Positions 1 to 64,000 of a DNA stretch of 64,000 nucleotides are shown piece by piece. Each line of letters opens with the position of its first letter. Within the stretch, counting starts at the first letter, position 1. The stretch is taken from positions 64,001 to 128,000 of the IMG/VR virus record IMGVR_UViG_3300037067_015585; one strand, 5' to 3'. A model generated the notes under the pieces. It searched no databases and had not been told where the DNA came from. It saw nothing but the letters and a program-made list of their open reading frames with translations. The DNA comes from a virus. Its lineage: Duplodnaviria > Caudoviricetes. The translations under genes were made by a program, and so were the position numbers.

Positions 1-2739
1 TAATTGACCAATACCATTTATTGCATCCCAGCTTATAAGAAACATTGCGGCAGTAAGAGCGGCCATGCCCGTACCAAGAGCGACTGCTGATATAGCCATT
101 TCTGCACCGCCAACGCCTATTGACACAGCAGATTCACGTAGTGCATTACCAAATGTCAATAGTATTCCACTACTTAGTTTGGTCATCGTATCAATTGCTT
201 CATCACTTATCAAAAACGTTGCGATACTGAGAGCAGCAAAAGCAACACCTAAAGCGATTGCAGATGCTATCATAACGGTAGCGCCTGCACCGATAGCAAC
301 AGCTGCTACCATTAATTCAACACCAAAAACAGCTAATCCGGCACCTAGGGCTACCATCTCACCAAAATTCGCAGCACCAAGCAACTTGATAAAGCTATCA
401 ACTGTGTGATCAAAAGCCCATGAAAGCATCAACACTGCAAAGCTGAGAGCTATAGCAGCAATACCAAGTGCTACCATAGCAGCGACACCAGGCCATCCAA
501 CCATACCGAGCACAAAAGCAGCTGCTGCTATAGCTGCCAATCCAACAGCAATTTTTCCATATGACTCCCAACTAATTTTACCCATTTTTTCAAACGCAAA
601 TGACATTAACAAAACTCCAGCACCAACAGCAACAGCAGCAACGGCAATAGCTAGCAATTTGCCTGCATCAGTAATCTTCATAAATAGCCGCCACAATCCT
701 AATCCGATACTAAGCCCAACAAACGCCGCACCAACAGCGACTGCGCCAACAGCTACCACCATAAGTAAAGTACCAAATCCACTCAACACACCCCATAACT
801 CTTCAAACCAGCTAACAACGGGGCTTACATTCTGACTTACATCTTTTAATGCATCTGATGCTTTGTTGGTCGCAGGTTTAAATCCAGATATCGCATTAAT
901 AACAAAACTGATGGCGTCAATCAGTGGTACTAACGCATAATCTATAAGCCAATTGATAGCTGGTGCTATTCGGATCATCAAGTTACTAGTTGCTGCTTCT
1001 AATTTAGACCACATTTTAGTAAAGTGATCTGCTATAGATGATGTTGCTTCATTATACAAAAATGCTTTTAAAGTTTCTGGTCCGGCTTTCTTAGCATCTT
1101 CAAATGCTTTATCTCTAAGATCCTTCGACATTTTAGTCGCTAATGCTGTTATATCTGTTGCTGATTTGCCAAGTATATTTAAAGTCTTTCCACTGACATC
1201 CTTAACGCTATTTAACTCCATCAATGCCATATATCCTTGTCTATCAAATCCAAGCTGAGCAGCTTGGGCTTCCATTGCCATCAATCTTCGTTTTTCATTT
1301 GTTATATGTGAATTAGCCTCAGCATATTGTGCTACAACCGATCGTAAGTCAGCTTTTGCTTTATCAGCGGCCGACATCGTATCGTATCCTTCAGTCATCG
1401 CCCTTCCAACCCCTTCGATTCTTGATAACAAATTAGGATCAGAGAAATGTTTTGCCATGCCAGTAGTAAACTGATTGACTTGCTCTGTGCTCCATCCCAT
1501 TTTGTTGCCAAGACCAGTTAGCCCAACAGTATATTCATTCAATTCTCTAGTACCTGTCGCACCGAAAATAAACTTCATTTCTGCTGCAGACTTTGCTTGG
1601 CCGGATAATATCCTGCCCATTTGATCGGCTGATAGGCCAAGCTGACGCATCGATTCAGCATACTTTAGCAATATTGCTTCAGCATCTTTAATGCCCATGC
1701 TCTTCATTGCGCGTTGCCAGTCAGCTAGATCCTTCTGGTTGACGCCCAATATTTTGGAGAATTGAACATTAGTAGCGATCATAGAGCCCAATTGATCGTC
1801 TGTATCACGTATAGAAGCACCCAATATTGCCATTGCTTCCATAGCAGGTCTACGCATTAAGCCATATTTCGCAGTTAAAGTGTTAACCTGGCCTATTATT
1901 TCTTTTTGTTGCCCATAGAGACGATAATTAGCAGTATTAAATTTATTCTCTTCTTCAACAAATCCAGCAAAAGCCGTTTTGATGGCAGTTATGCCAACCA
2001 ACATATCTGCAAATTTCAAAACAGTATCTGTTACTGTATTCTTAATGCCAGTCCACATAGCAGCAACAGTATTAGCAATGAGGCTATGTTCTTTGCATTT
2101 CGCTGTGGTTTGCGATACTCCTTCGCCAGCATTATGCCACATAGCAGCAACTTGTTCGCCGGTACGGGCTTGCGACGTTCCTTGCTTAACTGATTGGCTA
2201 CCATAGCCATTTATACTTTGCCATATAGATGCTATTCTCTGGCTTGTACCGGCATATATATCAGCATTACTTGCGACTTCAACGCCATTTGCAAGATCAG
2301 ATTTTATAGCATTACTTATTTGTTCTTGTTGCTTGCTTTGCGTTTTTGCTTCAATAGACAACAGTTTTTGCTCTTTTAAAAGCTGCGGCACCCATTTGCG
2401 CATCTTGTCGAAGTCTAGAAACTGTTTTAGACCTGTTTTCGCAGTTTTCGTGTTTAATTTGTCAATCTCATCGTAATGCTTCTGTATTGCGGTTAAATCA
2501 GTCTCAAGCTTAGTAGTAGTTTTCGATATGTCGTCGTTCGATGCTACAATTTTAACGAATTGTTCTTGTATCGTCGATAATGATGTAGTAACTGTATGCG
2601 ATAATGTTGTGCCAATACGTTGTATACCGTTTTGTATGTTGGTGATTGAACTTAGAATACCACCTAAGCTAGAAATAGCCGGATCAGCCTTAAGCTGAAA
2701 TGAAAGATTCAGAGCATAACTATTAATGTCATCTGCCAT
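1..2739 (-). CDS. Tail tape measure protein, 5' part (runs off the left edge; absent from the ORF track)
   Basis: Open frame from ATG at 2739 (TAATG overlap with the upstream stop), MADDINSYALNLSFQLKADPAISSLGG... It is helical and Ala/Gly/Ile-rich, with several hydrophobic segments around 60-780, and lies directly downstream of the baseplate hub gene. Confidence 0.85.
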   Translation of the reverse strand, partial: MADDINSYALNLSFQLKADPAISSLGGILSSITNIQNGIQRIGTTLSHTVTTSLSTIQEQFVKIVASNDDISKTTTKLETDLTAIQKHYDEIDKLNTKTAKTGLKQFLDFDKMRKWVPQLLKEQKLLSIEAKTQSKQQEQISNAIKSDLANGVEVASNADIYAGTSQRIASIWQSINGYGSQSVKQGTSQARTGEQVAAMWHNAGEGVSQTTAKCKEHSLIANTVAAMWTGIKNTVTDTVLKFADMLVGITAIKTAFAGFVEEENKFNTANYRLYGQQKEIIGQVNTLTAKYGLMRRPAMEAMAILGASIRDTDDQLGSMIATNVQFSKILGVNQKDLADWQRAMKSMGIKDAEAILLKYAESMRQLGLSADQMGRILSGQAKSAAEMKFIFGATGTRELNEYTVGLTGLGNKMGWSTEQVNQFTTGMAKHFSDPNLLSRIEGVGRAMTEGYDTMSAADKAKADLRSVVAQYAEANSHITNEKRRLMAMEAQAAQLGFDRQGYMALMELNSVKDVSGKTLNILGKSATDITALATKMSKDLRDKAFEDAKKAGPETLKAFLYNEATSSIADHFTKMWSKLEAATSNLMIRIAPAINWLIDYALVPLIDAISFVINAISGFKPATNKASDALKDVSQNVSPVVSWFEELWGVLSGFGTLLMVVAVGAVAVGAAFVGLSIGLGLWRLFMKITDAGKLLAIAVAAVAVGAGVLLMSFAFEKMGKISWESYGKIAVGLAAIAAAAFVLGMVGWPGVAAMVALGIAAIALSFAVLMLSWAFDHTVDSFIKLLGAANFGEMVALGAGLAVFGVELMVAAVAIGAGATVMIASAIALGVAFAALSIATFLISDEAIDTMTKLSSGILLTFGNALRESAVSIGVGGAEMAISAVALGTGMAALTAAMFLISWDAINGIGQL

Positions 2740-4085
2740 TATGTTCCCTTGCCAACAGCCTTCGCCTCTGCGTCTTTGTCAAGTCTATAACAATATAGGT
2801 CAGTAGTCCATATACCTGGATGATAAATGTGGCTAAATCCGTAGACGATCCAATTTCCTGCCATGAAGTATGGTGCTCCATCGTCTGTTGCCGTTAAAGT
2901 TATATTTATAGTGTCCGCACCAAGACCCTCAGATCCTGACCATATATGATGCCCAAAAACACGAAATCGCATACGCATCAAAGTAGGACTTGATGATAGA
3001 TATGCTCCACGCGCCCTACCATCAATATAATCGCCATATTTCAAACCCATGTCGCCACCAGAAAGTTCTGGTATCGATGAGATCGTTGTCCAACCAGCGA
3101 CATCTAATGTAGGATCAGCTTCATCGCTAGGCTTCAAAAATGATTTTAATAATTCACCACCACCTTCAACATCTGGTTTAAATTTCTTGCTAGTCCGTTT
3201 GTCACCAACATATACAGTGCTTTTATCTTGTTTGTAAGTCGACTGATCAAAATATGCACCAGATATAGATGACATCCCACTAGTCACCATCTGCTGATTC
3301 AACATCTGTAAAGCATTATCACCTATAAACTCCCACTCTAATATGTCGCCGACTCTCTTATCACCAGTTCCACCATAACCTCTCCATTCATATGTAGCTC
3401 TCTGTTTAGATTCTACTTCTGCCTGCTCTTTGATCATTAAAATATCATCATCTGGATACAACATCCATCGCGTCTGTTTTTCTGATAAGCTAGTAGACCA
3501 ATCAAGAATAGATAAAATAAATGTTTTGGGATCCATCCTCAATTGCCACCATCTATTTTGTTTATTATCACTCGTTTTAGTGTCGAATTGTAAGGTACAC
3601 CTATCTTCTTTATTATATTGTTGAAAAACTTGCTGTATAACGGAATTTACATTTCCCTTATAACTCTTGCCACTTGCATCACCTGCGGCGAGATAATATG
3701 AAGGATAATCGATAGCCAGTAATTCTATCTCACTTGAATTTGTGGCTCCAGATGGTGCCATTGTAACTACAATGTGGTTTTGTGTTACAAGTCTTAAGTC
3801 GCTATTCCAACGAATCCAGCTTTCCAGAAGTACTGGTCCCATCGATGAATCACGACCGTATTGAAAATAATCGTTATTAACAAAATTTTTGTACATAGTG
3901 AAGTGAGGATCAGTAAATTTGGCCCTGACCTGTTCTCCACCATTTAACATCGCTGTGAATTCGTATTCGATACAGTTTCCACCTGAATCAGGCATCGAGC
4001 CACCGCCAGCGTCAACTTTAAAGACAACTGATGGAGATGCACTTATCTGTGCCATGTCACTTTCTACAAGACGTTTATCAGACAC
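2739..4085 (-). CDS. Baseplate hub protein (gp27/gpD-like)
   Basis: C-terminal GNWIVYGFSHIYHPGIWTTDLYCYR fits the hub-family 'G.y.V..v.H....y.T.l' ending. GTG start with GAGGAG SD at 4092-4097; tail-gene context. Confidence 0.65.
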   Translation of the reverse strand: MSDKRLVESDMAQISASPSVVFKVDAGGGSMPDSGGNCIEYEFTAMLNGGEQVRAKFTDPHFTMYKNFVNNDYFQYGRDSSMGPVLLESWIRWNSDLRLVTQNHIVVTMAPSGATNSSEIELLAIDYPSYYLAAGDASGKSYKGNVNSVIQQVFQQYNKEDRCTLQFDTKTSDNKQNRWWQLRMDPKTFILSILDWSTSLSEKQTRWMLYPDDDILMIKEQAEVESKQRATYEWRGYGGTGDKRVGDILEWEFIGDNALQMLNQQMVTSGMSSISGAYFDQSTYKQDKSTVYVGDKRTSKKFKPDVEGGGELLKSFLKPSDEADPTLDVAGWTTISSIPELSGGDMGLKYGDYIDGRARGAYLSSSPTLMRMRFRVFGHHIWSGSEGLGADTINITLTATDDGAPYFMAGNWIVYGFSHIYHPGIWTTDLYCYRLDKDAEAKAVGKGT

Positions 4086-4355
4086 ATGAAACTCCTCTTT
4101 ATCAATTTTGACCCCGCCAAAAAACCAGCATTATTCCTCCTATTAGATGATGATGGCAAGCGATTGGTATTATTCAAACACGCTATGATGGATAAGTCAG
4201 AAATTCCGATGATAAGAGCGGCCTTTCCGTTATTATCAAGAATGACAGTTCAAGAGAAAATGAAATGGTTTAGAAAACTACATTCCTGGAAAACAGCATA
4301 TAGACAGTTTACAAAGGCCAAGGTCACCATCCTCTCGGAGTATACTCCAAAGTAA
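4086..4355 (+). CDS. Hypothetical protein (89 aa)
   Basis: ORF with plausible composition, head-to-head with the hub gene. Confidence 0.55.
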   Translation: MKLLFINFDPAKKPALFLLLDDDGKRLVLFKHAMMDKSEIPMIRAAFPLLSRMTVQEKMKWFRKLHSWKTAYRQFTKAKVTILSEYTPK

Positions 4356-4422
4356 CGTACTATATTTACCAGTTTATTAAGATGAACCTCCTATGGTGCT
4401 ATAAATTGTGTAGGAGAGCATC

Positions 4423-4782
4423 ATGGGATATGAAGAACTCAGAAAGAAATATCAAGAGCACATATCGACCGTCATCAGGCTTAAAAAACTCAATGGTAGG
4501 GCCAAATCTGGCGAGTTGTTGCCTGATAGGTTGTTATTGTGTAATAAAGAGATAGCACGATTAGGGGCAGAAACAAAACAAGGTGACGCCTTCTTCACTC
4601 ACCTTGAAGAAATAAACGATCCGAATTGGCGTAAAATCACCAGAGAACTTAATACCACATTAGAGGGGTACGTACATCCAGATGCAAAGGTTGATGTACT
4701 ACACGGGATCATGAAAGGCATTGGCATCATATCGACACTGATTATTGGTACTTGGGCGATTGATAGCTGGCGAAAGAAATAG
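4423..4782 (+). CDS. Hypothetical protein with a C-terminal hydrophobic helix
   Basis: AGGAG SD upstream; GIGIISTLIIGTWAI followed by a basic tail. Confidence 0.7.
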   Translation: MGYEELRKKYQEHISTVIRLKKLNGRAKSGELLPDRLLLCNKEIARLGAETKQGDAFFTHLEEINDPNWRKITRELNTTLEGYVHPDAKVDVLHGIMKGIGIISTLIIGTWAIDSWRKK

Positions 4783-4792
4783 GAGATTTGTC

Positions 4793-4954
4793 GTGAATCT
4801 GACAAGCGAAGAGATTAGTGTGATTTTGTTGGCTTTGCAAGATAAATATGGCTTTGGTTATACTAGTGACGCCAAAGAAGGTAATGTGAAGATCGGCCAA
4901 CTTAAGGCCAAATTATCTGTAATGGCCGAAGTAGCTGCTAAGGCTGGACGCTAA
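4793..4954 (+). CDS. Small hypothetical protein (53 aa)
   Basis: GTG at 4793 with AGGAG at 4781-4785; same frame as the tracked 4745..4954 ORF. Confidence 0.6.
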   Translation: MNLTSEEISVILLALQDKYGFGYTSDAKEGNVKIGQLKAKLSVMAEVAAKAGR

Positions 4955-6035
4955 GTAGTTTAGCTGCTGGAGCAATCTTTAATTGCTTCATTCTGTTTTC
5001 TAGATATAGCTTCTGCTGCATATTAAGCGGCTTCACACTAATCTCAAAAGTCTTTTTTATTTCGGCTGTACTGGCTACCTTAACCAGATCATTCCAATCC
5101 TTGCTGAATGAACCATCTGGCAATTTAACTATAGGTGGCAATGCATAAAATATCTTATAACCCAATGGCTTAATCAATGCTGCATTATGCAATATGCTCT
5201 CGATTCCAGCCTTGTCATTATCTGGTGTAAGAATAATTCCGTCTCTCGGACCAAGCAACTTTAATTTCTGTACTTGCGTATGTGTCATCGACGCCCCACC
5301 TGTCGCCAAACACTGATCCTCTAGTGTCAAGCACACAAAAATGGATTCTGTTATTGCAACATAACTCGCTGGCTCGACTTGATCGAACCCATAAAAGAAT
5401 TCACCCTTGGTAACACCAACATTTTCTGGCGGAAATCTGAATACTTTATTGAGACGAGATCTGCACTGCCAATAAACTGGTTCAGGATCATATTCATAAT
5501 ATGGCCAGACAACATCTAGGCCACTGTGCATTATGTTGTATTTCTTTATTTTTCTATCATCGACGCCCCTGCTATTAAGCCAAGATACTAAACCAGCAAT
5601 TAATTTGGGTTGAGATTGTCCAAACTTCGCTGTGCCATCTGGGAGTGCGAGAGATACTGTTTCTTTTGTTTCTGGTAACAAACGTGTTCTTTGCCATTTG
5701 AATAGAGCACGTGCACCAGAAGACGCTCCAAGAACGTCCTGGATAGCCTCAGTGAATGAACAACTACCACGTTTTTGTGTTAGATATAGTTGAACAAATC
5801 GAATGAATGTTCTATATTGTAGTTTACCAGTATTGGGATTATATCCAACCCATGACGAGTCACCTCGCCAATCATGCGCATATCCTTTTATACAAGAAAT
5901 ATTAAAATGGTATCCCGTATCATCATTAAAAGGATTACATATTCTTAATTCATCGCCATTCTTCCGTGGTTTACAGTCAGGGAAATTTCTATAAACCCAA
6001 GCTGCTATTTTTTCTGGTGGTATCGGTATGTTCAT
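4938..6035 (-). CDS. dnaG: DNA primase (DnaG/TOPRIM type)
   Basis: N-terminal CNPF...HDW zinc-ribbon-like region; TOPRIM ITES, PDNDKAG (DxD) and KDWND motifs. Confidence 0.85.
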   Translation of the reverse strand: MNIPIPPEKIAAWVYRNFPDCKPRKNGDELRICNPFNDDTGYHFNISCIKGYAHDWRGDSSWVGYNPNTGKLQYRTFIRFVQLYLTQKRGSCSFTEAIQDVLGASSGARALFKWQRTRLLPETKETVSLALPDGTAKFGQSQPKLIAGLVSWLNSRGVDDRKIKKYNIMHSGLDVVWPYYEYDPEPVYWQCRSRLNKVFRFPPENVGVTKGEFFYGFDQVEPASYVAITESIFVCLTLEDQCLATGGASMTHTQVQKLKLLGPRDGIILTPDNDKAGIESILHNAALIKPLGYKIFYALPPIVKLPDGSFSKDWNDLVKVASTAEIKKTFEISVKPLNMQQKLYLENRMKQLKIAPAAKLLSVQP

Positions 6036-6054
6036 GTGCTATGAAATACTGCAT

Positions 6055-8103
6055 TTAAAATGCACAAACTAACTTGATCTCGGCTATGCTAGTAATAGAT
6101 CCACCATCGATATTAGCTGATATACTTAACCTGTAGTATCTATAACTCGTGTGATTTCCGAATGTAAAATATGGAGTCCAAGCATAATTCCCAGGAGCAG
6201 CTATATTACTTCTAAAATCTAATGGTACAAAATTAGAATTATCGTTAGAACCATATAATGCGAAATCTTTCGGGAAGCCGGTATAGGTAGCTTCTTGTAA
6301 TGCGTATCTCATTACAACGGCACCATAAGGACCAAAATCGTATTGTATCCAATGTGAAGATCCTGAACCGCTTACCCACGCAGCATTAGTTTGGTCGAAT
6401 GCTCTCCACGCTGGTCCGATAACGGTGGTTAAGCTGCATCCAATTCTATCAAGCATATTGTTGCCCATGTTTTGGGCATTTGCACATATAAACTGTGATC
6501 CGTTCCAATAACTTAAGTAATTGTCGCCAGGAGACGAATAATGCTCCATTGATGTCGATCCAGGCACAACTGTCGCACCAGCACCGAGTGCTATTTGCGC
6601 CACTATATTCATAGTTAGACTATCATAGTTCATCTCACCATCAGAAGGATTGCCGTCGTTTCCAATGATAGAAGAAGCACCAGGCAAGCCAGAATTCTTA
6701 CACAAAGCAAGAATTTCACCAGCGTGAGCAAAATACCTTGTTGAAGTTGTTGTCGATTCGCTATCTGCTGTAACTGCATAAGGCGATGGTGTAGTGTAAG
6801 ATGTCATTGCAGCTGTGCATGTTACAGTCGGCATCGGAGACATTGAAGGTGATTGTGATATTGCTTGCGATGGCGATAATGAAAAATGTGGCGACAGTGA
6901 TGGCGAACGCGATGGCGATGGCGACAATGATGGTGAGCGCGATGGCGATGGCGACAATGATCGCGACAACGACGGAGATAACGATATTGATGGTGATAAT
7001 GATATTGATGGCGATAGTGACGGCGATAGCGATGGCGACATTGATACCGATGGAGATATTGATACCGACGTCGATGGATAAGGTTCAGGAATAACAACAG
7101 GTGGCTCAGGTGATGGATATACCTTGCAATCTTCTATGAATTCTCCAAAATAAGTCAACTCTCTTGGGCATGTTGCAATAGCACTAAACCACATCTGTGC
7201 CACTACTGTATCTGTGTCATCGACGCCTTTAATTAGCCACAACCGCTGTGTCCCCCTTGGGTGGCCGCTAACATCAACAGATCCAGATGGTGAGAATCTA
7301 CCATAATAAACACCATTGCAGCCTGAGCAGCAGAGATCTCTACAATACAATTCAGTAGCAACGATACTAGATGAATCACTTAGCCACTCTAGGGTATATG
7401 GAACATCAGATCTAACAAACGGCGTTTTGTATCCAGAAGCACGCAAATACTGATAGCCAGGATTTGCTAAAGTAACAGTCAGCTTCTCAATATAAGTTGG
7501 TACAAATGGGTTATTATTGCCAAATTGTACATCTTGTGTGAGATACTCGCCCAGTGTGATAGTTGTCCCTGACGACCCAAGGACAAGACCACCACTCCAT
7601 ATGTCTCCATTTATCGGTATGTTGTTTCCAGAATATGTTAATGTGTGTGTATACCAAACAGCATACTGTGTAGTGAAAATCGTGTGATCTAGATCAACAT
7701 TAAACGGTTGTGAAATCCATTGATTAGTTTCAAGATTTGTGACAGTGATTGGATATGTAGTGGCAGCACTACTTAAAAAAGCACTATAATGATCAATATT
7801 TGGCCATCTACAAATGCGTAATAATGCCAACACAGAATTCAACGTATCTGCGTCATAAGCTACCGATATGTTATCCTGATTTAGTGATTGCTGTTCTCTC
7901 GCTATCCTTGACACTACGCCTTGTTTATCAGTGGTTAATAGACCGCCTACTGTAACATTACCCCACATGTTGATAAACGGTGTACCTGGAATCAATCCGG
8001 CATTCACAAAGCCAGTTAACATATATCTATTATCGAATGATATAGTATACTGTTTTATTGGAGTCGTTGTATTCGATGGTGAATTTGATGCCACAAATGC
8101 CAT
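6055..8103 (-). CDS. Virion-associated protein with a Ser/Pro mucin-like linker and a C-terminal discoidin (F5/8 type C)-like domain carrying one inserted domain
   Basis: Start likely MAFVASN at 8103 (TAATG overlap). AWRAFD...W...WIQYDF...PKDFALYGSND...YRYYRL...IAEIK discoidin pattern. Confidence 0.75.
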   Translation of the reverse strand: MAFVASNSPSNTTTPIKQYTISFDNRYMLTGFVNAGLIPGTPFINMWGNVTVGGLLTTDKQGVVSRIAREQQSLNQDNISVAYDADTLNSVLALLRICRWPNIDHYSAFLSSAATTYPITVTNLETNQWISQPFNVDLDHTIFTTQYAVWYTHTLTYSGNNIPINGDIWSGGLVLGSSGTTITLGEYLTQDVQFGNNNPFVPTYIEKLTVTLANPGYQYLRASGYKTPFVRSDVPYTLEWLSDSSSIVATELYCRDLCCSGCNGVYYGRFSPSGSVDVSGHPRGTQRLWLIKGVDDTDTVVAQMWFSAIATCPRELTYFGEFIEDCKVYPSPEPPVVIPEPYPSTSVSISPSVSMSPSLSPSLSPSISLSPSISLSPSLSRSLSPSPSRSPSLSPSPSRSPSLSPHFSLSPSQAISQSPSMSPMPTVTCTAAMTSYTTPSPYAVTADSESTTTSTRYFAHAGEILALCKNSGLPGASSIIGNDGNPSDGEMNYDSLTMNIVAQIALGAGATVVPGSTSMEHYSSPGDNYLSYWNGSQFICANAQNMGNNMLDRIGCSLTTVIGPAWRAFDQTNAAWVSGSGSSHWIQYDFGPYGAVVMRYALQEATYTGFPKDFALYGSNDNSNFVPLDFRSNIAAPGNYAWTPYFTFGNHTSYRYYRLSISANIDGGSITSIAEIKLVCAF
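6826..7075 (-). repeat. Low-complexity Ser-Pro repeat (SPSLSPSISLSPS...)
   Basis: Degenerate gatggcga/gacggcga tandem units encoding S-x-S-P repeats. Confidence 0.9.
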
Positions 8104-11100
8104 TATGATCCGCCTTGCAATACAGTAAACCAACAATAATATGGTGGTGTCGTTTGATAGCTGGCATTATCGGTTGCAACTATAGTGTAAGTGTGTAAAC
8201 CGGCAGCACGCTTACCAATATTAAAACTGAAGTCTACACCACCGATGTTTGTGTTAATTGTCGGACCAGTTGCGACTGCAACACTAACACCATCAATCCA
8301 CAATGATATAGCATAAACGCCTCTCCAATCATGTGCATTGCAGGTCAATAAGAGGTCTTGACTAGAATACAAAGTAGTTTGCGTTTGCCCTGCTGTCTTG
8401 AATTGTGCTGTTGTTCTTTCAATCGTATTATATTGAGTTATAACAACATTGCGAATCGTAGCATATGTGCTAGCAGTGATAACGCAATCTGTGGTTGATG
8501 CCGATATTGGCATCGCCAATTCACCATTTACAGCCGTAACGTATATTCTATAATAGCGATATAGAACACCATTTTTAAATGTAAGCCATTTTGACCAAGT
8601 GTTTACGCTAGGGGCATCGACATTAACCCTTGTATCGAGTGTAACCCATATATTATTGTCGTTCGATCCTTGAAATAGAAAATCTCTTGGGAAACCGGTA
8701 TCGCTATTATAGTTCTGCTCATTTATAACTGCACCGTTTACGACAGTCATACCACTATAATTCTGCTCTTGTATGGCATACTTATTGATCACTTTTGGTA
8801 GCGCGCTACCAAAATCATATTCAATGTACCATGGTGGTATAGCTACTGCACTTATCCATCTGTCACGCTCATTAAGATTCGTCCTATTAAACGCCTTCCA
8901 TGCTGAGTAAGTTACAGCGCGTGAAATTGAATAATATTCACTATTTGCACTAACAACATTTGGTGCTGGTGTATTGTCTGACGTCATTATCGCTGTACAA
9001 GTGGTTGTGCCAGGATTGTCAGCTCCATCAATCGATAAACAAACATATTTAATCTCCGCTACGCTTGCAACGCCACCTTCAGAACTGCCGCTAGCAGAAC
9101 CACTACCAATAAATTCAGTTATATTTAATCTATAATAACGATATTCTGTTCCGTTAATAAATGTGAAATATTGAGTCCAAGCATAATCGCCAGGAGCACG
9201 CACACCTATTCTTAAATCTAATGTTGTCCAATTTGTTTCGTCATTAGAACCGCACAAATTAAAATCTACCGGAAAGCCTACATCATTTGCCTCTTGTATG
9301 GCATATTTATTTATAACAACACCAACATTAAAATCATATTGTATCCAATGTATAGATCCTGGTCCACTTATCCATGCATTGTCTGTTCGATCAAAGGCGT
9401 ACCATGCTGGATTGAAATGATAAGAATTTTTGCATCCGACTGTAGAAATCGCCTTATTCCCCATCTTGTCGGCGTCATCACATTGAAATGATGTGCCGTC
9501 CCAATAACTTAAATAATACTCGATACCCGGCCTCATAACATCGAGCGTATTAATCATGTTATTGCCCATGCTTGCGGCCGTCACACATACAAACTGCGAT
9601 CCATCCCAATAACTTAAATAATGTGTTACACCTGGTTTTGATACTGTAATTGTGTTAATCATATTATTGCCAACACTGTCGGCAGTCACACATACAAATT
9701 TCGATCCGTCCCAATAACTCAAATAATGAGTGTCACCAGGTCTTGTTATAGTAATACCATCGATCATATTATTACCAAGATCTCTGGCATTCCCACATAT
9801 AAACTGTGATCCGTTCCAGTAGCTCAAATAATTATCACCAGGTGTAGTCCAATCCCCAGGTTTAACCCACGTATATGTAGCAGTTGGACCCAAAACTATC
9901 TGTGCAAACTTTAGACATGTTGCCGGATCATTTCTCATATCACCATCAGTGTCAGGGACAATATTTCCTGAACCAGGTAATCCAGAATTTATGCATATTC
10001 TAGTGATATTACCAGCGTAATCATAATATGCCGTAACTGGCGGATTTGGAGTATAGTATGCGCATGTTGATGCTGAGACTGAACCAGTAGATCCAAGTGC
10101 GATTTTAGCAATCTTATCTAACGTAGCACTATCACAACGCATTTGTCCACTTGACGTATTAATAGAACTTGCACCAGGAAGACCTGAATTAGCACATAGA
10201 GCTGTAATGGCACTAGGGTTATTGTATGTTAAACTGACTGGTGGCTCAGGTGTATAATATGCTTCTGTCACATTTGTAACGGATACGGTAGAGCCAAGTG
10301 ATATGAAAGCGGCTTTATTTATTGTCTCTGTATCATAATTCATCTGGCCATGTATACTATTGATTGACGAAGCACCAGGCAAACCAGAATTCTTACATAA
10401 AATTGTAATAGCATCGGGAGTCGAATATGATCTCAAATCTGGTGGCGAAGCAAAATTCTCTTCTGTTGCAGATATAACGGTCGCACCAGCACCTAAAGCT
10501 ATCACAGCTACTTCATTTAATGTTGTTGAATCATAATTCATCTGACCTTCGGACGTTTGAATTAACCATGTACCATTTATATCAGATCCGGCACATAAAT
10601 CTGTTACAGCCCCAGGAGTATAGAACCATTTTTCTAACCATGTGATAGCTTCACTGTCTGCACTAACAACATATGGCAATGGCGTAGTATTAGACGTCAT
10701 CTTGGCAGTACAAGCAGTAGTTGATGGATTATCTGCGCCATCGATTGAAAGATTGATAAGACTAATCTCACCAATAATAGTGCATGGATTGGGAAATATA
10801 TCGTTGATCGTAATTTCCGGTTGAGTGACATCCGACACTATTGTAGTGGGCTCTACATAAGTTGGTGCCTTTGTAGTAGTAGCAACTACCGTTGGTGTAA
10901 CCGGCATTGCACTTGTATCTGTACCCGGCAGCGGAAGACCATTGCCTGCAGCAACACCAGTAGCACCAGGAGTCTTATTGAACCGTATTGGCAATATTTC
11001 AGCCGCTGCGATTCTGTCTTTTATTATTCTGAAAACACATGATTGGTTATAGCAGCCTGGCGTATATGGGTGTACTGGTATGATTGCATCAATATTAACA

Positions 11101-11633
11101 AATACAAGACTGTCACGACTTGCTACAGTCGCTGCATATGTCGTCTCTGTTAAATCGTTGGTTGCTAAATTCCGATTATAAACTAAATAATTATTTAATG
11201 GGAAAATATTCTGTGCTGCGGCTACATCTTTAACAGTCGAAACGTTTGCTGGATTTACAAGATCTCGCTCAATTTTAATATCTGAAATATTGTATGCTTT
11301 AGTTGGTGAATTGTCTATTAAATTCTTACTCTGCAGATATTTTAACATCTGAGTAAGATCTTTATTATCAACTATGCCATCTCCATTCACATCGACATAT
11401 GGCTGATTTGATGGTCTGTTTTTGGGTAATGATCCAGTACCATGTGTAGTAATGTAGTTGGAAATAGTATTGTAGTCATTTATATCGACGACTCCATCAC
11501 CCAGTACATCAAATCTATTCCCTGGGTTCTGCCATCTAGATACACCTAATATTGTATTGCTTAGACTAAAGCTACTCACCAATGGAGTAACTTTAATTAC
11601 TTCGACATATGTTGTTAATCCTATTTGCGTCAT
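8103..11633 (-). CDS. Large multidomain virion/adhesin protein: dockerin-like EF-hand pair, two discoidin-like domains (the first with nested inserts) and a C-terminal Ig-like domain
   Basis: DVLGDGVVDINDY and DVNGDGIVDNKDL repeats; two WIQYDF/YIEYDF...YRYYR discoidin units, each preceded by SIDGADNP.TT.CTA.MTS; C-terminal HTYTIVATDN. Confidence 0.8.
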   Translation of the reverse strand: MTQIGLTTYVEVIKVTPLVSSFSLSNTILGVSRWQNPGNRFDVLGDGVVDINDYNTISNYITTHGTGSLPKNRPSNQPYVDVNGDGIVDNKDLTQMLKYLQSKNLIDNSPTKAYNISDIKIERDLVNPANVSTVKDVAAAQNIFPLNNYLVYNRNLATNDLTETTYAATVASRDSLVFVNIDAIIPVHPYTPGCYNQSCVFRIIKDRIAAAEILPIRFNKTPGATGVAAGNGLPLPGTDTSAMPVTPTVVATTTKAPTYVEPTTIVSDVTQPEITINDIFPNPCTIIGEISLINLSIDGADNPSTTACTAKMTSNTTPLPYVVSADSEAITWLEKWFYTPGAVTDLCAGSDINGTWLIQTSEGQMNYDSTTLNEVAVIALGAGATVISATEENFASPPDLRSYSTPDAITILCKNSGLPGASSINSIHGQMNYDTETINKAAFISLGSTVSVTNVTEAYYTPEPPVSLTYNNPSAITALCANSGLPGASSINTSSGQMRCDSATLDKIAKIALGSTGSVSASTCAYYTPNPPVTAYYDYAGNITRICINSGLPGSGNIVPDTDGDMRNDPATCLKFAQIVLGPTATYTWVKPGDWTTPGDNYLSYWNGSQFICGNARDLGNNMIDGITITRPGDTHYLSYWDGSKFVCVTADSVGNNMINTITVSKPGVTHYLSYWDGSQFVCVTAASMGNNMINTLDVMRPGIEYYLSYWDGTSFQCDDADKMGNKAISTVGCKNSYHFNPAWYAFDRTDNAWISGPGSIHWIQYDFNVGVVINKYAIQEANDVGFPVDFNLCGSNDETNWTTLDLRIGVRAPGDYAWTQYFTFINGTEYRYYRLNITEFIGSGSASGSSEGGVASVAEIKYVCLSIDGADNPGTTTCTAIMTSDNTPAPNVVSANSEYYSISRAVTYSAWKAFNRTNLNERDRWISAVAIPPWYIEYDFGSALPKVINKYAIQEQNYSGMTVVNGAVINEQNYNSDTGFPRDFLFQGSNDNNIWVTLDTRVNVDAPSVNTWSKWLTFKNGVLYRYYRIYVTAVNGELAMPISASTTDCVITASTYATIRNVVITQYNTIERTTAQFKTAGQTQTTLYSSQDLLLTCNAHDWRGVYAISLWIDGVSVAVATGPTINTNIGGVDFSFNIGKRAAGLHTYTIVATDNASYQTTPPYYCWFTVLQGGS

Positions 11634-11639
11634 AGTGGC

Positions 11640-12506
11640 TCATGATATAGTAAGGACAAAATCGCCGCTGCACCGCGTTGTTCCGTCTGGTAGAGTCGCA
11701 GTAACTCTGTATTGGTAAGTACCTTTCAAAAACTTAGATGTATCGACTATATATCGAAACACATATGGATTAGAACGATACGATCCTTGTCGTAAGCCAT
11801 TTGTCATTGGTTCGTCTTTAAAAAGTATTTCGTTATTTACGGTTGATATTGTAATTGTCCCAACTAACTGCGGTAAAACTGGTGCAACCAAATTAAAATC
11901 ATAATCATACAATGGCAATGGCATAATACCAATTTCTAATGGTCTAATTTCTGGTTGACTAAATTTCTGATCAAGCGGTTCAAATCCAAGTCTAATAGCA
12001 GTTAGTGAATCTTGACCGTCCCAATCATCAGCATAAACCCAAAACTTCCCGCACGTCTGAAGCGCTAGACCTTCATACTCAGAATTATCTAAATCAGGAC
12101 ATCCACTACTATCTGTAATGCATCCAGATCCGCCTAATTCTAGTAAACATGGATTTGTAGGAATATAACTCCAAACATCAAAATAAACATCTGGAACAGA
12201 TGCGTCAGCAGGCACATCTAATAATAATCTATATTCACCTGGTACAATTGCACCCTCTTGTCCTTCAGTCCCGCACACACCAGGCTCTGTATTGGTCCTG
12301 ACATATTCTACTGGGGAAGGATAATTTGGATCACACGGGCTGACTACAGCAAATTGTGCTATTAGGTTAGATGGAATTATTTGTGTTTTATAAATTTCAA
12401 CCTTACGAATTGCATATGGTGCAGTCGCTATACCACCACGCATAAATCGCATGTCAAGTTGGACTACATTACCGCGTCTTGCAGATATTCGTTGATATAT
12501 TGGCAT
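11640..12506 (-). CDS. Hypothetical structural protein (beta-rich, Cys-containing)
   Basis: Likely start MPIYQR at 12506 with GAGGTG SD (12513-12518) and a CAAAGATA motif upstream; the tracked upstream extension overlaps another ORF. Confidence 0.7.
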   Translation of the reverse strand: MPIYQRISARRGNVVQLDMRFMRGGIATAPYAIRKVEIYKTQIIPSNLIAQFAVVSPCDPNYPSPVEYVRTNTEPGVCGTEGQEGAIVPGEYRLLLDVPADASVPDVYFDVWSYIPTNPCLLELGGSGCITDSSGCPDLDNSEYEGLALQTCGKFWVYADDWDGQDSLTAIRLGFEPLDQKFSQPEIRPLEIGIMPLPLYDYDFNLVAPVLPQLVGTITISTVNNEILFKDEPMTNGLRQGSYRSNPYVFRYIVDTSKFLKGTYQYRVTATLPDGTTRCSGDFVLTIS

Positions 12507-12549
12507 ACAATTCACCTCAATTATAATATCTTTGCCAGGGTAAAAGACG

Positions 12550-12780
12550 TTATCGATATGGTGAATTAGGCATTGATCCTGATGACTTACGGTTACGCTC
12601 TTCAGCAACTTTTTCGAGCTTTCTAGACCACCATGCACGTTCCTCGGCGGTCATGACATTCTGCTCGAAAATCGTAAGTTCCCCGGTACCACCAACTCCG
12701 CATCTTAGCATGAACTGCTGTTCCATCAGCATGTTCCACTCTTTCTCACATTGCTCGTGAGACTTGCGGGCGAAAAAAGG
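12550..12780 (-). CDS. gp51-like / tail-chaperone extension ORF, possibly reached by frameshift from the gp26-like gene
   Basis: MTAEERAWWSRKLEKVAEE helix resembles the small ORF that follows gp26-like genes; overlaps the upstream gene in the +1 frame. Confidence 0.55.
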   Translation of the reverse strand, partial: PFFARKSHEQCEKEWNMLMEQQFMLRCGVGGTGELTIFEQNVMTAEERAWWSRKLEKVAEERNRKSSGSMPNSPYR

Positions 12781-13765
12781 ACTCGGTGATCGGCAGCATA
12801 GCACGGTGCGTTTCGCCGCAACCAGCACATTGCATTTCAATCATCGTTTCGATGCTCGGAGTATGTTCAGATAACCACTCTCTAATAACCGCAAGATCAG
12901 TAGATTGCATCTTGTTTACTATGCTTTTGATCTTGAATCTATCAGTTACGCCCATGATATCAACTATGACTGTCTCGATATTTTGTGTTACAATATCGTC
13001 AAGTGCAACCTCATCATGGCTATGATCCACTTGTTGCATTACACGATCTCTCGGTTTAATTCTAGCTCTTGATGAACCACCCAATATATTTTGGGCTTTT
13101 TTTGTTCTTTGGATGCTGCTAGCATCACGAACACGCAGGAATCTTATAGATGCCGATATATCTCGCCCGGTTGTCTTTGTGAGATATGGGAGATTAATTT
13201 TGAATGGCTCAGAACCCAATGATTCGTCTGCCCATATTATTGTGTTGACCAATTCATTTAAGTCGATGGTGTGAGTTGCAGTCTGCCCACACTGTTGATT
13301 GGGGCATGTTGTCGCGAATTCATATTCATTTCCGTGTGTGATACCGCGAAGATAGTACAATAGATATATCTGATCTCCGACTAACATATCTTGGATATCA
13401 AATCCATCTGGAAAACGACAACATTCTTTAAGCATATAATCAATCGACTGACCAGTTTGTGCCAGTCGAGCGGTAGCTAAAATTTTATCGATCTTAGCCG
13501 ACCAAGCTCTAACAGAAACAACACCGGATGTCCAACCATAATATAATCCTTTACTAGGTAATGTGGTCTCCTCCCACGGGATTAACTGCTCCGGCGAAGC
13601 TCTAGAAATAATATCAACAATATCAACATCTGATGTAGCGTTACCAACTAATTTCGCAATTTCAGAGTTTGGTACTTCATCAGTTTTTTTAATTGTTTTA
13701 TCTGTGTTCTGTGGTTTCTGCGATTTGATTTCGTCAGTCAAAGAAACCTCTTCTATATCAGCCAT
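12746..13765 (-). CDS. T4 gp26-like baseplate hub assembly chaperone
   Basis: LPSKGLYY, GDQIYLLYYLRGITHG, two CxxC-type knuckles (CPNQQC, CAGC) and C-terminal SFFRP; adjacent to tube genes. Confidence 0.75.
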   Translation of the reverse strand: MADIEEVSLTDEIKSQKPQNTDKTIKKTDEVPNSEIAKLVGNATSDVDIVDIISRASPEQLIPWEETTLPSKGLYYGWTSGVVSVRAWSAKIDKILATARLAQTGQSIDYMLKECCRFPDGFDIQDMLVGDQIYLLYYLRGITHGNEYEFATTCPNQQCGQTATHTIDLNELVNTIIWADESLGSEPFKINLPYLTKTTGRDISASIRFLRVRDASSIQRTKKAQNILGGSSRARIKPRDRVMQQVDHSHDEVALDDIVTQNIETVIVDIMGVTDRFKIKSIVNKMQSTDLAVIREWLSEHTPSIETMIEMQCAGCGETHRAMLPITESFFRPQVSRAM

Positions 13766-13835
13766 GATCACCTCAAATGTGTTGTTGGGCTATGTTATCA
13801 CAAAGCATAACATTATTTACTAAATGAAATAGATA

Positions 13836-14348
13836 TTAATTGTTCTCAGCCCAGTCATATGAAACAGTAACTTCGATAACTTTAACGTCAGTATTAGTAT
13901 ATGTCAAATCGCCTTCTTTAATTGTACTAGGCCAACTACCATGCAATGTCCAAACTGTGCTGGTCTCCCAATCTAAAGTATATATCGATATTTGCGAATC
14001 TTTTTTGTAATCACTTGGACTTGCTAAACCACCAGTGTCCGTCCAAACAGTTTTCCGCCAGCCTTTTACTACATCTGATGTTTTGCCACTACCAAGCATA
14101 GTATCATAAAATGTGACTTTTATGTCTTCCCATGTCACCATACTAGCATATTTATAGACTAAAGAGGCACCATCAACAGTTTCTTTTCCAACACTAAAAG
14201 TAGGAACAGTTGCATCTTTAGCAAGTATTGTATTCATACTTGCGGTATCTTCAAATAAGTTGTCGATAGTCCATGTATAATTATAGACTGGCTTTATAGC
14301 AGATGCCGCAACACCACCACCAACACCACCTACAATGAACCCTGGTAT
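13836..14348 (-). CDS. Tail tube-fold protein 3 (gp19 family), non-canonical ATA start
   Basis: The frame extends 37 codons upstream of the tracked ATG to ATA-CCA-GGG-TTC ((M)PGF), with AAAGGAG 7 nt upstream. WPSTIKEGDLTY...IEVTVSYD gp19 motif. Confidence 0.8.
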   Translation of the reverse strand: MPGFIVGGVGGGVAASAIKPVYNYTWTIDNLFEDTASMNTILAKDATVPTFSVGKETVDGASLVYKYASMVTWEDIKVTFYDTMLGSGKTSDVVKGWRKTVWTDTGGLASPSDYKKDSQISIYTLDWETSTVWTLHGSWPSTIKEGDLTYTNTDVKVIEVTVSYDWAENN

Positions 14349-14363
14349 GGTATGTCTCCTTTA

Positions 14364-14882
14364 TTAACTGCCTAGATTTTCCTCTGTAGCTTTGTCCATC
14401 TCAAGCGTAAAAGTAATTTCGCCAAGCTTTGATGATGTATAGTCTAATTCGTCTGGTGTCACTTTCGATGGCCAGCAGCCATACATTGTATATTTATATG
14501 TCGAAGTATTATTACCATCGACTAATTCTAATGTACATGTAGCCTTTGGATCGCCTACTAATGTTGATGCTTTGATATTGAGTATGCCAGTTGACCACCA
14601 CTGATAAATCTTGAAAGCAACATCAGCACTACCGATCGCATGATAAAAACTTATATCAATCGGTAGCCATTTTTGTTTACCAGGAAAACAAATGACATCT
14701 TGAATGTGATGCATTTGTCCTCTCTCAAATTCAACTTTTGGTCTTCCAGACTTATGGGCATATATCAATATGTCTTTTAATGGATCTAAAGTCTCAAATT
14801 TCCAACGATGCTGCCTTGCCATCTCTATATTGGCTCTAGGCTGATCGCTCGAACTACTATCGCTAATATTGAATCCAGGCAA
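14364..14882 (-). CDS. Tail tube-fold protein 2 (gp19 family), TTG start
   Basis: PGKQKWLPIDISFY and GCWPSKVTPDELDY...ITFTLEMD motifs. Confidence 0.85.
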   Translation of the reverse strand: MPGFNISDSSSSDQPRANIEMARQHRWKFETLDPLKDILIYAHKSGRPKVEFERGQMHHIQDVICFPGKQKWLPIDISFYHAIGSADVAFKIYQWWSTGILNIKASTLVGDPKATCTLELVDGNNTSTYKYTMYGCWPSKVTPDELDYTSSKLGEITFTLEMDKATEENLGS

Positions 14883-14989
14883 GAATGTATCCCTAATCAG
14901 CTAAACCACATCTACCTACTCCAATTTAGGTTTGATCAGGTAGATGAGACTGTACCGATAGGTGATTACAATAATGATGGAAGTATAGA

Positions 14990-15493
14990 TTATGACCTTA
15001 AAGCACGATCATATCGCAATGTAGCTTCAATCGTTGCAATATCGGTAGACGTATAATCGACATCACCCCAATTGACTTCTTTGGGCCAAGCATTCCACAT
15101 TGTCCATGTCTCTGTAGCAGCTCCGGTCGTATCGACCATTGTTAACGCTGCTTGCTGCTTGTATGATGACGGTAGATTGACATTAGCTGTTGTGAGATCT
15201 ACAACAGTCGCCAGCCAATCATAAATATTCGCTGACACATCAAATGTCTGTTCAACATCATACCATTTCATGCTAATCGGTTCCCAAGTTTGCTTACCAG
15301 CGAAGTAAGCAACCTCTTGGTCGTGATGCATTTCTGGTTCTGCGAACTTGAAATTTGGGCGAGATGTAGATTGCAACACCAATAATGATGCTGAATCAAA
15401 AGTGTTCAGAATCGTAAAAATCCAGCGATGCTTTCTACGTGTCTCTAAAGTGGCTGACGGGCCAGATCCACCATTTATATTAAATCCAGGCAT
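14990..15493 (-). CDS. Major tail tube protein (T4 gp19 family)
   Basis: AGKQTWEPISMKWYD and AWPKEVNWGDVDY...IEATLRYDRA; strong AAAGGAGG SD; immediately after the sheath gene. Confidence 0.9.
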   Translation of the reverse strand: MPGFNINGGSGPSATLETRRKHRWIFTILNTFDSASLLVLQSTSRPNFKFAEPEMHHDQEVAYFAGKQTWEPISMKWYDVEQTFDVSANIYDWLATVVDLTTANVNLPSSYKQQAALTMVDTTGAATETWTMWNAWPKEVNWGDVDYTSTDIATIEATLRYDRALRS

Positions 15494-15547
15494 GAAAGCC
15501 TCCTTTATTTCTTAAGTAAATTTGTTTGTCGTACTATACCAATCATG

Positions 15548-18403
15548 TTATGATGTAAGTCCTGCAACAACACCGCCAGCAGCCAAAACTTCTTCTGAAG
15601 TGAAGGATGCCGAAGATTGCATTACAACAAGGTTCAGTACGATAAATTCAACCGTACGCGTCGGCTTGAGGAAGACTGATATCCACAACTGATTAAGATC
15701 GCGTCTGGTTGGCGTGTTGTTCGTCGCATCGCAAACAACATTAAAAGCATCGAGCCCACGCCGTGCTGCGACATCAGCCAAGAATGGATTAATAAGCGAT
15801 TTAACCCGATTCCATGTCGTTTCGTCATTTGGCTCAAAAACAAATGTTCTTAATGTCTCGATCAGGTTCTTCTTCAAGTAAATCAACAACATCCTGACAT
15901 TAACTCTATCAAGTGCTGTCTCAGTTCTTTGAAGCGTACGCTGGCCAAAGATTACGATGCCATCCTTGGGGAACGATACTAGTGGATTAACGGCATTGCC
16001 GCTACCATACAATAGATCGCGTTCACCTTGGCTTGGATTATATTCAACCTTTAATGCTGTTCTCAAAACACCACGGTTCACGCCAGCAGGGGCAAACCAT
16101 TGTTCTGCAACATTTGCTGTATTAGCAAAAACTCCAGCTGCATGACCAGATGGCGGAATCCAGATGTTTTGGGCACTGTATTGGTCGTATATTTCAACCC
16201 AACCCCAGTACAATGCACCGTAGCTGCTATTGATAGCCGTAGACAAATCAGAAAGCAGCATGCCGTTGTGCCAATCAACAACTTGTTGCGGTCTGAGCCC
16301 AAAAGGAGGATCAACGATGTACAAAACATCGCCACGGCTCTCGCACAATTGCAAGCCTTGACCGATAACAGCACCTGATGTCATACCTGGTATGACCAGC
16401 AAATTGATATCATAAGTCTCAGAATTCTGAATGCTATACATGCCGCTTGAAGAGGCAGCATTACCGATGATGGCTGCATCCAATTCGCTCGAGTATGCTG
16501 GATCTATTGGGATACCATTGGCACCACCACTGAAAACGTGGCTCGATAATTGTGCTGGTTGACGCACTTCGTAAGTTGATGCGTCTGCTGGGTCATTATT
16601 CAAGAATGACGGTCGCTCTTCCCAATTGACAAAATTGTCTCCATTCACACCGCCAAGTGTCGTGCCAGGATTCAAAATATTGCCAACATATCTCGCATCA
16701 GTCTTATCAAAACTGATGTTCTGGACAGTATTAGCAACAGCACCATTTTTGTCGGTAATTACTAATTGATATCTAGCAGCCGCACGGCTGGAGATTTGTG
16801 TCTGCAATGAAAGAGTCAACTTGTAATCATCTAACCAAGTTCCGGCACTAGTAGCAACAAACCAGCCAACAACGTTTTGGAAGTATGCTGCATCAAGTGC
16901 ACATTGTGGACCACTGGGATCTTGTTCGCAAGACAATGGTACAGATGGCGTAATTTCACCAGTGTTGGGAAGCGCATTTCGGCTATCATAAAAACCACGA
17001 TATGCCTTAGTATAAGGCGCAAGTATCCCAATCTCTTCAGCGAACATCAATGTCTTAAGGTGAGAATAACTAGCCTTAAGTTGAAGTTGATCGAGTCGAT
17101 GCGTATCTGACGTCATGATTACGACATGCGAAGTACCACCTGGTGCCGTGATCGCAAACGACGTAAAGTACGTCTCGCCAGATTGAACACCGTTGCTATT
17201 GATCGCAGAAGCTATTGTCGCGGCTGTGATGTTCGTCCCAACCGGCATTCCAAAAACAATATTGGTTGTAGCACTTCCATCTGCAGCAATCACATCAAGT
17301 GAGATACGATTGCTTTGAGTGTTTATGAAGTATGGCTCTGCGTCCGTTCCAATCAAATAGCTACGCGGAATATCATAAGCGTACTGCTGCACGCCGATCT
17401 CGTAGGCAAAAGAACATGAACCAACAAGCTGAATGCGTGCACCAGAAACCTTTGTACGGAATTCTGGATATTCGACGTCATCAGTAGTAATGACTGCAGC
17501 GACGTAATCCTCAGAGGCCACAAGTAAGTTAATTGCATTAACAAATGCTGTAGCCGTGGTATATGTCGCTGTCGGCATCACATATGTATTTCCGACACCG
17601 TTTACTTCGACCTGGAACGATTTGTTGTATGGCTTGGCCACAAACAAGAACATATCATTCGCATCTAAACGACCACTAGTAACAAGAATGTTGCATACTA
17701 GCCCATCACCGATATCAATATTGTGACTTACACCAGTCATTTTTTCTTCCAAGACACCACTCACCATCAGTGCGCTATCGGAAGAGCGTACGACTTTGAA
17801 AGCTGCACCTTTCATAGAATAACCATCATCTGGAGCACCAGTGATGTACACAGCATAGGTATCTTCAGTGCAACCTGTGTAACTGTCGCTAAGATCTGTC
17901 TCACCAGAGAATTGTAACGTTGCGTCAGATGGGCCATCTGTAACTGATGTACTGACATCAGTGTACGTGATATCTGCAACACCAGCCGCATGAAAAGAAA
18001 CTGGTGTTGTGGAAGATATGGCATGCATCACTATGCTACCATAATCAATCCCGGTAAAAACAGGAATTCGATTCCACCCATTCAAGCGGCTACCGGAAGT
18101 ATCAATGCAAACGTCGCTAAGGCCGGTTGGCTGCCCTTCTTGACATTCGATGCCGACGCGTACAATGTATGCTTGGTCGCTATTTACTAAATATTCTAGT
18201 ACAGCATACATCAAATAGCTATCGACAAATGGCTCACCAAATGTGTCAATAGCCTGCTGTGGACCACTAACGAAAATAGGTGTATTCAAGGGGCCTTTAC
18301 TGGCAGTACCGATGAATGCAGCACGAAGTGGGCCAGAACCACCTGTCACGTTGCTAATGTCTATTTCCCTTGGGTAAACACCCGGACTCAGATATGTGGC
18401 CAT
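15548..18403 (-). CDS. Contractile tail sheath protein (gp18 family) with large central insertions
   Basis: YLSPGVYPREID N-terminus; WFAPAGVNRG, FGQRTLQ, DRVNVRMLL, FVFEPND and KPTRTVEFI motifs. Confidence 0.97.
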   Translation of the reverse strand: MATYLSPGVYPREIDISNVTGGSGPLRAAFIGTASKGPLNTPIFVSGPQQAIDTFGEPFVDSYLMYAVLEYLVNSDQAYIVRVGIECQEGQPTGLSDVCIDTSGSRLNGWNRIPVFTGIDYGSIVMHAISSTTPVSFHAAGVADITYTDVSTSVTDGPSDATLQFSGETDLSDSYTGCTEDTYAVYITGAPDDGYSMKGAAFKVVRSSDSALMVSGVLEEKMTGVSHNIDIGDGLVCNILVTSGRLDANDMFLFVAKPYNKSFQVEVNGVGNTYVMPTATYTTATAFVNAINLLVASEDYVAAVITTDDVEYPEFRTKVSGARIQLVGSCSFAYEIGVQQYAYDIPRSYLIGTDAEPYFINTQSNRISLDVIAADGSATTNIVFGMPVGTNITAATIASAINSNGVQSGETYFTSFAITAPGGTSHVVIMTSDTHRLDQLQLKASYSHLKTLMFAEEIGILAPYTKAYRGFYDSRNALPNTGEITPSVPLSCEQDPSGPQCALDAAYFQNVVGWFVATSAGTWLDDYKLTLSLQTQISSRAAARYQLVITDKNGAVANTVQNISFDKTDARYVGNILNPGTTLGGVNGDNFVNWEERPSFLNNDPADASTYEVRQPAQLSSHVFSGGANGIPIDPAYSSELDAAIIGNAASSSGMYSIQNSETYDINLLVIPGMTSGAVIGQGLQLCESRGDVLYIVDPPFGLRPQQVVDWHNGMLLSDLSTAINSSYGALYWGWVEIYDQYSAQNIWIPPSGHAAGVFANTANVAEQWFAPAGVNRGVLRTALKVEYNPSQGERDLLYGSGNAVNPLVSFPKDGIVIFGQRTLQRTETALDRVNVRMLLIYLKKNLIETLRTFVFEPNDETTWNRVKSLINPFLADVAARRGLDAFNVVCDATNNTPTRRDLNQLWISVFLKPTRTVEFIVLNLVVMQSSASFTSEEVLAAGGVVAGLTS

Positions 18404-18493
18404 TTGTCATCTCCATAGTTAATAATCAAACTATGGTAGATTTGCCAACAACCACATAAAACATTAACGAATGATAATTTTTAAATAGCCTTA

Positions 18494-18748
18494 CTAATTG
18501 ACGGCGGACGTTTTCTCGCTGTCATGCAGAATTTTAATCATACGTCTCGTAGTCAAATTAGATATCTGAGACTCATTTAAAAAACTCTTAGGCAGCCGTA
18601 CAGTCTTGCCAGACTTTAAATATATTGTCTGTTCATGTAGAAAGAAATCACCACCAGGTGGCTTAACAGAAATTGGTATCATCTGCTTACTACTGTTGTA
18701 AATCTGGACAACATGATTAGTTTCTTTAATATGTGATTGTTGCTTCAT
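18494..18748 (-). CDS. Small hypothetical structural protein
   Basis: GAGGTG SD; located between the gp15-like gene and the sheath gene. Confidence 0.7.
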   Translation of the reverse strand: MKQQSHIKETNHVVQIYNSSKQMIPISVKPPGGDFFLHEQTIYLKSGKTVRLPKSFLNESQISNLTTRRMIKILHDSEKTSAVN

Positions 18749-18815
18749 TCGATCACCTCGATGTAATGCTAAATATTATTTACACCTGAAATAACTTATT
18801 ATTTACGATCTTAAA

Positions 18816-19652
18816 CTAGCTTATAATGCCACCACGACCAATCAGATATTGACTATTTGTAGATAGTTCTTTAACAGATGTTACACGCCCAAGTATTGTG
18901 GGTACTATAAGCTCTGGTAGTGGTAGCCATGCTTCGGCTGTCATAGAAAATTCATATCGCGTTTTAGCTTTTTGGTCGAATCCTGCTTCCTTTTCGCTAG
19001 TATCAGAAGACCCTTCAAATCTAAGCTGCACACTGCCACGCATATGCTGATCGCACATCACAAATTCAGCTAGCGGATTAAAGCGTGGTAATATTTGTTC
19101 AAGCGCATAATCAGCTTCATTTTTATATGATGCCCATACCGTAAGCGTATATTTTACCAAGAATGGTACTGGCCTTCTTATTAAGGCGACTCGATCCATT
19201 CTTGTACTAGTATATCTGCGAGCTATGGCTGCTGCTGGAGAACTAAACTTTTGTGGATTGAACTCGTGGCTAATTCTGCTAATAGACGCGACAGGGAATT
19301 TTACTCTACCGTCTTTAAGCTGATCACGCCATATAAGTATACTTTTATCACCACCAGCTATTTTGACCCTCATAAACCTATATGAGTCTTTTGTAGGTAT
19401 CCTGATGCCAGACCAATACGTTTTCATTGCTTCATCAAGAGCACGAAAACCTGGCATTAAAAATTCTTGAATATATTCTGGTTGTGTTCCTAATGGCTCA
19501 CCATAAATCTTAGATCGACCACCCTGAACATCACTACTCTGTGCAACCCCGATAGGTATACGGTCTATAAATGGATTTAACTCAGGACCAGGTATTGGTT
19601 GAGATGTCCTCTCTCGTTCTAGTACATTCGGTGTGAATTCGTGGATAGCCAT
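18816..19652 (-). CDS. Tail terminator / sheath stabiliser (T4 gp15-like)
   Basis: PVPFLVKYTLTVW...LEQILPRFNP matches the gp15 'PVPY...EQILP.F.P' pattern. Confidence 0.8.
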   Translation of the reverse strand: MAIHEFTPNVLERERTSQPIPGPELNPFIDRIPIGVAQSSDVQGGRSKIYGEPLGTQPEYIQEFLMPGFRALDEAMKTYWSGIRIPTKDSYRFMRVKIAGGDKSILIWRDQLKDGRVKFPVASISRISHEFNPQKFSSPAAAIARRYTSTRMDRVALIRRPVPFLVKYTLTVWASYKNEADYALEQILPRFNPLAEFVMCDQHMRGSVQLRFEGSSDTSEKEAGFDQKAKTRYEFSMTAEAWLPLPELIVPTILGRVTSVKELSTNSQYLIGRGGIIS

Positions 19653-19662
19653 ATTGTATTTT

Positions 19663-19986
19663 CTAATTCAAAAATGCTGCCAAATTGCCTGGAACAATAC
19701 CACTGCACGTACCAGACGAAGATGCACCAAAACGATTCATCAAATTTTTGAATTGTTGTTCTATTTTAGCTCTATCTTGTCTATCGACCCAATCGTTTAT
19801 ATTCAATGATATTAAAGATCCATTTGCAACCTGTTTTATCGACACGCTAACGCTATCTTTATCACCAATCTTCTCTAATTCACTACGTATACGATCGCGA
19901 AATGAGCTAGAAATTTTGCCTGATTTGGCATCAAGATCTAGTCCAATTTGACCAATCAATTCTCTCGGATCTGTAAACTCTTTCAT
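19663..19986 (-). CDS. Hypothetical protein
   Basis: Co-oriented ORF in the neck operon. Confidence 0.65.
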   Translation of the reverse strand: MKEFTDPRELIGQIGLDLDAKSGKISSSFRDRIRSELEKIGDKDSVSVSIKQVANGSLISLNINDWVDRQDRAKIEQQFKNLMNRFGASSSGTCSGIVPGNLAAFLN

Positions 19987-19992
19987 TTAGTT

Positions 19993-20592
19993 TTAGCTGA
20001 CCTCATCGGTATATTCCTCAATTGTCTGAACCATGTCTTGCGCTGGTCGAAGATTTATGTCACCGACTATCAATGTAGCTTGACATTTGAGATATAACCA
20101 AGTATACCTAAAGTTTCCTGTTTCTTGAGCATTATCGATCGCATAGTATTTTGGTTTTTGTTGTGATTGTGAACGATACGGTACCTCTACAAGATCACCA
20201 ACCCTAAATAATCTAATTGGAGAAACGTCAGATACTTGTTCTAATGCAAAAACGATCTCAACCTTATTAGCCGAATCTACACCCCATAATGTTAATTCGT
20301 ACTCCAATGGCTGTGGTACAAAGAACCCCTTAATACTGACTGGATTCCAATATGTGGGGTTCGGATCTTCATCAAACACTTTATCATGATCGGAATTATT
20401 GGTTCGCATGTGTATCAATGTGTCCGCACCATTGACTTGCACCATCTCTAGTGCTATCTTCTTCGCTAGTGTGATATCAGATGAATTTACATCGCTAGCA
20501 CGGAATAATGGATTGCTTTGTTCGACACCACTACGAAAATCTGGTTGCCCGGCACCGGGCTGTTCAGTCATCGAACTAAAGCTATATATCAT
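19993..20592 (-). CDS. Neck / head-closure protein (T4 gp14-like)
   Basis: DKVFDED, ELTLWGVD and FRVGDLVE beta-barrel pattern; position between the gp13-like and gp15-like genes. Confidence 0.65.
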   Translation of the reverse strand: MIYSFSSMTEQPGAGQPDFRSGVEQSNPLFRASDVNSSDITLAKKIALEMVQVNGADTLIHMRTNNSDHDKVFDEDPNPTYWNPVSIKGFFVPQPLEYELTLWGVDSANKVEIVFALEQVSDVSPIRLFRVGDLVEVPYRSQSQQKPKYYAIDNAQETGNFRYTWLYLKCQATLIVGDINLRPAQDMVQTIEEYTDEVS

Positions 20593-20601
20593 GTGTTTCT
20601 C

Positions 20602-21144
20602 TTACATCGACAAAGGAAAATCATCTGCTAGTCCAGGCTCTGATCGAATTTCTCTTGGATCGTTGCCATAATAATATGGCCCAAAGAGGAGTGATGGTGT
20701 AATACCAAAAATTTCACCTTCTGGAGTATATCGCTTGACTGGTGGTGGCAATTGCTCTTTGTAATTCTTAGCTGGACACCATCCCTGATCTAGCGTCTCG
20801 CAGTCTGGCCGTTGTTTATTGTGTATAGGTTCTTCATTTCCGCCAAGACTTCGAAGTATAGCATAATAATCTGGCATCGGAGTACATTCACACTCTGGAT
20901 AATATGGTGGTAACACAAACCACTTCTTACTTGATCCGTTTGATTGCCCGTTGTTAATCTGCCATTCGACTGTTGATCCAGGTATAGCAGCCAGCGCAAC
21001 ACGCAATTTCACATATGTGCTTTTACAATTACGCAGATAAGATAAGCTAGAAGTCGTAAATGATGCTTCTGGCTCGCAACCAGGTATGGCAACACTATCA
21101 GGTCCAACCACTTCGAGCTTATTAGCTATATAAATTTGTCGCAT
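20602..21144 (-). CDS. Hypothetical Pro/Cys-rich protein
   Basis: GAGG SD; late-type motif upstream. Confidence 0.7.
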   Translation of the reverse strand: MRQIYIANKLEVVGPDSVAIPGCEPEASFTTSSLSYLRNCKSTYVKLRVALAAIPGSTVEWQINNGQSNGSSKKWFVLPPYYPECECTPMPDYYAILRSLGGNEEPIHNKQRPDCETLDQGWCPAKNYKEQLPPPVKRYTPEGEIFGITPSLLFGPYYYGNDPREIRSEPGLADDFPLSM

Positions 21145-21172
21145 GATAGCCTCACTCCGGCTATCTTATATT

Positions 21173-22030
21173 TCAGCCAGAATGCATCTTGGCCTCAAGC
21201 CTATCTGCCATTTTATTAATCTTAGCAGTCCACAAGGGCCGACCATAAACTGAATCATATATCCCTAAAAATTCCTCGACTGTAGATGCCATACCAAGCA
21301 ATTTATATTTCGTAGCAGCAAAATCAAACACATCTTCTGGCCCAAATAGTGTAATGAGATGTTGCTTTAATTGCTTCGGACTCATCGTATCACGATGTGC
21401 CCATGTCACTGTAGCATCTGATAGCCATCCTGTTCTCGTCCATGGGTTATCACATGTTGATATCTCTAGAATAATCAAATCGGGGACCTTATCATTAAGA
21501 AAACGTTCTAAATTAGAATCTAGCCAACTCTCTGGCTTTATCGAATTAATTTTGAATGTACCAATCATATAGTCAACAACTGGCTCTTCACTCTCACCTA
21601 TGTGCCCGGCAGATACCGATCCACGCAATCCCTTGTTTGAAATCAGCTGATCTGCTTTCTCTTTTATATTTCTCAATCTAGCAATAGCTTCACCAACCGA
21701 AGCAGTAATAAAGAAATCATCTATACCGAGTATGCCAGCTAAATTCTTTTTACCAGATCCACTAATATCGCTTGGAATCTGTATTCTTACACGATCATCA
21801 TCCTCTATTGTGATCATTATAGTCTGAGAGTCTCTAGTAAGTGCGTTCTGGCCAGCTTCTATGTAAACTATAGCATCATCGGCTGGATCTTCAGCTGGTT
21901 TCATGTTTGGTTTACGAAAGCCTATATGTTTTAAAGCTATTACCAATTGGCTAGCTAAAGAATTCTTTAGCTTAGTTATATCGCCCATCTCAGACGCTGC
22001 AGTTCCTTCTGATAGCAACAATAATTTCAT
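21173..22030 (-). CDS. Hypothetical protein, possible internal head protein
   Basis: GAGGA SD; N-terminal MKLLLLSEG shared with 44234..44482. Confidence 0.7.
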   Translation of the reverse strand: MKLLLLSEGTAASEMGDITKLKNSLASQLVIALKHIGFRKPNMKPAEDPADDAIVYIEAGQNALTRDSQTIMITIEDDDRVRIQIPSDISGSGKKNLAGILGIDDFFITASVGEAIARLRNIKEKADQLISNKGLRGSVSAGHIGESEEPVVDYMIGTFKINSIKPESWLDSNLERFLNDKVPDLIILEISTCDNPWTRTGWLSDATVTWAHRDTMSPKQLKQHLITLFGPEDVFDFAATKYKLLGMASTVEEFLGIYDSVYGRPLWTAKINKMADRLEAKMHSG

Positions 22031-22054
22031 ACTAATAATCCTCTAAATGAATGA

Positions 22055-22447
22055 CTAATTAACTTTGATAGTCAAAGGAACAATAAATAAAACATGTGTT
22101 GGCTCACCAGACAAAAATGTATTATCAGGATGAGGGTCAAACACGTATTCAAAACCATTATACACAGTTTTAGCTATAACACTGTGAATTCGCCCTTCCT
22201 TTCTAGGACTAACTCCGCTTAATATACATATACACCCATCAGACCACAATAAACATTTGGCATCTAATCGAATTTCTATAGCGCAAAATCCTCTCTTTCT
22301 CAGCCAATCTTGAAAACCTCCCCACCAGTCTGATGGTAAACGGCAGAAGTCAGGAATATCATTTAATGATAATTCAAAAAGAGATGCTATGCAAGCAGAA
22401 AAGCAATTGCCGTAATCACCAAATGCAGTTTGTTTAACTTCAATCAT
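22055..22447 (-). CDS. Putative papain-like (C39-like) cysteine peptidase-fold protein
   Basis: Q...GNCFSACIAS (Cys), HSVI (His) and FDPHP (Asp) in catalytic-triad order. Confidence 0.55.
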   Translation of the reverse strand: MIEVKQTAFGDYGNCFSACIASLFELSLNDIPDFCRLPSDWWGGFQDWLRKRGFCAIEIRLDAKCLLWSDGCICILSGVSPRKEGRIHSVIAKTVYNGFEYVFDPHPDNTFLSGEPTHVLFIVPLTIKVN

Positions 22448-22761
22448 TTTTCAAAGTATTCGTCTATCGAAGACAAATCAACGCCTTTATGTCCTCCACC
22501 GACTAAAAAGCAATCCCAGCCAAGTTTATCACAAAGTACCTTCAATGCATCAATCTTAGCAATATTCTGCGGGTGTTGTTGCAATTTTGTCATTCCAGTT
22601 GGGAACAAGTAGTAGCGTTAAAATTGGATTCGTTAAATGCTGTGATTTCATTTGACAAAGAAGGTATTAAAGTCTATCTAGGGAAATGTCATATGTATTT
22701 CCCAGATTTTGTAATCAGAACTCAATCTAAAACTGTGGTTATAAAGGTAAAATCATCGAAA
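22444..22761. pseudogene. TnsA-N / T4 gp4-like PD-(D/E)xK endonuclease remnant broken by an internal inversion
   Basis: The N-half (CHSSWE...YFPDF...IKVKS) reads on + at 22588-22761. The C-half (KLQQHPQNIAKIDALKVLCDKLGW...) reads on - at 22587-22444 and ends in an ATGA overlap with the next gene. Confidence 0.7.
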
Positions 22762-22783
22762 AAGCAATTCAAATAGGTTGTTA

Positions 22784-23548
22784 TTAGCCTGCTTTCACGA
22801 TCGGCATTGGTTCTCCCAAATGAACGGCTTTTTCTATTATTGCCGCTTTCTCTTCTTTACCCTCCGCCGCTAACGCCTCTCCATCAAGTGCAAGGCTGCC
22901 ACCATCGGGCATAGGTATACCAGCGATTTTCCTACGTGCAGCACCAACCATTATTTTGGTTTCAGCAAGCAACATCTCAGAAGCCAACAATCTTGCCTGC
23001 GGACTCCTAAAATGCGTAACAGTTGGATAATATAATACAGTTACCGGGAATGCACCTTTGGGCGTCGGATAAAGTCTGATTAATTGATTGCCTGGTCCAT
23101 CGCCGCCTTCATTAATCACTTCCCAATGCCCGACAGTTCCAAGTATTTGTTGTGATGACCGTCTATATGCTTGAAGAAGATAATAGTCAGTAAGAATGTT
23201 CTGAACACCAGAAATATTGCCAATGTTGAAGAGGAAACTTTCTGCACCAAACACATCATCTATACGTGTCGTCACTGGATCCCATTGAACTTCCTGAATC
23301 CAATAGGCATCATCTGGCATTGCATAAGTTGGAACTAACGGTTCTGTATAAAAAACCGCCAGTTTCTGTTCTCTAGGAAAATAACCAGCTATGAAATCGC
23401 AAGTAACACGCAATGCTACTTCGAATTGTTGCTCTGTTATTTCGACATTAACCGCTGGAGAACCAAGTTGAGCCAAACAATATGCCTTCATAGGGTCGGC
23501 ATTTAGCTTCAACACAACAGGAAGATCGTTTGGTCCAATTATAGCCAT
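22784..23548 (-). CDS. Neck / head-tail adaptor protein (T4 gp13-like)
   Basis: YCLAQLGSPAVNVEITEQQFE and GIPMPDGGSLALDGEALAAEGKEE match gp13 N- and C-terminal motifs. Confidence 0.85.
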   Translation of the reverse strand: MAIIGPNDLPVVLKLNADPMKAYCLAQLGSPAVNVEITEQQFEVALRVTCDFIAGYFPREQKLAVFYTEPLVPTYAMPDDAYWIQEVQWDPVTTRIDDVFGAESFLFNIGNISGVQNILTDYYLLQAYRRSSQQILGTVGHWEVINEGGDGPGNQLIRLYPTPKGAFPVTVLYYPTVTHFRSPQARLLASEMLLAETKIMVGAARRKIAGIPMPDGGSLALDGEALAAEGKEEKAAIIEKAVHLGEPMPIVKAG

Positions 23549-23569
23549 ATTAGTGCTCCGATTCTGTAA

Positions 23570-23577
23570 TATGTTTG
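23570..23577 (-). promoter_or_regulatory. Putative late promoter motif CAAACATA (representative copy)
   Basis: CAAANATA recurs 16-34 nt upstream of several structural genes (see findings). Confidence 0.6.
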
Positions 23578-23602
23578 AGCACTAATATGTAATATCTTCA
23601 TC

Positions 23603-24136
23603 TTATGCTGGGAATGTCAAACCAGCGTCACCCCAATTAACATTCTTATAATTGAGTCTGAACAATTCAGGATGCTCACCAGAATCATCAGTAATAGCTG
23701 AAGCTGCAGTGTTCAATAAACCACGAAGGGTTGATACTTCAGAAGTCACAGCAGCAGTTGGGTATCCAGTAGCCCCATCCCACAAACGCGCACCCCTCGG
23801 ACCAGTAAGAACCTCATTTGAATGTATGAGTGTTATCGGTGCAACTGGTTGATCACTAGGATTACTAGTGGCAGTATAGAATCCCTCAATCATGAGCAGT
23901 GATGGATTATTACCAATTTGCGGACGCACACCAGCACCATTAGCAATACTACCAAATTGGTCATTTAACTGATTTTGACCACCACCGGGAACTGGTACTG
24001 TAATTTGTGATACTAATTGTAGCTCATCATATAATTGAGTGCTTAATCGTTGTAGATCCCTGATATAGGTCCACTTACTCTTGCTACGTGCAGGAATAGT
24101 TCGAAAGTAAGCCGTAAATGGTACTAATGATGACAT
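23603..24136 (-). CDS. Hypothetical structural protein
   Basis: Start MSSLVPF at 24136 with GGAG SD; CAAAGATA motif upstream. Confidence 0.7.
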   Translation of the reverse strand: MSSLVPFTAYFRTIPARSKSKWTYIRDLQRLSTQLYDELQLVSQITVPVPGGGQNQLNDQFGSIANGAGVRPQIGNNPSLLMIEGFYTATSNPSDQPVAPITLIHSNEVLTGPRGARLWDGATGYPTAAVTSEVSTLRGLLNTAASAITDDSGEHPELFRLNYKNVNWGDAGLTFPA

Positions 24137-24238
24137 AATCGTCTCCAATCTGTTTGCAATAAATTATCTTTGGTGGGCAAATATTTTTTATGTATTTGAA
24201 ATGAAAACCAGGTGTTATTCTAAAGGCGATTACAATAA

Positions 24239-24526
24239 ATGACCCACGGCGAAATCAGAGCAGAATCATTCAATAAATTTTCTGCCGCTCTGAACGAAGT
24301 CTTCCCCGGTATCAAATGTGAAATTGATGGGGACATAATAACTTTTGACGATAATGCTATCAAAGTAGAAATGTCCAGTAGCGACATCAATGATGGGTAT
24401 TTCGAAATCTCGAACTATGATAGCTCTAACTTTGGGTCACTGTGGGGAATAAAACCGGTAGTGTCTGTACTGATTACAGAAATATGTAAGGTTAGAAAAC
24501 AAAAACTTCTCAGTAAGTTAAGATGA
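24239..24526 (+). CDS. Hypothetical protein
   Basis: ORF preceded by a GTATTTGA motif. Confidence 0.65.
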   Translation: MTHGEIRAESFNKFSAALNEVFPGIKCEIDGDIITFDDNAIKVEMSSSDINDGYFEISNYDSSNFGSLWGIKPVVSVLITEICKVRKQKLLSKLR

Positions 24527-24838
24527 TTGTTGCGCCTTGCTTACAAGATGCCGCAACATCCACATTGCCAGATTATCGCCATGGTTAATCTTCCTTTTCA
24601 TTGCCTTGATAAATCCCTTATTATTACCATTTTCGTCCGCTATATCACCTAGGTATTTTTCAAATTCATCTGCGTTATCATCTGTTTTGAGAGCTTGTAT
24701 TTTCTCTCTAGTTGCTTCTTTTTCCTCGTCTGTACCTTTACCCCATTTTCTCATTAGGCTTTTCATTGCGACATATAGCCTATCACCAGTCAGTCCTTTG
24801 TTGAGCGCTTCAGTGAGCATTCTGTCGAAATGTCGCAT
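24518..24838 (-). CDS. Hypothetical charged protein, possible internal head protein
   Basis: AAGGA SD; CAAACATA motif; N-terminal ...MLTE. Confidence 0.7.
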   Translation of the reverse strand: MRHFDRMLTEALNKGLTGDRLYVAMKSLMRKWGKGTDEEKEATREKIQALKTDDNADEFEKYLGDIADENGNNKGFIKAMKRKINHGDNLAMWMLRHLVSKAQQSS

Positions 24839-24867
24839 TATTAATCCTTTAAACTATGTTTGGATAC

Positions 24868-24896
24868 AGAAACAGCGGCTTTTTAGGGCCGCTGTT
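24868..24896 (-). terminator. Probable intrinsic terminator downstream of 24924..25328
   Basis: Stem aacagcggc (24871-24879) / gccgctgtt (24888-24896); short T-rich tail on the minus strand. Confidence 0.6.
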
Positions 24897-24923
24897 CTGT
24901 TGTTCACAATGCCATTAAGGGCA

Positions 24924-25328
24924 TTATACTGGCGGAACGAGTGTGTCGCTCCGCAAATCGCCTTGGAGATCGCGCCCAAGAGCGGATTGGACTTCGGTCA
25001 AGAACTTGTCGCTTCCAATCTGGAAAGCGAAATCGATACCAGGAATATTCTCCTGGGCCGACGCAAACGTCTTGACCTTGTAAAGACCGACCACAATTGG
25101 GAAACCACGATTTGCACCGAAACGTGCCTCGCCCATGTACGGACTAAAATCTTGAAGTGCAGTGTCTCTCGACAGAACACCAACAAGAACTTCTTCACCA
25201 GGGACACTCATGATGAGTGGCCGAAGTCGCTTTGTCAAAGCCGCCACGGATTCGTGACGCAAAGCCTGACGATAGCTTCGTACATTACGAAAGACCGAAA
25301 TAGCTGTATTAGCTGGTTGAGCGCTCAT
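24924..25328 (-). CDS. Hypothetical, probably abundant virion protein
   Basis: AGGAG SD; codon usage more GC-rich than its neighbours, like the sheath and SSB genes; own promoter-like motif and terminator. Confidence 0.75.
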   Translation of the reverse strand: MSAQPANTAISVFRNVRSYRQALRHESVAALTKRLRPLIMSVPGEEVLVGVLSRDTALQDFSPYMGEARFGANRGFPIVVGLYKVKTFASAQENIPGIDFAFQIGSDKFLTEVQSALGRDLQGDLRSDTLVPPV

Positions 25329-25473
25329 GTTTGAAAACTCCTAGAATTTGGTTTTGTATTTTATTTTTGTTCTCTGCCCACATATTAGTTTTGCGTGAAA
25401 TAGATAAATTCTAATTCGTCCATATTAATCAAGGTTGTATATGTCATATTGTCTATTTTGTGTGCAAAATCAC

Positions 25474-25794
25474 ATGACAGCAAAAGAGATAAAAGAGGAA
25501 TGTATATCTGGAAAATGGCTACCAATACTAGTTATGAGAACTAATTCGGAAGACAATCCTATCGTCCCAATGTTCGATTCTGTAAGCGTTGTTTCGAAGT
25601 TCATAAAAAGAAATCTACCCCCGAATTGGTTATGTGGTATTGTAGATTTATGCCCACAAGACGCTCAATGGATGGATAGCAAGGGATGGAAGGCTATAAA
25701 ATTCGATTACCCAAGAAAGATGAAAGATATAGTCGATTTCGATGTTGAAATAATTGAATTCGAGCCAGAGCATAATCTGGTGGTGAATATCTAA
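25474..25794 (+). CDS. Hypothetical protein
   Basis: ORF, likely start MTAKEIKEE. Confidence 0.65.
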   Translation: MTAKEIKEECISGKWLPILVMRTNSEDNPIVPMFDSVSVVSKFIKRNLPPNWLCGIVDLCPQDAQWMDSKGWKAIKFDYPRKMKDIVDFDVEIIEFEPEHNLVVNI

Positions 25795-26105
25795 TCTACG
25801 TCTATTGCTAAGGTATCAGCAAACTGTTGCTTAAATTTATCTAACATCGTATCTAATTCTTCACGACTATTAAAGCAATACGGTATACAAATCACGAAAA
25901 TTGGTTGTTGATGCCCAACTAAATATACTTTTCTAGAAACGTTGACATAGAAAAACTCTTTGGATTCTATTAAATCAAATCCAATCTCATCGCCATGTGC
26001 TAATCCGAGGACATGCTCGTCCGGAATATCTCGTATCGTAAATCTACAAGCTTTAAGGTCACGATCGTTCTGTTTAACATCAAATTCAATAACTACATTA
26101 GCCAT
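25791..26105 (-). CDS. Hypothetical protein
   Basis: Overlaps the end of the upstream GT-like gene. Confidence 0.65.
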   Translation of the reverse strand: MANVVIEFDVKQNDRDLKACRFTIRDIPDEHVLGLAHGDEIGFDLIESKEFFYVNVSRKVYLVGHQQPIFVICIPYCFNSREELDTMLDKFKQQFADTLAIDVD

Positions 26106-26775
26106 GATTTTCTCTTCTTAGAATTAATTTATTCCAAAGTTCACGTGTCTGACGCGTACATTTACCATGAAATCCAAACGTATCGCGTTCAGTCAATTTT
26201 AATCCTGGTACTGGCATTGAGAAAGAAAAGCGGCTAGCTACTTCAACCGGTGCAAAACGCATACCAGCTTCTACCAATTCATGATAATGTAATGCGCAAG
26301 CAAACAGATCGTCTTTGCGTCTGACTGGCATACCGGCTCGCGAAGCTATACGACTCGTTTCTTCTAATAACCGTTTACTACGCATACAAAAACCACTATT
26401 GCCAACTGGCTGCCCAGGTAATATGCCACGAATATCTGGAGACCACACCGCACCTATATAATCATAATTGCGAAAAGAGTCATCCCAGAATTCAGGGTGT
26501 ATAATGAACCCATCAGTCTGCACTGAAAGTGATAATGGCGTCTGCACATGCTTATGCAACTCAGCTATACAAAATTCATTATAGCCATTTACTGACGATA
26601 TGTGCGGTATCTCTTCGAATTCTATCCAATTAGGAAACGGCTCTGGTTTTATATGACTAATAAGTTTAACCGATTTGAATTGTATACCACGACAACACAA
26701 CTCAAGGATATATATCCCCAAATCTGGATTTTTACCATTAACAGTTAATAATGTAATATCGTTCAATTCTAGCAT
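26098..26775 (-). CDS. DUF5672-family GT-A-like glycosyltransferase
   Basis: QTDGFI, YDYIGAVW, VGNSGFCMRSKRLL, RFAP...RFS and TFGFHG. Confidence 0.8.
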   Translation of the reverse strand: MLELNDITLLTVNGKNPDLGIYILELCCRGIQFKSVKLISHIKPEPFPNWIEFEEIPHISSVNGYNEFCIAELHKHVQTPLSLSVQTDGFIIHPEFWDDSFRNYDYIGAVWSPDIRGILPGQPVGNSGFCMRSKRLLEETSRIASRAGMPVRRKDDLFACALHYHELVEAGMRFAPVEVASRFSFSMPVPGLKLTERDTFGFHGKCTRQTRELWNKLILRRENHG

Positions 26776-27773
26776 GATTTCGCTCTTTCTAAGATCATTT
26801 TAAGCTGTGCTAATTGCGACCAATGATGCAAGTAATCGTTAGTTGCACGATCAGCTATCAACCGCCACGATTCTCGCTTCGACGGTTGATTTAGATCATT
26901 CCAATTCTCAACAATAACAGCATTGTTACCATCAGTTAGTGGCGGACAGTACGGAGTTTTCTGCGGTTTGGTAATAATAGTACGATTAAATAATACCGCT
27001 TCGATGAAACGATGACTTTTGTCTCCGCCGCCACGTAGATCAACACATGCCCTGTAAGATAATAAATACTTTACATATTCTTCTGCTGATGCGTCTCCTC
27101 TAAAAGTCAAATTAACCCAATCGGGCATGCCAGATGTCTTGTCTCGCTCACCATAACCATTTGGAGAACATCGAGCTGATTTGCGACCCATAAACCCAGC
27201 CAAACCGATTTCATCGTGCTTAAACGCATCTCTTATTGTTTTAACGTCGTCGTCTAAAAAAGCATGATCTAAATGCATTTTAGTAAACAAGTCAAACATT
27301 TTAGGATGAGGGCGATGTGCGACTAATATTGTTTTATGATCGCATTTAAATAATTCAGGCATACAATTAACAGACATACACAGATCGCACCGTGTACTGA
27401 TGTCTCCACCACGACCCGTAGACATCAACATAGACTTTTCTCTGACCCTGTAAATAGAATTGTCCGATACGCTCAAACAGACTTTAAATGCGTTTAAATT
27501 CTCCACTCTTTCCCAACTATCATTGTAAAAGAATGTATTAAGCTTGGCGATATATATCTTGGCACCATCATAGTTATCTGATAGCAAGTGTTTTATTCGA
27601 TGTAATATTGGCAGCTTTTTTGGCCAATCTTTAGGAGCGATAACTTTTACAGGCAAATGCATTCTATCAGCAATTTCAGCTAAATTAGCGAGTTGATATG
27701 CACATACTGATAAGTCTACTCCATTTTCAAATCTAGATATGCCGTTCGGCATCGTGCAATCGACAACTATCAT
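26769..27773 (-). CDS. Putative GT-B-fold glycosyltransferase, paralogue A
   Basis: C-terminal EYVKYLLSYRACVDLRGGGDKSHRFIEAV nucleotide-sugar-binding-type motif. Confidence 0.6.
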   Translation of the reverse strand: MIVVDCTMPNGISRFENGVDLSVCAYQLANLAEIADRMHLPVKVIAPKDWPKKLPILHRIKHLLSDNYDGAKIYIAKLNTFFYNDSWERVENLNAFKVCLSVSDNSIYRVREKSMLMSTGRGGDISTRCDLCMSVNCMPELFKCDHKTILVAHRPHPKMFDLFTKMHLDHAFLDDDVKTIRDAFKHDEIGLAGFMGRKSARCSPNGYGERDKTSGMPDWVNLTFRGDASAEEYVKYLLSYRACVDLRGGGDKSHRFIEAVLFNRTIITKPQKTPYCPPLTDGNNAVIVENWNDLNQPSKRESWRLIADRATNDYLHHWSQLAQLKMILERAKSC

Positions 27774-28729
27774 TTTATGTATTTGGACCTCTGCAAAATC
27801 ATCTTAAATTGTGCAAGCTGCGACCAATAATTCAAATAATCCTTGGTTGCTTGTTCAGCAACTGATTGCCATAATTCCAAATCAACTCTTGTATCGATGT
27901 CGCTCCAATTTTCGACAATAATAGCATTATGCTTATCGACTAATGGCGGATAATATGGTGATCTCTGCCGTTTCCCTATCACAGTACGACCAAATAATAC
28001 TGCTTCAACAAAACGAAGGCTTTTATCACCGTTCCCACACAAATCAACACATGCCCTATAAGAAAGAAGATGTTCTAAATATTTCGATGCAGGTGCATTC
28101 CATCTAAATGTTAAATTCACCCAGTTCGGCATTCCTTCGGTATGTCTGCGTTCTCCATATTTTCCATTACCCATAAAACCAGCTAATCCAATAACATCAT
28201 GCTTAAATGCATTTCTGATCGCCTCTATATCGTCATTAAGATATGCTTCGCTTAATCCCATCCTATCAAATAGATCAAAAACTTGCGTAGATGTTCGATG
28301 TGCGACAGGTATAGTTTTATAACCGTAATCTCTAAGTAATTCTGGCGTACAATTGACTGGCATATATAGATCGCATCGTGTCTGTACAGCTCCACCTTGA
28401 CGACCTTGCCATTTCGTATTCTTTTCTCTAAATAGTCTATCAGATGAGCTTAAACACACCTTATATGCGGGCAGCTTTTCTATATTCTTCCAATTATCAT
28501 CAAAAAAGAATGTATCTGATTTTGCGATATATAAGTCTACATCATCGTAATTATCTGATAATAAATGCTTGACACGCTGCAATATGTGATGTTTCTCAAG
28601 TTGCCCGTTAGCAATAACGACTTTTACAGGCAAATGCATTCGGTCAGCAATTTCAGCTAAATTAGCGAGTTGATATGCACAACGCTCAAGCCTACAATGG
28701 CTCAACATCGAAAAATCGATCGCAATCAT
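27770..28729 (-). CDS. Putative GT-B-fold glycosyltransferase, paralogue B
   Basis: YLEHLLSYRACVDLCGNGDKSLRFVEAV; collinear with paralogue A. Confidence 0.6.
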   Translation of the reverse strand: MIAIDFSMLSHCRLERCAYQLANLAEIADRMHLPVKVVIANGQLEKHHILQRVKHLLSDNYDDVDLYIAKSDTFFFDDNWKNIEKLPAYKVCLSSSDRLFREKNTKWQGRQGGAVQTRCDLYMPVNCTPELLRDYGYKTIPVAHRTSTQVFDLFDRMGLSEAYLNDDIEAIRNAFKHDVIGLAGFMGNGKYGERRHTEGMPNWVNLTFRWNAPASKYLEHLLSYRACVDLCGNGDKSLRFVEAVLFGRTVIGKRQRSPYYPPLVDKHNAIIVENWSDIDTRVDLELWQSVAEQATKDYLNYWSQLAQFKMILQRSKYIK

Positions 28730-29469
28730 GTTGTTTCTATATATTTTGTTATGTAGTTATTCATTCGCATCAATTTTCCTGGCGTTCTACCAATATCACC
28801 AGCAAAATGCAATAGAACGCCATCAAACGATCTTCCAATCTTCGAAAGAAACCATCCATTATGCGCGACCATTTTGGTTAATGACGTATTGCAAAGATGT
28901 TGATTTTTCCAAAGATACACATTTACATATGGCTGCTCAAGACATCTACCACCTTTACCTGGGTTCTCAAGAAAATAGGTGTAAATCTCTTTTAACACTG
29001 GTAGCATAGAAGATTTAAAAGCAAAGAAACCTGCACTCAGACCTCTATTTCTACCTTTTTCCATTAACGATCTTTCTTCATCACTTAGTAGTCTGCATGA
29101 ATGGCTTGGACCAGACATATAGCCACGTTCTTCGGTTATATAGATTTTGTCATCTACGAGCTTTTCAAATATGATGTCTGGTGATTTCAGCCAAAGAATA
29201 TCCAAATCACAATATATGATTTTATCATATTTTGATATATCAGCATATTCAAAAATTCTCAATTTCGAAGCAGATGAGTGTAGTAAATCAGATTTAGCTG
29301 TGTCTAAGAAGTGAACATTTTTAAGCCCCATGGCCGTTATTTCTTTCCGCATATTGGTGATAAATAATAAATCACCATCATATCCAACTCTAGTTAAGCT
29401 ATCTGTACATAGCTTAACTAATCCCATATAAGCAGGATTGTTACTCAAAGTGAAATAAATCAAATTCAT
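28726..29469 (-). CDS. GT8-like glycosyltransferase
   Basis: YDKIIYCDLDILW (DxD), SAGFF, EQPYVN and LLHFAG. Confidence 0.8.
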   Translation of the reverse strand: MNLIYFTLSNNPAYMGLVKLCTDSLTRVGYDGDLLFITNMRKEITAMGLKNVHFLDTAKSDLLHSSASKLRIFEYADISKYDKIIYCDLDILWLKSPDIIFEKLVDDKIYITEERGYMSGPSHSCRLLSDEERSLMEKGRNRGLSAGFFAFKSSMLPVLKEIYTYFLENPGKGGRCLEQPYVNVYLWKNQHLCNTSLTKMVAHNGWFLSKIGRSFDGVLLHFAGDIGRTPGKLMRMNNYITKYIETT

Positions 29470-30437
29470 GATGCTTTGCCTATCGTTTCCAGCAATAAAG
29501 TTGCCGTGTCATTAAAACCCAATACAGCCATCAATGTCGCCATCCTATGATGGTATGTGTGTGCTAATAACACATCTTGACGTTGCATGCGTGCAATCTC
29601 TTTTAAATCACTATCACTAAGTCTTAACAAATCTTTTATTTTGGCATGATATCCACTTGGAGTTTCTGCCCATATAGCGCTTTTCGGTAAGTATCTAGAT
29701 ATATTAAATGCAGGATCATGTACTGCAACAGCACCACTTAAAATTGCTTTGAATACTCGCTCTGGCAAATCGATGCCATATCTTATTGTGTGTGGCTCAC
29801 TAATGCATGGCGCAACTTTACAATTTGCTAGTAATATTGGGACATCATTGTCCTCTATTGGACCGGCACATAGATTTTCCGGCCAAGTCCCCCATCCATA
29901 TACTTTTCTAATTATAGCCTTATCACGTAAAACTGGCAATAAATAAGCATCGATGCTCTTTGCCTTATATGGCCATCTGCCACCAACATAACCTACATCA
30001 AACTTGTCGTGTGTTCCATTTGACATTTTAAATATTGTGGCATCACCTGCTGTAGCCATCGGAACCCACGGTATGCCGATTTTATCCCATAAAGACCAAT
30101 ATTGCCGATCAGTTTCATGCCCATATCCAAACACAACATCGGGATGCATTGATATAGCCCAATCAATAGCACCTTGTGATTCGTTGATATTTGGCTCAAT
30201 TTTCTGCTTGCAATAAGGATTGGCATGCAAAGCAATTTTACATTTGTGGTCTGCTGGTATATCTTGCCTGTGGCCAGTACAGCCAATATACAAATCGGGT
30301 GAAAATAGATCCCACGAGCTTCTTCTACCATCCCATCGATCAGTAATACAACCGATATCACGCAAAGCATTAATCATGCCATCTGTAATAAAACTCCAAG
30401 CTCCACCAACTCTATGGCAAAATAAAACTCGCATCAT
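29466..30437 (-). CDS. GT-B glycosyltransferase (CgeB/Glyco_trans_1_2-like)
   Basis: DVGYVGG, YGWGTW, ERVFKAILSG and HTYHHRM. Confidence 0.8.
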   Translation of the reverse strand: MMRVLFCHRVGGAWSFITDGMINALRDIGCITDRWDGRRSSWDLFSPDLYIGCTGHRQDIPADHKCKIALHANPYCKQKIEPNINESQGAIDWAISMHPDVVFGYGHETDRQYWSLWDKIGIPWVPMATAGDATIFKMSNGTHDKFDVGYVGGRWPYKAKSIDAYLLPVLRDKAIIRKVYGWGTWPENLCAGPIEDNDVPILLANCKVAPCISEPHTIRYGIDLPERVFKAILSGAVAVHDPAFNISRYLPKSAIWAETPSGYHAKIKDLLRLSDSDLKEIARMQRQDVLLAHTYHHRMATLMAVLGFNDTATLLLETIGKAS

Positions 30438-32263
30438 TCACCTATTAGATGGCCTCTTCCACTATTGATTAATGCTTTACGCTGTCTATCTATTCTATCT
30501 TGAATCGATAACGCAGACAATTGCGTGCCAAGATCTTTATTTCTTTGGTGAAACGCAATCCATCCATCAGTCCTATCATGATGTAAATGTAACAAATTGT
30601 AATAACGATTTTCATGCCAGATTGTTGTTTTTGATAATCTAGCATAAAAATCGTTATCTTCTACACCATAACCAACATACTCTTCAACAAAACCACCGAT
30701 TTTCCAATAAACTTCACGGCTACATGCGATTGTTCCGCCCTCAAAATAGTCAACCATATAATCATATCTTGGCTGATTGACGCTACCCGATGTGTTTATT
30801 ATATTCGTATCAGCAGTATTGATATAATAAATATTCTTACAAAGATGACATGATTCTACTTCGGACAGTTCTGTAGCAACAGACTTAAAATAGCTTCTTG
30901 GCACTAATGTATCAGCATCATGTAGTACAAGCATTTCATGTTCGCAAATTGCAACGCCTGCATTCCACGCTCTACTCTTATTAAAAGCTGCACCCGATCT
31001 ACCAGCAGTAAAAATGTGCTTAGCTGGTAAACATTCTAAATCATCAATTTTTGATGTGACGTCTTCTTCTGTCATTATAATCTCAATATCAGGAAAACAT
31101 TGAGATCTTATATTGTTGAGTACGGTGAATATGCAATCTTTCCTTCCAATATCTCTAAATGGAATAACGCACGAAATGCACGGAACAACAGATGCTCCGC
31201 TTACATTGATATATGTCGGTCTTGTTTCCATCGCACTCAATATTGATTTAGCATATTTCAGCTTCTCAACACGACTTTTAACAGCAGATGGCTCTGAGTG
31301 AACTAGAAAATATGCTTCAGATCCATCAACATCATAAAAACCAGGTTGCTGTAGTTGGCTATTTGACAATCTTGTAGACCAATCAACATGCTCAACACCA
31401 TATTGGCCAAATTGCTCGTCAAAATATCCAACTCTAGAGAATGCAATATGATCGAACGCCATAACAGCGCCCTGTGGCTTATCATCAACCATACTTAAGA
31501 TGACATCGCCAGCAGCAACATTTCTACCTTTCGTTGCACCATATACGCCAGGCTGCCTATAACAAAAATGATGAAAATTGGATCGTCGCATTGCTATAAA
31601 ATAGTGATTTTCCCATCCAATATTTAATATCTCAACATCATCATTCAACAAGATTTTCTTAGGGAATCTTGATAGACAGCGCAATAAACGATTACTATTG
31701 CCCGCAATACCTAATTGTTCTTTGTTTTTAAGAACTACAATGTCGCCACGTAACTCGAGCTCAGATAAATATGATAATTGTTCAGGATCAGTACTACCAT
31801 CATCGCTTATGAATATTGTAGTGTGCGACGTATCAGTATGTTTAATAATAGAATCTACCAATCGCCGTAATGATGATGGTCGATTATATGTTAATATTCC
31901 AACACCAACACCGTTGCTTATGGCATAGATATCACTAGTAAATGCTTTTGAAGCGGAGCGATCAATATCGCTCCTCATACGACCGACCATCTGCTGTGGT
32001 TTTACATCTTTAGATTCCTTATAAACTACACGAACCGGCTTTACTGCTTGACGAGATGTTTTGAGTTTTAATGGTGGTGGTATTATTTGCTTATCTTGAC
32101 TAATATTAACTAGATACCCCTTTGATCCTACACCGCTCTTATTAACATAACGATCAAAAAATTCTGGTAGCCTTACGCGACGACCCCTACGGATATGTAC
32201 AGTATTGCCATCTGGTCCGACTAAGTATAAATCGTGCGGGTGCGGATTCATGTATTCTGGCAT
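30434..32263 (-). CDS. Tandem GT2-GT2 glycosyltransferase with an N-terminal extension
   Basis: Domain 1: ILTYNRP, SDDGS, LNDDV, GYFDEQFGQYGVEHVD. Domain 2: VIPFR, FNKSRAWNAG, HDADT, GGFVEEYVGYGVEDND. Confidence 0.88.
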   Translation of the reverse strand: MPEYMNPHPHDLYLVGPDGNTVHIRRGRRVRLPEFFDRYVNKSGVGSKGYLVNISQDKQIIPPPLKLKTSRQAVKPVRVVYKESKDVKPQQMVGRMRSDIDRSASKAFTSDIYAISNGVGVGILTYNRPSSLRRLVDSIIKHTDTSHTTIFISDDGSTDPEQLSYLSELELRGDIVVLKNKEQLGIAGNSNRLLRCLSRFPKKILLNDDVEILNIGWENHYFIAMRRSNFHHFCYRQPGVYGATKGRNVAAGDVILSMVDDKPQGAVMAFDHIAFSRVGYFDEQFGQYGVEHVDWSTRLSNSQLQQPGFYDVDGSEAYFLVHSEPSAVKSRVEKLKYAKSILSAMETRPTYINVSGASVVPCISCVIPFRDIGRKDCIFTVLNNIRSQCFPDIEIIMTEEDVTSKIDDLECLPAKHIFTAGRSGAAFNKSRAWNAGVAICEHEMLVLHDADTLVPRSYFKSVATELSEVESCHLCKNIYYINTADTNIINTSGSVNQPRYDYMVDYFEGGTIACSREVYWKIGGFVEEYVGYGVEDNDFYARLSKTTIWHENRYYNLLHLHHDRTDGWIAFHQRNKDLGTQLSALSIQDRIDRQRKALINSGRGHLIGE

Positions 32264-32265
32264 AA

Positions 32266-32772
32266 TCACTTCCAAACATTGTGCAATTCAGTTTTCAGCT
32301 GATCTAATGTTCCATTGTTTCGAATTACTAAAAATGAATCACAAGATTTTTTATATTTTGGTAGTGATACTTTGAATCTATTAGTATAATCACAAAGTAA
32401 TGATTCTGTCATTTTAGGATCGCGAGCCAGACACAAACTAATATTAGATTGCACAAATAGCAAAACAACTTTGTGCATTGCAGCCTTCGCATCAACAATT
32501 AATGTTAAAAGAGTAGTATATTTAGAATTGCAACTATCTAATACTATGGTTTCGCGTGGTGGAACCTGTTCGATTGCTTCTTTGCATTTTTCAATCGCCA
32601 TAGACCAGCACTCTATATTGAATGCACGCTGGCTTTCTACATCGAGTGACGATAAATTTTCAGGAATCCAATCAGATGGTCTAATGATATGCCATTGACC
32701 ATCTGATTTAGATAAAAAATCTATTGCTCTTGATTTGCCTGATTTGGGGAGCCCCGCTACTATAAGAAGCAT
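32266..32772 (-). CDS. P-loop kinase (AAA_33 / polynucleotide kinase-like)
   Basis: GLPKSGKS Walker A; IVLDSCN; CLARD lid motif. Confidence 0.75.
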   Translation of the reverse strand: MLLIVAGLPKSGKSRAIDFLSKSDGQWHIIRPSDWIPENLSSLDVESQRAFNIECWSMAIEKCKEAIEQVPPRETIVLDSCNSKYTTLLTLIVDAKAAMHKVVLLFVQSNISLCLARDPKMTESLLCDYTNRFKVSLPKYKKSCDSFLVIRNNGTLDQLKTELHNVWK

Positions 32773-32789
32773 TATATTGCCTTATATTG

Positions 32790-33380
32790 TTATTGTGATG
32801 GTATTCCAACATAAAGCGGCACCGGGCTACCATCTATTTCAGTGAACCTCGATCTACTTGGCTTTATTATAGTGCCACTACTAAATTGCTCAATATGATT
32901 GCTAATTTGTTCTAAAATCTGCTCAGACATCACATCGACTTTTAATACCTTTTGTGTATCAAAAGTCTTACCAAATACATCTCTGATCATACCTGGCCCA
33001 AGGAACTTATTCAAACTTAATCTAATATCAACTAATACTGGGCTCCCAGTGTCTAAGGCAAAATAATAGATCGCTTTTTTTACACCAACTGCATGTGAAA
33101 TTGCAACTAATCGTCCGGCTTGACTCTTAAGAAAATCAGTAGCAATCAATGATAATGGATCTGATGCACTTGCTAGATCTATAGTATTACCATTCCAATC
33201 ACCCATTGATACTGAAACATCGCCATTGTCACTATGCGATATCAAACAACTAATGCCTACGTTTTGATAATATTTAACGACATAGCATAACATTCCAGTT
33301 ATCAAAGCCACATTTGATAGTGGTTCTGGGTGTGGTAGTATAACTGGGACGAGTTTAGATGTACCAGACTGTGTTCCCAT
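32790..33380 (-). CDS. Hypothetical protein
   Basis: Co-oriented operon ORF. Confidence 0.7.
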   Translation of the reverse strand: MGTQSGTSKLVPVILPHPEPLSNVALITGMLCYVVKYYQNVGISCLISHSDNGDVSVSMGDWNGNTIDLASASDPLSLIATDFLKSQAGRLVAISHAVGVKKAIYYFALDTGSPVLVDIRLSLNKFLGPGMIRDVFGKTFDTQKVLKVDVMSEQILEQISNHIEQFSSGTIIKPSRSRFTEIDGSPVPLYVGIPSQ

Positions 33381-33666
33381 CTACATGCTGCTGGATATAC
33401 CAGCGTCCTCGTTTGTTGTTGCGAATATCATTTAAATCGAAAATATAAACGCCCTTCTGCATTTCCGCCTCATTCATGGTAAACAATAATCGTGGAGTCC
33501 CTTCGAAGATTATTGACAATTTACCACTCTTAACATCATAATTATTTATTGTGCCAAACCAAGTTCTAAACCAACCAGACCATACAACAAAATCGGCATA
33601 TCGCGGTGTCCAAGTAGCTATTGCCTTATATGTTGCTAATGGTGGTAGTTCTACTTCTCGTGGCAT
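33355..33666 (-). CDS. Hypothetical protein
   Basis: TAATG coupling with the upstream gene. Confidence 0.7.
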   Translation of the reverse strand: MPREVELPPLATYKAIATWTPRYADFVVWSGWFRTWFGTINNYDVKSGKLSIIFEGTPRLLFTMNEAEMQKGVYIFDLNDIRNNKRGRWYIQQHVDGNTVWYI

Positions 33667-34175
33667 TATTGTTCTTTCTTAAATCTGGTTAGTTTATGTA
33701 CGAATATGTCGTACCTATACGTAAAACCGTCAGATAAGTCCCATTGAATGAAATGACCATGGCGATAACCACCAAGCACCCTGTCGATAACCGGATCAAT
33801 CGACGTAAAACTGCTTTCTGATATCACTAATGGCGATTTCATCTTTTTACCATTGACGTCAACAGATCCCATTTGATCAGCTATTTTTTCATAAGCATCT
33901 TCGCGTTGCTTTATTATGTTGAGCCCATTAGTTAAAATATCACGAGCAGAACTAGTTTTCGTCTTAGTAGACACCTGAAATGTCTTACTTCGATTATCGG
34001 TATCAGTCCCAGTCATATTGATTGATAGAGTCACATCATCTTGCTTGCAATCGAGATTAAGCTTAGCTAAAACACGCTTGATATCGGAGGCTGTTTTTAT
34101 TGATATAGGCTCAAATCGCTGACGGTTCGATTCCGCTTGCTGTCTCCTGGCCATTTCCCTCTCTAAGCTCTCCAT
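33666..34175 (-). CDS. Hypothetical protein
   Basis: GGAGG SD. Confidence 0.75.
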   Translation of the reverse strand: MESLEREMARRQQAESNRQRFEPISIKTASDIKRVLAKLNLDCKQDDVTLSINMTGTDTDNRSKTFQVSTKTKTSSARDILTNGLNIIKQREDAYEKIADQMGSVDVNGKKMKSPLVISESSFTSIDPVIDRVLGGYRHGHFIQWDLSDGFTYRYDIFVHKLTRFKKEQ

Positions 34176-34629
34176 TTATACCTCCGGAGTTATCTACAAT
34201 TTCATCAGCTATATGAAGATTTATGTCGATTGCTGCAACACGACCGTTGTGTACAAGTCTAAATACGCTGTGATATAAATTCGCAAATCCCCACAGAGCT
34301 ATCGCTTTGACAACGGCATTATCACCAGCATTGAGTGACAGATAATCTCCTGGTAAAAAGGCAGAGAAAAACGAAGATGTCCAAAAACTAGTACACCACC
34401 CGCATGATATTAAATCAGATAGCCATCGGCACGTTATTTTTATGATGCCACGTATCGTCTTATTAGTCGGCCACATGACGTGCGCATATTCTTCGTCCAT
34501 CAACGACATTCTAGCTATGAATTGTCGAAATGGTGCGAATATAACTGATGTTGTAATAAGCTCCGCTGTACGCTCTGCCGCTACTGTACAAATCAACCAT
34601 GAACCAATTATGGATACTATTGTTATCAT
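34111..34629 (-). CDS. DUF1360-like membrane protein
   Basis: ERTAELITTSVIFAPFR and LISCGWCTSFW signature; hydrophobic helices. Confidence 0.7.
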   Translation of the reverse strand: MITIVSIIGSWLICTVAAERTAELITTSVIFAPFRQFIARMSLMDEEYAHVMWPTNKTIRGIIKITCRWLSDLISCGWCTSFWTSSFFSAFLPGDYLSLNAGDNAVVKAIALWGFANLYHSVFRLVHNGRVAAIDINLHIADEIVDNSGGINGELREGNGQETASGIEPSAI

Positions 34630-34943
34630 ATAAATGTTTTTCTACAACGTGGGCAAGATTTACGATTTCTAATACCACTACCAGATACTATATGTGTTAG
34701 TGGTGCATTACATAATGGACAATTTTTTAAATCTTTTAATTGTTGCTTTACTTTTATCGCAGTATTATTTTGAGTAGCGACTACAATCTTCGTTGTAGCA
34801 GTTGGGCGTAATACTGGAATCTGCGATGGTTTCGCGATTAATTTAGATTGACGGTTAGCTTGCTGGTTGACTTGCTGATTAACAACCCTACTTTGCATCG
34901 CCCTGGCTGCTTTATTACCACCACCACATGCGCCACATGCCAT
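34626..34943 (-). CDS. Small basic protein with an N-terminal MACGACG motif and a C-terminal zinc ribbon
   Basis: CPLC...CPRC; TAATG and ATGA coupling with its neighbours. Confidence 0.75.
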   Translation of the reverse strand: MACGACGGGNKAARAMQSRVVNQQVNQQANRQSKLIAKPSQIPVLRPTATTKIVVATQNNTAIKVKQQLKDLKNCPLCNAPLTHIVSGSGIRNRKSCPRCRKTFI

Positions 34944-35110
34944 TATGCTCTCGCCTTTCTAACTCCGATGCGTTGGATGTGTACCTTATTTTGTGTTTGT
35001 GGATCTTGTTTTCTTACCTGAATTGCTTGCCCTGGTTGTCTGATTACGACAGGGCCACTTGCTCTCGCAACTCTAACCGGCTTTCTATTTCCACATCCAC
35101 CGCATGCCAT
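34943..35110 (-). CDS. Unannotated 55-aa basic protein MACGGCGNRKPVRVARAS...RKARA
   Basis: Open from ATG at 35110 to TAA at 34943-34945, which overlaps the next ATG; same N-terminal motif as the downstream gene. Confidence 0.7.
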   Translation of the reverse strand: MACGGCGNRKPVRVARASGPVVIRQPGQAIQVRKQDPQTQNKVHIQRIGVRKARA

Positions 35111-35745
35111 GATTCACCGAAGAAAAAGGAGTCTGGATTAACATTATCGGCAAAATCGTTCCAATTGCAGATATAACATGGTGACAACTGCAATGGGACA
35201 ATTATCTCATTCTTCCTATTTTTGGTGTGGCTTATATTGAATGAAACCGGTCCACAATATGCATAATAATCGAAATATAAATGTGGAAACCACAGCCTAC
35301 TCTGCGTCAAATTATTCTTCTTATCCCTAAGAAAGCTTAATGCCGTAGCATCAAACACAATCCAATCACAGCTTGGATGTGGCTTGAAGAATACTATTGG
35401 TTTAATGTCTAAACCTAGTGCTTTTGATACTAGAGAAGCATCATAACTACTCTGGTGATACCAACTCGACATCTTGCAAGTATTAACACCATTAAGAAGA
35501 GAAGTTAAAGTAAAACCCTTCCCTTTTTTAGCTTCAAGATTAAAACGACATCTATTTTTTGTATCAGCAGGAACTACATCTCCTGTGAGATCACGCAAAA
35601 CTGTATCTGATTCTCTGCCCTCAACCCTTCGTCGTCGAAATTCCCTTCCAGACCATTCAGTCAATAGCTTTGCTACTCTACGCTCATGACATTTCGCCGT
35701 CGCCACGTTCGACTTCCCGATCTGACTCGCTGTCTTCGCCATCAT
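35044..35745 (-). CDS. Holliday junction resolvase (Hjc-like PD-(D/E)xK)
   Basis: HERRVAKLL...FRR...GDVV...LEAKK. Confidence 0.75.
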   Translation of the reverse strand: MMAKTASQIGKSNVATAKCHERRVAKLLTEWSGREFRRRRVEGRESDTVLRDLTGDVVPADTKNRCRFNLEAKKGKGFTLTSLLNGVNTCKMSSWYHQSSYDASLVSKALGLDIKPIVFFKPHPSCDWIVFDATALSFLRDKKNNLTQSRLWFPHLYFDYYAYCGPVSFNISHTKNRKNEIIVPLQLSPCYICNWNDFADNVNPDSFFFGESWHAVDVEIESRLELREQVALS

Positions 35746-36598
35746 TATTCTCTATAGGGATAGTGAATTGTTTAAATCTGCCACCAAGCCTATTATGCTC
35801 AGTGACAAATCCACCAACCTTATATTTACGAGCCAGGTTGAATAATTCATTCTTATCATAAACCGGCTGTGTATCTAATACTCTCTGAACATACAATTGG
35901 TTCTTGAGTAATTCTGGACATAATGATAAGTCTATCAAAAACATATTCCTGACAAATAATTGTATCCCTACACGTGCAAGAAATTCAGCTCTCTCTTTAC
36001 TCGATTTGGCCATAGCAGTACTCTTAACCGGCCCAATTCCTACATACCCATTTATCATATCAGATTTATCACCGCACAATGCCTTTTGGATTACTGGATC
36101 GTAATCAGTAACTGGCATAAATGTCTCGTGCATAGGCTCGAAGCATTTAACGTGTGACATCCTAAACGCCAATTGCTTATAATCACTATCAGACGAACAT
36201 ACGACTATTGGAGATGGGGCTAAAACCTTACAGGTCGCATATATCAAATCATCTGCTTCCATGCGATCTTTACTAAATTGCCTGCAACCAAGATATGAGA
36301 ACATCGCTTTCGCTGCGATTTGTGTACTAATTAGCTCATCTTTAATATCGACAGCATATTTATCTGGCTTGTCTTTGTAACCAGGAAATATCTTCATTCG
36401 CCACAAGGTCGATCGTTTAGCATCCCAAAAAACATTAATGCTTTCTGGTCTAAAACGATCGATCCAACTACACATAAAACGCAACATTATCGTAAATGGA
36501 TGCTGATGTTGGAATTGTGCAGATGGCTTTCTACTCGCGAAGATAGCACGATACATTAGATTCCTACCATCTACCAATAGCGTGCATTTCTTGCTCAT
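35684..36598 (-). CDS. 5'-3' exonuclease / flap endonuclease (T4 RNase H-like)
   Basis: LLVDGRNLMYR, EADDLI, SSDSD and GDKSD...GIGP (H3TH). Confidence 0.92.
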   Translation of the reverse strand: MSKKCTLLVDGRNLMYRAIFASRKPSAQFQHQHPFTIMLRFMCSWIDRFRPESINVFWDAKRSTLWRMKIFPGYKDKPDKYAVDIKDELISTQIAAKAMFSYLGCRQFSKDRMEADDLIYATCKVLAPSPIVVCSSDSDYKQLAFRMSHVKCFEPMHETFMPVTDYDPVIQKALCGDKSDMINGYVGIGPVKSTAMAKSSKERAEFLARVGIQLFVRNMFLIDLSLCPELLKNQLYVQRVLDTQPVYDKNELFNLARKYKVGGFVTEHNRLGGRFKQFTIPIENNDGEDSESDREVERGDGEMS

Positions 36599-36612
36599 TT
36601 TATCCTCGTGGT

Positions 36613-36652
36613 AAAAAACAAGGCGAGAGAGATAATATCTCTCTCGCCTTGT
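36613..36652 (-). terminator. Intrinsic terminator after the SSB gene
   Basis: Perfect 16-bp inverted repeat acaaggcgagagagat / atctctctcgccttgt followed by a T6 tract on the minus strand. Confidence 0.9.
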
Positions 36653-36673
36653 GCGGAATTACTAATGCGATCT

Positions 36674-37900
36674 CTAGCCGTTGAGTTCGTCTAATAGACG
36701 ATCAACTTCACTATCAGCATCGCTGCCACCCTCTGATTCGCTAACAGGCGATTCACCAGCCAATTCATCAGTAGCTTCAGATTCGAGTTCTGGTTCTGAT
36801 TCAATCTCAGGTTCATCCTCAATCTCTGCCTCAAGCTCTGGCTCTGGCTTAGCAGCCGGTTTGGTGGCTGGTTTAGCTACAGCGGGCTTAGCGGCAGCAG
36901 GTTTGGCAGCCGGTTTGGTGGCTGGTTTAGCTACAGCGGGCTTAACGGCAGCCGGTTTGGTGGCGGGTTTAGCTACGGGCTTAGCAACTGGCTCCGGAGT
37001 CTCAACTTCTGTGGTCTCGACTTCAATGCTCTCGACAACATCGTCGATCTCAGCATCCTCATCACGATCAAATCCACCAGATGATGCATTTGCCTTAGCC
37101 GAGGCACGGCCACTCAAAGCTGCCGCAACACGCGCGACTTCTTCAAGATCAACAGTCGGCATCTTCTCCCACAAATTGTGTCGCTTAGAGAGAATTGTCT
37201 TGATCCGCTTCAGATCAGCTTTTTTCGTCTCTTTGTCAACAGCAATCGGCCTAGCACCGCCAGTGGTCAAGAACTTCGATTTCTTGTAGCTATTCATTTG
37301 ACCGTCCCTGGTCACTTCAAGCTGAAATTGATATGCTTTGTTTTCGTCAAAGAACACACCAAACGGCATCAGTTCGTCAGGATCGCCACCGTCATCGTCG
37401 CGATACAGGCATTCGAGCCAAGTATCAACGATCGTCTTCGGAGCATTGTACCAAAGAACCTTCCCACGAACTTCTTCTGGGTTTGTCTCAACCGGCGGGA
37501 AATAAATGTTGACAAGATGATATTGACCAGGTAGTAAATCCTTGCCAATTTGGGATCGCTTCTTCTTGCCTTCTTCGCTGCTTCCATCGATCTCTGACAT
37601 TAGATCGAAACCATATTCGCAAATAGCACAATCTTCCTCATTAATAACTCGAGGACAGCCGATGCGTTTATTGTCAATGTAATGCGATCCATTTGGAATC
37701 GCAAACAATTCCATATCACGCTCGCATGTTATTTTACCTTCATTGCAGGCATCTCCAACTGCAAGAGGCGGTAAAACATAAAATCTGAATTTCACGCTTT
37801 GTCCAGCGTCAACTTTCGGTGCACGAAATTCAGTTGGGTCTTTACCCTTCTTCATTTTGGCTCTTACTTGAGACCTAATCTTTTCAATATCATATCCCAT
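36674..37900 (-). CDS. Single-stranded DNA-binding protein (T4 gp32-like) with an AKP-repeat linker and acidic tail
   Basis: FRFYVLPP, H...CP...CAIC zinc site, SYKKSKF, and a very acidic C-terminus ending DRLLDELNG. Confidence 0.8.
   Translation of the reverse strand: MGYDIEKIRSQVRAKMKKGKDPTEFRAPKVDAGQSVKFRFYVLPPLAVGDACNEGKITCERDMELFAIPNGSHYIDNKRIGCPRVINEEDCAICEYGFDLMSEIDGSSEEGKKKRSQIGKDLLPGQYHLVNIYFPPVETNPEEVRGKVLWYNAPKTIVDTWLECLYRDDDGGDPDELMPFGVFFDENKAYQFQLEVTRDGQMNSYKKSKFLTTGGARPIAVDKETKKADLKRIKTILSKRHNLWEKMPTVDLEEVARVAAALSGRASAKANASSGGFDRDEDAEIDDVVESIEVETTEVETPEPVAKPVAKPATKPAAVKPAVAKPATKPAAKPAAAKPAVAKPATKPAAKPEPELEAEIEDEPEIESEPELESEATDELAGESPVSESEGGSDADSEVDRLLDELNG
36846..36990 (-). repeat. 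Imperfect direct repeats encoding KPAVAKPATKPAA
   Basis: gcagccggtttggtggc(t/g)ggtttagctac at about 36852, 36906 and 36948. Confidence 0.9.
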
Positions 37901-37909
37901 GTGATTCTC

Positions 37910-38431
37910 CTAGGTTAATCTACCAGATTGTTCTTTTTCTTGACGTTTAAATCCAGCTAACGACCGACAATGCTCGGATCGTAGTTTGATCGCTTCAACC
38001 ATGTGATATACTTTCCCACAATTCCTCTGCAATATAGCGAGCTCTGCCTCATTTTTTACTAAATCGTTATCACCCTCAATCAGGCCATTTAACTGTTTGT
38101 CTGTTAGTTTTGTGCCTTGAGCCTTAAATTCTGCAACAACCTTACGTACTACAGAATTCCGGCGAGATTTCATCTTCAATTCTTGGATAGCAGTTGCGCA
38201 TCTAAGTTCGCTATAGATAGCGGCCCAATAGATGTATTGTGCAGGAATCTGCTCATGCTGTTCTTCTAGTATGTCAAAATTGATATCTATATCATCAACC
38301 AGATTGATTTCAACGACAGACCCATTTTGTAGTTTGATACTAAACTTAAATAGAGAACTGTCAGCCAACTCAGATGGCACGTGATCTTGGAACCACTTTG
38401 GCATACCATTTTTTGTGTCGTTGTCTTCCAT
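37910..38431 (-). CDS. UvsY-like recombination mediator
   Basis: Helical; IPAQYIYWAAIYSE and KLTDKQLNGLIEGD; next to the SSB gene. Confidence 0.6.
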   Translation of the reverse strand: MEDNDTKNGMPKWFQDHVPSELADSSLFKFSIKLQNGSVVEINLVDDIDINFDILEEQHEQIPAQYIYWAAIYSELRCATAIQELKMKSRRNSVVRKVVAEFKAQGTKLTDKQLNGLIEGDNDLVKNEAELAILQRNCGKVYHMVEAIKLRSEHCRSLAGFKRQEKEQSGRLT

Positions 38432-38441
38432 AATCGATCAA

Positions 38442-38449
38442 TCAAATAC
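38442..38449 (-). promoter_or_regulatory. Putative early/middle promoter motif GTATTTGA (representative copy)
   Basis: GTATTTNA recurs upstream of replication and other non-structural genes (see findings). Confidence 0.6.
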
Positions 38450-38450
38450 A

Positions 38451-39647
38451 TCAGTTATTATGTTTAAATCTGTCTACATCGAGATAGACACCACATTCTT
38501 TCCAATTACACCAATGGGTGCCAATATTAACGCGCACCGGAAAAATTGGGTCATCGTCAAGCACTCCAGAAAAAGGTCTACACATCATATTAGCTATAGA
38601 GCGGATCGTTGACTTTACAGAATTCTTGTTGCACGCTACTGTTATAGAATCATGCGTCTCAACAAGTAACCTATGATGTGCTTCCCACACTTTCCTGATA
38701 GTAAGCTGCATTGCCTGTGCTATAGACCCCTGCATTGTTGAATTGAAGGCAGATCGCGGCTTTTCAGCGTTGAAAAATTCTCTTCCCAGGATACTCGATA
38801 TTGGGCAACCATTGTCGAGTTTATCTTTTTGTATGATCATCCAATTACGCAGGTCGGGAAACATTTGAAAAAATGGGTGGTCAATATCTATTGAATTGAT
38901 AGCACGCAACAGCATAATTTTACATTCTTTTCTCGGAACATCAACCATCATCTCTGACAGTTTTAAATAAGGGTCGGATTCCAATGACATCTTATTTAAA
39001 TTCTTATCGCCACTTAAAATTGCTGCTATGCGTATATCGGCGGCTCTCCAGTCGAAATTCAGAAGATAATCAGATTGGTTGCCACGTGGGTCTGTAATAA
39101 AATCGGCATTGGTAGTACCTTGCAAATTAAAACCGGTGTTCTTGCTTCTACCACTGACTGTGCGATGAGTCCATTTTGGATATTTATGAAATCCGCCAGC
39201 TATGATCCCATTACGTTCTAAACTTTCGTAGACTACTGACGCATTAGCAAATATTTTTTGCCAATCATATAATCTTTGCTCTTGTAACTCATCGAGTATA
39301 TTATTGATCGTTGATGTCGCTTCTTCCAGGGTCCCCGGTATTTTTGGGAGTGGTCGAACAACATCATAAATGTTCAGCCGTTCTTTTGGTAGCGTAAAAT
39401 GAAAACCTGTCAGAATCGACTTAAAATCGTTAGTGACAATTGTTCTCTCACTAAGCAGTGATTTCTCAATCCATTTGTATAGCTTACTAACAGATTTATC
39501 GATATCATAGATACTCCTGCCAGTACCAGGAAAGAATAATGGGATAATGGCATCACGACCAGATGATCTGATGCCAGCAATCGTCGGCCTAAGCCTTCTA
39601 TCGAACAACGCACAGAAATAATCGACAGATTTGTTAGCCAAGACCAT
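38451..39647 (-). CDS. Minimal / divergent family A DNA polymerase-like protein
   Basis: SGRSKNTGFNLQ, motif A DWRAADIRIAAILSGD, AFNSTMQGSIA and motif C ETHDSI. Confidence 0.75.
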   Translation of the reverse strand: MVLANKSVDYFCALFDRRLRPTIAGIRSSGRDAIIPLFFPGTGRSIYDIDKSVSKLYKWIEKSLLSERTIVTNDFKSILTGFHFTLPKERLNIYDVVRPLPKIPGTLEEATSTINNILDELQEQRLYDWQKIFANASVVYESLERNGIIAGGFHKYPKWTHRTVSGRSKNTGFNLQGTTNADFITDPRGNQSDYLLNFDWRAADIRIAAILSGDKNLNKMSLESDPYLKLSEMMVDVPRKECKIMLLRAINSIDIDHPFFQMFPDLRNWMIIQKDKLDNGCPISSILGREFFNAEKPRSAFNSTMQGSIAQAMQLTIRKVWEAHHRLLVETHDSITVACNKNSVKSTIRSIANMMCRPFSGVLDDDPIFPVRVNIGTHWCNWKECGVYLDVDRFKHNN

Positions 39648-39651
39648 TATG

Positions 39652-40056
39652 TTATACGAAATATGTTGGCTTCGGTTTCTCTTTACTACCAGCGCGCAGT
39701 TTATCGACTAAATCTGACTTGTCACTGTCAGTGCGCATATAGCCATATGGGTCATTGTTCTGTAGCTGGTGCAGTGCCATATCTCTTTGCAATGCGGCAG
39801 CGTTTTTCTTCTTATACTCACGCCAGTCACCGCCACGGATTCTAATGTCTATGCTCGTCCCGAGAAACGTTTTATCTGTGTGATTCTTGCCGCACAACGG
39901 ACACTTGGTTTTTTCCTTCAAATCGGCAGCAGTCGGATTCATACTATGTGAAACTTCAAATATGAATTCGAAATGCTCCTCGTCCGTAAGCTCTCTTCCA
40001 AGCATCTTTTCCTTGACGGCTACACAATCATTGCAAGTATAATTATATAACGGCAT
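39652..40056 (-). CDS. FmdB-like zinc-ribbon protein
   Basis: MPLYNYTCNDC...CPLCG. Confidence 0.7.
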   Translation of the reverse strand: MPLYNYTCNDCVAVKEKMLGRELTDEEHFEFIFEVSHSMNPTAADLKEKTKCPLCGKNHTDKTFLGTSIDIRIRGGDWREYKKKNAAALQRDMALHQLQNNDPYGYMRTDSDKSDLVDKLRAGSKEKPKPTYFV

Positions 40057-40070
40057 TACAATCTCGCTTA

Positions 40071-40472
40071 TTACTTGGCGTCAGCACCGACAACGACAAC
40101 AGAGTCGCCGGGCACCTTGGCCAAGATATTGTTATATCGTATCAGCAAAACCTGAGATTTGCCATAGAAAGGATAAATACCACTCAGATCACAAATTACT
40201 TGCTTTGGCACAAATTTAACCATGCTGCCGACAACAAATACTGAACTAATGGCATCATCGACAAGTGGACCAAGACCAACAACTATACCGATCGTCGTTT
40301 CTGCGTCCGGTATGATAATGCTGTTTGATTTTTGGGAAGCGATCGGCGTGATTGCTACATAGTCGCCACCAACAATAATCGGAGTTACTTGGTAGCTTCC
40401 AGATTGTGGTTGGACCACTTCGACATTTGATATAAATGATCTACTCAACAAAGCTTCTTCTGTTTTCGTCAT
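40071..40472 (-). CDS. groES: Co-chaperonin (GroES / T4 gp31-like)
   Basis: GDYVAI, IIIPD, GIVVGLGP, VGSMVKF and NILAKV. Confidence 0.7.
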   Translation of the reverse strand: MTKTEEALLSRSFISNVEVVQPQSGSYQVTPIIVGGDYVAITPIASQKSNSIIIPDAETTIGIVVGLGPLVDDAISSVFVVGSMVKFVPKQVICDLSGIYPFYGKSQVLLIRYNNILAKVPGDSVVVVGADAK

Positions 40473-40507
40473 GATTATTCCTGTGGTTTGTGTAAATCTT
40501 AAAATAC

Positions 40508-41938
40508 TTATATACGATCATCAATTTCCATGATCGCCATTTTGTCATAAAACACATTGGTAGTGATTGGAACAAACTTTGGACCATTACGATTTTTAGC
40601 GATCCAAAGCCTAATGGTAGACCCAGCCTTGGGGTTCAACTCGCCTCTTCGATATTCCTCTTCAGTTTGATTCAAACTAACAACATAATCAACTGGCATA
40701 GCCTTACCAAAGCTTTCTGCAGCCTTATCTAAGTCGATATGTACTGGTGCTGCTGGTGCGCCTTGTGGGCCATTATTTGGTTGTTTATCATTCTTTGCAC
40801 CACTCCGATTGGTTTGTGTTGCAGTATAAACCAATACCTTTTCGTTTTTTGCTAGTCCACGTATTTCTGTTGCAGTGCTTTTTTGTCTTGTGTAGTCGCC
40901 TTCACTATTACTATAACTATGTCGGCTTTGCATCAGTTCGAGATAATCAAGAACAACTACTTTCGGCGACCATCCCTTCATCTTGCGAACTGTTGTGATT
41001 ATATTATATATATCATTGACACTACATTCATCTGGTGGCAATTCATAAATAACTAAATCGCCCTTGTTCTTTTCTCTTTCTTTTTGAACGACATTGCGTA
41101 CTTTATCCTGCGTATGACGTATTTCATACTGCTCATCATCAGCTAATGTTGATATATTAGCACGTGAGAATTTATTTATTGGCGTCATCGACATACGAGC
41201 AGCCAACCGTGTTGCCGTTTTAAATGCAGATAATTCAAAAGTTACAAATAAAACATTGTGTCCGTCTTGTAAAGCAGCGTTTGCTACATTAACTAATGTC
41301 AACGTCTTCCCAACGCCAGTCGGTGCAAGAAATATTAACACTTCACCAGGAGATGGACCACCATCATTTAACTTCTCGTCAAGACCAGGAAAACCTGTTT
41401 TTATATGTTCTATAGCGGTATCTTCAAATATTTCGTTTATCTGATCAAAAAACCAGAATCCCTGCTGCCCGACGGTACTGATACTTGAAGCAGAATCAAT
41501 AACCTTTCGTAAAAAATCGTAATCTTTGCGCTCATATGCTGCTGCTGCTTCGTCTGTAAACAGTTGAGCATATGATTTATATTCAACCCATTCACGCAGC
41601 ATCTTACTTAATATTGGAGCTTCTCTTGGGTCGGATGGCTTATCGACAATAGCTAATATATCCTCATAAGGATCATCAACAGTTAATTGTTTAGATAATC
41701 GGTCGTGTAATAATCCGCGTGTGGGTAGGATACCGAATTTTTCGTAATCCTGGCTAAGTGCAGCAATTACAAATTTTACCTCTGGTCTAGTAAACAAATC
41801 GGCAGTAATATACTTCGACATCGAAACAAACAACTCTGGGAAATCAAGAATCAGCGATATAACGCCAGGTTCTGAGTTTGGACCAAACGGCGTTTGTACT
41901 ACCTCTTGCCCTGATTGATCTTGTAAAGCCTGTATCAT
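40508..41938 (-). CDS. dnaB: Replicative DNA helicase (DnaB / gp41-like)
   Basis: TGFPGLD, APTGVGKT, VVLDYLELM, TATQTNR and AKNRNGP. Confidence 0.95.
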   Translation of the reverse strand: MIQALQDQSGQEVVQTPFGPNSEPGVISLILDFPELFVSMSKYITADLFTRPEVKFVIAALSQDYEKFGILPTRGLLHDRLSKQLTVDDPYEDILAIVDKPSDPREAPILSKMLREWVEYKSYAQLFTDEAAAAYERKDYDFLRKVIDSASSISTVGQQGFWFFDQINEIFEDTAIEHIKTGFPGLDEKLNDGGPSPGEVLIFLAPTGVGKTLTLVNVANAALQDGHNVLFVTFELSAFKTATRLAARMSMTPINKFSRANISTLADDEQYEIRHTQDKVRNVVQKEREKNKGDLVIYELPPDECSVNDIYNIITTVRKMKGWSPKVVVLDYLELMQSRHSYSNSEGDYTRQKSTATEIRGLAKNEKVLVYTATQTNRSGAKNDKQPNNGPQGAPAAPVHIDLDKAAESFGKAMPVDYVVSLNQTEEEYRRGELNPKAGSTIRLWIAKNRNGPKFVPITTNVFYDKMAIMEIDDRI

Positions 41939-41999
41939 ATAAAAGCCTTGAGACTTTGTTGTGTTCGGTTTATTTCCCGAACTTCAATACGTCTCATTA

Positions 42000-42317
42000 T
42001 TACGATAATCCCTGATATAATCTTTGTAGAGTGTTTAGCTGATTTTGTAAACTAGCTATACTAGTCCCTAATGCTTCTTTATATCCAATCAGATCTTCTT
42101 CGTAGAATCTGATTGGCAAGGTTTTTTGTCCAGTGATTCTGTCCCCGATAGTTTGCACAGCGTCCGGTTGCTTTAATGATGTTAACAGTGTATACACCAA
42201 CTTTCCGTCAGGTTGATATGCCATATCTTTAACAATATAAGCCTCAACAAATCCTAATGCAGCCGATTCCCTAAGATATACTACTTGGCCAATATCGTAA
42301 GTTGGTGCTTTAGCCAT
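42000..42317 (-). CDS. Hypothetical protein
   Basis: TAATG-coupled to recA. Confidence 0.75.
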   Translation of the reverse strand: MAKAPTYDIGQVVYLRESAALGFVEAYIVKDMAYQPDGKLVYTLLTSLKQPDAVQTIGDRITGQKTLPIRFYEEDLIGYKEALGTSIASLQNQLNTLQRLYQGLS

Positions 42318-43456
42318 TACTCGACCTCATCAAACGTTTGTTCATCTGCGTCTTGCTCTTCTGTATCTTTGGTAGAGTCATCTGTAGACGAACAGGTTTC
42401 TTGGTCGGATGCCATTATTCGGTATGTCTCGTCAGAAACTAATTTAAATAATTCCTTGTCGGCAATTAATGTTTCAACTAGTTTCTGCTTTCCAACAGCA
42501 ACTTTACGATCTGCAAAATAATAATTAGATCCCTTCAATACGACTACTGATAATGCGAGAGCGGCATCGATCAACGACTGTGTTTTATTAAACCCGTATA
42601 CTCCGCCAACACCGAAATGGATCTCAAGGGCAGCTGATCGAAATGGTGGAGCAACCTTATTTTTAGCAATTTTGATTTTTGTCACCATACCATATGGATG
42701 ATTACCTTCTCGTAGTGTCTCGGCTCTACGAACTTCCATCCTTACTGAAGAATAAAACTTCAATGCCCTTCCGCCAGGAGTAGTTTCTGGATGCATGTAG
42801 CTCGGACCACCCTGCCCAATTTTATCACGAAGCTGATTTATAAATAGTACCGTTGTGCCAGTTTTTAGACATTTACCAGCCAACTTTCGCATGCTCTTTG
42901 ACATCATTCTAGCTTGCGCACCGATCTGTTTATCACCAATATCGCCATCCAATTCCTCTTGTGGAACTAGTGCGGCAACAGAATCGACAACAACCAACCC
43001 AACTATACCAGAATCTGTGAGTGCTTGAACTATGTCTAGAGCTTGCTCGCCACTATCGGGCTGCGATAATAGCCACTTCTTAACATCGACACCAATATTA
43101 GTAGCCCAATCGTAATCGAGAGCATGCTCAGCATCAACATATGCAACGACCATACCCTGCTGCTGATAACTTGAAACAATTTGCAATGCTAGAGTAGTCT
43201 TACCACTAGATTCAGTACCATATGCTTCTATAATTCTTCCCTCAGGAAGACCGCGACAACCAAGGGCGATATCCAAACTCGGCAACCCTGTTGAGGTTGA
43301 CTTTGTTGGTTTTATTGCTGTTTCGCCACCCCAATGAATTGAATCGCCAAATTTCTTTTCCAAATCGGCTATCATATCATCGAAGCTAATCTTTTCTCCC
43401 GTTTCGTCCGCCGTTGTCTGTGCCGCCGATTTTGTCGATGTTTTCTTTTTTGCCAT
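42317..43456 (-). CDS. recA: RecA recombinase
   Basis: GTESSGKTT, DAEHALD, SQPDSGEQAL, VVDSVAALVP, GGRALKFYSS and KNKVAPPF. Confidence 0.98.
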   Translation of the reverse strand: MAKKKTSTKSAAQTTADETGEKISFDDMIADLEKKFGDSIHWGGETAIKPTKSTSTGLPSLDIALGCRGLPEGRIIEAYGTESSGKTTLALQIVSSYQQQGMVVAYVDAEHALDYDWATNIGVDVKKWLLSQPDSGEQALDIVQALTDSGIVGLVVVDSVAALVPQEELDGDIGDKQIGAQARMMSKSMRKLAGKCLKTGTTVLFINQLRDKIGQGGPSYMHPETTPGGRALKFYSSVRMEVRRAETLREGNHPYGMVTKIKIAKNKVAPPFRSAALEIHFGVGGVYGFNKTQSLIDAALALSVVVLKGSNYYFADRKVAVGKQKLVETLIADKELFKLVSDETYRIMASDQETCSSTDDSTKDTEEQDADEQTFDEVE

Positions 43457-43748
43457 TCTTTGGGCCTTTGTGGTAACAAATGTTCGTTAAACAATCTATA
43501 ATTTCTTGGCGATCGTGCGTAGCCGCTTTTTTGATATCACTTAATGGAATACGTATTAAAGTTTCATCTTTAGCTAGAAGAGCATCCCCATCGATCAATC
43601 CCACAACACTCCACCTGCCGTGAGGGCTGGTTGAATATCCCGGCCTTGCTGATAACCATCTAACACGCTTGACAGTCAATAATTCTACCTGATCAAGCTG
43701 CTGAATTATCGGCCTAGGTTCGTCTGGTACGTAATTAGAATTATCCAT
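43386..43748 (-). CDS. Hypothetical protein
   Basis: ORF overlapping the recA start. Confidence 0.6.
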   Translation of the reverse strand: MDNSNYVPDEPRPIIQQLDQVELLTVKRVRWLSARPGYSTSPHGRWSVVGLIDGDALLAKDETLIRIPLSDIKKAATHDRQEIIDCLTNICYHKGPKNGKKENIDKIGGTDNGGRNGRKD

Positions 43749-43784
43749 TCATCATCCGAGCAAAGATTTTTTCAGGAGAATGCC

Positions 43785-44234
43785 ATGAACAGCAATGAAA
43801 AACTGCTAACCGAAGCAATCCAAACATATCTACAACACAAGGTGCAGCTTGGAGTGCCAGATCCACCTGAAGATTTGGCTGATGTTGATTCTAAGTCATT
43901 ACAATACTTGCATGAGCAAATCAATGATTTGTTCGAGCTAAAATCGATTGATCTTGTGTGCCATGAGGGTGTGTGTAGAGCCTTCAGGAAAGTTCACAGC
44001 TATAAATATATTACAGATCCTCTTTTCCAAAAGACCTTGATGCAGGAAATGCATAGTCAAGGCGTGCTCGGCACTGAACAAGAAAAAGTAATTGGAATAT
44101 TAGATACGATTAAAGAAGAAGTCAGCGAAGGCGATGGATGGAATGAACAAGATGCTGGCTATCATCCCGATCTAAAGGGAATAATCGCTGTCAGTAAGCC
44201 TGGACAATCGCCCGGTAGCACAGAAAGCGAATAA
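43785..44234 (+). CDS. Hypothetical protein, possible internal head protein
   Basis: CAGGAG SD; CAAAGATT motif; N-terminal KLLTE. Confidence 0.75.
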   Translation: MNSNEKLLTEAIQTYLQHKVQLGVPDPPEDLADVDSKSLQYLHEQINDLFELKSIDLVCHEGVCRAFRKVHSYKYITDPLFQKTLMQEMHSQGVLGTEQEKVIGILDTIKEEVSEGDGWNEQDAGYHPDLKGIIAVSKPGQSPGSTESE

Positions 44235-44482
44235 TGAAATTATTATTGCTAAGCGAAGGCGATCTTATAAAGGCACTAGCGCGTGCTTGTGGTTCACAAT
44301 ATGGACGTAAGCCGCTATTGCAGATGAGCACTATTGATACTAAGCCCGAAAACGGAGGAGATTCTGGCTCTAGAGCCACCGGTTTCACTTCTCAATCTAG
44401 TGGCACACCAATGAAACCGAGGCATAGAAGATTCTTGGGTGTATCGACAAGACAATTTAGTCTATCGCCACCTGGTCTTTAG
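44234..44482 (+). CDS. Hypothetical protein with an MKLLLLSEG N-terminus
   Basis: TAATG coupling with the upstream gene. Confidence 0.7.
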   Translation: MKLLLLSEGDLIKALARACGSQYGRKPLLQMSTIDTKPENGGDSGSRATGFTSQSSGTPMKPRHRRFLGVSTRQFSLSPPGL

Positions 44483-44660
44483 AATTTGCTGCCTTTTTAA
44501 GATCTTGTATTATCTCTCGATCAATCTCATCACGTATAATACTCGGATCTGCAATAGCAGCATTCATCATTCTTTGTATTATTTCGCGATCGATTCTATT
44601 ACGCATAATATTTAGATCTGAAATAGTAGCGCCAGCAATATCGTATTCTTGTGTTTCCAT
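44457..44660 (-). CDS. Small protein with a duplicated IDREII motif
   Basis: AGGAG SD. Confidence 0.65.
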   Translation of the reverse strand: METQEYDIAGATISDLNIMRNRIDREIIQRMMNAAIADPSIIRDEIDREIIQDLKKAANSKDQVAID

Positions 44661-44674
44661 CTATAATCTCCTAG

Positions 44675-45460
44675 CTAAACCATACAAGAGCCATCACATT
44701 TCGGACAAACAATAGTCTCTGTCGGGCTCTTTGAAATAATTCCTTCACCTTTGCACATAGGACAACGACGAACATCATATCCGTCCTTGAAAGAATGTGC
44801 TGTTCCTGATTCGTCGGCAACAGAAGCATTAGCCTGTTGCTTGAATCTGCGTTGTAATTCAGCGTCGGTCATAGCTTTAGAAATTCTAACCCTTGTAGTA
44901 CCAAGGCCATCTTGTCTAATAGCTGGAATCGCCATTGGTGTGCCATGTCTGCCTTCGGCAAGTTCCATTTTTACTAGACCTTCTCTGGAACCTTCTGGGA
45001 GCTTGCTACTAAGATCGTTTGGATCATAAGCGCTGTGTCTTTCAACACCAGTACCATTAATAGATCCTGATAACCCAGAAACACGTCTTTGCATAACATT
45101 ATCGACCTCAGAAGCCGATAACACGCCATCTTCTCTACCCCCATGCAGTTCACTTACAACCTGCTCCTTGATGACTGTTTTTTGCGTTTGTGCTTCTGCT
45201 CTTGGTGCTGCTACTATAGATAGGCTTCCTTGAGGCACTACAGTCATCCCAAGTTTAGCTGCTTGAGCTAAAAATTCCTGCATTTGCGCATCTCGCTCCG
45301 ACTTCCATTTTAGATATGCAGCTTTGGCCTTTTTAGGGGTTATATCATCTGCATGCTCTGCACAAACTTTCACGGTAATCTTTTGATCGTCGATAGTGAC
45401 AACTAGTTCAGTGTCGAGATCTTTAGTAGAACCACATATAATACAATTGTCGTTTTGCAT
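44675..45460 (-). CDS. Hypothetical zinc-finger protein
   Basis: CIIC...CAEH at the N-terminus; CPMCKGEG...CPKCDGSC at the C-terminus. Confidence 0.75.
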   Translation of the reverse strand: MQNDNCIICGSTKDLDTELVVTIDDQKITVKVCAEHADDITPKKAKAAYLKWKSERDAQMQEFLAQAAKLGMTVVPQGSLSIVAAPRAEAQTQKTVIKEQVVSELHGGREDGVLSASEVDNVMQRRVSGLSGSINGTGVERHSAYDPNDLSSKLPEGSREGLVKMELAEGRHGTPMAIPAIRQDGLGTTRVRISKAMTDAELQRRFKQQANASVADESGTAHSFKDGYDVRRCPMCKGEGIISKSPTETIVCPKCDGSCMV

Positions 45461-45520
45461 GGCCACCTTCGTATTTTAATGTCGTACCTCAAATACAGCA
45501 ACTCGCACCAATTATATACT

Positions 45521-45916
45521 ATGACAAAAATCAACATTATTGCAGTAGACCTTGGTGATCCGATAGAAAAAATTATTGCCGAGGATGTACGACAATTAAG
45601 TGAAGAAACTATAGCAAATATCAAAATGGCTGCTAATGAGAAAATGATCGGACCGGTTAGGACTGATCCTGAAACGTTAGCTACAGAGGCTGCTTATCAA
45701 TTATTGCTGGCAGAAATATCGAAAGATCCAGTAGAAATCGACAGGCTTATCGCAGCCGCAAGCCCTGCCGTAACAAATCCATCATCGTTAATGATGCGTA
45801 TGAAGGGATTATTAAAAGCAAAGGGTAATGATTATTATATTAAAAGAAGTACGCGAGGTGGTAAGCCTGTTTATAGGTTGATACCATACAATTTAGAAGC
45901 TACTCGTGAAGAGTAG
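45521..45916 (+). CDS. Hypothetical protein, possible winged-helix C-terminus
   Basis: Likely start MTKINII; helix followed by a beta-hairpin ending GKPVYRL. Confidence 0.6.
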   Translation: MTKINIIAVDLGDPIEKIIAEDVRQLSEETIANIKMAANEKMIGPVRTDPETLATEAAYQLLLAEISKDPVEIDRLIAAASPAVTNPSSLMMRMKGLLKAKGNDYYIKRSTRGGKPVYRLIPYNLEATREE

Positions 45917-46619
45917 TTGATTGAATACGTTTTATAAGCTTGGCTAGAATTGCAATTTGATGTTTGAAATCTGCACGCCTTGATTTATCTGCCAAATTTA
46001 ATGGTGACGGATGATATGCGGCAAATATCTTAACGCCGAATTCTTCACTTTTCGTTATTTTCCCCAACGATTCTGAATATCTAATGCCTGGACATAGCGC
46101 CTCGAACGCCGACGCACCAAGAGTTATTACTAACAATGGATTTATTAGCCCAATCTCCATCATCAGAAAAGGTTTACATTTCTGAGTTTGTTGGTAATTT
46201 GGCTTTGCATTATCTTTCACGAAGCACTTAATAGTATTCGTTATATAGAATAAAGATCTATCAATACCATTATTAGCTAATTCGTCGTCGAAGTTCTTAC
46301 CAGACGCACCAATAAATGGAGTTCCTTTAGTTATTTCGTCCCATCCTGGCCCTTGCCCGCAAACAAAAAACCTTGTCGGATTCATATTAGATAATACATG
46401 TGGATCGCGACAAATACCATTCCTCTCTGCGTCCTTTCTACCAAGTTCGCAACACGTACAAGCACTACAACACAAGCTCATCTGCTTCAGCATCCTTAGT
46501 TTGCGTTCGAAAGGACTTTCGTTTTTACCCATAATTCCAACATCCCAATTGCAAATAATTTCACGTTCCCTAAAAGAATAATTAGGGCCAGCTTCCCAAT
46601 TAAAAATTTCTAAATCCAT
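45900..46619 (-). CDS. Uracil-DNA glycosylase (family 4-like, Fe-S)
   Basis: CTCCEL, GQGPG, PFIGASG, YITNTIKC, LGASA and YHPSP. Confidence 0.9.
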   Translation of the reverse strand: MDLEIFNWEAGPNYSFREREIICNWDVGIMGKNESPFERKLRMLKQMSLCCSACTCCELGRKDAERNGICRDPHVLSNMNPTRFFVCGQGPGWDEITKGTPFIGASGKNFDDELANNGIDRSLFYITNTIKCFVKDNAKPNYQQTQKCKPFLMMEIGLINPLLVITLGASAFEALCPGIRYSESLGKITKSEEFGVKIFAAYHPSPLNLADKSRRADFKHQIAILAKLIKRIQSTTLHE

Positions 46620-46655
46620 AGGTAAATAATACTAAAGTGAATTATAGGACATATT

Positions 46656-47141
46656 ATGCTGACTACCGACAAACGCGGGATTATTTGTGATCGCTGTAAT
46701 ATGAATGTAGTCGAAAAGTTTACGTACTATTCATTCGATGCAAAGGAAGTGTCTGTCGTCAACAATTCGATGTCGTTTATAAATTCAGAATCTTCTGCTT
46801 ATTCTTTCGATATTTGTCAACGATGCATGGAGGAAATGAAGGCGATCATTATAAAATGCTATAAGCCGAGCAGAATTATTAATAATAGATCGTGCCCGCA
46901 AGGAGTTTTTTGCGACCTTAGCGGCATTCATATGATTGGTACATTTACATGCTATTATATATGTGTTTCGATAGTTATTGTAAATATCGATATGAATCCA
47001 TCAGCGAACATCAAAGATGATAAATACTTAGAGTTGTGGGTATCGACTGACGCTTTCACACAATTGAAAAACAGAGCAATAGAAATCAAAACCAATAAGG
47101 ATAATAAAACATGGTCAGCACAAGCGATACAAACAAAATAA
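46656..47141 (+). CDS. Cys-rich hypothetical protein
   Basis: CDRC, DICQRC and CDLSG. Confidence 0.7.
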   Translation: MLTTDKRGIICDRCNMNVVEKFTYYSFDAKEVSVVNNSMSFINSESSAYSFDICQRCMEEMKAIIIKCYKPSRIINNRSCPQGVFCDLSGIHMIGTFTCYYICVSIVIVNIDMNPSANIKDDKYLELWVSTDAFTQLKNRAIEIKTNKDNKTWSAQAIQTK

Positions 47142-47560
47142 TATTGCCACAACCAGAAAATTCAACGCAATATCAGCTTGTCACTTTTATGGTCGCTATC
47201 CCTACACAAACCCCAACTACAACATCAGAAACACAAGGAAGACCTTTTGAGTTCGTTGAAGATAAGCCGTCAAAATTTTCTGTAATGTGCCCATTCTGTT
47301 GTGCTGGCTTATATGTCGATGTGCATGATATCACAGAAAAATATGGATACAAATTCATATCATGTTCAGAATGCAATGCTGGAAAGCCAGAACCAGTGAA
47401 AAAAATACCAGCGATGCCAGATCCGTTTGTAAACCCATTTAGCAGCAAGCAACTTAATCGTTGCGAATTAGACGAGACTGTGACGCCAATCGATAGCATA
47501 CAAGACGATGGCTCACTAACCGTCGCACAGAAAATGTCGAGAGTAGCATGCACGGAGTGA
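47111..47560 (+). CDS. Zinc-ribbon hypothetical protein
   Basis: CPFC...CSEC. Confidence 0.65.
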   Translation: MVSTSDTNKIILPQPENSTQYQLVTFMVAIPTQTPTTTSETQGRPFEFVEDKPSKFSVMCPFCCAGLYVDVHDITEKYGYKFISCSECNAGKPEPVKKIPAMPDPFVNPFSSKQLNRCELDETVTPIDSIQDDGSLTVAQKMSRVACTE

Positions 47561-48465
47561 TATTAGGTAGTGGAATCGTTGGTCTACTTGCTAAAGAGAT
47601 TTTGGGTAGTCAATGGCAAGTCATCCCATTCACACGCTCTCGTTTTTATAGCTTCCGCCCAGCGTTGGCTGATAATTTCATCATTAGAGATGAACGAATA
47701 GATGATTTGATTGCACATTTGGGTGGTAAAATATCATTTATATATAAAACATCATATTCGCTTGGCGGAAGTTTGTTGCCGCCAGACGATCTTATTATTA
47801 CTACGTGGTTGAATAAAGTATTCGGCATAGAAGTCCCAAATCAAGCCTTACCATGTATCAAATCGAGAGGTAATCACTTCATATATGATATTAAAGTAAA
47901 TCAACTATATCGTCAATTACAAAGCAAATACAACCAAAGTCTAGTAAACGATAGTAAAAGAGGCATGGTGTCAGAGATAGGAGATCATTATTTGGTCTGG
48001 GGAGGCCAAAGAATAGACTTCGATCATATGATTAGTACTGTCCAACTATCAAAATTGTTTGAATTAACTAAGCTACCGCACGACAAATTATCAACGGCAC
48101 AAATCTGGTATTATCATGTTGAAACAAACAGCCTAAACTTTGAAGGTGCTAATCAGGTGTTAGTAGCAGATGATATAATAGATTTTTTCAAGGTGAGTAA
48201 TATTGCTGAAAATCGCTACCTATTTTATTTTTCTCATGACATACCAATACCAGGTCCATATTTTATGCAGTTCATGCAGCAATTTGATTTGATTGATGGG
48301 ACAACAATTGCTGGTGCTATCCCAAAAGGACAAAGACCAAATCTAAATGCAATTGAAAAGCTTGGTATCGAGTGTATAGGTGCGATGGCTGAACACGATT
48401 ATTTCATGGATCTAGGTAGCTGTCTAGTGAAATTATTACGTCGCAAAACTGCGTTGACTACATAG
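47548..48465 (+). CDS. FAD-dependent oxidoreductase-fold protein
   Basis: N-terminal VILGSGIVG dinucleotide-binding motif; FDHMISTV; terminal IGAMAEHDYFMD. Confidence 0.65.
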   Translation: MHGVILGSGIVGLLAKEILGSQWQVIPFTRSRFYSFRPALADNFIIRDERIDDLIAHLGGKISFIYKTSYSLGGSLLPPDDLIITTWLNKVFGIEVPNQALPCIKSRGNHFIYDIKVNQLYRQLQSKYNQSLVNDSKRGMVSEIGDHYLVWGGQRIDFDHMISTVQLSKLFELTKLPHDKLSTAQIWYYHVETNSLNFEGANQVLVADDIIDFFKVSNIAENRYLFYFSHDIPIPGPYFMQFMQQFDLIDGTTIAGAIPKGQRPNLNAIEKLGIECIGAMAEHDYFMDLGSCLVKLLRRKTALTT

Positions 48466-48473
48466 ACTAGACA

Positions 48474-50057
48474 TTACAATTCCGCGTCAACTGTCCAATG
48501 CCATCGTGCAAGATTGCCAACCGTCAACACACCACTTGCACCATTGATTTGTGAAGCTCTTTGGCCAGAATAATCAGTGCCAGTTGCCGAGCGATCACCT
48601 ATCCACGTCATAGAAGTATTGACTTCTGCAAAACAATTTACTACACCATCGATCGAATAAATTGTTGGTTTGGTTGCTATTCTTTTCGTGGTCTTATACG
48701 TCATTGTTGGACACGATAATATATTAGTTGTTCCTGACGAACCGTTAAAGATCTGACTAAACTCTGCGCCAATTGATGTGCTTGTACCAGGTTTTACATC
48801 TAAATCATAGCTCTTCTCATAGTATCTCTGACATAATGCGAGTTCCTCGGCTGTTGGTCTTGGACTTCGAACACAGGAACCACCAATATGACAATCGGCG
48901 TTAAATATTGTTATTTCCATTCCTTGTACTACTGGTGATTCAGTCCAGAAAAAAACAATCAGGTTATTGCAAGAACTACTTATTGCAGATTTCAAAACAA
49001 CCGGCACATTAGTTCCAGGAGCAACATAGCCAACACCAGCCACAGTTATATTACTACTAAGAAAGAAATTGTTTGCTGCATATACAAAACTAGTCCAATC
49101 CTTGACAATATCACTAGTCACTGCGTCTGCAACACCAGTCCATTCAAGTATAGCATATCGCATATTTGAAGTAGACGTATTAGTTATCGACGCTTGTAGC
49201 GTAACAATCTGATTACGCAATGAAAAAGAATTGAATCCTTCGACTATCTGCAATAATCCCATTCTTTGAGCTGTTGTATTGGATTGTATCATCATTCCGC
49301 CGAACGGCCCTGGTAATGATGATGTTCCAGTATCAGGGTTCCATCTCATCGTCTGTATTGGGTTCGATTGCGTCAGTGATATCCATCGATCTAGACAATA
49401 GGAATCGTCTGCAGAAGTAAATGGCCTCGTGCCTGTGTTATTATTGCGTTGAAAGAAATCAAATCCACCATTTATTATTACGTTTCCACCGATTGATCCA
49501 CTATCTAAGCCTATAGGTCCTGTTGCACCGATAGCTCCAGTTACACCAATTACACCAGTAGCGCCAATATACCCAGTTGAACCTGTAGCTCCATTAACAC
49601 CATCTAAGCCTGATGCACCCAAGCCAGTGGCCCCGATTCCAGACGCACCTTGAACACCTGTTGCACCAGAAGCACCAGAGGCACCGCTAAAACCTGTAGC
49701 ACCGTTTGTTCCTGTAGATCCGGTCAAACCACTAGCACCTTGTGTGCCAGTAGCACCAGTAGCACCCGTAAGACCGCCAGATGGACCTGTAGCACCTCTG
49801 ATACCTGTAGCTCCTGTTGCTCCCGTGGGCCCTCCTGATGGTCCCGTTGCACCAGAAGCACCGGCACGGCCAGTGGGGCCAGTGGTGCCTTGTGTGCCAG
49901 AAAATACTCCTTCCGAACCGTCTTGAAATCGACAATGGACAGATACAGTAGATCCAGATGTAACAAACCACTCATAAACAGTATTATCTGGTGGATTGTC
50001 AAATTCTGATTCTGGTGGATTTGATAGCTGGATAACTCTGAGTTCTTTGAATTTCAT
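48474..50057 (-). CDS. Collagen-like tail fibre with a C-terminal carbohydrate-binding-type domain
   Basis: G-A-T repeats; [13 protein letters not shown]...[18 protein letters not shown] phage fibre signature. Confidence 0.8.
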
Positions 50058-50117
50058 AATACACCAATTAACAAGTGATGTCTGTCTTTATTATGTTTGG
50101 CTGTATAAAATTACAAT

Positions 50118-53100
50118 CTATCTTGCATTAAACAACCAATATACATCAGTTGGTGTAACTACATCGGAGGCATTGCCACTTGATGCCCATATTTCAAAAT
50201 AATCATTCTTAACAACATTATTTAGATATATCGGTATTGCAAATGGGTAAGGTTGAGATGCCGTAGCAGTTCTGACAGAAAATGGGCTAATTATATTACC
50301 GGAGCCATTTTTCATCACTCCTATATTTATCGTTCTATTGGCTTGATTTACTGAAATATTACCAGTCAGCCATATGGTCGCATCTTTCTTGTGATCGCTC
50401 TGATATGTTATTCTATTATTTGTAATTGACACCTTACAAGTATAAAATGATGGAGTCACTACAACCGAAGCAGTGGTTGTTAATCCACTTATATTACATG
50501 TCACGGCGACCCAACCCTCTCCATCAGTCGTAAATTCTATTGTCCATTCTTTAGATGCAGTTATCTGTGTAACAGTACAAGCAGTGACATTACTTAAGTT
50601 ATTAATGGCCGTCTGAAAATTAGCTGCGGTTATACTATATGCGAGAGCTGCAGTTGTCTGGTCACCAACGGTAACTGTAAATGTCCCAGCAGTCGCAGCA
50701 CTATCAAAATTTATGTCTACCTTACTATTAAAGCCGTTAAGCTTATAGTAGGTGTTCGCTGCTGTCATTGTTGTTGTTATTGTGCTGTCTGTAGTATTAT
50801 TCTTGGCGTGTGGTGTATTGTCGGGATATCCAACATTTCCTATGATTTCGATGTTTGCATCTCTACCAGATGCCAACGTAAAGTCGAATCCACTAAGAAG
50901 AGTCCCAGTATTATTATATGTGCAGTTGTAAATATTAGTATCATCACCAGTTAAGTAATTTGTCCCGTCATATATAATTCCAGTTTGACCTGATGTTGTG
51001 TGCTCGAATACGATATGAGCAATATAAAACTCGCTTGTCGATCCAGTTTTTGTCAGTCCAATACCAGTAGTACAGTCAATAAAATTGCCGACCTCTATAT
51101 CTTGGCTAATTGTCGTTAAGCCTGTAGTCGTATTATTAATTGACACACCAACACTACATTTTTCAATATAGAAGTTAAATAAGAAAAATCCAACACCAAT
51201 CAGATCTGCTATTCCAATCTTAAAATTGTTTATCGTTAAATCTGTAAATTCTGAATATATGCCAGATGTTGTATCATATGTGATACAATTCTCACCAGCA
51301 GCTGTGCCATAGTTAGATAATGTCGATCCATCGAAATCTAACCTAAAGAAATCGCAACTACTCTGCAAGTTAAACATCGGCTTTCCTGTCAAGCCGGTTG
51401 CAGCTTGTAAAACTGTCCCTTCGCCTGGGCCTCTTATAATAAGATGATGTGATGAGTTATTAATTGTGATGGTGTCTGCTACTTGGTGTGTTCCGCAATC
51501 CAATAATATTTCTTTATCTGATGCTGCACTAGCATTAAACCAATCTACTGCTGCTTTTAAAGTCGCATAATCGCCTTTAGTCCCAACGACAATTCTGTTT
51601 GCGAAACTGCCTGGTCCTGTCGCTCCGGTTAAGCCTGTAGCACCTGTCGCTCCGGTTAAGCCTGTAGCACCTGTCGCTCCGGTTAAGCCTGTAGCACCTG
51701 TCGCTCCGGTTAAGCCTGTCGAACCAGTTGATCCTGTTAAACCGGTAGCACCGTTGATAGCCAATCCAGTGGCACCAGTAGCACCCATTGGGCCAGTAGA
51801 GCCAAATGTTGATGCTAAAGTTTCTAGTGCATCTTTTACTGTAGTTCCACTAACAGTCGAATCGTTTGCAACGTGACTTGCTGGTCTAAATATAAGTGCT
51901 GTTCCAGTTACAGAGCCACTAGCAATAAATGCTAAAGCTCCAAGAAGCGTAATCTTGCTGCCGCATACTACATTGCCATATGCGACACATCCGTTTATTA
52001 AATTCGGGTTTGTCGATGTACTACTACTGGCTGAGATATCAACAGATGGACCGCCGCCAGAATTTAACATCTGCGAATCTACCAACACAACAGTTCCGCC
52101 TGTTGTTATGATAATCGGGTCTGATGCACGAGATCCAGAAACCAACATTGAGTTTAATATTATCGATCCGGCCGTCTGGTTAATAGCTGGTGCATTCCCA
52201 GATGACGCAATTGTAGCAAGAAAAGATTGATACTTGCCAGATGAGTTCATTGTTAGTGGTGTAACGCCACTTGCTGTTCCTGCTATGTGAAAATTCCAGG
52301 CTTGTATAATTGCAGTACCAGCGACTATGACAGCACATGATGCAAAGCCGTCTTCCAGCATACAGTTTGCATTTATTGTAAATGTTTTGCTTGTGCCTGT
52401 CAATGTAAAATATCGCAAACTAACAACATTACCAGAAGTTATAGTCACATTACCAGATATTGGCAATCTATTCGCACCATAGCCTTCTAATGACACACCT
52501 GCTGGTAATGTCACATCTTCATTATATGATGAGGCGCAATAAGCTATTTTTATTAAACAACCATCGTCTGCAATAGCAGTAGCCGCACCAATTGATAAGA
52601 ATGGTCTATCTATAGATCCGTCTGGTGTATATGTGTCTGTTCTATTCTTATCAACATATAAAACTTTTGTTATTTGTGGTATGAATTCTGGTCCAATTGG
52701 TCCTGTCGCACCAGTTAAACCAGTGGTACCGGTTAAGCCTGTTGCACCACTAATACCAGTAGCACCAGTTAAGCCGATATCGCCCTGTAAACCAGTGGCA
52801 CCAGATGCACCTAATCCCGTTAAGCCAGTTGATCCAGTTAATCCCGTAGAGCCAGTTAATCCCGTAGAGCCAGTTGAGCCGGTCAATCCAGTAGCACCTG
52901 TGGCACCAGATGCTCCACTTATACCAGTAGAACCAGTGAGACCTGTTGCACCAGTAGCACCTGTCGGCGCAATAATATTGAATGTCGTATCAACATATGA
53001 TCCTCTTGTAGTACCTTGATATATAAATGTGACTGTCCTAGAGCCACTACCAGCTGTCGTATATGCAAGTACTCTTACTATTAGCCTATCAGTTGCAAGA

Positions 53101-54776
53101 ATCGCAGTATCGGTTGCAACTGTATTTTCTATTACGAATGTATTGGCGTTGCCAGAATTCCTGCCAGTAATTTCTGGGGTAGAAGACGACAACAATATTT
53201 GGTTAGTCGTTAAACCGTCAGCGGAGCGTGTCAAAACCTGATATTGTGCAAAGCAATTAACATTGTTAGCAAAAAAAGTTCCAGTAAATTTCCATACACC
53301 AGCGGGGACAATTAAACTATTTGGTATAACTACATCAGTTATAAAACCACCAAAAGGCACACCATTAGGATCAGCATTAGTAAGTCCAGTTATAGCAGCT
53401 TGTATTTCTGAACCAGATGCTGGCTTTATATTAAGTCTCTCGCCTTTAACAGTCAAAGTCGATGATACATTGCTTTCGTCGACTAGCGCATTATCAGTGG
53501 TTTGACACAATGTTATAGTTAAATCAGCAACAGATTCGATTGATACTATCTTATTGTTGTTGACTGTACCAGAGATCGTTAATCTTTGATGTGGTTGCCA
53601 CAAGTCAGTAATAAAACTGCCAGTTGTGCGCGTTATTGTCTTTGATGCAGAAACATACGACAATATGGCAGTTGTTGTAGGTTGGCTAAATGATTCGCCA
53701 GATGCCGCATCAAAATAAACACGCAATCCAGATGACACACCCTGTATACCAGTGGCACCGATTAGACCAGTGGCACCAGTGAACCCAGTAGCACCGTCAA
53801 TTTCAGCACCAGTAGCACCTGTTGGACCGGTAGCACCAGCAGTACCTGCTTGACCTGTAGCACCAGTAGCACCAGCAATACCAGCAACACCCGTTGCACC
53901 AGACGCACCGCTACCAATACCAGTTGCACCAACTAAACCGCTTGCACCTTGTATTCCAGTTGCACCATCAATACCGATACCTGTTGCACCAATTAATCCT
54001 GTCGCACCGATGCCTGTTGAGCCAGCTGGACCTGTGGCACCAGTAAGACCTGTTAGCCCTACATCACCAGATGCACCGCTAATACCAGAAGCGCCATTAA
54101 CCCCTGTAGATCCATTAATTCCATTTATACCAGAAGAACCATCAATTCCTATAGGACCAGTAGTACCAATATCGCCCCGAACACCAGTAGCACCAGTTAA
54201 GCCAGATGCACCTTGAACTCCAACAACACCGGTGGCACCGCCGATACCTTGGATGCCGGTTGCACCGCCAGCTCCTGTTACTCCAGTTGCACCTTGGACA
54301 CCTGTGGCACCAGTGAATCCAGTAGCACCGTCAATTTCAGCACCAGTAGCACCTGTTGGACCGGTAGCACCAGCAGAGCCAGTTGCACCAGGTGTACCAC
54401 TACCAACACCTGTTGCACCAGCTAAACCACTTGCACCCTGTATTCCAGTCGCACCCGTAGCACCAGCGGCACCAGCACCAGTGGCACCGGATACGCCAGA
54501 AGTAAACCATTCAATATAACTCTGTAGCTTATCGCCCTTTTGAATATTAGTTAAGATATTAAGGTATTCATCGGGAATATTAAGATCTAGTTCTTGAGTA
54601 TCTTCGTTGAATTTAGTTTCGAACTCATAGGTCGAATCGTCACAAATAGCGATTCGGCCTATCAAATTATGCAGAATAATATCTGATGCTTTGCTTGGTA
54701 TTGTAGATGACGAATCAGATGGATTAACAATCCTACATCCTCGCCCATGCGGAAGTGGAATATTGTAGTTACTCAT
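50118..54776 (-). CDS. Large collagen-like fibre / adhesin with beta-helix-like domains
   Basis: Three Gly-X-Y blocks; LYVD...[14 protein letters not shown] and [11 protein letters not shown] beta-helix cap motifs. Confidence 0.8.
51616..51719. repeat. Perfect 27-bp tandem repeat (about 3.9 copies)
   Basis: cctgtcgctccggttaagcctgtagca repeated; encodes ATGLTGATG. Confidence 0.95.
53770..54376. repeat. 73-bp direct repeat pair (53770-53842 and 54304-54376) in the collagen block
   Basis: Identical except for one base; both encode [24 protein letters not shown]. Confidence 0.9.
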
Positions 54777-55182
54777 TTATGCTCTGCGCAATTTCTTGTA
54801 TGTCTTCTGCTATACGAATCGCTTGTCCGTACGTCTTTACGCCTTGCTGCCATGTACGCTGTGTACTCTCAATCTTAGCTGGTGTTCCGGCGTTATGTGA
54901 TATGAAATTAGAGATAGATGACATTAGACGTTCAGATATTTCTTGCTCGGCACCAGCACCAGCAAATGGTCCAATAAATATATAATCTTCCATAATTGTA
55001 GCAGCACTAGCTTTGCCGCCTACAATTTTACATAATATTACTCTATTTCCGCCTGAGAGTTGCACACTTAATCCGACCTTATTAAAATCTTCTTCGAGTG
55101 AAAATAGGGTGTCGAAATATACTACATCATTGACTTTACGTAATAATGCATTAGCCCTGATTTTAGTTATACTACAAGTCAT
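54769..55182 (-). CDS. Hypothetical protein
   Basis: Likely start MTCSITK with AGGTG SD; CAAAAATA motif upstream. Confidence 0.7.
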
Positions 55183-55309
55183 ATCTGCACCTGCATGCAT
55201 TATTTTTGCATTGTTTTAGAAACCAACAATTAAAGTTTTATCCGACTATATATATCTAGAATAATAGAAAACTCTAATTGGTGCAGCCGATAGTCAGAAA
55301 GACTAAGAA

Positions 55310-58117
55310 TTATTCGGCGTCAGATTGTAATTTTTGCCAGGCTGTTTTAGTCCAGAGTGGTTCAATAATAGTCCCTCTCTGCAGGACAAAACTATTGCGA
55401 TCCTTATCGTAATCAACTCTTATCCTAATACCCTTATCAACCTGAAAATTTTTCTTATGTTGATTTCTAATATCTTGTTCCCAAACTAATATCAAGCATT
55501 CTTTTTTGCCATCTGATACAATCATCCGAAGCATATCAGAGCCTCTCTTAGTCTTAGCTTCAGTGACTGATACTATGACACCCTCTAGACATTCATTTAT
55601 TTTAGATTTATCGACAGTGTGATCGCCACTCGTCCGGTATAAATCAATTGGTGAATGCCAGTGGTACCCGAGAAATTCTTTTTCGAATCTTAAAGTCTGG
55701 CTGAATGAATAATCTTCTGGATATAGTGATGATATATTATCATACGTAGCCTTAACAGTAGGACGAAAATTTAATATCTTCGCTGGTATCTTCCTTTTAG
55801 GATAATGCTTCTTATGCTCAGCAGCCTGCCGATCAATTTCTGCTTTGATTGTTTCTTCTGTCCAATTAGCCTTCTTCATAAGGCATCGTATGTGGTAGTT
55901 CTTCAGAATCTTAATTGGATAGCTAAATTCTTTTAATTTTGGTTTAGTTTCTAGTTGCTTCGCTTTATCCTCGGCGATCTCCTTTTGTGCTTGCTCGTCA
56001 GCATTTTTAAATTCAAAATCTTCAACAGATCCAACACCATGCTCATGGAGGTACCACATCCACGTAGCTCTTTTATTTGGATGTAGCTTTTCGAATGCAC
56101 CAAGCTTAATGAGGCGTTCGAAAAGAATTTTACTTTTACCTTTCTTTGCAATGAAGTCGCTTATATCTGTGTATTCGTTTCCACCAACTTTATCGACAAA
56201 TACAGCTGCTGCTTTCTCCCCTACCTTCTTTAAACTCGTCAACCCAAGTGTTATGTATTTTTCCACACCATGTCCAGCATGTGCTGATGGGTGTAGTGTA
56301 AGTTTCGAAATATCGATTGCACCAAATGTGATGCCTTCACCACGTGCCGCAGCCATATAACGCTCTAATGCTTTTTGATCGCATGTGCCCATTACGCTAG
56401 CCCACCATTCTTCTGCATAATGTGCTTTAAGCCATAGACAGCGATAAGCCCACAAACAATAGCAAATTGCATGGCTAGCATTAAATGCATACCGGCCAAA
56501 CGTCTCCATCTTATCCCAATATTCGAGCGCCTTAGAATTACCTATTTTAGCACTTGCACCAGTAATCCAATGCTCTCTAACAGGTTTTAATTTTTCCTTC
56601 CATTTCTTCGCCACAGCTTTTCTTGCATCTTGTGATTCTGGACCAGTAAATCCAGCGATGCTTTGCCAAATAGAAGTCAGCTGCTCTTGGAAAACTATAA
56701 CACCACTAGTTGGCTCAAGGATTTTTACTATATCCTCATGCTCACCCTTCGCCCAGCTATTACTAGCGTCATCTCGGTTTTTTACATAATCTGGTATACT
56801 CTGCATCGGCCCAGGGTGGCCCATAGCGTTAAAAATTAGCAAGTCGTGGAAACTCTTGACGCCGTTTGATAACGTTCTCTTCGCAAGATCGGTATCAAAT
56901 TGAAAGATGCTATCGGTTAAAGTGTCATTTGCTAATTTTAATGCGGCTGCATCATCTAATGATATTGCAGTTTTAATACCGTCTTTCCAGTAATACCCGG
57001 CAATTTTATCAATTTGATCTGATTCATCCCAGCCTTGTAATTGATCACCAAATGACACGTCGTGATTTTCCCTGATCATTTCACAACATGTTTTAATATA
57101 TGACAGATTCTTCAGACCAAGCATATCCCATTTTAAATAGCCGAACTTTGATAATTGAGTGCTACGTCCCTCCGTCCAAACACTAACCCACTGACCAGTT
57201 TTGGAATCAAGTTGCATTGGCACATTGCCAAATAAATCGCGATCTGCGATAATAATGCCACCAGCATGCTTACCAGCGTGTTTGAGGCGACCAACTAATC
57301 GAACAGCTACGTCGATAACATGTTGATGTTGCTCTGGGTTCTCATCGATGAATTTTCTTATTTCAGGATGATCCCTCATTATCATTGCGATCGTTGGTGT
57401 ATCAGTATCGCCGCCATTACATTTGGGACATTGCAACCCCTTATGCCTAACTCCACATTCATGTTCTGGGCCATCGCCATCTCTTACACGCCCCTTGCAT
57501 GTGCCATATCCACCCTCACGCATTTCATTAACGTCGTCTGGTAGAAGCTTCGTTAATTCGATCGCTCTATTTCTGGCACCGCCATGTTGACTACCACCTT
57601 CGAGCTTAACTAAATCAAGTGCAGTGTAAGCATCGGCGATAGCTTGTTTAAATAAAAATGCTTGCCAAGTTCCAACACTAGCAACATTCTTTATACCATA
57701 ACGCTTTGCAGCATAATCTTTAATTTGATTTCTAGCTTCAGGAAGACAGTCAATATCAATATCTGGTTTGTCGTCATCCTGACGTATATCTACTGGTAAT
57801 TTACCAGTTTGCTTTAAAACTTCTTGAATGTCATCATACTTTGCACTAAGCATTAGTGGCCCATCACGATGCGCTATTGGGTCAACGTCAGCATCACCAG
57901 TAAAACGCTTTAGTAGCCACGGTAATAAAAGTTGATTGACATTTTTGTCATACTTTCGGCCACTATCCATCAAATCTTCATAATACCTTTGTGCACCCTG
58001 CATTCGAACTTGGTCTATTTCAAAATCTAATCGCTTAGTATAGATCTCTGGCAGATTTAGTCTTTTAATCTGACCATATGCTAATTTTTCAATAGTGTCG
58101 AAACTATACTTTCCCAT
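55310..58117 (-). CDS. dnaE: DNA polymerase III alpha subunit, catalytic (C-terminal) part
   Basis: KPDIDID, GKHAGGIII, KWDMLGLKNL, IFQF, VIVFQEQ, YAFNASHAICY, WLKAHY, FEKEFLGY and an OB-fold tail. Confidence 0.95.
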   Translation of the reverse strand: MGKYSFDTIEKLAYGQIKRLNLPEIYTKRLDFEIDQVRMQGAQRYYEDLMDSGRKYDKNVNQLLLPWLLKRFTGDADVDPIAHRDGPLMLSAKYDDIQEVLKQTGKLPVDIRQDDDKPDIDIDCLPEARNQIKDYAAKRYGIKNVASVGTWQAFLFKQAIADAYTALDLVKLEGGSQHGGARNRAIELTKLLPDDVNEMREGGYGTCKGRVRDGDGPEHECGVRHKGLQCPKCNGGDTDTPTIAMIMRDHPEIRKFIDENPEQHQHVIDVAVRLVGRLKHAGKHAGGIIIADRDLFGNVPMQLDSKTGQWVSVWTEGRSTQLSKFGYLKWDMLGLKNLSYIKTCCEMIRENHDVSFGDQLQGWDESDQIDKIAGYYWKDGIKTAISLDDAAALKLANDTLTDSIFQFDTDLAKRTLSNGVKSFHDLLIFNAMGHPGPMQSIPDYVKNRDDASNSWAKGEHEDIVKILEPTSGVIVFQEQLTSIWQSIAGFTGPESQDARKAVAKKWKEKLKPVREHWITGASAKIGNSKALEYWDKMETFGRYAFNASHAICYCLWAYRCLWLKAHYAEEWWASVMGTCDQKALERYMAAARGEGITFGAIDISKLTLHPSAHAGHGVEKYITLGLTSLKKVGEKAAAVFVDKVGGNEYTDISDFIAKKGKSKILFERLIKLGAFEKLHPNKRATWMWYLHEHGVGSVEDFEFKNADEQAQKEIAEDKAKQLETKPKLKEFSYPIKILKNYHIRCLMKKANWTEETIKAEIDRQAAEHKKHYPKRKIPAKILNFRPTVKATYDNISSLYPEDYSFSQTLRFEKEFLGYHWHSPIDLYRTSGDHTVDKSKINECLEGVIVSVTEAKTKRGSDMLRMIVSDGKKECLILVWEQDIRNQHKKNFQVDKGIRIRVDYDKDRNSFVLQRGTIIEPLWTKTAWQKLQSDAE

Positions 58118-58130
58118 AATGCCTTCTCAA

Positions 58131-58592
58131 TTACAATGCAATCGTGCCGCTATCGCTAGCGATACCAGTATTCACCACTGTCTTAGCTATGTCCATGGTC
58201 TGTTGCAATTGCTCTTTTGAACCGACTTGAACAATAAGATTTTCAAATAGTGATGCCTTTTCACGCAAGCGGCGGATAAGTTCCATGTTTTTCTTCGGAT
58301 TTATCTTAAAGCTTGTATCATCGCGTTCTAAAAGCTGCGAAACATAAGCTGACGCGAAAAGCTCAATTGACATTTTCCTGAATACTGTAGTTGCCTTAAT
58401 AGCCATCAACCCAAGCATAGCTGCCTTTATGTCGCATTGTGGTCCTGTGCTATTACCAACAGGCTCGCCTATTACTCTGATCGATATGCGGTTATAATCA
58501 TCGACATATTGTAATCTAGCCGCACACGCACCTTGTTGTGTCGGTTTACCATTGTCGATATTGAACCCGCAAGCAAATATTGAAATTTTCAT
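58131..58592 (-). CDS. RNase HI-fold protein, apparently lacking the catalytic acids
   Basis: ISIFACG...GACAARL...STGPQCDIKAAMLGL...KKNMELIRRL follows RNase HI topology. Confidence 0.55.
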   Translation of the reverse strand: MKISIFACGFNIDNGKPTQQGACAARLQYVDDYNRISIRVIGEPVGNSTGPQCDIKAAMLGLMAIKATTVFRKMSIELFASAYVSQLLERDDTSFKINPKKNMELIRRLREKASLFENLIVQVGSKEQLQQTMDIAKTVVNTGIASDSGTIAL

Positions 58593-59023
58593 TATAATTT
58601 CTTTCCTTTTCCATCATAAAGCTGTGGATATTCTTGCTTTGTAATCTCACGCAAGCCGCTAATAGCTATACCCAACACCTTAAAGAATACAGAGCAACGA
58701 TCTCGTGGACCAAGCGTTTTAACAACTTCCATGCAATCATTTATGCCATGTAGACAGATTATGGACTCTGGTGTTAACGCTTGCAATCTGTCCATTATAC
58801 CAAGGACCGCAGCCTCTAAGGTAATTGATGCTAATTTGTATATGTTTTCAGTTTGAAATTCATCACCAGGAGGCAGTTGTCCAATAATATCAATTAGATG
58901 GCTACATAACGATCCAAGAAGCGGACATGGCTCTCCAAGTAGCAATAAATAATCACCCATTGCGGCGTGTAATGATCGCGTAGCTTCAAAAAATAATTCT
59001 TTTTCAGTTGGCATATTAATCAA
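58592..59023 (-). CDS. Hypothetical helical protein
   Basis: Coupled to both neighbours. Confidence 0.65.
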   Translation of the reverse strand: MINMPTEKELFFEATRSLHAAMGDYLLLLGEPCPLLGSLCSHLIDIIGQLPPGDEFQTENIYKLASITLEAAVLGIMDRLQALTPESIICLHGINDCMEVVKTLGPRDRCSVFFKVLGIAISGLREITKQEYPQLYDGKGKKL

Positions 59024-60446
59024 TTTTGGTCTTTAACATATATCCACCACGTGAACTTGCTAAGAAACGATCGAAAGAAAGCCCCCATCTGATTGAATTC
59101 ACAGTGTGAATACCAAGCAAGTAGCACACAAACGATCCGGCACAACTGCCACGTGGGCCAAATGGCCAACCCTGCCGCCTACCCCATTGAATGATGTCTC
59201 TTGTGATTAGAAAATAGCTAGAAAATCCCTTGTCGATAAACCTACTAAGTTCAATTTCTGCTTGTTCGGAATAAGTAACATCACGACCATCACAAGGCCA
59301 CTTTGTCGTATCCTTATCCCAACCACGTTTCCTTAATTCGTCATAAACAATCTCTCTAAGCTTCTCATTCGCATTCACGCCTGGCTCTATCATAGACCAC
59401 TGCGGAATCTTGGGCGACGTATCTGGTGCAAGCTTTTCACATCGCTCCGCTACCAATAGAGTATTGTCGCAAATTTCTTCGAATTTTGAATCATCAACAG
59501 ATTTTGAATATCCACAATTCTTAAATGTTGCCCACAACTCAGCACGAGTCTTAAAATATTGCTCATCACTTTGCGATGCAAACATGTCTTTATTATAAAT
59601 ATTAGTATTTTGCCCGATCGCCATCATTACTCTCTGTATATATGAATCAGCTTGTGTTAAATAATGACAATCGTTAGCAATAACTGCTTTTATACCGCAT
59701 TCGTCAGCTATATTTATTAATTTTTTGAATACTTTGACGTCATGTAAACCTATATCTCCATCCTTACGCACTGTATCAGATCTTTCTGGTGGTAAACATG
59801 GCATCTGCACTTCTATGAAGAAATCCTCACCGAATACCTCCTTAAATCTTTTGACATATTGTGTTGCAGTCAAATCACATTCAGCGCGCGGATGAGGTTT
59901 TCTTTCCTTAAATAAGTTGTCAACATCTAGTCGTATTTCATATGCAGTTGGGCCATTAATACAACCAGATAATATTATCAATCCCTCTTTATGCTCGCAC
60001 AATTTCTCAAACCATATTCGCGGATTACGATAGAAAGATTCATGTGCTAACGTCGTCAATTTTATAAGATTCGAAACTCCAACGGCGTTCTTACAAAGGA
60101 CGGTTAAATGTCTATTGCGTGTTATGCGAAAATGTAAATCTTTATCTAGACTACCTAATTTGACTTTATTTTTTTCAAACTCTTTCCTTTTTAATTCATA
60201 GTCATTGTAATAAATCTCCGCACCCGCTATATATTTCAATCCTCGCTTTTTGAAGGCGAAATACATGTCCGGAAGTGACGCCATGTGCCCATGCTCTGTA
60301 GCAGCCATTGCCTGAAAACCATGTTGTATACAGGCATCAGCATATTGTTCTGCCGAAGGAACGCCATCTAAAGAGCTAAATAGACTATGAACATGTAAAT
60401 GTACAAAATCTTTAGGACCGGTATATTGAGATGGTTCAACTTCCAT
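59016..60446 (-). CDS. dnaE: DNA polymerase III alpha subunit, PHP / N-terminal part
   Basis: FVHLHVHSLFSSLDG, TEHG, HLTVL, SGCING, NDCHY, GPRGSCAGS and FDRFL. Confidence 0.93.
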   Translation of the reverse strand: MEVEPSQYTGPKDFVHLHVHSLFSSLDGVPSAEQYADACIQHGFQAMAATEHGHMASLPDMYFAFKKRGLKYIAGAEIYYNDYELKRKEFEKNKVKLGSLDKDLHFRITRNRHLTVLCKNAVGVSNLIKLTTLAHESFYRNPRIWFEKLCEHKEGLIILSGCINGPTAYEIRLDVDNLFKERKPHPRAECDLTATQYVKRFKEVFGEDFFIEVQMPCLPPERSDTVRKDGDIGLHDVKVFKKLINIADECGIKAVIANDCHYLTQADSYIQRVMMAIGQNTNIYNKDMFASQSDEQYFKTRAELWATFKNCGYSKSVDDSKFEEICDNTLLVAERCEKLAPDTSPKIPQWSMIEPGVNANEKLREIVYDELRKRGWDKDTTKWPCDGRDVTYSEQAEIELSRFIDKGFSSYFLITRDIIQWGRRQGWPFGPRGSCAGSFVCYLLGIHTVNSIRWGLSFDRFLASSRGGYMLKTKID

Positions 60447-60455
60447 AATTTTCCG

Positions 60456-61526
60456 TTAAGATGCTGACGCAGCAATTAAACATCCCTCTGCTACAGCGAA
60501 TAGTGGGTCTTTGCATCGTTTCACTTTACTAACGTCAAATGGTGGCTTTTCTTCTTGGAATAATTGAGCCACCAAATCTTCAAATCCAGTTGGACACGAT
60601 GTTCCACCAGCCATAAATACATCAATTGGCTTATCGATACGAGCGCTAGTCTCGTGCTCGATAAATCCTTGTACGATTCCGCGAATGACGTTTTGGATTA
60701 AAATGCGATAATGAAGAACGATGTCGAGTTCTAATCTAGTTGAATAAGTCTGCGTCAAGTCAATCTTTTCTTTTAATCTACAAACAGTCGTCGGTGTTTC
60801 TGCAGACTTTTTGTGTGGCATATTAGAATCGTAGCCATGTCGCTTAGCAACTTCGGCATCTATCCAGTCACCAGCACCAACCCAACTAAACGAATAGATC
60901 TCGTTGCCCCAAAGGACATAACTGACAGTTACAGTACCAGCACCCCAAGAAATACCAATACCTGTCGCATCTGGAGTCTCTTTAAGAACAATAGCATGCG
61001 ATTCTTTAATCGAAGTAGTCTTGATTTTTGATTCTGTTTGATAACCAGAAATGATCAAATTCAAGACTTGTTGGTGATAATCGATATTCATCGATTGATT
61101 TAGTGCTTTCGCTGTTGTGCAATAGCATAAATTGATTTCTGGATCAAATGCACCGGCATCATGCTCTGCCATAGATAACAAGCCTTGCACAATACTCGAT
61201 AGCACCATCAAAGCAGCCTCATCTGGTGCTACTCCTCCCTCAGCCATAGGACGCAATAACGTATCATTGTGTGCATATGCAAGTTCTTCAGCATCCTTGC
61301 CAAGTACGTAGATACCATCTTTACCATCTAGACGAATCCATTTGGCCGCACGTTTTGTTCCGTCAGATCGCATCTTGTCCGGATCATCAAGCATATTTTC
61401 CACAAACTTGCTTGGTCGTGGAATTAGATAATATCCATTGATTTCTCTCAGGAATACTAATTTTTTATTATGCCGAAACGACATAACTATATTCTTAGTA
61501 CCAATATCGATACCGATTGCGTTCAT
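60456..61526 (-). CDS. Actin-like ATPase (MreB/ParM/MamK superfamily)
   Basis: IGIDIGT (phosphate 1), GISWGAGTV (phosphate 2), AGGTS (adenosine) and DPLFAVAEGCL. AGGAG SD before ATG 61526; an alternative start at 61607 is possible. Confidence 0.85.
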   Translation of the reverse strand: MNAIGIDIGTKNIVMSFRHNKKLVFLREINGYYLIPRPSKFVENMLDDPDKMRSDGTKRAAKWIRLDGKDGIYVLGKDAEELAYAHNDTLLRPMAEGGVAPDEAALMVLSSIVQGLLSMAEHDAGAFDPEINLCYCTTAKALNQSMNIDYHQQVLNLIISGYQTESKIKTTSIKESHAIVLKETPDATGIGISWGAGTVTVSYVLWGNEIYSFSWVGAGDWIDAEVAKRHGYDSNMPHKKSAETPTTVCRLKEKIDLTQTYSTRLELDIVLHYRILIQNVIRGIVQGFIEHETSARIDKPIDVFMAGGTSCPTGFEDLVAQLFQEEKPPFDVSKVKRCKDPLFAVAEGCLIAASAS

Positions 61527-61599
61527 TGATGTTCTCCTGATTGGGCAGTTATCACCAAGTCCAAATACTAAATCAGATTCCTCTAACTCCTCATTTTCA

Positions 61600-61929
61600 C
61601 TATCCATCTCGTTTTTTGGTAACTCTTGTACCAAATCCACCTTTGGGCATTGGTGGCCGTCCGAGTAGTGGAGCGAGAGTTTCTGGGGGAAGATCTGGCG
61701 CACTGAGAAATGGAGTGGGAACAGACTGCTCTGCGGCATTAATAGCTCGCGTTGCAGTTCTTTGCTCTCCGGCATGTGTTCCGGAGGCAGTTTGCGCAGA
61801 CGATCTTTCCACGTTGCGATTAACAATTGATTTCCCAGAGAGTTCTCTATATATCACAAGCACTAGCACTAATGAGATCAATGAAACAATCAAAGCTACC
61901 AGTGCAATCAAAAGTGCTGCAATGTCCAT
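61600..61929 (-). CDS. Single-pass membrane protein
   Basis: N-terminal hydrophobic run of about 25 residues, then a Pro-rich tail. Confidence 0.75.
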   Translation of the reverse strand: MDIAALLIALVALIVSLISLVLVLVIYRELSGKSIVNRNVERSSAQTASGTHAGEQRTATRAINAAEQSVPTPFLSAPDLPPETLAPLLGRPPMPKGGFGTRVTKKRDG

Positions 61930-61934
61930 AGTAC

Positions 61935-63440
61935 CTACTTATTGGGCTCAGTGTCTTCGACACTGCTAGTTATATATTCATAACGTAGTAAACTAATATT
62001 CCATTTCTTTAGAGGACCAATCAACATGTCGTAACCCCTATTTATGCGAGCCAGATAATTTTTAGTATCTTTGTTGTTAGGCCAGTACTTCCCACGATTA
62101 TATTGCGGCACCAGTGTCGTATGACTATGACCATCAGGAGCAAGTTTAGCATCGCACCCAAATAAAGTAATCGATTTTGCACCGATGAAAGCAGCTATAT
62201 GAATAGCAGTATGGACTGTTGAAGCATGATGGAAGAATGGTTGATCTTTATTATTCAAGCAGCCACTACCATCTTGTGATCCAAGTTCAAATGTTGTGCA
62301 ATCGGAGAACTTTGGTGGTGGCTCTATAGATGTCACGCCAGCAGCAGTTTTCAATTTTTTTGGTATCAATAATTGATTTGGTTGATATTTCTTTGAGTCT
62401 AAAACAGTCTCTGCTGGCTTAAGATCGTGAAAAACGACATAATTACAATCGAATACCAATGCGTTGTAGTTCACTCCGATCACAACATCAAAATCATCTA
62501 AAATGCCTTTTGTCACATGATCTAGTGAAGGTCCTGCACCAAGCACAGCAACGCGAGCATTGGCATGCTTGTTTTTTAATAGCTCGATTCCACGTAAATC
62601 TGGAAGAAAATTATCTAAAAACCACTGGAACGGTCTTTTTTGGATTCTGTCACGTATTGCCAGACGTTCAGATATATCTCCAAATTTTATATCCCCCGGT
62701 TTTTTCCGAATCGCCTGGTAAAACAATTTTTTGTAATCATCAAACCACACTTCAGCTATGCGTGCCTTATTACTCTCTAAAGTCGTTGTATCAAACTCAT
62801 AGTTGAATTTGTTTTTAAACCAATGCGCAACCACAGAGTCACGAATTACTTCTACAGATCCACCAGCAAGCCAAGTACGTAATGAAAATTCGATATTTTC
62901 GCATCCCCATTTATACATCCCTATATCAAAGCCGCCAATTTCATCCCACCATCGTTTTGTAAAAGCAAAGCAGTGCCCTGCTAATGCTGGCATGTTATCA
63001 GTGCCGTCATCTGATATCCAATTAAAGTCCAGATTCCAACGCCATCCGGTTTTAGCATATGCCGCTGTTGTTTCTGTCCAAGTTGGCGCATCTAAACCTC
63101 TAGTAAGCGGAACGGCAACGCAATTATACTTATCTGTCAATCGTTCTATAATCGGTGGCAACCAATTGGGTGCAACCTTAATATGCGGATCAATAGAAAC
63201 TACGATTGGAGATTTTACATATGATGTACCAGTATTTCGTGATCTGATTAGACCTTCCCTTGTCGCATTGCGTACAATTGTAGTGTTTGGTCTATTAATT
63301 TGCACTGGGATTTTGCTACAATCATCAACGATCACGAAACCATCAATTAAACCTGGCTGTGTATTTTCTATAATTGTATCTATCGTTTTTTCGGTATATT
63401 CTTCATTTAACACAGACATCACAATTGTCGCTGTCAACAT
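61935..63440 (-). CDS. Polypeptide GalNAc-transferase (GT27)-like domain fused to a Maf/DUF115-like domain
   Basis: VDDCS, REGLIRSR, DPH, WGCENIEFSLRTWLAGG, IAEVWFDDYK, GDISER and FQWFLDN; then VLGAGPSL, IGVN and STVHTAIHIAAFIGAKSITLFGCD. Confidence 0.85.
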   Translation of the reverse strand: MLTATIVMSVLNEEYTEKTIDTIIENTQPGLIDGFVIVDDCSKIPVQINRPNTTIVRNATREGLIRSRNTGTSYVKSPIVVSIDPHIKVAPNWLPPIIERLTDKYNCVAVPLTRGLDAPTWTETTAAYAKTGWRWNLDFNWISDDGTDNMPALAGHCFAFTKRWWDEIGGFDIGMYKWGCENIEFSLRTWLAGGSVEVIRDSVVAHWFKNKFNYEFDTTTLESNKARIAEVWFDDYKKLFYQAIRKKPGDIKFGDISERLAIRDRIQKRPFQWFLDNFLPDLRGIELLKNKHANARVAVLGAGPSLDHVTKGILDDFDVVIGVNYNALVFDCNYVVFHDLKPAETVLDSKKYQPNQLLIPKKLKTAAGVTSIEPPPKFSDCTTFELGSQDGSGCLNNKDQPFFHHASTVHTAIHIAAFIGAKSITLFGCDAKLAPDGHSHTTLVPQYNRGKYWPNNKDTKNYLARINRGYDMLIGPLKKWNISLLRYEYITSSVEDTEPNK

Positions 63441-63448
63441 TTTACTTC

Positions 63449-64000
63449 CTAAACAGGGTTTAACATCGTATCACCAACAATCTTAAATTCAACACCGCGA
63501 TTCTTGATTTCGCCGATTGCGGTATTCATTACTACACGTTGATTATCTGAAATACTTCCTGGTCTTCGAGTATTGTAGAAATAATGCCGCCCTGTGCTAT
63601 TGAAACAACAGCCATATAACACAATCTTAGAAGCACCCATAATGTATGCTAATTGTACAGCACAACAGCTTATTGTTCCGCCGAACATCAAATAATTCAT
63701 ATCTTTCTTTAATCTATCGGGTTTGAACCATCTATACATGAAAGTGATATGTGGCTCGACTGGTTTTGGTAATTCTATACTATTTTGTTTAGGTGTTGAA
63801 ACGGCTGCGCGTACTATGTGTGGAAACAATTCATCAGGATAAAGAATTCTATCTTGCGCAGCAGTTATTTTTGCTATTACTCTAATTTTAGAACAGTCGA
63901 TTCTAAACCAATCAAAAAGTGATGATCTAGAATCACCGCACATGAAATAGTCTAGTTTCTCGCCTAGCTTCGCAGCACCATTCACACCAATAGAAATATC
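63449..64000 (-). CDS. Maf/DUF115-like glycosyltransferase-fold protein (5' truncated by the window)
   Basis: Frame open to the edge (DISIGVNGA...); GGTISCCAVQLAYIMGASKIVLYGC. Confidence 0.7.
   Translation of the reverse strand, partial: DISIGVNGAAKLGEKLDYFMCGDSRSSLFDWFRIDCSKIRVIAKITAAQDRILYPDELFPHIVRAAVSTPKQNSIELPKPVEPHITFMYRWFKPDRLKKDMNYLMFGGTISCCAVQLAYIMGASKIVLYGCCFNSTGRHYFYNTRRPGSISDNQRVVMNTAIGEIKNRGVEFKIVGDTMLNPV

Follow-up and report, generated by a model that had tools for sequence, protein, structure and literature searches.

Four copies of a small domain, probably nested in one another, in a discoidin loop of a phage tail protein

Here we report that a protein of the tail-fibre or receptor-binding type, from a large uncultured myovirus-like phage, very likely contains four copies of a ~100-residue domain that are nested in one another and lie together in a loop of its first discoidin domain. 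The protein, P0001, is encoded in a window of 64,000 nucleotides (the whole stretch of DNA analysed, positions 64,001 to 128,000 of the IMG/VR virus record IMGVR_UViG_3300037067_015585), to which all nucleotide coordinates below refer. The evidence comes from the order and spacing of the repeats, from the predicted fold of the unit, and from like-built proteins in which the same loop holds a different number of units.

Host protein and anatomy of the insert

P0001 is specified by the minus strand at 8103..11633 (1176 aa, from the open reading frame and its translation), after the sheath and baseplate-hub genes, and comprises in order a dockerin, a discoidin domain (discoidin 1) that the putatively nested stack appears to interrupt, a second discoidin domain (discoidin 2) and a C-terminal domain. 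Against Pfam the protein scores 49.6 bits for F5_F8_type_C and 37.1 bits for Dockerin_1, and against PHROG it matches the tail protein phrog_17517 (E 5e-27). The dockerin type I module (11334..11513, minus strand; aa 41-100), whose score compares with a gathering score of 22.9 for PF00404, is present in the related protein P0004 as well.

The F5/8 type C family (PF00754, gathering score 28.2) is matched in two stretches of P0001. The N-terminal piece of discoidin 1 (10650..10736, minus strand; ~aa 300-328) was read from the translation and ends in VSADSE, and the C-terminal piece (9048..9410, minus strand; aa 742-~862) begins with PAWYAF and accounts for the first Pfam match (aa 737-844, profile 10-115), which starts at profile position 10, i.e. 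downstream of the insert. Discoidin 2 (8514..9038, minus strand; ~aa 866-1040) supplies the second match, and its equivalent loop is free of an insert. A run of the form C-T-A-x-M-T-S...V-S-A-(D/N)-S-E precedes both discoidin domains of P0001 and those of P0002, P0004 and P0013. The AF2 model of the split discoidin 1 is of low confidence, and the C-terminal piece is the sole part with pLDDT >70. As in other phage tail proteins with discoidin or F5/8 type C (CBM32-like) domains, both discoidins are above the Pfam threshold and match PHROG tail-protein families, and they also match a protein from Erwinia jumbo phages annotated as "putative carbohydrate binding protein"; unlike other such domains, discoidin 1 appears to be broken after its first strand by ~413 residues. 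The loop that bears the insert presumably corresponds to the "spike 1" of the factor VIII C2 structure, at the ligand-binding end.

The interval in question runs from VSADSE (aa 323-328) to PAWYAF (aa 742-747), and the translation thus places the stack within the first discoidin domain, as the sequence-only reading had claimed. That reading had also described a complete unit flanked by three N-halves and three C-halves, in the order N1 N2 N3 [N4 C4] C3 C2 C1, and a search profile built from contiguous units of the domain recovers the same arrangement. The unit is matched in full once (profile 1-102, E 5.5e-48), by its N-half alone three times (profile ~1-68/75, E 2e-18 to 5e-12) and by its C-half alone three times (profile 65/69-101, E 3e-13 to 7e-7); with one complete match and six halves, a head-to-tail series of complete units is not the pattern of P0001. 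We name the C-halves Ca to Cd in the order in which they occur.

All parts of the insert lie on the minus strand. The outermost N-half, N1 (10437..10649; aa 329-399), matches the profile at positions 6-67 (E 5.1e-12) and is followed by N2, of the second unit (10236..10436; aa 400-466; hmm 2-65, E 7e-14), and N3, of the third (10032..10235; aa 467-534; hmm 2-66, E 2.2e-18), which is 61% identical to N2. The innermost complete unit, N4 + Ca (9747..10031; aa 535-629), is the full-length match. Then come Cb (9642..9746; aa 630-664; hmm 64-100), the partner of N3 or N2, Cc (9537..9641; aa 665-699; hmm 68-99), the partner of N2 or N3, and Cd (9411..9536; aa 700-741; hmm 69-99), the C-half of the outermost unit. 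Positions given earlier for these elements are correct to within ~10 nt.

The spacing is regular in both series. The N-half Cys comes every 66-67 aa (at aa 347, 413, 480 and 547), and YLSYW recurs at aa 602, 637, 672 and 707, a period of exactly 35 aa, so that the 105-nt spacing noted from sequence is exact; TRF reports a 105-nt period at 9549-9832 (2.7 copies, 77% matches), within which Cc lies. In every interrupted unit the N-half is followed by a Pro-rich exit (YYTPxPP-like) and the C-half is preceded by one additional residue (PGDTHY against PGD-NY), whereas contiguous units have neither.

Two internal controls proposed at the outset hold up. The neighbouring gene P0002 occupies 6055..8103 on the minus strand; its listed open reading frame is 6055-8136, and the ATG at 8103 is the probable start, which overlaps the P0001 stop as TAATG and is equivalent to the Met at which the like-built protein P0014 starts. 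In the equivalent discoidin loop of P0002 there is one intact, contiguous unit (6415..6765, minus strand; aa 458-574 of the listed frame), a full profile match at E 3.3e-52. Discoidin 2 of P0001, in turn, has no unit, with ~12 residues between VSANSE and AWKAF.

Predicted fold and family of the unit

The single contiguous unit of P0002 is predicted by AF2, with 19 alignment rows, at a mean pLDDT of 94.7 and a pTM of 0.86. The model is a compact alpha/beta domain that uses both halves and has long N- and C-terminal strands (elements E4-12, H15-23, E43-46, H49-60, E72-74, E83-87, E92-96 and E104-116), and the point of insertion corresponds to its turn 75-82. Prediction of P0001 aa 287-866 from a 6-row alignment gave a mean pLDDT of 40.5, with the whole insert below 50, and this model was left unused for topology.

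Docked as two chains, N1 (aa 329-399) and Cd (aa 700-742), which lie ~300 residues apart in the protein, scored 0.58, which lends their pairing weak support. Three runs gave 0.58, 0.73 and 0.58, with at least 91% of contacts shared and partner pLDDT of at least 73, and the best of three controls reached 0.01. Since our own alignments went into the docking, its calibration applies only roughly: 58 of 80 solved complexes and 2 of 110 mismatched pairs reached the mark, and passing scores of 0.60 or below came from 7 of the 80 complexes and from both of the mismatches that passed. Any N-half would probably dock with any C-half, and docking therefore leaves the pairing order unfixed.

The unit represents a new ~100-residue domain family that has no Pfam model. 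Neither the unit nor its distant relatives matched a Pfam family at E <= 1, sequence and profile searches of the PDB gave no SRCR chain and no real link, and Foldseek with the unit model found no match at E <= 0.001 in PDB or BFVD. A laccase match in the PDB was set aside as chance, as were WD40 matches that arise from a D-N-T-x-x-x-W motif. VIA-align with the unit model reached Z 3.8 at best, with an rmsd of 3.8 A for 84 aligned positions; SRCR domains make up many of its rows with Z >= 2 and the majority of the first seven, and a second look gave Z 3.4 (rmsd 4.2 A, 89 residues). Like the SRCR domains of enteropeptidase, hepsin, TMPRSS2, CD5, CD6 and CD163, the modelled unit has ~100 residues and one main helix on a beta-sheet; it differs in its Cys pattern and in having no sequence match, and the Z values are far below the level of a shared fold. 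The model thus points to a weak likeness to SRCR rather than to membership. For SBHM, there was no entry among the structural rows for the unit model and no Pfam match; SBHM and HABAS domains are all-beta, whereas the predicted unit has two helices.

Relatives and likeness of the halves

The sequence-only reading had suggested that a profile of the single-copy unit might reveal homologues of other nesting depths, and like-built proteins do carry one, two and four units in the same loop. Counts of N-halves and C-halves are equal in each of six blocks in the five proteins of the phage family found. P0001 has 4/4 and P0002 1/1; P0004 (2/2) and P0013 (1/1) carry theirs in the same discoidin loop as the stack of P0001; and P0003 has one block of 2/2 flanked by LamG-like domains and another, apart from it, of 1/1. 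Searching viral contigs with alignment A2 gave two loci, the contig of P0004 (L001) and the source of P0013 (L002); among the same contigs, the whole insert as query gave no relatives and alignment A8 no further ones, and metagenome contigs and genome contigs likewise yielded none. One locus (L013) proved a false match, a DNA polymerase carrying HYLSYWDG, and P0006, P0007, P0009 and P0011, which came up in the representative search, were treated as chance hits, being repetitive or low-complexity proteins whose per-domain scores are marginal. MAGs that bear the labels Patescibacteria, Peribacteraceae and Deltaproteobacteria contain distant relatives; these are always contiguous N+C, with motifs kept in both halves, and one of them, P0008, has two complete units in series.

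That the source is a metagenomic virus record might suggest an assembly artefact or chimera, the true gene having one unit. We regard this as hardly credible: the repeat copies, at 47-76% nucleotide identity, are old and too diverged to mislead an assembler, the reading frame is open across the whole region, an independent contig has the two-unit form in the same loop, and another protein has a block like N3 N4 Ca Cb.

The likeness of the halves is mirrored across proteins. In the outer pair, N1 and Cd of P0001 are both closest to the outer pair of P0004: the nearest N-half to N1 is N1 of P0004 (58-62%; 62% in the comparison of pairs), and Cd and the last C-half of P0004 are reciprocally closest C-halves (56%). 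In the innermost pair, the closest relative of both halves is the inner unit of P0003, at 75% identity for N4 and 79% for Ca. For the middle halves, N2/N3 and Cb/Cc, the match is to the outer pair of P0003, Cb sharing 79% identity with Cc and 68% with the P0003 outer C-half. From these mirrored matches to P0003 it follows that the symmetric block N3 N4 Ca Cb also stands on its own in another protein. A point against the nested reading is that N2 and N3 are sisters, as are Cb and Cc, and adjoin in the nest, which one contiguous insertion could not produce, so that at least paired events would be required. Derivation of the four-deep form from a P0004-like two-deep form and one P0003-like two-deep block was considered but finds no support, since N2/Cc share just 41-45% identity with the inner unit of P0004; the N-half of that inner unit is closest to the P0002 unit (73%).

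When N-N identities were correlated with C-C identities over all 96 within-protein pairings, the nested pairing ranked 2nd (r 0.54), tied with a variant in which N2 and N3 exchange partners, and the parallel pairing 35th (r 0.16); with between-protein pairs only, the parallel pairing ranks 66th of 96. The correlation may stem partly from constraints that set interrupted apart from contiguous units rather than from descent.

These rankings bear on the possibility that the halves do pair one to one but not in nested fashion, either in parallel order or between subunits of an oligomeric fibre by domain swapping. Phage fibre proteins are commonly trimers, and docking did not tell N1's own C-half apart from the others. 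Nevertheless, apart from the low rank of the parallel order, the innermost pair is fixed because the N4-Ca junction is a short turn identical to that of contiguous units, the linkers of 2-3 residues from C to C and ~6 from N to N fit a return along one stack, and N3 N4 Ca Cb is a complete module in P0003; we therefore consider non-nested pairing unlikely.

A further alternative dispenses with pairing altogether and takes the insert for two independent tandem arrays, a helical repeat of N-halves followed by a beta-hairpin repeat of C-halves. In sequence terms, two tandem half-duplications would equally produce the order N N N N C C C C, the C-halves are a regular 105-nt tandem array by TRF, and sister copies adjoin (N2 with N3, Cb with Cc). 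Such arrays would nevertheless have no need of equal N and C counts in six blocks of five proteins, nor of half likeness that is mirrored across proteins; the single domain predicted with confidence requires both halves, the 35-residue C-half amounts to three strands only, and distant relatives are invariably contiguous N+C. Two unpaired arrays are accordingly very improbable.

Proposed topology and comparison with known systems

In the nested arrangement that we prefer, the host loop would be the first of discoidin 1, following the ...SADSE strand, and each copy would be interrupted at one fixed turn, ...Y-x-(S/T)-P | P-G-D-x-Y-L-S-Y-W, three times over. The chain would pass outward via the four N-halves and return via the four C-halves, with N1 paired to the last C-half, N4 to the first, and N2/N3 to the two middle ones. 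The product would be four complete domains in series, joined by two strands per connection, with the contiguous unit farthest out. Such a stack may project a module for adhesion or spacing away from the discoidin domain's ligand-binding end, and its length has probably been altered in evolution through gain or loss of entire units, to give 1, 2 and 4.

The earlier interpretation, of recursive insertion that builds a rigid stalk with the Cys of N-halves and C-halves paired in nested order, stands in part. Self-insertion and nested order within the discoidin loop are supported by the equal number of halves, their mirrored likeness, a fold that uses both halves and the weak N1-Cd docking. The physical pairing in the four-deep P0001 is inferred, as are its rod geometry, rigidity, disulfides and function, and any Cys pairing between halves is not universal, since one outer C-half of P0003 has no Cys.

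Beads on a string is the build of most multi-domain proteins and the one that annotation pipelines assume, and a repeatedly self-nested domain is overlooked or taken for two repeat arrays with no relation to each other. For phage biology, nesting of this kind would offer a route to altered length or valency of a receptor-binding tip with the remainder of the fibre untouched, and for domain classification a new family without a Pfam model is defined. The series of 1, 2 and 4 units, together with a small domain that AF2 predicts confidently, makes the system tractable for studying how a nest originates and how halves 300 residues apart fold together. More tentatively, and with the odds somewhat against it, nesting at one turn might constitute an evolvable "telescopic" device, in which units or blocks (N3 N4 Ca Cb) move as cassettes between and into proteins and set tip reach or valency, the unit being an SRCR-like extracellular family common to a jumbo-phage lineage and to surface proteins of CPR and other bacteria.

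The closest known parallel is Si3 of the cyanobacterial RNA polymerase beta' subunit (RpoC2), in the crystal structure of which chain segments far apart come together to build SBHM-2 to -5 (PMC10895346); an architecture of recursive insertion over six levels is described in a survey (PMC13114784). As in Si3 (SBHM/HABAS), a small domain would sit inside its own copies over several levels within a host loop, the chain running out and back to form an elongated arm. The two differ in that the P0001 unit is an alpha/beta domain with a weak SRCR-like likeness and Si3 is built of SBHM beta-barrels; in that the host is a discoidin loop of a phage fibre rather than a polymerase trigger loop; and in that the nest of P0001 appears strictly linear, regular, unbranched and confined to one site, with like-built proteins 1, 2 and 4 deep. 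The topology of Si3 has been solved, whereas that of P0001 is proposed. A survey of ECOD shows that nested insertions exist but are a minority, and that inserts are smaller than their hosts (PMC13114784). P0001 resembles these insertions (A1-B-A2, A1-B1-C-B2-A2) in that a domain with adjacent termini occupies a surface loop of its host, although most of them join different families at one level, whereas in P0001 the same family would serve as host and guest three times, atop a discoidin domain. A self-nesting build is rare and has a published precedent in Si3, from which P0001 differs in its domain, its host and its series of depths.

Genomic setting of the two fibre genes

The IMG/VR virus record, 234,376 bp long and estimated to be 64% complete, supplies the window as its bases 64001-128000, and the minus strand carries nearly all genes of this stretch. 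Its source can be classed as a large myovirus-like phage on the strength of PHROG matches to a tail sheath (15548-18403), a baseplate hub (12746-13771), DNA polymerase, a DnaB-like helicase and primase. After the baseplate genes comes the tail-fibre-type protein P0001 (8103-11633, minus strand, 1176 aa), followed downstream by the second fibre-like gene P0002, listed at 6055-8136 on the same strand. The listed TTG start of P0002 at 8136 is probably too far upstream, and an ATG at 8103 is the likely start; within TAATG at 8101-8105 the stop of P0001 overlaps this probable start.

P0001 matches PHROG tail-protein families and carries two F5/8 type C (discoidin) domains, both past Pfam thresholds, and a dockerin type I domain above threshold (aa 41-100, window 11334-11513). 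In phage databases its sole relatives come from Erwinia jumbo phages, where they are labelled “putative carbohydrate binding proteins”, and the match spans the discoidin part. A short segment within discoidin 2 (~aa 970-1010, window ~8600-8720) resembles an internal duplication: QEQNYSG ... NEQNYNS. In P0002, a long Ser/Pro-rich low-complexity linker with SPSxS-type repeats (~aa 345-430, window 6850-7100) separates the N-terminal part from the discoidin module and gives rise to spurious ORFs in other frames and on the opposite strand (6801-7097).

Repeat anatomy of the insert and its relatives

Approximately 413 residues lie between VSADSE (aa 323-328) and PAWYAF (aa 742-747) in discoidin 1 of P0001. 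A motif that includes a Cys is repeated at aa 347, 413, 480 and 547, and YLSYW follows at aa 602, 637, 672 and 707. The C-halves had been described as spaced by exactly 105 nt, and the 35-aa step of YLSYW, with the same period detected by TRF, agrees. A profile built from contiguous units (domains of ~100 aa with N-half and C-half uninterrupted) found one full-length match in the gene (E 5.5e-48), along with three matches limited to the N-terminal two thirds of the profile and then three limited to its C-terminal third, bearing out the sequence-only reading of three N-halves, a complete unit and three C-halves rather than tandem copies. Genome-wide, the unit is confined to P0001 and to P0002, which has one intact copy at the corresponding discoidin loop (window ~6415-6765), and discoidin 2 of P0001 has ~12 residues at the equivalent loop; both had been pointed out as internal controls. 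An assembly artefact was rejected, since the copies are old, with DNA identities of 47-76%.

The unit family is rare: a single-unit scan of 1.84 billion representatives returned nine matches, five of which appear real, word-indexed and pattern searches added a few further relatives, and neither Pfam nor NCBIfam has a model covering the unit. Homologues with other nesting depths, proposed as a check, do exist: like-built proteins contain 1, 2 or 4 units. P0013 (888 aa, viral contig L002) shares the architecture and holds one contiguous unit in the same loop; P0004 (965 aa), whose contig carries a Cloacimonetes MAG label and is also an IMG/VR virus contig, has two N-halves followed by two C-halves there. 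Both proteins also keep the dockerin near the N-terminus and the duplication-like segment of discoidin 2. In P0003 (1251 aa), a block of the same N N C C order lies between LamG-like domains, and a separate contiguous unit precedes an uninterrupted discoidin domain. Its first 76 residues are a degenerate unit, in which the main helix alone is followed by a stretch rich in Gly and Ser and by a Cys-less C-half; truncation of the ORF call is unlikely, because on its 5-kb contig the gene begins 76 nt after a divergent neighbour. N-halves and C-halves are equal in number in every block (1/1, 1/1, 2/2, 2/2, 1/1 and 4/4).

More distant relatives (P0008, P0010, P0012 and P0015-P0022) belong to MAGs with labels such as Patescibacteria, Peribacteraceae and Deltaproteobacteria. 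They keep the motifs of both halves, D..T in the main helix and SPGDN..(4)..W.G..F with a final T-C in the C-half, and the unit is contiguous in all, with two complete units in series in P0008. In P0008, P0012 and P0019 (Patescibacteria, Peribacteraceae and Deltaproteobacteria MAG labels), the contiguous unit adjoins “acidic double-disulfide repeats” (NF033662) and DUF11 repeats, neighbours that suggest that domains of this family sit in extracellular surface proteins.

Pairing of the halves and predicted fold

With N1-N4 running from outermost to innermost and Ca-Cd in chain order, nesting pairs N1-Cd, N2-Cc, N3-Cb and N4-Ca. Likeness between proteins is mirrored accordingly: N1 is closest to the first N-half of P0004 (62%) and Cd to its last C-half (56%), while N4 is closest to the inner N-half of P0003 (75%) and Ca to its inner C-half (79%). 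N2 and N3 are 61% identical, Cb and Cc 79%, and all four also resemble the outer pair in P0003. Thus N3 N4 Ca Cb, a symmetric sub-block, exists elsewhere as a self-contained module, sensible only if N3 goes with Cb and N4 with Ca. When the 96 pairings possible within proteins were each scored by how well N-N identities correlate with C-C identities, nested pairing came 2nd (r 0.54), tied with a version swapping the indistinguishable middle pairs, and parallel pairing 35th (r 0.16), or 66th with between-protein comparisons only. Interrupted units consistently have a Pro-rich, YYTPxPP-like exit and, where the chain returns, one additional residue ahead of YLSYW, which sets them apart from contiguous units. 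A constraint common to interrupted units, not descent, may account for part of the correlation, and such a constraint is itself a prediction of nesting.

The AlphaFold2 (AF2) model of the contiguous P0002 unit (19-row alignment, mean pLDDT 94.7, pTM 0.86) runs from a long strand through a helix, a short strand, the main helix, a short strand and a hairpin (YLSYW / QFIC) to a long strand. As this model spans both halves, they are predicted to be parts of one compact domain, to which the 35-residue C-half contributes three strands only. Insertion falls in the turn that links the short strand (model residues 72-74) to the hairpin (83-87). Judged by the strand order, this turn and the two termini would occupy opposite poles, which would make the stack linear. 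Docked as separate chains, each with its own author-made alignment, N1 and Cd gained “weak support” at 0.58 (runs 0.58, 0.73, 0.58; best control 0.01; passes at <=0.60 count as weak), in a test that cannot tell Cd from other C-halves; contacts agreed by at least 91% between runs, with partner pLDDT of at least 73.

Foldseek comparison of the unit model with PDB and BFVD gave nothing at E <= 0.001. VIA-align rows with Z >= 2 included many SRCR domains (enteropeptidase, hepsin, TMPRSS2/13, CD5, CD6, factor I, CD163, SCARA5 and LOXL2), among them most of the top seven. No row exceeded Z 3.8, reached with an rmsd of 3.8 A over 84 residues, and the modelled unit is weakly SRCR-like, outside the SRCR family.

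Proposed architecture and known nested insertions

The best explanation of P0001, and in our judgement a highly probable one, is the nest N1 N2 N3 [N4 C4] C3 C2 C1 within the discoidin loop, as the sequence-only reading proposed. Repeat anatomy, parity, mirrored likeness and the one-domain unit fold favour it; the AF2 model of aa 287-866 from a shallow alignment was of low confidence (mean pLDDT 40.5) except in the C-terminal discoidin piece. The chain would lead outward along N1-N4 and return along Ca-Cd, forming four domains in series, each joined to the next by two short linkers, a Pro-rich outward one of ~6 residues and a return of 2-3 residues. The rigid stalk and the nested Cys pairing put forward in the sequence-only reading are hypotheses for such a stack. 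The host loop, right after the ...ASS-like first strand, would correspond to “spike 1”, located at the ligand-binding end of discoidin domains (factor VIII C2), in which case the stack would project from the binding face.

With sister units as neighbours (N2 resembles N3, and Cb resembles Cc), the history requires paired events. Origin by insertion of a two-deep block into a two-deep host is unsupported by the half identities. Speculatively, the stack could serve as an arm for adhesion or spacing, its length or valency being adjusted as units are gained and lost, which fits the 1, 2, 4 series and the module swapping seen in P0014 (L002:6633-9545). That protein has the N-terminal ~330 residues and the Ser/Pro linker in common with P0002, and a quite different, repeat-rich C-terminal part in place of the discoidin-plus-unit module; the distal module appears to have been exchanged.

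Domain insertions are widespread, and a minority of them are known to be nested. Among published cases the nearest is Si3 of cyanobacterial RNA polymerase beta', in which SBHM domains are inserted in one another (PMC10895346; PMC13114784): its crystal structure has several SBHM domains made of distant chain segments (PMC10895346), and the recursive architecture is six levels deep according to a survey (PMC13114784). Si3 and the topology inferred for P0001 share the principle of recursive same-domain insertion, but the P0001 unit belongs to another domain family and its host is the discoidin loop of a phage fibre protein. The P0001 nest would also differ in being strictly linear, regular and built at one site, with like-built proteins that vary in depth.

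Follow-up and report, generated by a model that had tools for sequence, protein, structure and literature searches.

In phage T4, the tail-tube protein gp19 is accompanied by the junction proteins gp48 and gp54 and by the terminator gp3, tube-fold proteins that are needed in very different copy numbers. We know of no near-cognate start codon for any of these four T4 tube genes (gp19, gp48, gp54 and gp3). Small tube paralogues are also found in extracellular contractile injection systems, or eCIS (Afp1, Afp5 and Afp7; Pvc1 and Pvc5), where one paralogue makes up the bulk tube and the others form single adaptor rings. A translational device for the stoichiometry of tail components encoded by adjacent genes is the lambda G/GT -1 frameshift, which has a fixed efficiency and serves one gene pair. 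Near-cognate starts behind a Shine-Dalgarno (SD) sequence are known from E. coli infC and pcnB, both with AUU, and lower or condition expression there; the AUU of pcnB limits expression, while the conserved AUU of infC is the sensor in autoregulation by IF3, which discriminates against AUU, AUA and ACG. Expression has been measured from all 64 start codons, and in E. coli AUA, AUU, AUC and CUG initiate at ~1-2% and ACG at 0.1-1% of the AUG level (bioRxiv 10.1101/063800); the codon can therefore have a large effect. Start-codon polymorphism, natural non-canonical variation included, is reported to change expression level at single loci in bacteria (Nat Microbiol 2024, PMC11445065). Literature searches for near-cognate starts, or ATT in particular, in the tail genes of phages gave nothing relevant.

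The locus described here lies in a 234-kb contig of a huge uncultured phage, within a stretch of 64,000 nucleotides (the window). Three adjacent genes downstream of the sheath gene (Table 1) encode proteins with xPGF N-termini that all score above the curated PF06841 (T4 gp19) cut-off of 28.2 bits and match phrog_4542 (tail tube) with E values of 6e-23 to 1e-16; the contig holds no other match to either family. The module order (gp15-like, sheath, three tube genes, hub) is identical in 90 related loci. An AlphaFold model of gene 3, the only paralogue with a fold test (pLDDT 74.5), has the beta-sandwich fold of tube proteins, and Foldseek matched it to the tube of Klebsiella phage KP1 (9ev2_T1, E = 1.1e-8, TM 0.67) and to T4 gp19 (5w5f_A, E = 1.2e-8). 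When 50,697 phage records were searched by tblastn with genes 3 and 1, the hits were distant tube proteins at no more than 33% identity, and no cultured member of the clade was among them. Ralstonia phage RsoM2USA was rejected as a relative, having a single match and a different layout.

Table 1. Features of the tube module, with positions in the window
Feature	Position	Strand	Evidence and remarks
Tail sheath gene, 951 aa, ATG start	15548..18403	-	PF04984, PF17482, phrog_23; ATG in 23/23 unique relatives
CAAATTTA, variant of promoter-like motif CAAANATA, upstream of gene 1	15517..15524	-	Hairpin and CAT-CAAACATA here in relatives
Gene 1 SD AAAGGAGG	15499..15506	-	Duplex energy -11.6 kcal/mol
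Tube paralogue 1, 167 aa, ATG at 15493, probably the major tube subunit	14990..15493	-	PF06841, 33.4 bits
Hairpin CATCTACCT ... AGGTAGATG, loop with CAAACCTA (14927-14934), between genes 1 and 2	14909..14946	-	
Gene 2 weak SD AGGGA	14890..14894	-	Duplex energy -5.6 kcal/mol
Tube paralogue 2, 172 aa, TTG at 14882	14364..14882	-	PF06841, 29.4 bits; no in-frame start precedes the TTG, which lines up with the start codon of the orthologues
Gene 2 stop TAA and second in-frame TAA, overlapping the gene 3 SD	14356..14366	-	TAA-TAA 14361-14366; AAAGGAG 14356-14362
Gene 3 ATA initiation codon (putative)	14346..14348	-	Opposite ATG, ATT, ACG, TTG or ATA in orthologues
Tube paralogue 3, 170 aa	13836..14348	-	PF06841, 33.6 bits; AlphaFold; Foldseek
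Internal ATG, gene 3 codon 38, truncated start of the ORF track	14235..14237	-	Without SD (-1.0 kcal/mol)
Baseplate hub gene (T4_baseplate, PF12322), ATG start	12746..13765	-	ATG in 22/22 unique relatives

The likeness to T4 thus lies in PF06841, in the fold (Foldseek 5w5f and 5iv5), in the position of the tube genes after the sheath and before a T4-type hub gene, and possibly in the need for several tube-fold proteins in very different amounts. The difference lies in the proteins themselves, as the three paralogues are each ~170 aa long and share the PGF N-terminus, whereas gp48 and gp54 have 320-364 aa and extra domains; genes 2 and 3, at 172 and 170 aa, have neither the size nor the additional domains. 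The gp54 chain 9ufn_C was reached by the gene 1 profile with E = 0.03 and by the gene 2 profile with E = 0.9, and the gene 3 profile did not match it. The paralogues are of similar size to those of eCIS, and our profiles and the gene 3 fold match the tube chains of Pvc1, Afp1, AlgoCIS and the Anabaena CIS; unlike in eCIS, they belong to a phage and are encoded by three adjacent genes downstream of the sheath gene. Assigning individual paralogues to solved proteins, by PDB profile searches and the gene 3 fold search, led to generic tube proteins and did not tell the roles of the paralogues apart.

Based on the sequence of the window, the original prediction had described three tube paralogues of 167-172 aa with (M)PGF starts and an ATA start of gene 3 overlooked by the ORF track, and all of these statements, coordinates included, hold. 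The mechanically called ORF of gene 3 (13836-14237, 133 aa) lies in a frame that is open back to the doubled stop of gene 2. ATA-CCA-GGG-TTC begins 7 nt after AAAGGAG and 37 codons ahead of the first ATG; an in-frame stop is found four codons upstream of the ATA, and ATG, GTG and TTG are absent until codon 38. The tube genes of 11 other relatives likewise have no canonical in-frame start for the conserved N-terminus. The x-P-G-F pattern is not due to chance, because its first codon aligns with the orthologue start in more than 45 related contigs. In L088, a distinct relative with 68% identity and the start-codon triplet ATG/ACG/ATA, the same GGAGACATACC-ATA context is present, and of gene 3 codons 2-37, 16 are identical, 10 differ synonymously and 10 non-synonymously, as against 51, 40 and 42, respectively, in the rest of the gene; codons 2-37 thus evolve as a coding sequence does. 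The duplex energy with the anti-SD is -8.7 kcal/mol for the ATA, far better than that of the internal ATG. Met38 is not conserved among relatives, and a start there would drop the conserved KPVYNYTW strand (residues 25-30 of the AlphaFold model). Taken together, these comparisons indicate that the ATA at 14348, the base call of which was checked through relatives only, is the genuine start position of gene 3.

While the position of the start is kept among orthologues, the conservation of non-ATG codons that was to be checked is not seen, as ATG, GTG, TTG, ATT, ATA and ACG are swapped at all three tube genes. At the position of the ATA itself, ATG is found in 38 of 49 unique gene 3 sequences, an outcome that the original prediction had named as speaking against it. 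Of the 52 unique tube-gene starts in the close clade, ATG makes up only 17, and ATT, ATA and ACG together account for 18, so that here a structural phage family has ~35% near-cognate starts across a clade, as against the single loci of the bacterial polymorphism study (PMC11445065). Sheath and hub genes, in contrast, start with ATG in all 45 unique relative sequences and in 18 of 18 from the close clade, the window's own included (Fisher p = 4e-7 for ATG versus non-ATG in tube versus sheath and hub genes, a value that, like all of our counts and Fisher tests, rests on related sequences and overstates independence). Elsewhere in three genomes, about 4 of ~444 non-tube genes (~1%) have a near-cognate start without an alternative. 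This survey used an orthologue-anchored comparison of codons, after a screen for upstream alignment had proved prone to false positives, since alignments also arise from conserved SD regions and from upstream genes that overlap the start. Other near-cognate starts include ATC/ATT at genome position 145187/145190 (GTG in orthologues), ATT in a P-loop gene of the genome G001 (ATG in three orthologues) and, in G001 and G003 alike, the ACG of a small gene. A connection with Pro at codon 2 was considered and rejected, as it is absent from the other near-cognate genes found.

The codon co-varies with the strength of the SD, and in the tube genes of this phage clade both turn over quickly. In SD energies computed with a generic ACCUCCUUA tail, which may not be the anti-SD of the host, the median for gene 2 is -3.7 kcal/mol with ATG versus -6.8 with near-cognate codons, and for gene 3 -5.4 versus -8.8. 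When genes 2 and 3 start with ATG, their SD is usually weak or missing, while the weak codons stand behind a strong one; among near-cognate tube starts, 21 of 24 have an SD of -6 kcal/mol or better. Gene 1 has a strong SD in ~90% of relatives whatever its codon, and its SD is stronger than that of gene 2 in 36 of 41 contigs and than that of gene 3 in 29 of 41. It is also the most conserved paralogue, with a mean column identity of 61% versus 41-44% for the others. Across the family, the stronger ribosome-binding site of gene 1 fits a role as the major tube subunit, which gene 1 probably is. In eight unique contigs gene 1 starts with ATT, and its SD there does not exceed that of the ATG variants in strength. 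On the E. coli figures such a start would cut output ~50-fold, an observation that counts against tuning and is hard to square with a major structural role of gene 1 unless the host is permissive.

Gene 3 is tightly coupled to the stop of gene 2 throughout. This phage has a gap of 15 nt between them, and of 10 relatives with a near-cognate start of gene 3, 9 have a gap of 5-15 nt; the median is ~10 nt for near-cognate starts versus 1 nt, often a -1 overlap, for ATG. A read-through fusion of genes 2 and 3 was discarded: both lie in one frame in this phage, but gene 2 ends in a doubled stop, and in relatives the two genes overlap or lie in other frames. Separate hairpins and promoter-like motifs precede gene 1 (CAAACATA) and gene 2 (CAAAYYTA). 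Counted genome-wide between -90 and -10 of starts, the motif CAAANATA occurs 16 times versus 3.4 expected, and a hairpin with ATAT-CAAAYYTA-AA is found ~45 nt ahead of gene 2 in 15 of 15 close relatives inspected. Compared with shuffles, the spacer between genes 1 and 2 has only a modest excess of folding stability (z = -2.1), and a consensus scan found no intrinsic terminators between the tube genes.

Given the above, the explanation to which we give slightly better than even chances is that the initiation strength of these gp19-type tail-tube paralogues, encoded by a huge myophage known only from uncultured material, would be tuned by codon and SD in combination, with the codon as a labile dial and gene 3 translated from AUA. 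Ribosomes ending gene 2 at the TAA-TAA would meet the strong SD that overlaps this stop, and the initiator tRNA would then start gene 3 on the near-cognate AUA 7 nt downstream; removal of Met would leave an N-terminus of PGF..., as in the paralogues. The output of the three genes would depend on the initiation region in its entirety, of which the codon is one element: gene 1 has a strong SD almost throughout, while in genes 2 and 3 a good codon goes with an SD that is weak or lacking, and a poor codon (ATT, ATA or ACG) with a strong SD, the good-codon option for gene 3 often being an overlapping TAATG junction. The start codon would thus be a fast-evolving, interchangeable dial, and the ATG, TTG and ATA found here one of many settings. 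This would differ from the lambda frameshift in that initiation strength is variable rather than fixed, and from infC in that six triplets vary and are offset by SD strength. From their position, weaker SD and lower conservation, we infer that genes 2 and 3 encode minor or junction rings, and a lower dose of these would be the purpose of the arrangement. We more tentatively suggest, at somewhat less than even chances, that the tube paralogues are a hotspot of near-cognate starts at which selection holds the dose of each ring protein at a set point, with the start codon as the knob that mutates most readily.

The variation could instead reflect near-neutral drift. Given a strong SD, a permissive host might initiate efficiently on whatever near-cognate codon follows, in which case the codon would make little difference and carry no stoichiometric meaning and the tube genes would be where a strong SD or coupling makes it tolerable. 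Consistent with drift, other near-cognate starts form a background in these genomes, gene 1 tolerates ATT, codons differ between sister phages at branch lengths of 0.004-0.05, and whole upstream modules have been exchanged between the relatives L001, with ATG/ATG/ATG, and L002, with ATT/ATG/ATG. However, drift leaves unexplained why the sheath and hub genes of the same operon region uniformly retain ATG, and why genes 2 and 3 have a weak SD with ATG and a strong SD with near-cognate codons; as the latter pattern is compensatory, the codon likely matters. We therefore regard drift as unlikely.

Under the original prediction, start-codon identity (ATG, TTG and ATA in descending strength) would by design fix how many major tube rings are made relative to initiator rings. 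The series is present in the window, descending triplets account for 7 of 15 unique close-clade triplets, the window among them (another is ATG/GTG/ACG in L007), and gene 3 has the highest share of near-cognate codons among the three genes (10 of 17 close-clade sequences). The series is not conserved, however: only 7 of 41 unique triplets descend, while 20 are all equal in class and 9 have gene 1 as the weakest; L021 has ATT/ATT/ACG, and in the distant clade gene 3 starts with ATG in 32 of 32 sequences. Moreover, weaker codons come with stronger SDs and vice versa, so that output is not set by the codon on its own. As a conserved determinant, start-codon identity appears largely refuted by the relatives, and we consider it quite improbable.

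A switch of the infC type, in which poor codons would tie tube translation to low IF3 or phage-altered initiation and so delay tube synthesis to a late stage of infection, would draw on the discrimination of IF3 against AUU, AUA and ACG and on an initiator-like tRNA with a non-standard anticodon stem carried by this genome. Yet the non-AUG codon is not conserved and varies even between sister phages, no IF3 gene (PF00707) was found in the 234-kb contig (~64% complete), and G003 (99% complete) starts gene 3 with ACG although ARAGORN found no initiator-like tRNA in it. BLAST detected no match to this tRNA in five relatives, nor did ARAGORN find one in the examined part of G001, and we rejected it as a general cause. 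Such a switch is highly unlikely. That a base-call error or an inactivating mutation accounts for the ATA, with the protein absent or made from Met38, is scarcely credible: this is a single assembly in which gene callers would take the ATG at 14237, but the ATA context recurs in the independent, diverged contig L088, ATT or ACG with a well-spaced SD stands at the same codon in eight other unique contigs, the frame is intact and under purifying selection, and the non-conserved Met38 has no SD and would cost the protein a conserved strand.

Standard gene callers shorten or miss such tube genes: gene 3 loses 37 codons, and genes 2 and 3 of L088 would lose 119 and 63, respectively. Catalogues of huge phages would thus contain systematically wrong N-termini for a core structural family. 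In the tube family, the initiation regions of one and the same protein also form a natural series with a trade-off between codon and SD, which could be used to measure how the two combine and how permissive the host, probably SD-dependent, is. To judge from the relatives, start-codon choice at the tube genes seems to act as an expression dial that evolves fast rather than to follow a fixed rule. If tuning is true, it would reveal by what means these phages keep bulk tube and single-ring adaptors in proportion and how fast this ratio is re-set after recombination swaps the upstream modules.

The window is taken from positions 64001-128000 of one 234,376-bp IMG/VR virus contig (40.5% G+C, estimated to be about 64% complete), in which three adjacent tube genes are the only tube-family matches. 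All three exceed the gp19 threshold of Pfam and hit the tail-tube family in PHROG. On the minus strand they follow genes for a gp15-like sheath stabiliser and a 951-aa sheath and precede a T4-type baseplate hub gene. Their products have the PGF N-terminus in common and are 25-38% identical in pairs. Every sequence detail of the original prediction, from Shine-Dalgarno (SD) sites to starts and frames, was correct on re-inspection.

Features of the tube locus and of other sites discussed (window numbering unless a contig is named; G000 is the window's own contig, G001 and G003 are genomes of relatives)
Feature	Position	Strand	Remarks
Tube gene 1	14990-15493	-	SD AAAGGAGG, start ATG
Tube gene 2	14364-14882	-	SD AGGGA, start TTG
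Tube gene 3, start	14348	-	AAAGGAG 7 nt before ATA
Double stop TAA-TAA opening the gene 3 frame	14361-14366	-
Hairpin and motif before gene 2	14909-14946	-
96-codon ORF	12550-12840	-	likely small overlapping gene
332-codon ORF	11640-12638	-
1176-aa tail-associated protein	8103-11633	-
Likely near-cognate start (locus L100)	G000:C1:145187-145192	-	ATC/ATT at 145187/145190
P-loop (GLPKSGKS) protein	G001:C1:195054-195606	+	ATT behind TAGGAG
~88-aa protein	G001:C1:98202-98472	-
~88-aa protein	G003:C1:233287-233557	-
Two adjacent tRNA genes, CAT anticodon (locus L101)	G000:C1:202309-202383 and 202387-202461

Five concordant lines of evidence place the start of gene 3 at the predicted ATA with high confidence. 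Related loci (96, several being one contig fetched twice) were obtained from IMG/VR and JGI metagenomes, and the sheath-then-tube-paralogue array is present in nearly all of those with enough flank. First, the conserved protein begins at the x-P-G-F codon in every orthologue; in gene 3 this codon is ATG in most relatives, ATT in L005, L025 and L028, ACG in L007, L014, L015, L020 and L021, TTG in L008 and ATA in L088. Second, gene 3 of L088, from another genome (G004) and with 68% protein identity, has an identical GGAGACATACC-ATA context. Third, the frame (AGG AGA CAT ACC ATA CCA GGG TTC...) contains no ATG, GTG or TTG between the double stop and 14237; many tube starts at near-cognate codons (ATT, ATA or ACG) likewise have no upstream in-frame canonical codon, the next one lying 20-119 codons downstream. 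Fourth, codons 2-37 hold the invariant residues KPVYNYTW and LFE, and their synonymous/non-synonymous ratio against ten relatives equals that in the rest of the gene. Fifth, no SD precedes the internal Met38, which is not conserved. In an AlphaFold model of gene 3 (pLDDT 74.5), which matches the KP1 and T4 tube proteins (E ~1e-8), a strand at residues 25-30 lies ahead of Met38.

The descending ATG > TTG > ATA series, proposed to set the ratio of major to initiator tube rings, is not a rule among the relatives, nor is the non-ATG start of gene 3 conserved. In the close clade (gene 1 at least 70% identical to that of the window), unique sequences start with ATG 9, ATT 4, TTG 3 and GTG 1 in gene 1; GTG 7, TTG 5, ATT 3, ATG 2 and ACG 1 in gene 2; and ATG 6, ACG 5, ATT 3, ATA 2 and TTG 1 in gene 3. 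The distant clade has ATG 39, ATT 4 and GTG 4 in gene 1, ATG 34, ATT 2, TTG 2 and GTG 1 in gene 2, and ATG in all 32 copies of gene 3. A monotone descending series was found in only 7 of the 41 unique complete triplets, all of them close-clade; 20 are all-equal, gene 1 is the weakest in nine, and five have their strongest codon in gene 1 but a weaker one in gene 2 than in gene 3. Start codons vary between sister phages on a concatenated-protein tree (genes 1/2/3: L001 ATG/ATG/ATG, L002 ATT/ATG/ATG, L007 ATG/GTG/ACG, L014 TTG/GTG/ACG, L015 ATT/TTG/ACG, L021 ATT/ATT/ACG, L025 GTG/ATT/ATT). L001 and L002 have almost identical tube coding sequences but a sheath-tube intergenic region that is unrelated throughout, so upstream modules have been exchanged; the pattern points to recombination that broke at the start codon. 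The L002 region upstream of gene 1 is common to L015 and L006.

Near-cognate starts cluster in the tube genes. ATG starts the sheath gene in all 23 unique loci and the hub gene in all 22; it accounts for only 17 of 52 close-clade tube starts, and ATT, ATA or ACG for 18 (Fisher ATG vs non-ATG p = 4e-7, which overstates independence as the sequences are related). We also compared start-aligned codons of orthologues genome-wide in full or nearly full relatives (G001, 269 kb; G003, 388 kb; G004, 24 kb). Non-tube genes with a near-cognate start and no alternative were few, about 1% of testable genes, vs four of nine for the tube genes of those three genomes (p = 5e-6). At L100, the second likely case in the window's genome, TAAATAAGGAGC is followed by ATA-ATT-ATC-AGA-TTT-CAT, and both orthologues (G001, G003) have GTG opposite ATC; canonical codons begin only with a TTG 7-8 codons downstream, which is unconserved and lacks an SD. 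The P-loop protein of G001 has ATG in three orthologues, and the ~88-aa protein, for which neither genome offers a canonical start, begins near an ACG that is conserved and lies two codons past the TAA of the upstream gene.

As start positions were defined by homology, SD strength is an independent read-out (energies refer to a generic anti-SD tail, which may not be the host's). The gene 1 SD is strong whatever the codon (median -7.3 to -9 kcal/mol). In genes 2 and 3, ATG goes with weak SDs (medians -3.7 and -5.4 kcal/mol, about one third reaching -6 or better) and ATT, ATA or ACG with strong ones (medians -6.8 and -8.8 kcal/mol, 83-90% reaching -6 or better). The gene 2-gene 3 junction takes two forms: stop and start overlap or abut (gap -1 to +2 nt) at an ATG with no SD, or a spacer of about 10 nt separates them, with the stop in or beside a strong SD before a near-cognate codon. 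Both forms are predicted to place gene 3 for translation by ribosomes coming straight off gene 2. Relative to AUG, initiation in E. coli is about 1-2% at AUA, AUU, AUC and CUG and 0.1-1% at ACG (bioRxiv 10.1101/063800), so the codon effect can be large; that codon and SD strength vary inversely speaks for a large effect here.

The main rival is purely neutral drift of codons in a permissive host, which accounts for the near-cognate background of about 1% but leaves both the ATG-only sheath and hub genes and the SD compensation unexplained. The weak point of dose tuning is that eight contigs start gene 1 with ATT yet show no visibly stronger SD there; those phages either make less gene 1 product or have a permissive host. 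An infC-like IF3 switch is unlikely, given that the tube start codon is not conserved, that no IF3 gene was found in the window's contig (about 64% complete) and that the contig's initiator-like tRNA is missing from G003 (99% complete). That tRNA, the first at L101, has A11:U24, a TTCAAAT T-loop and a mismatch at 1:72; in the anticodon stem it has A-U, G-C, C-G in place of the three G-C pairs of initiator tRNAs. The second looks like an elongator Met tRNA or like a lysidine-type Ile2 tRNA, which reads AUA.

Genes 1 and 2 lie 60-176 nt apart in most contigs. A hairpin with a conserved ATAT-CAAAYYTA-AA lies about 45 nt before gene 2 in all 15 close relatives inspected; in the window, L005, L021 and L025 the motif is within the hairpin loop, and the stem sequences differ. 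Upstream of gene 1, most of loci L001-L025 have a similar GC-rich hairpin, then TTCGTATA and CAT-CAAACATA. These units could serve as terminator-promoter cassettes or form an RNA element. Together with the enrichment of CAAANATA upstream of starts in the window's genome (16 observed vs 3.4 expected), the separate modules make it probable that gene 1 is transcribed separately from genes 2-3, with a different variant of the motif.

Gene 1 probably encodes the bulk tube: its conservation is the highest (mean column identity 61% vs 41-44% for genes 2 and 3), the sheath gene lies directly before it and its SD is the strongest. Genes 2 and 3, between gene 1 and the hub gene, may encode single-ring adaptors like T4 gp48 and gp54 or Afp5 and Pvc5 of injection systems; unlike gp48 and gp54 they have no extra domains, and sequence searches, with a fold search of the gene 3 model, did not separate them from ordinary tube proteins.

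Beyond the hub gene, the 96-codon ORF, in a third frame, bridges the hub 3' end and the 332-codon ORF 5' end. Relatives conserve its C-terminal part, FEQN.MT.EERAWW, but have stops within the opening codons of the 332-codon ORF; the downstream gene therefore truly starts later. The 1176-aa protein combines an N-terminal type I dockerin with an F5/8 type C (discoidin) domain. Since dockerins occur typically in Firmicutes that produce cellulosomes, this one may hint at the host or the mode of attachment.

Near-cognate initiation is already known, as are tube paralogues and the translational control of tail-protein ratios. In the literature on near-cognate starts in phage tail genes we found no description of a phage structural gene family with one third AUU, AUA or ACG starts that change between sister genomes and are compensated by their SDs; tblastn of genes 3 and 1 against phage records found no cultured relative. 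The idea that the start codon sets tube subunit dose survives as translational dose control but not in its literal form, as the codon series is not conserved and SD strength varies inversely. The best-supported reading is that the whole initiation region, along with transcription signals, would set the output of each paralogue, high for gene 1 and lower and linked for genes 2 and 3, with the start codon as one interchangeable part that is quick to mutate and recombine.
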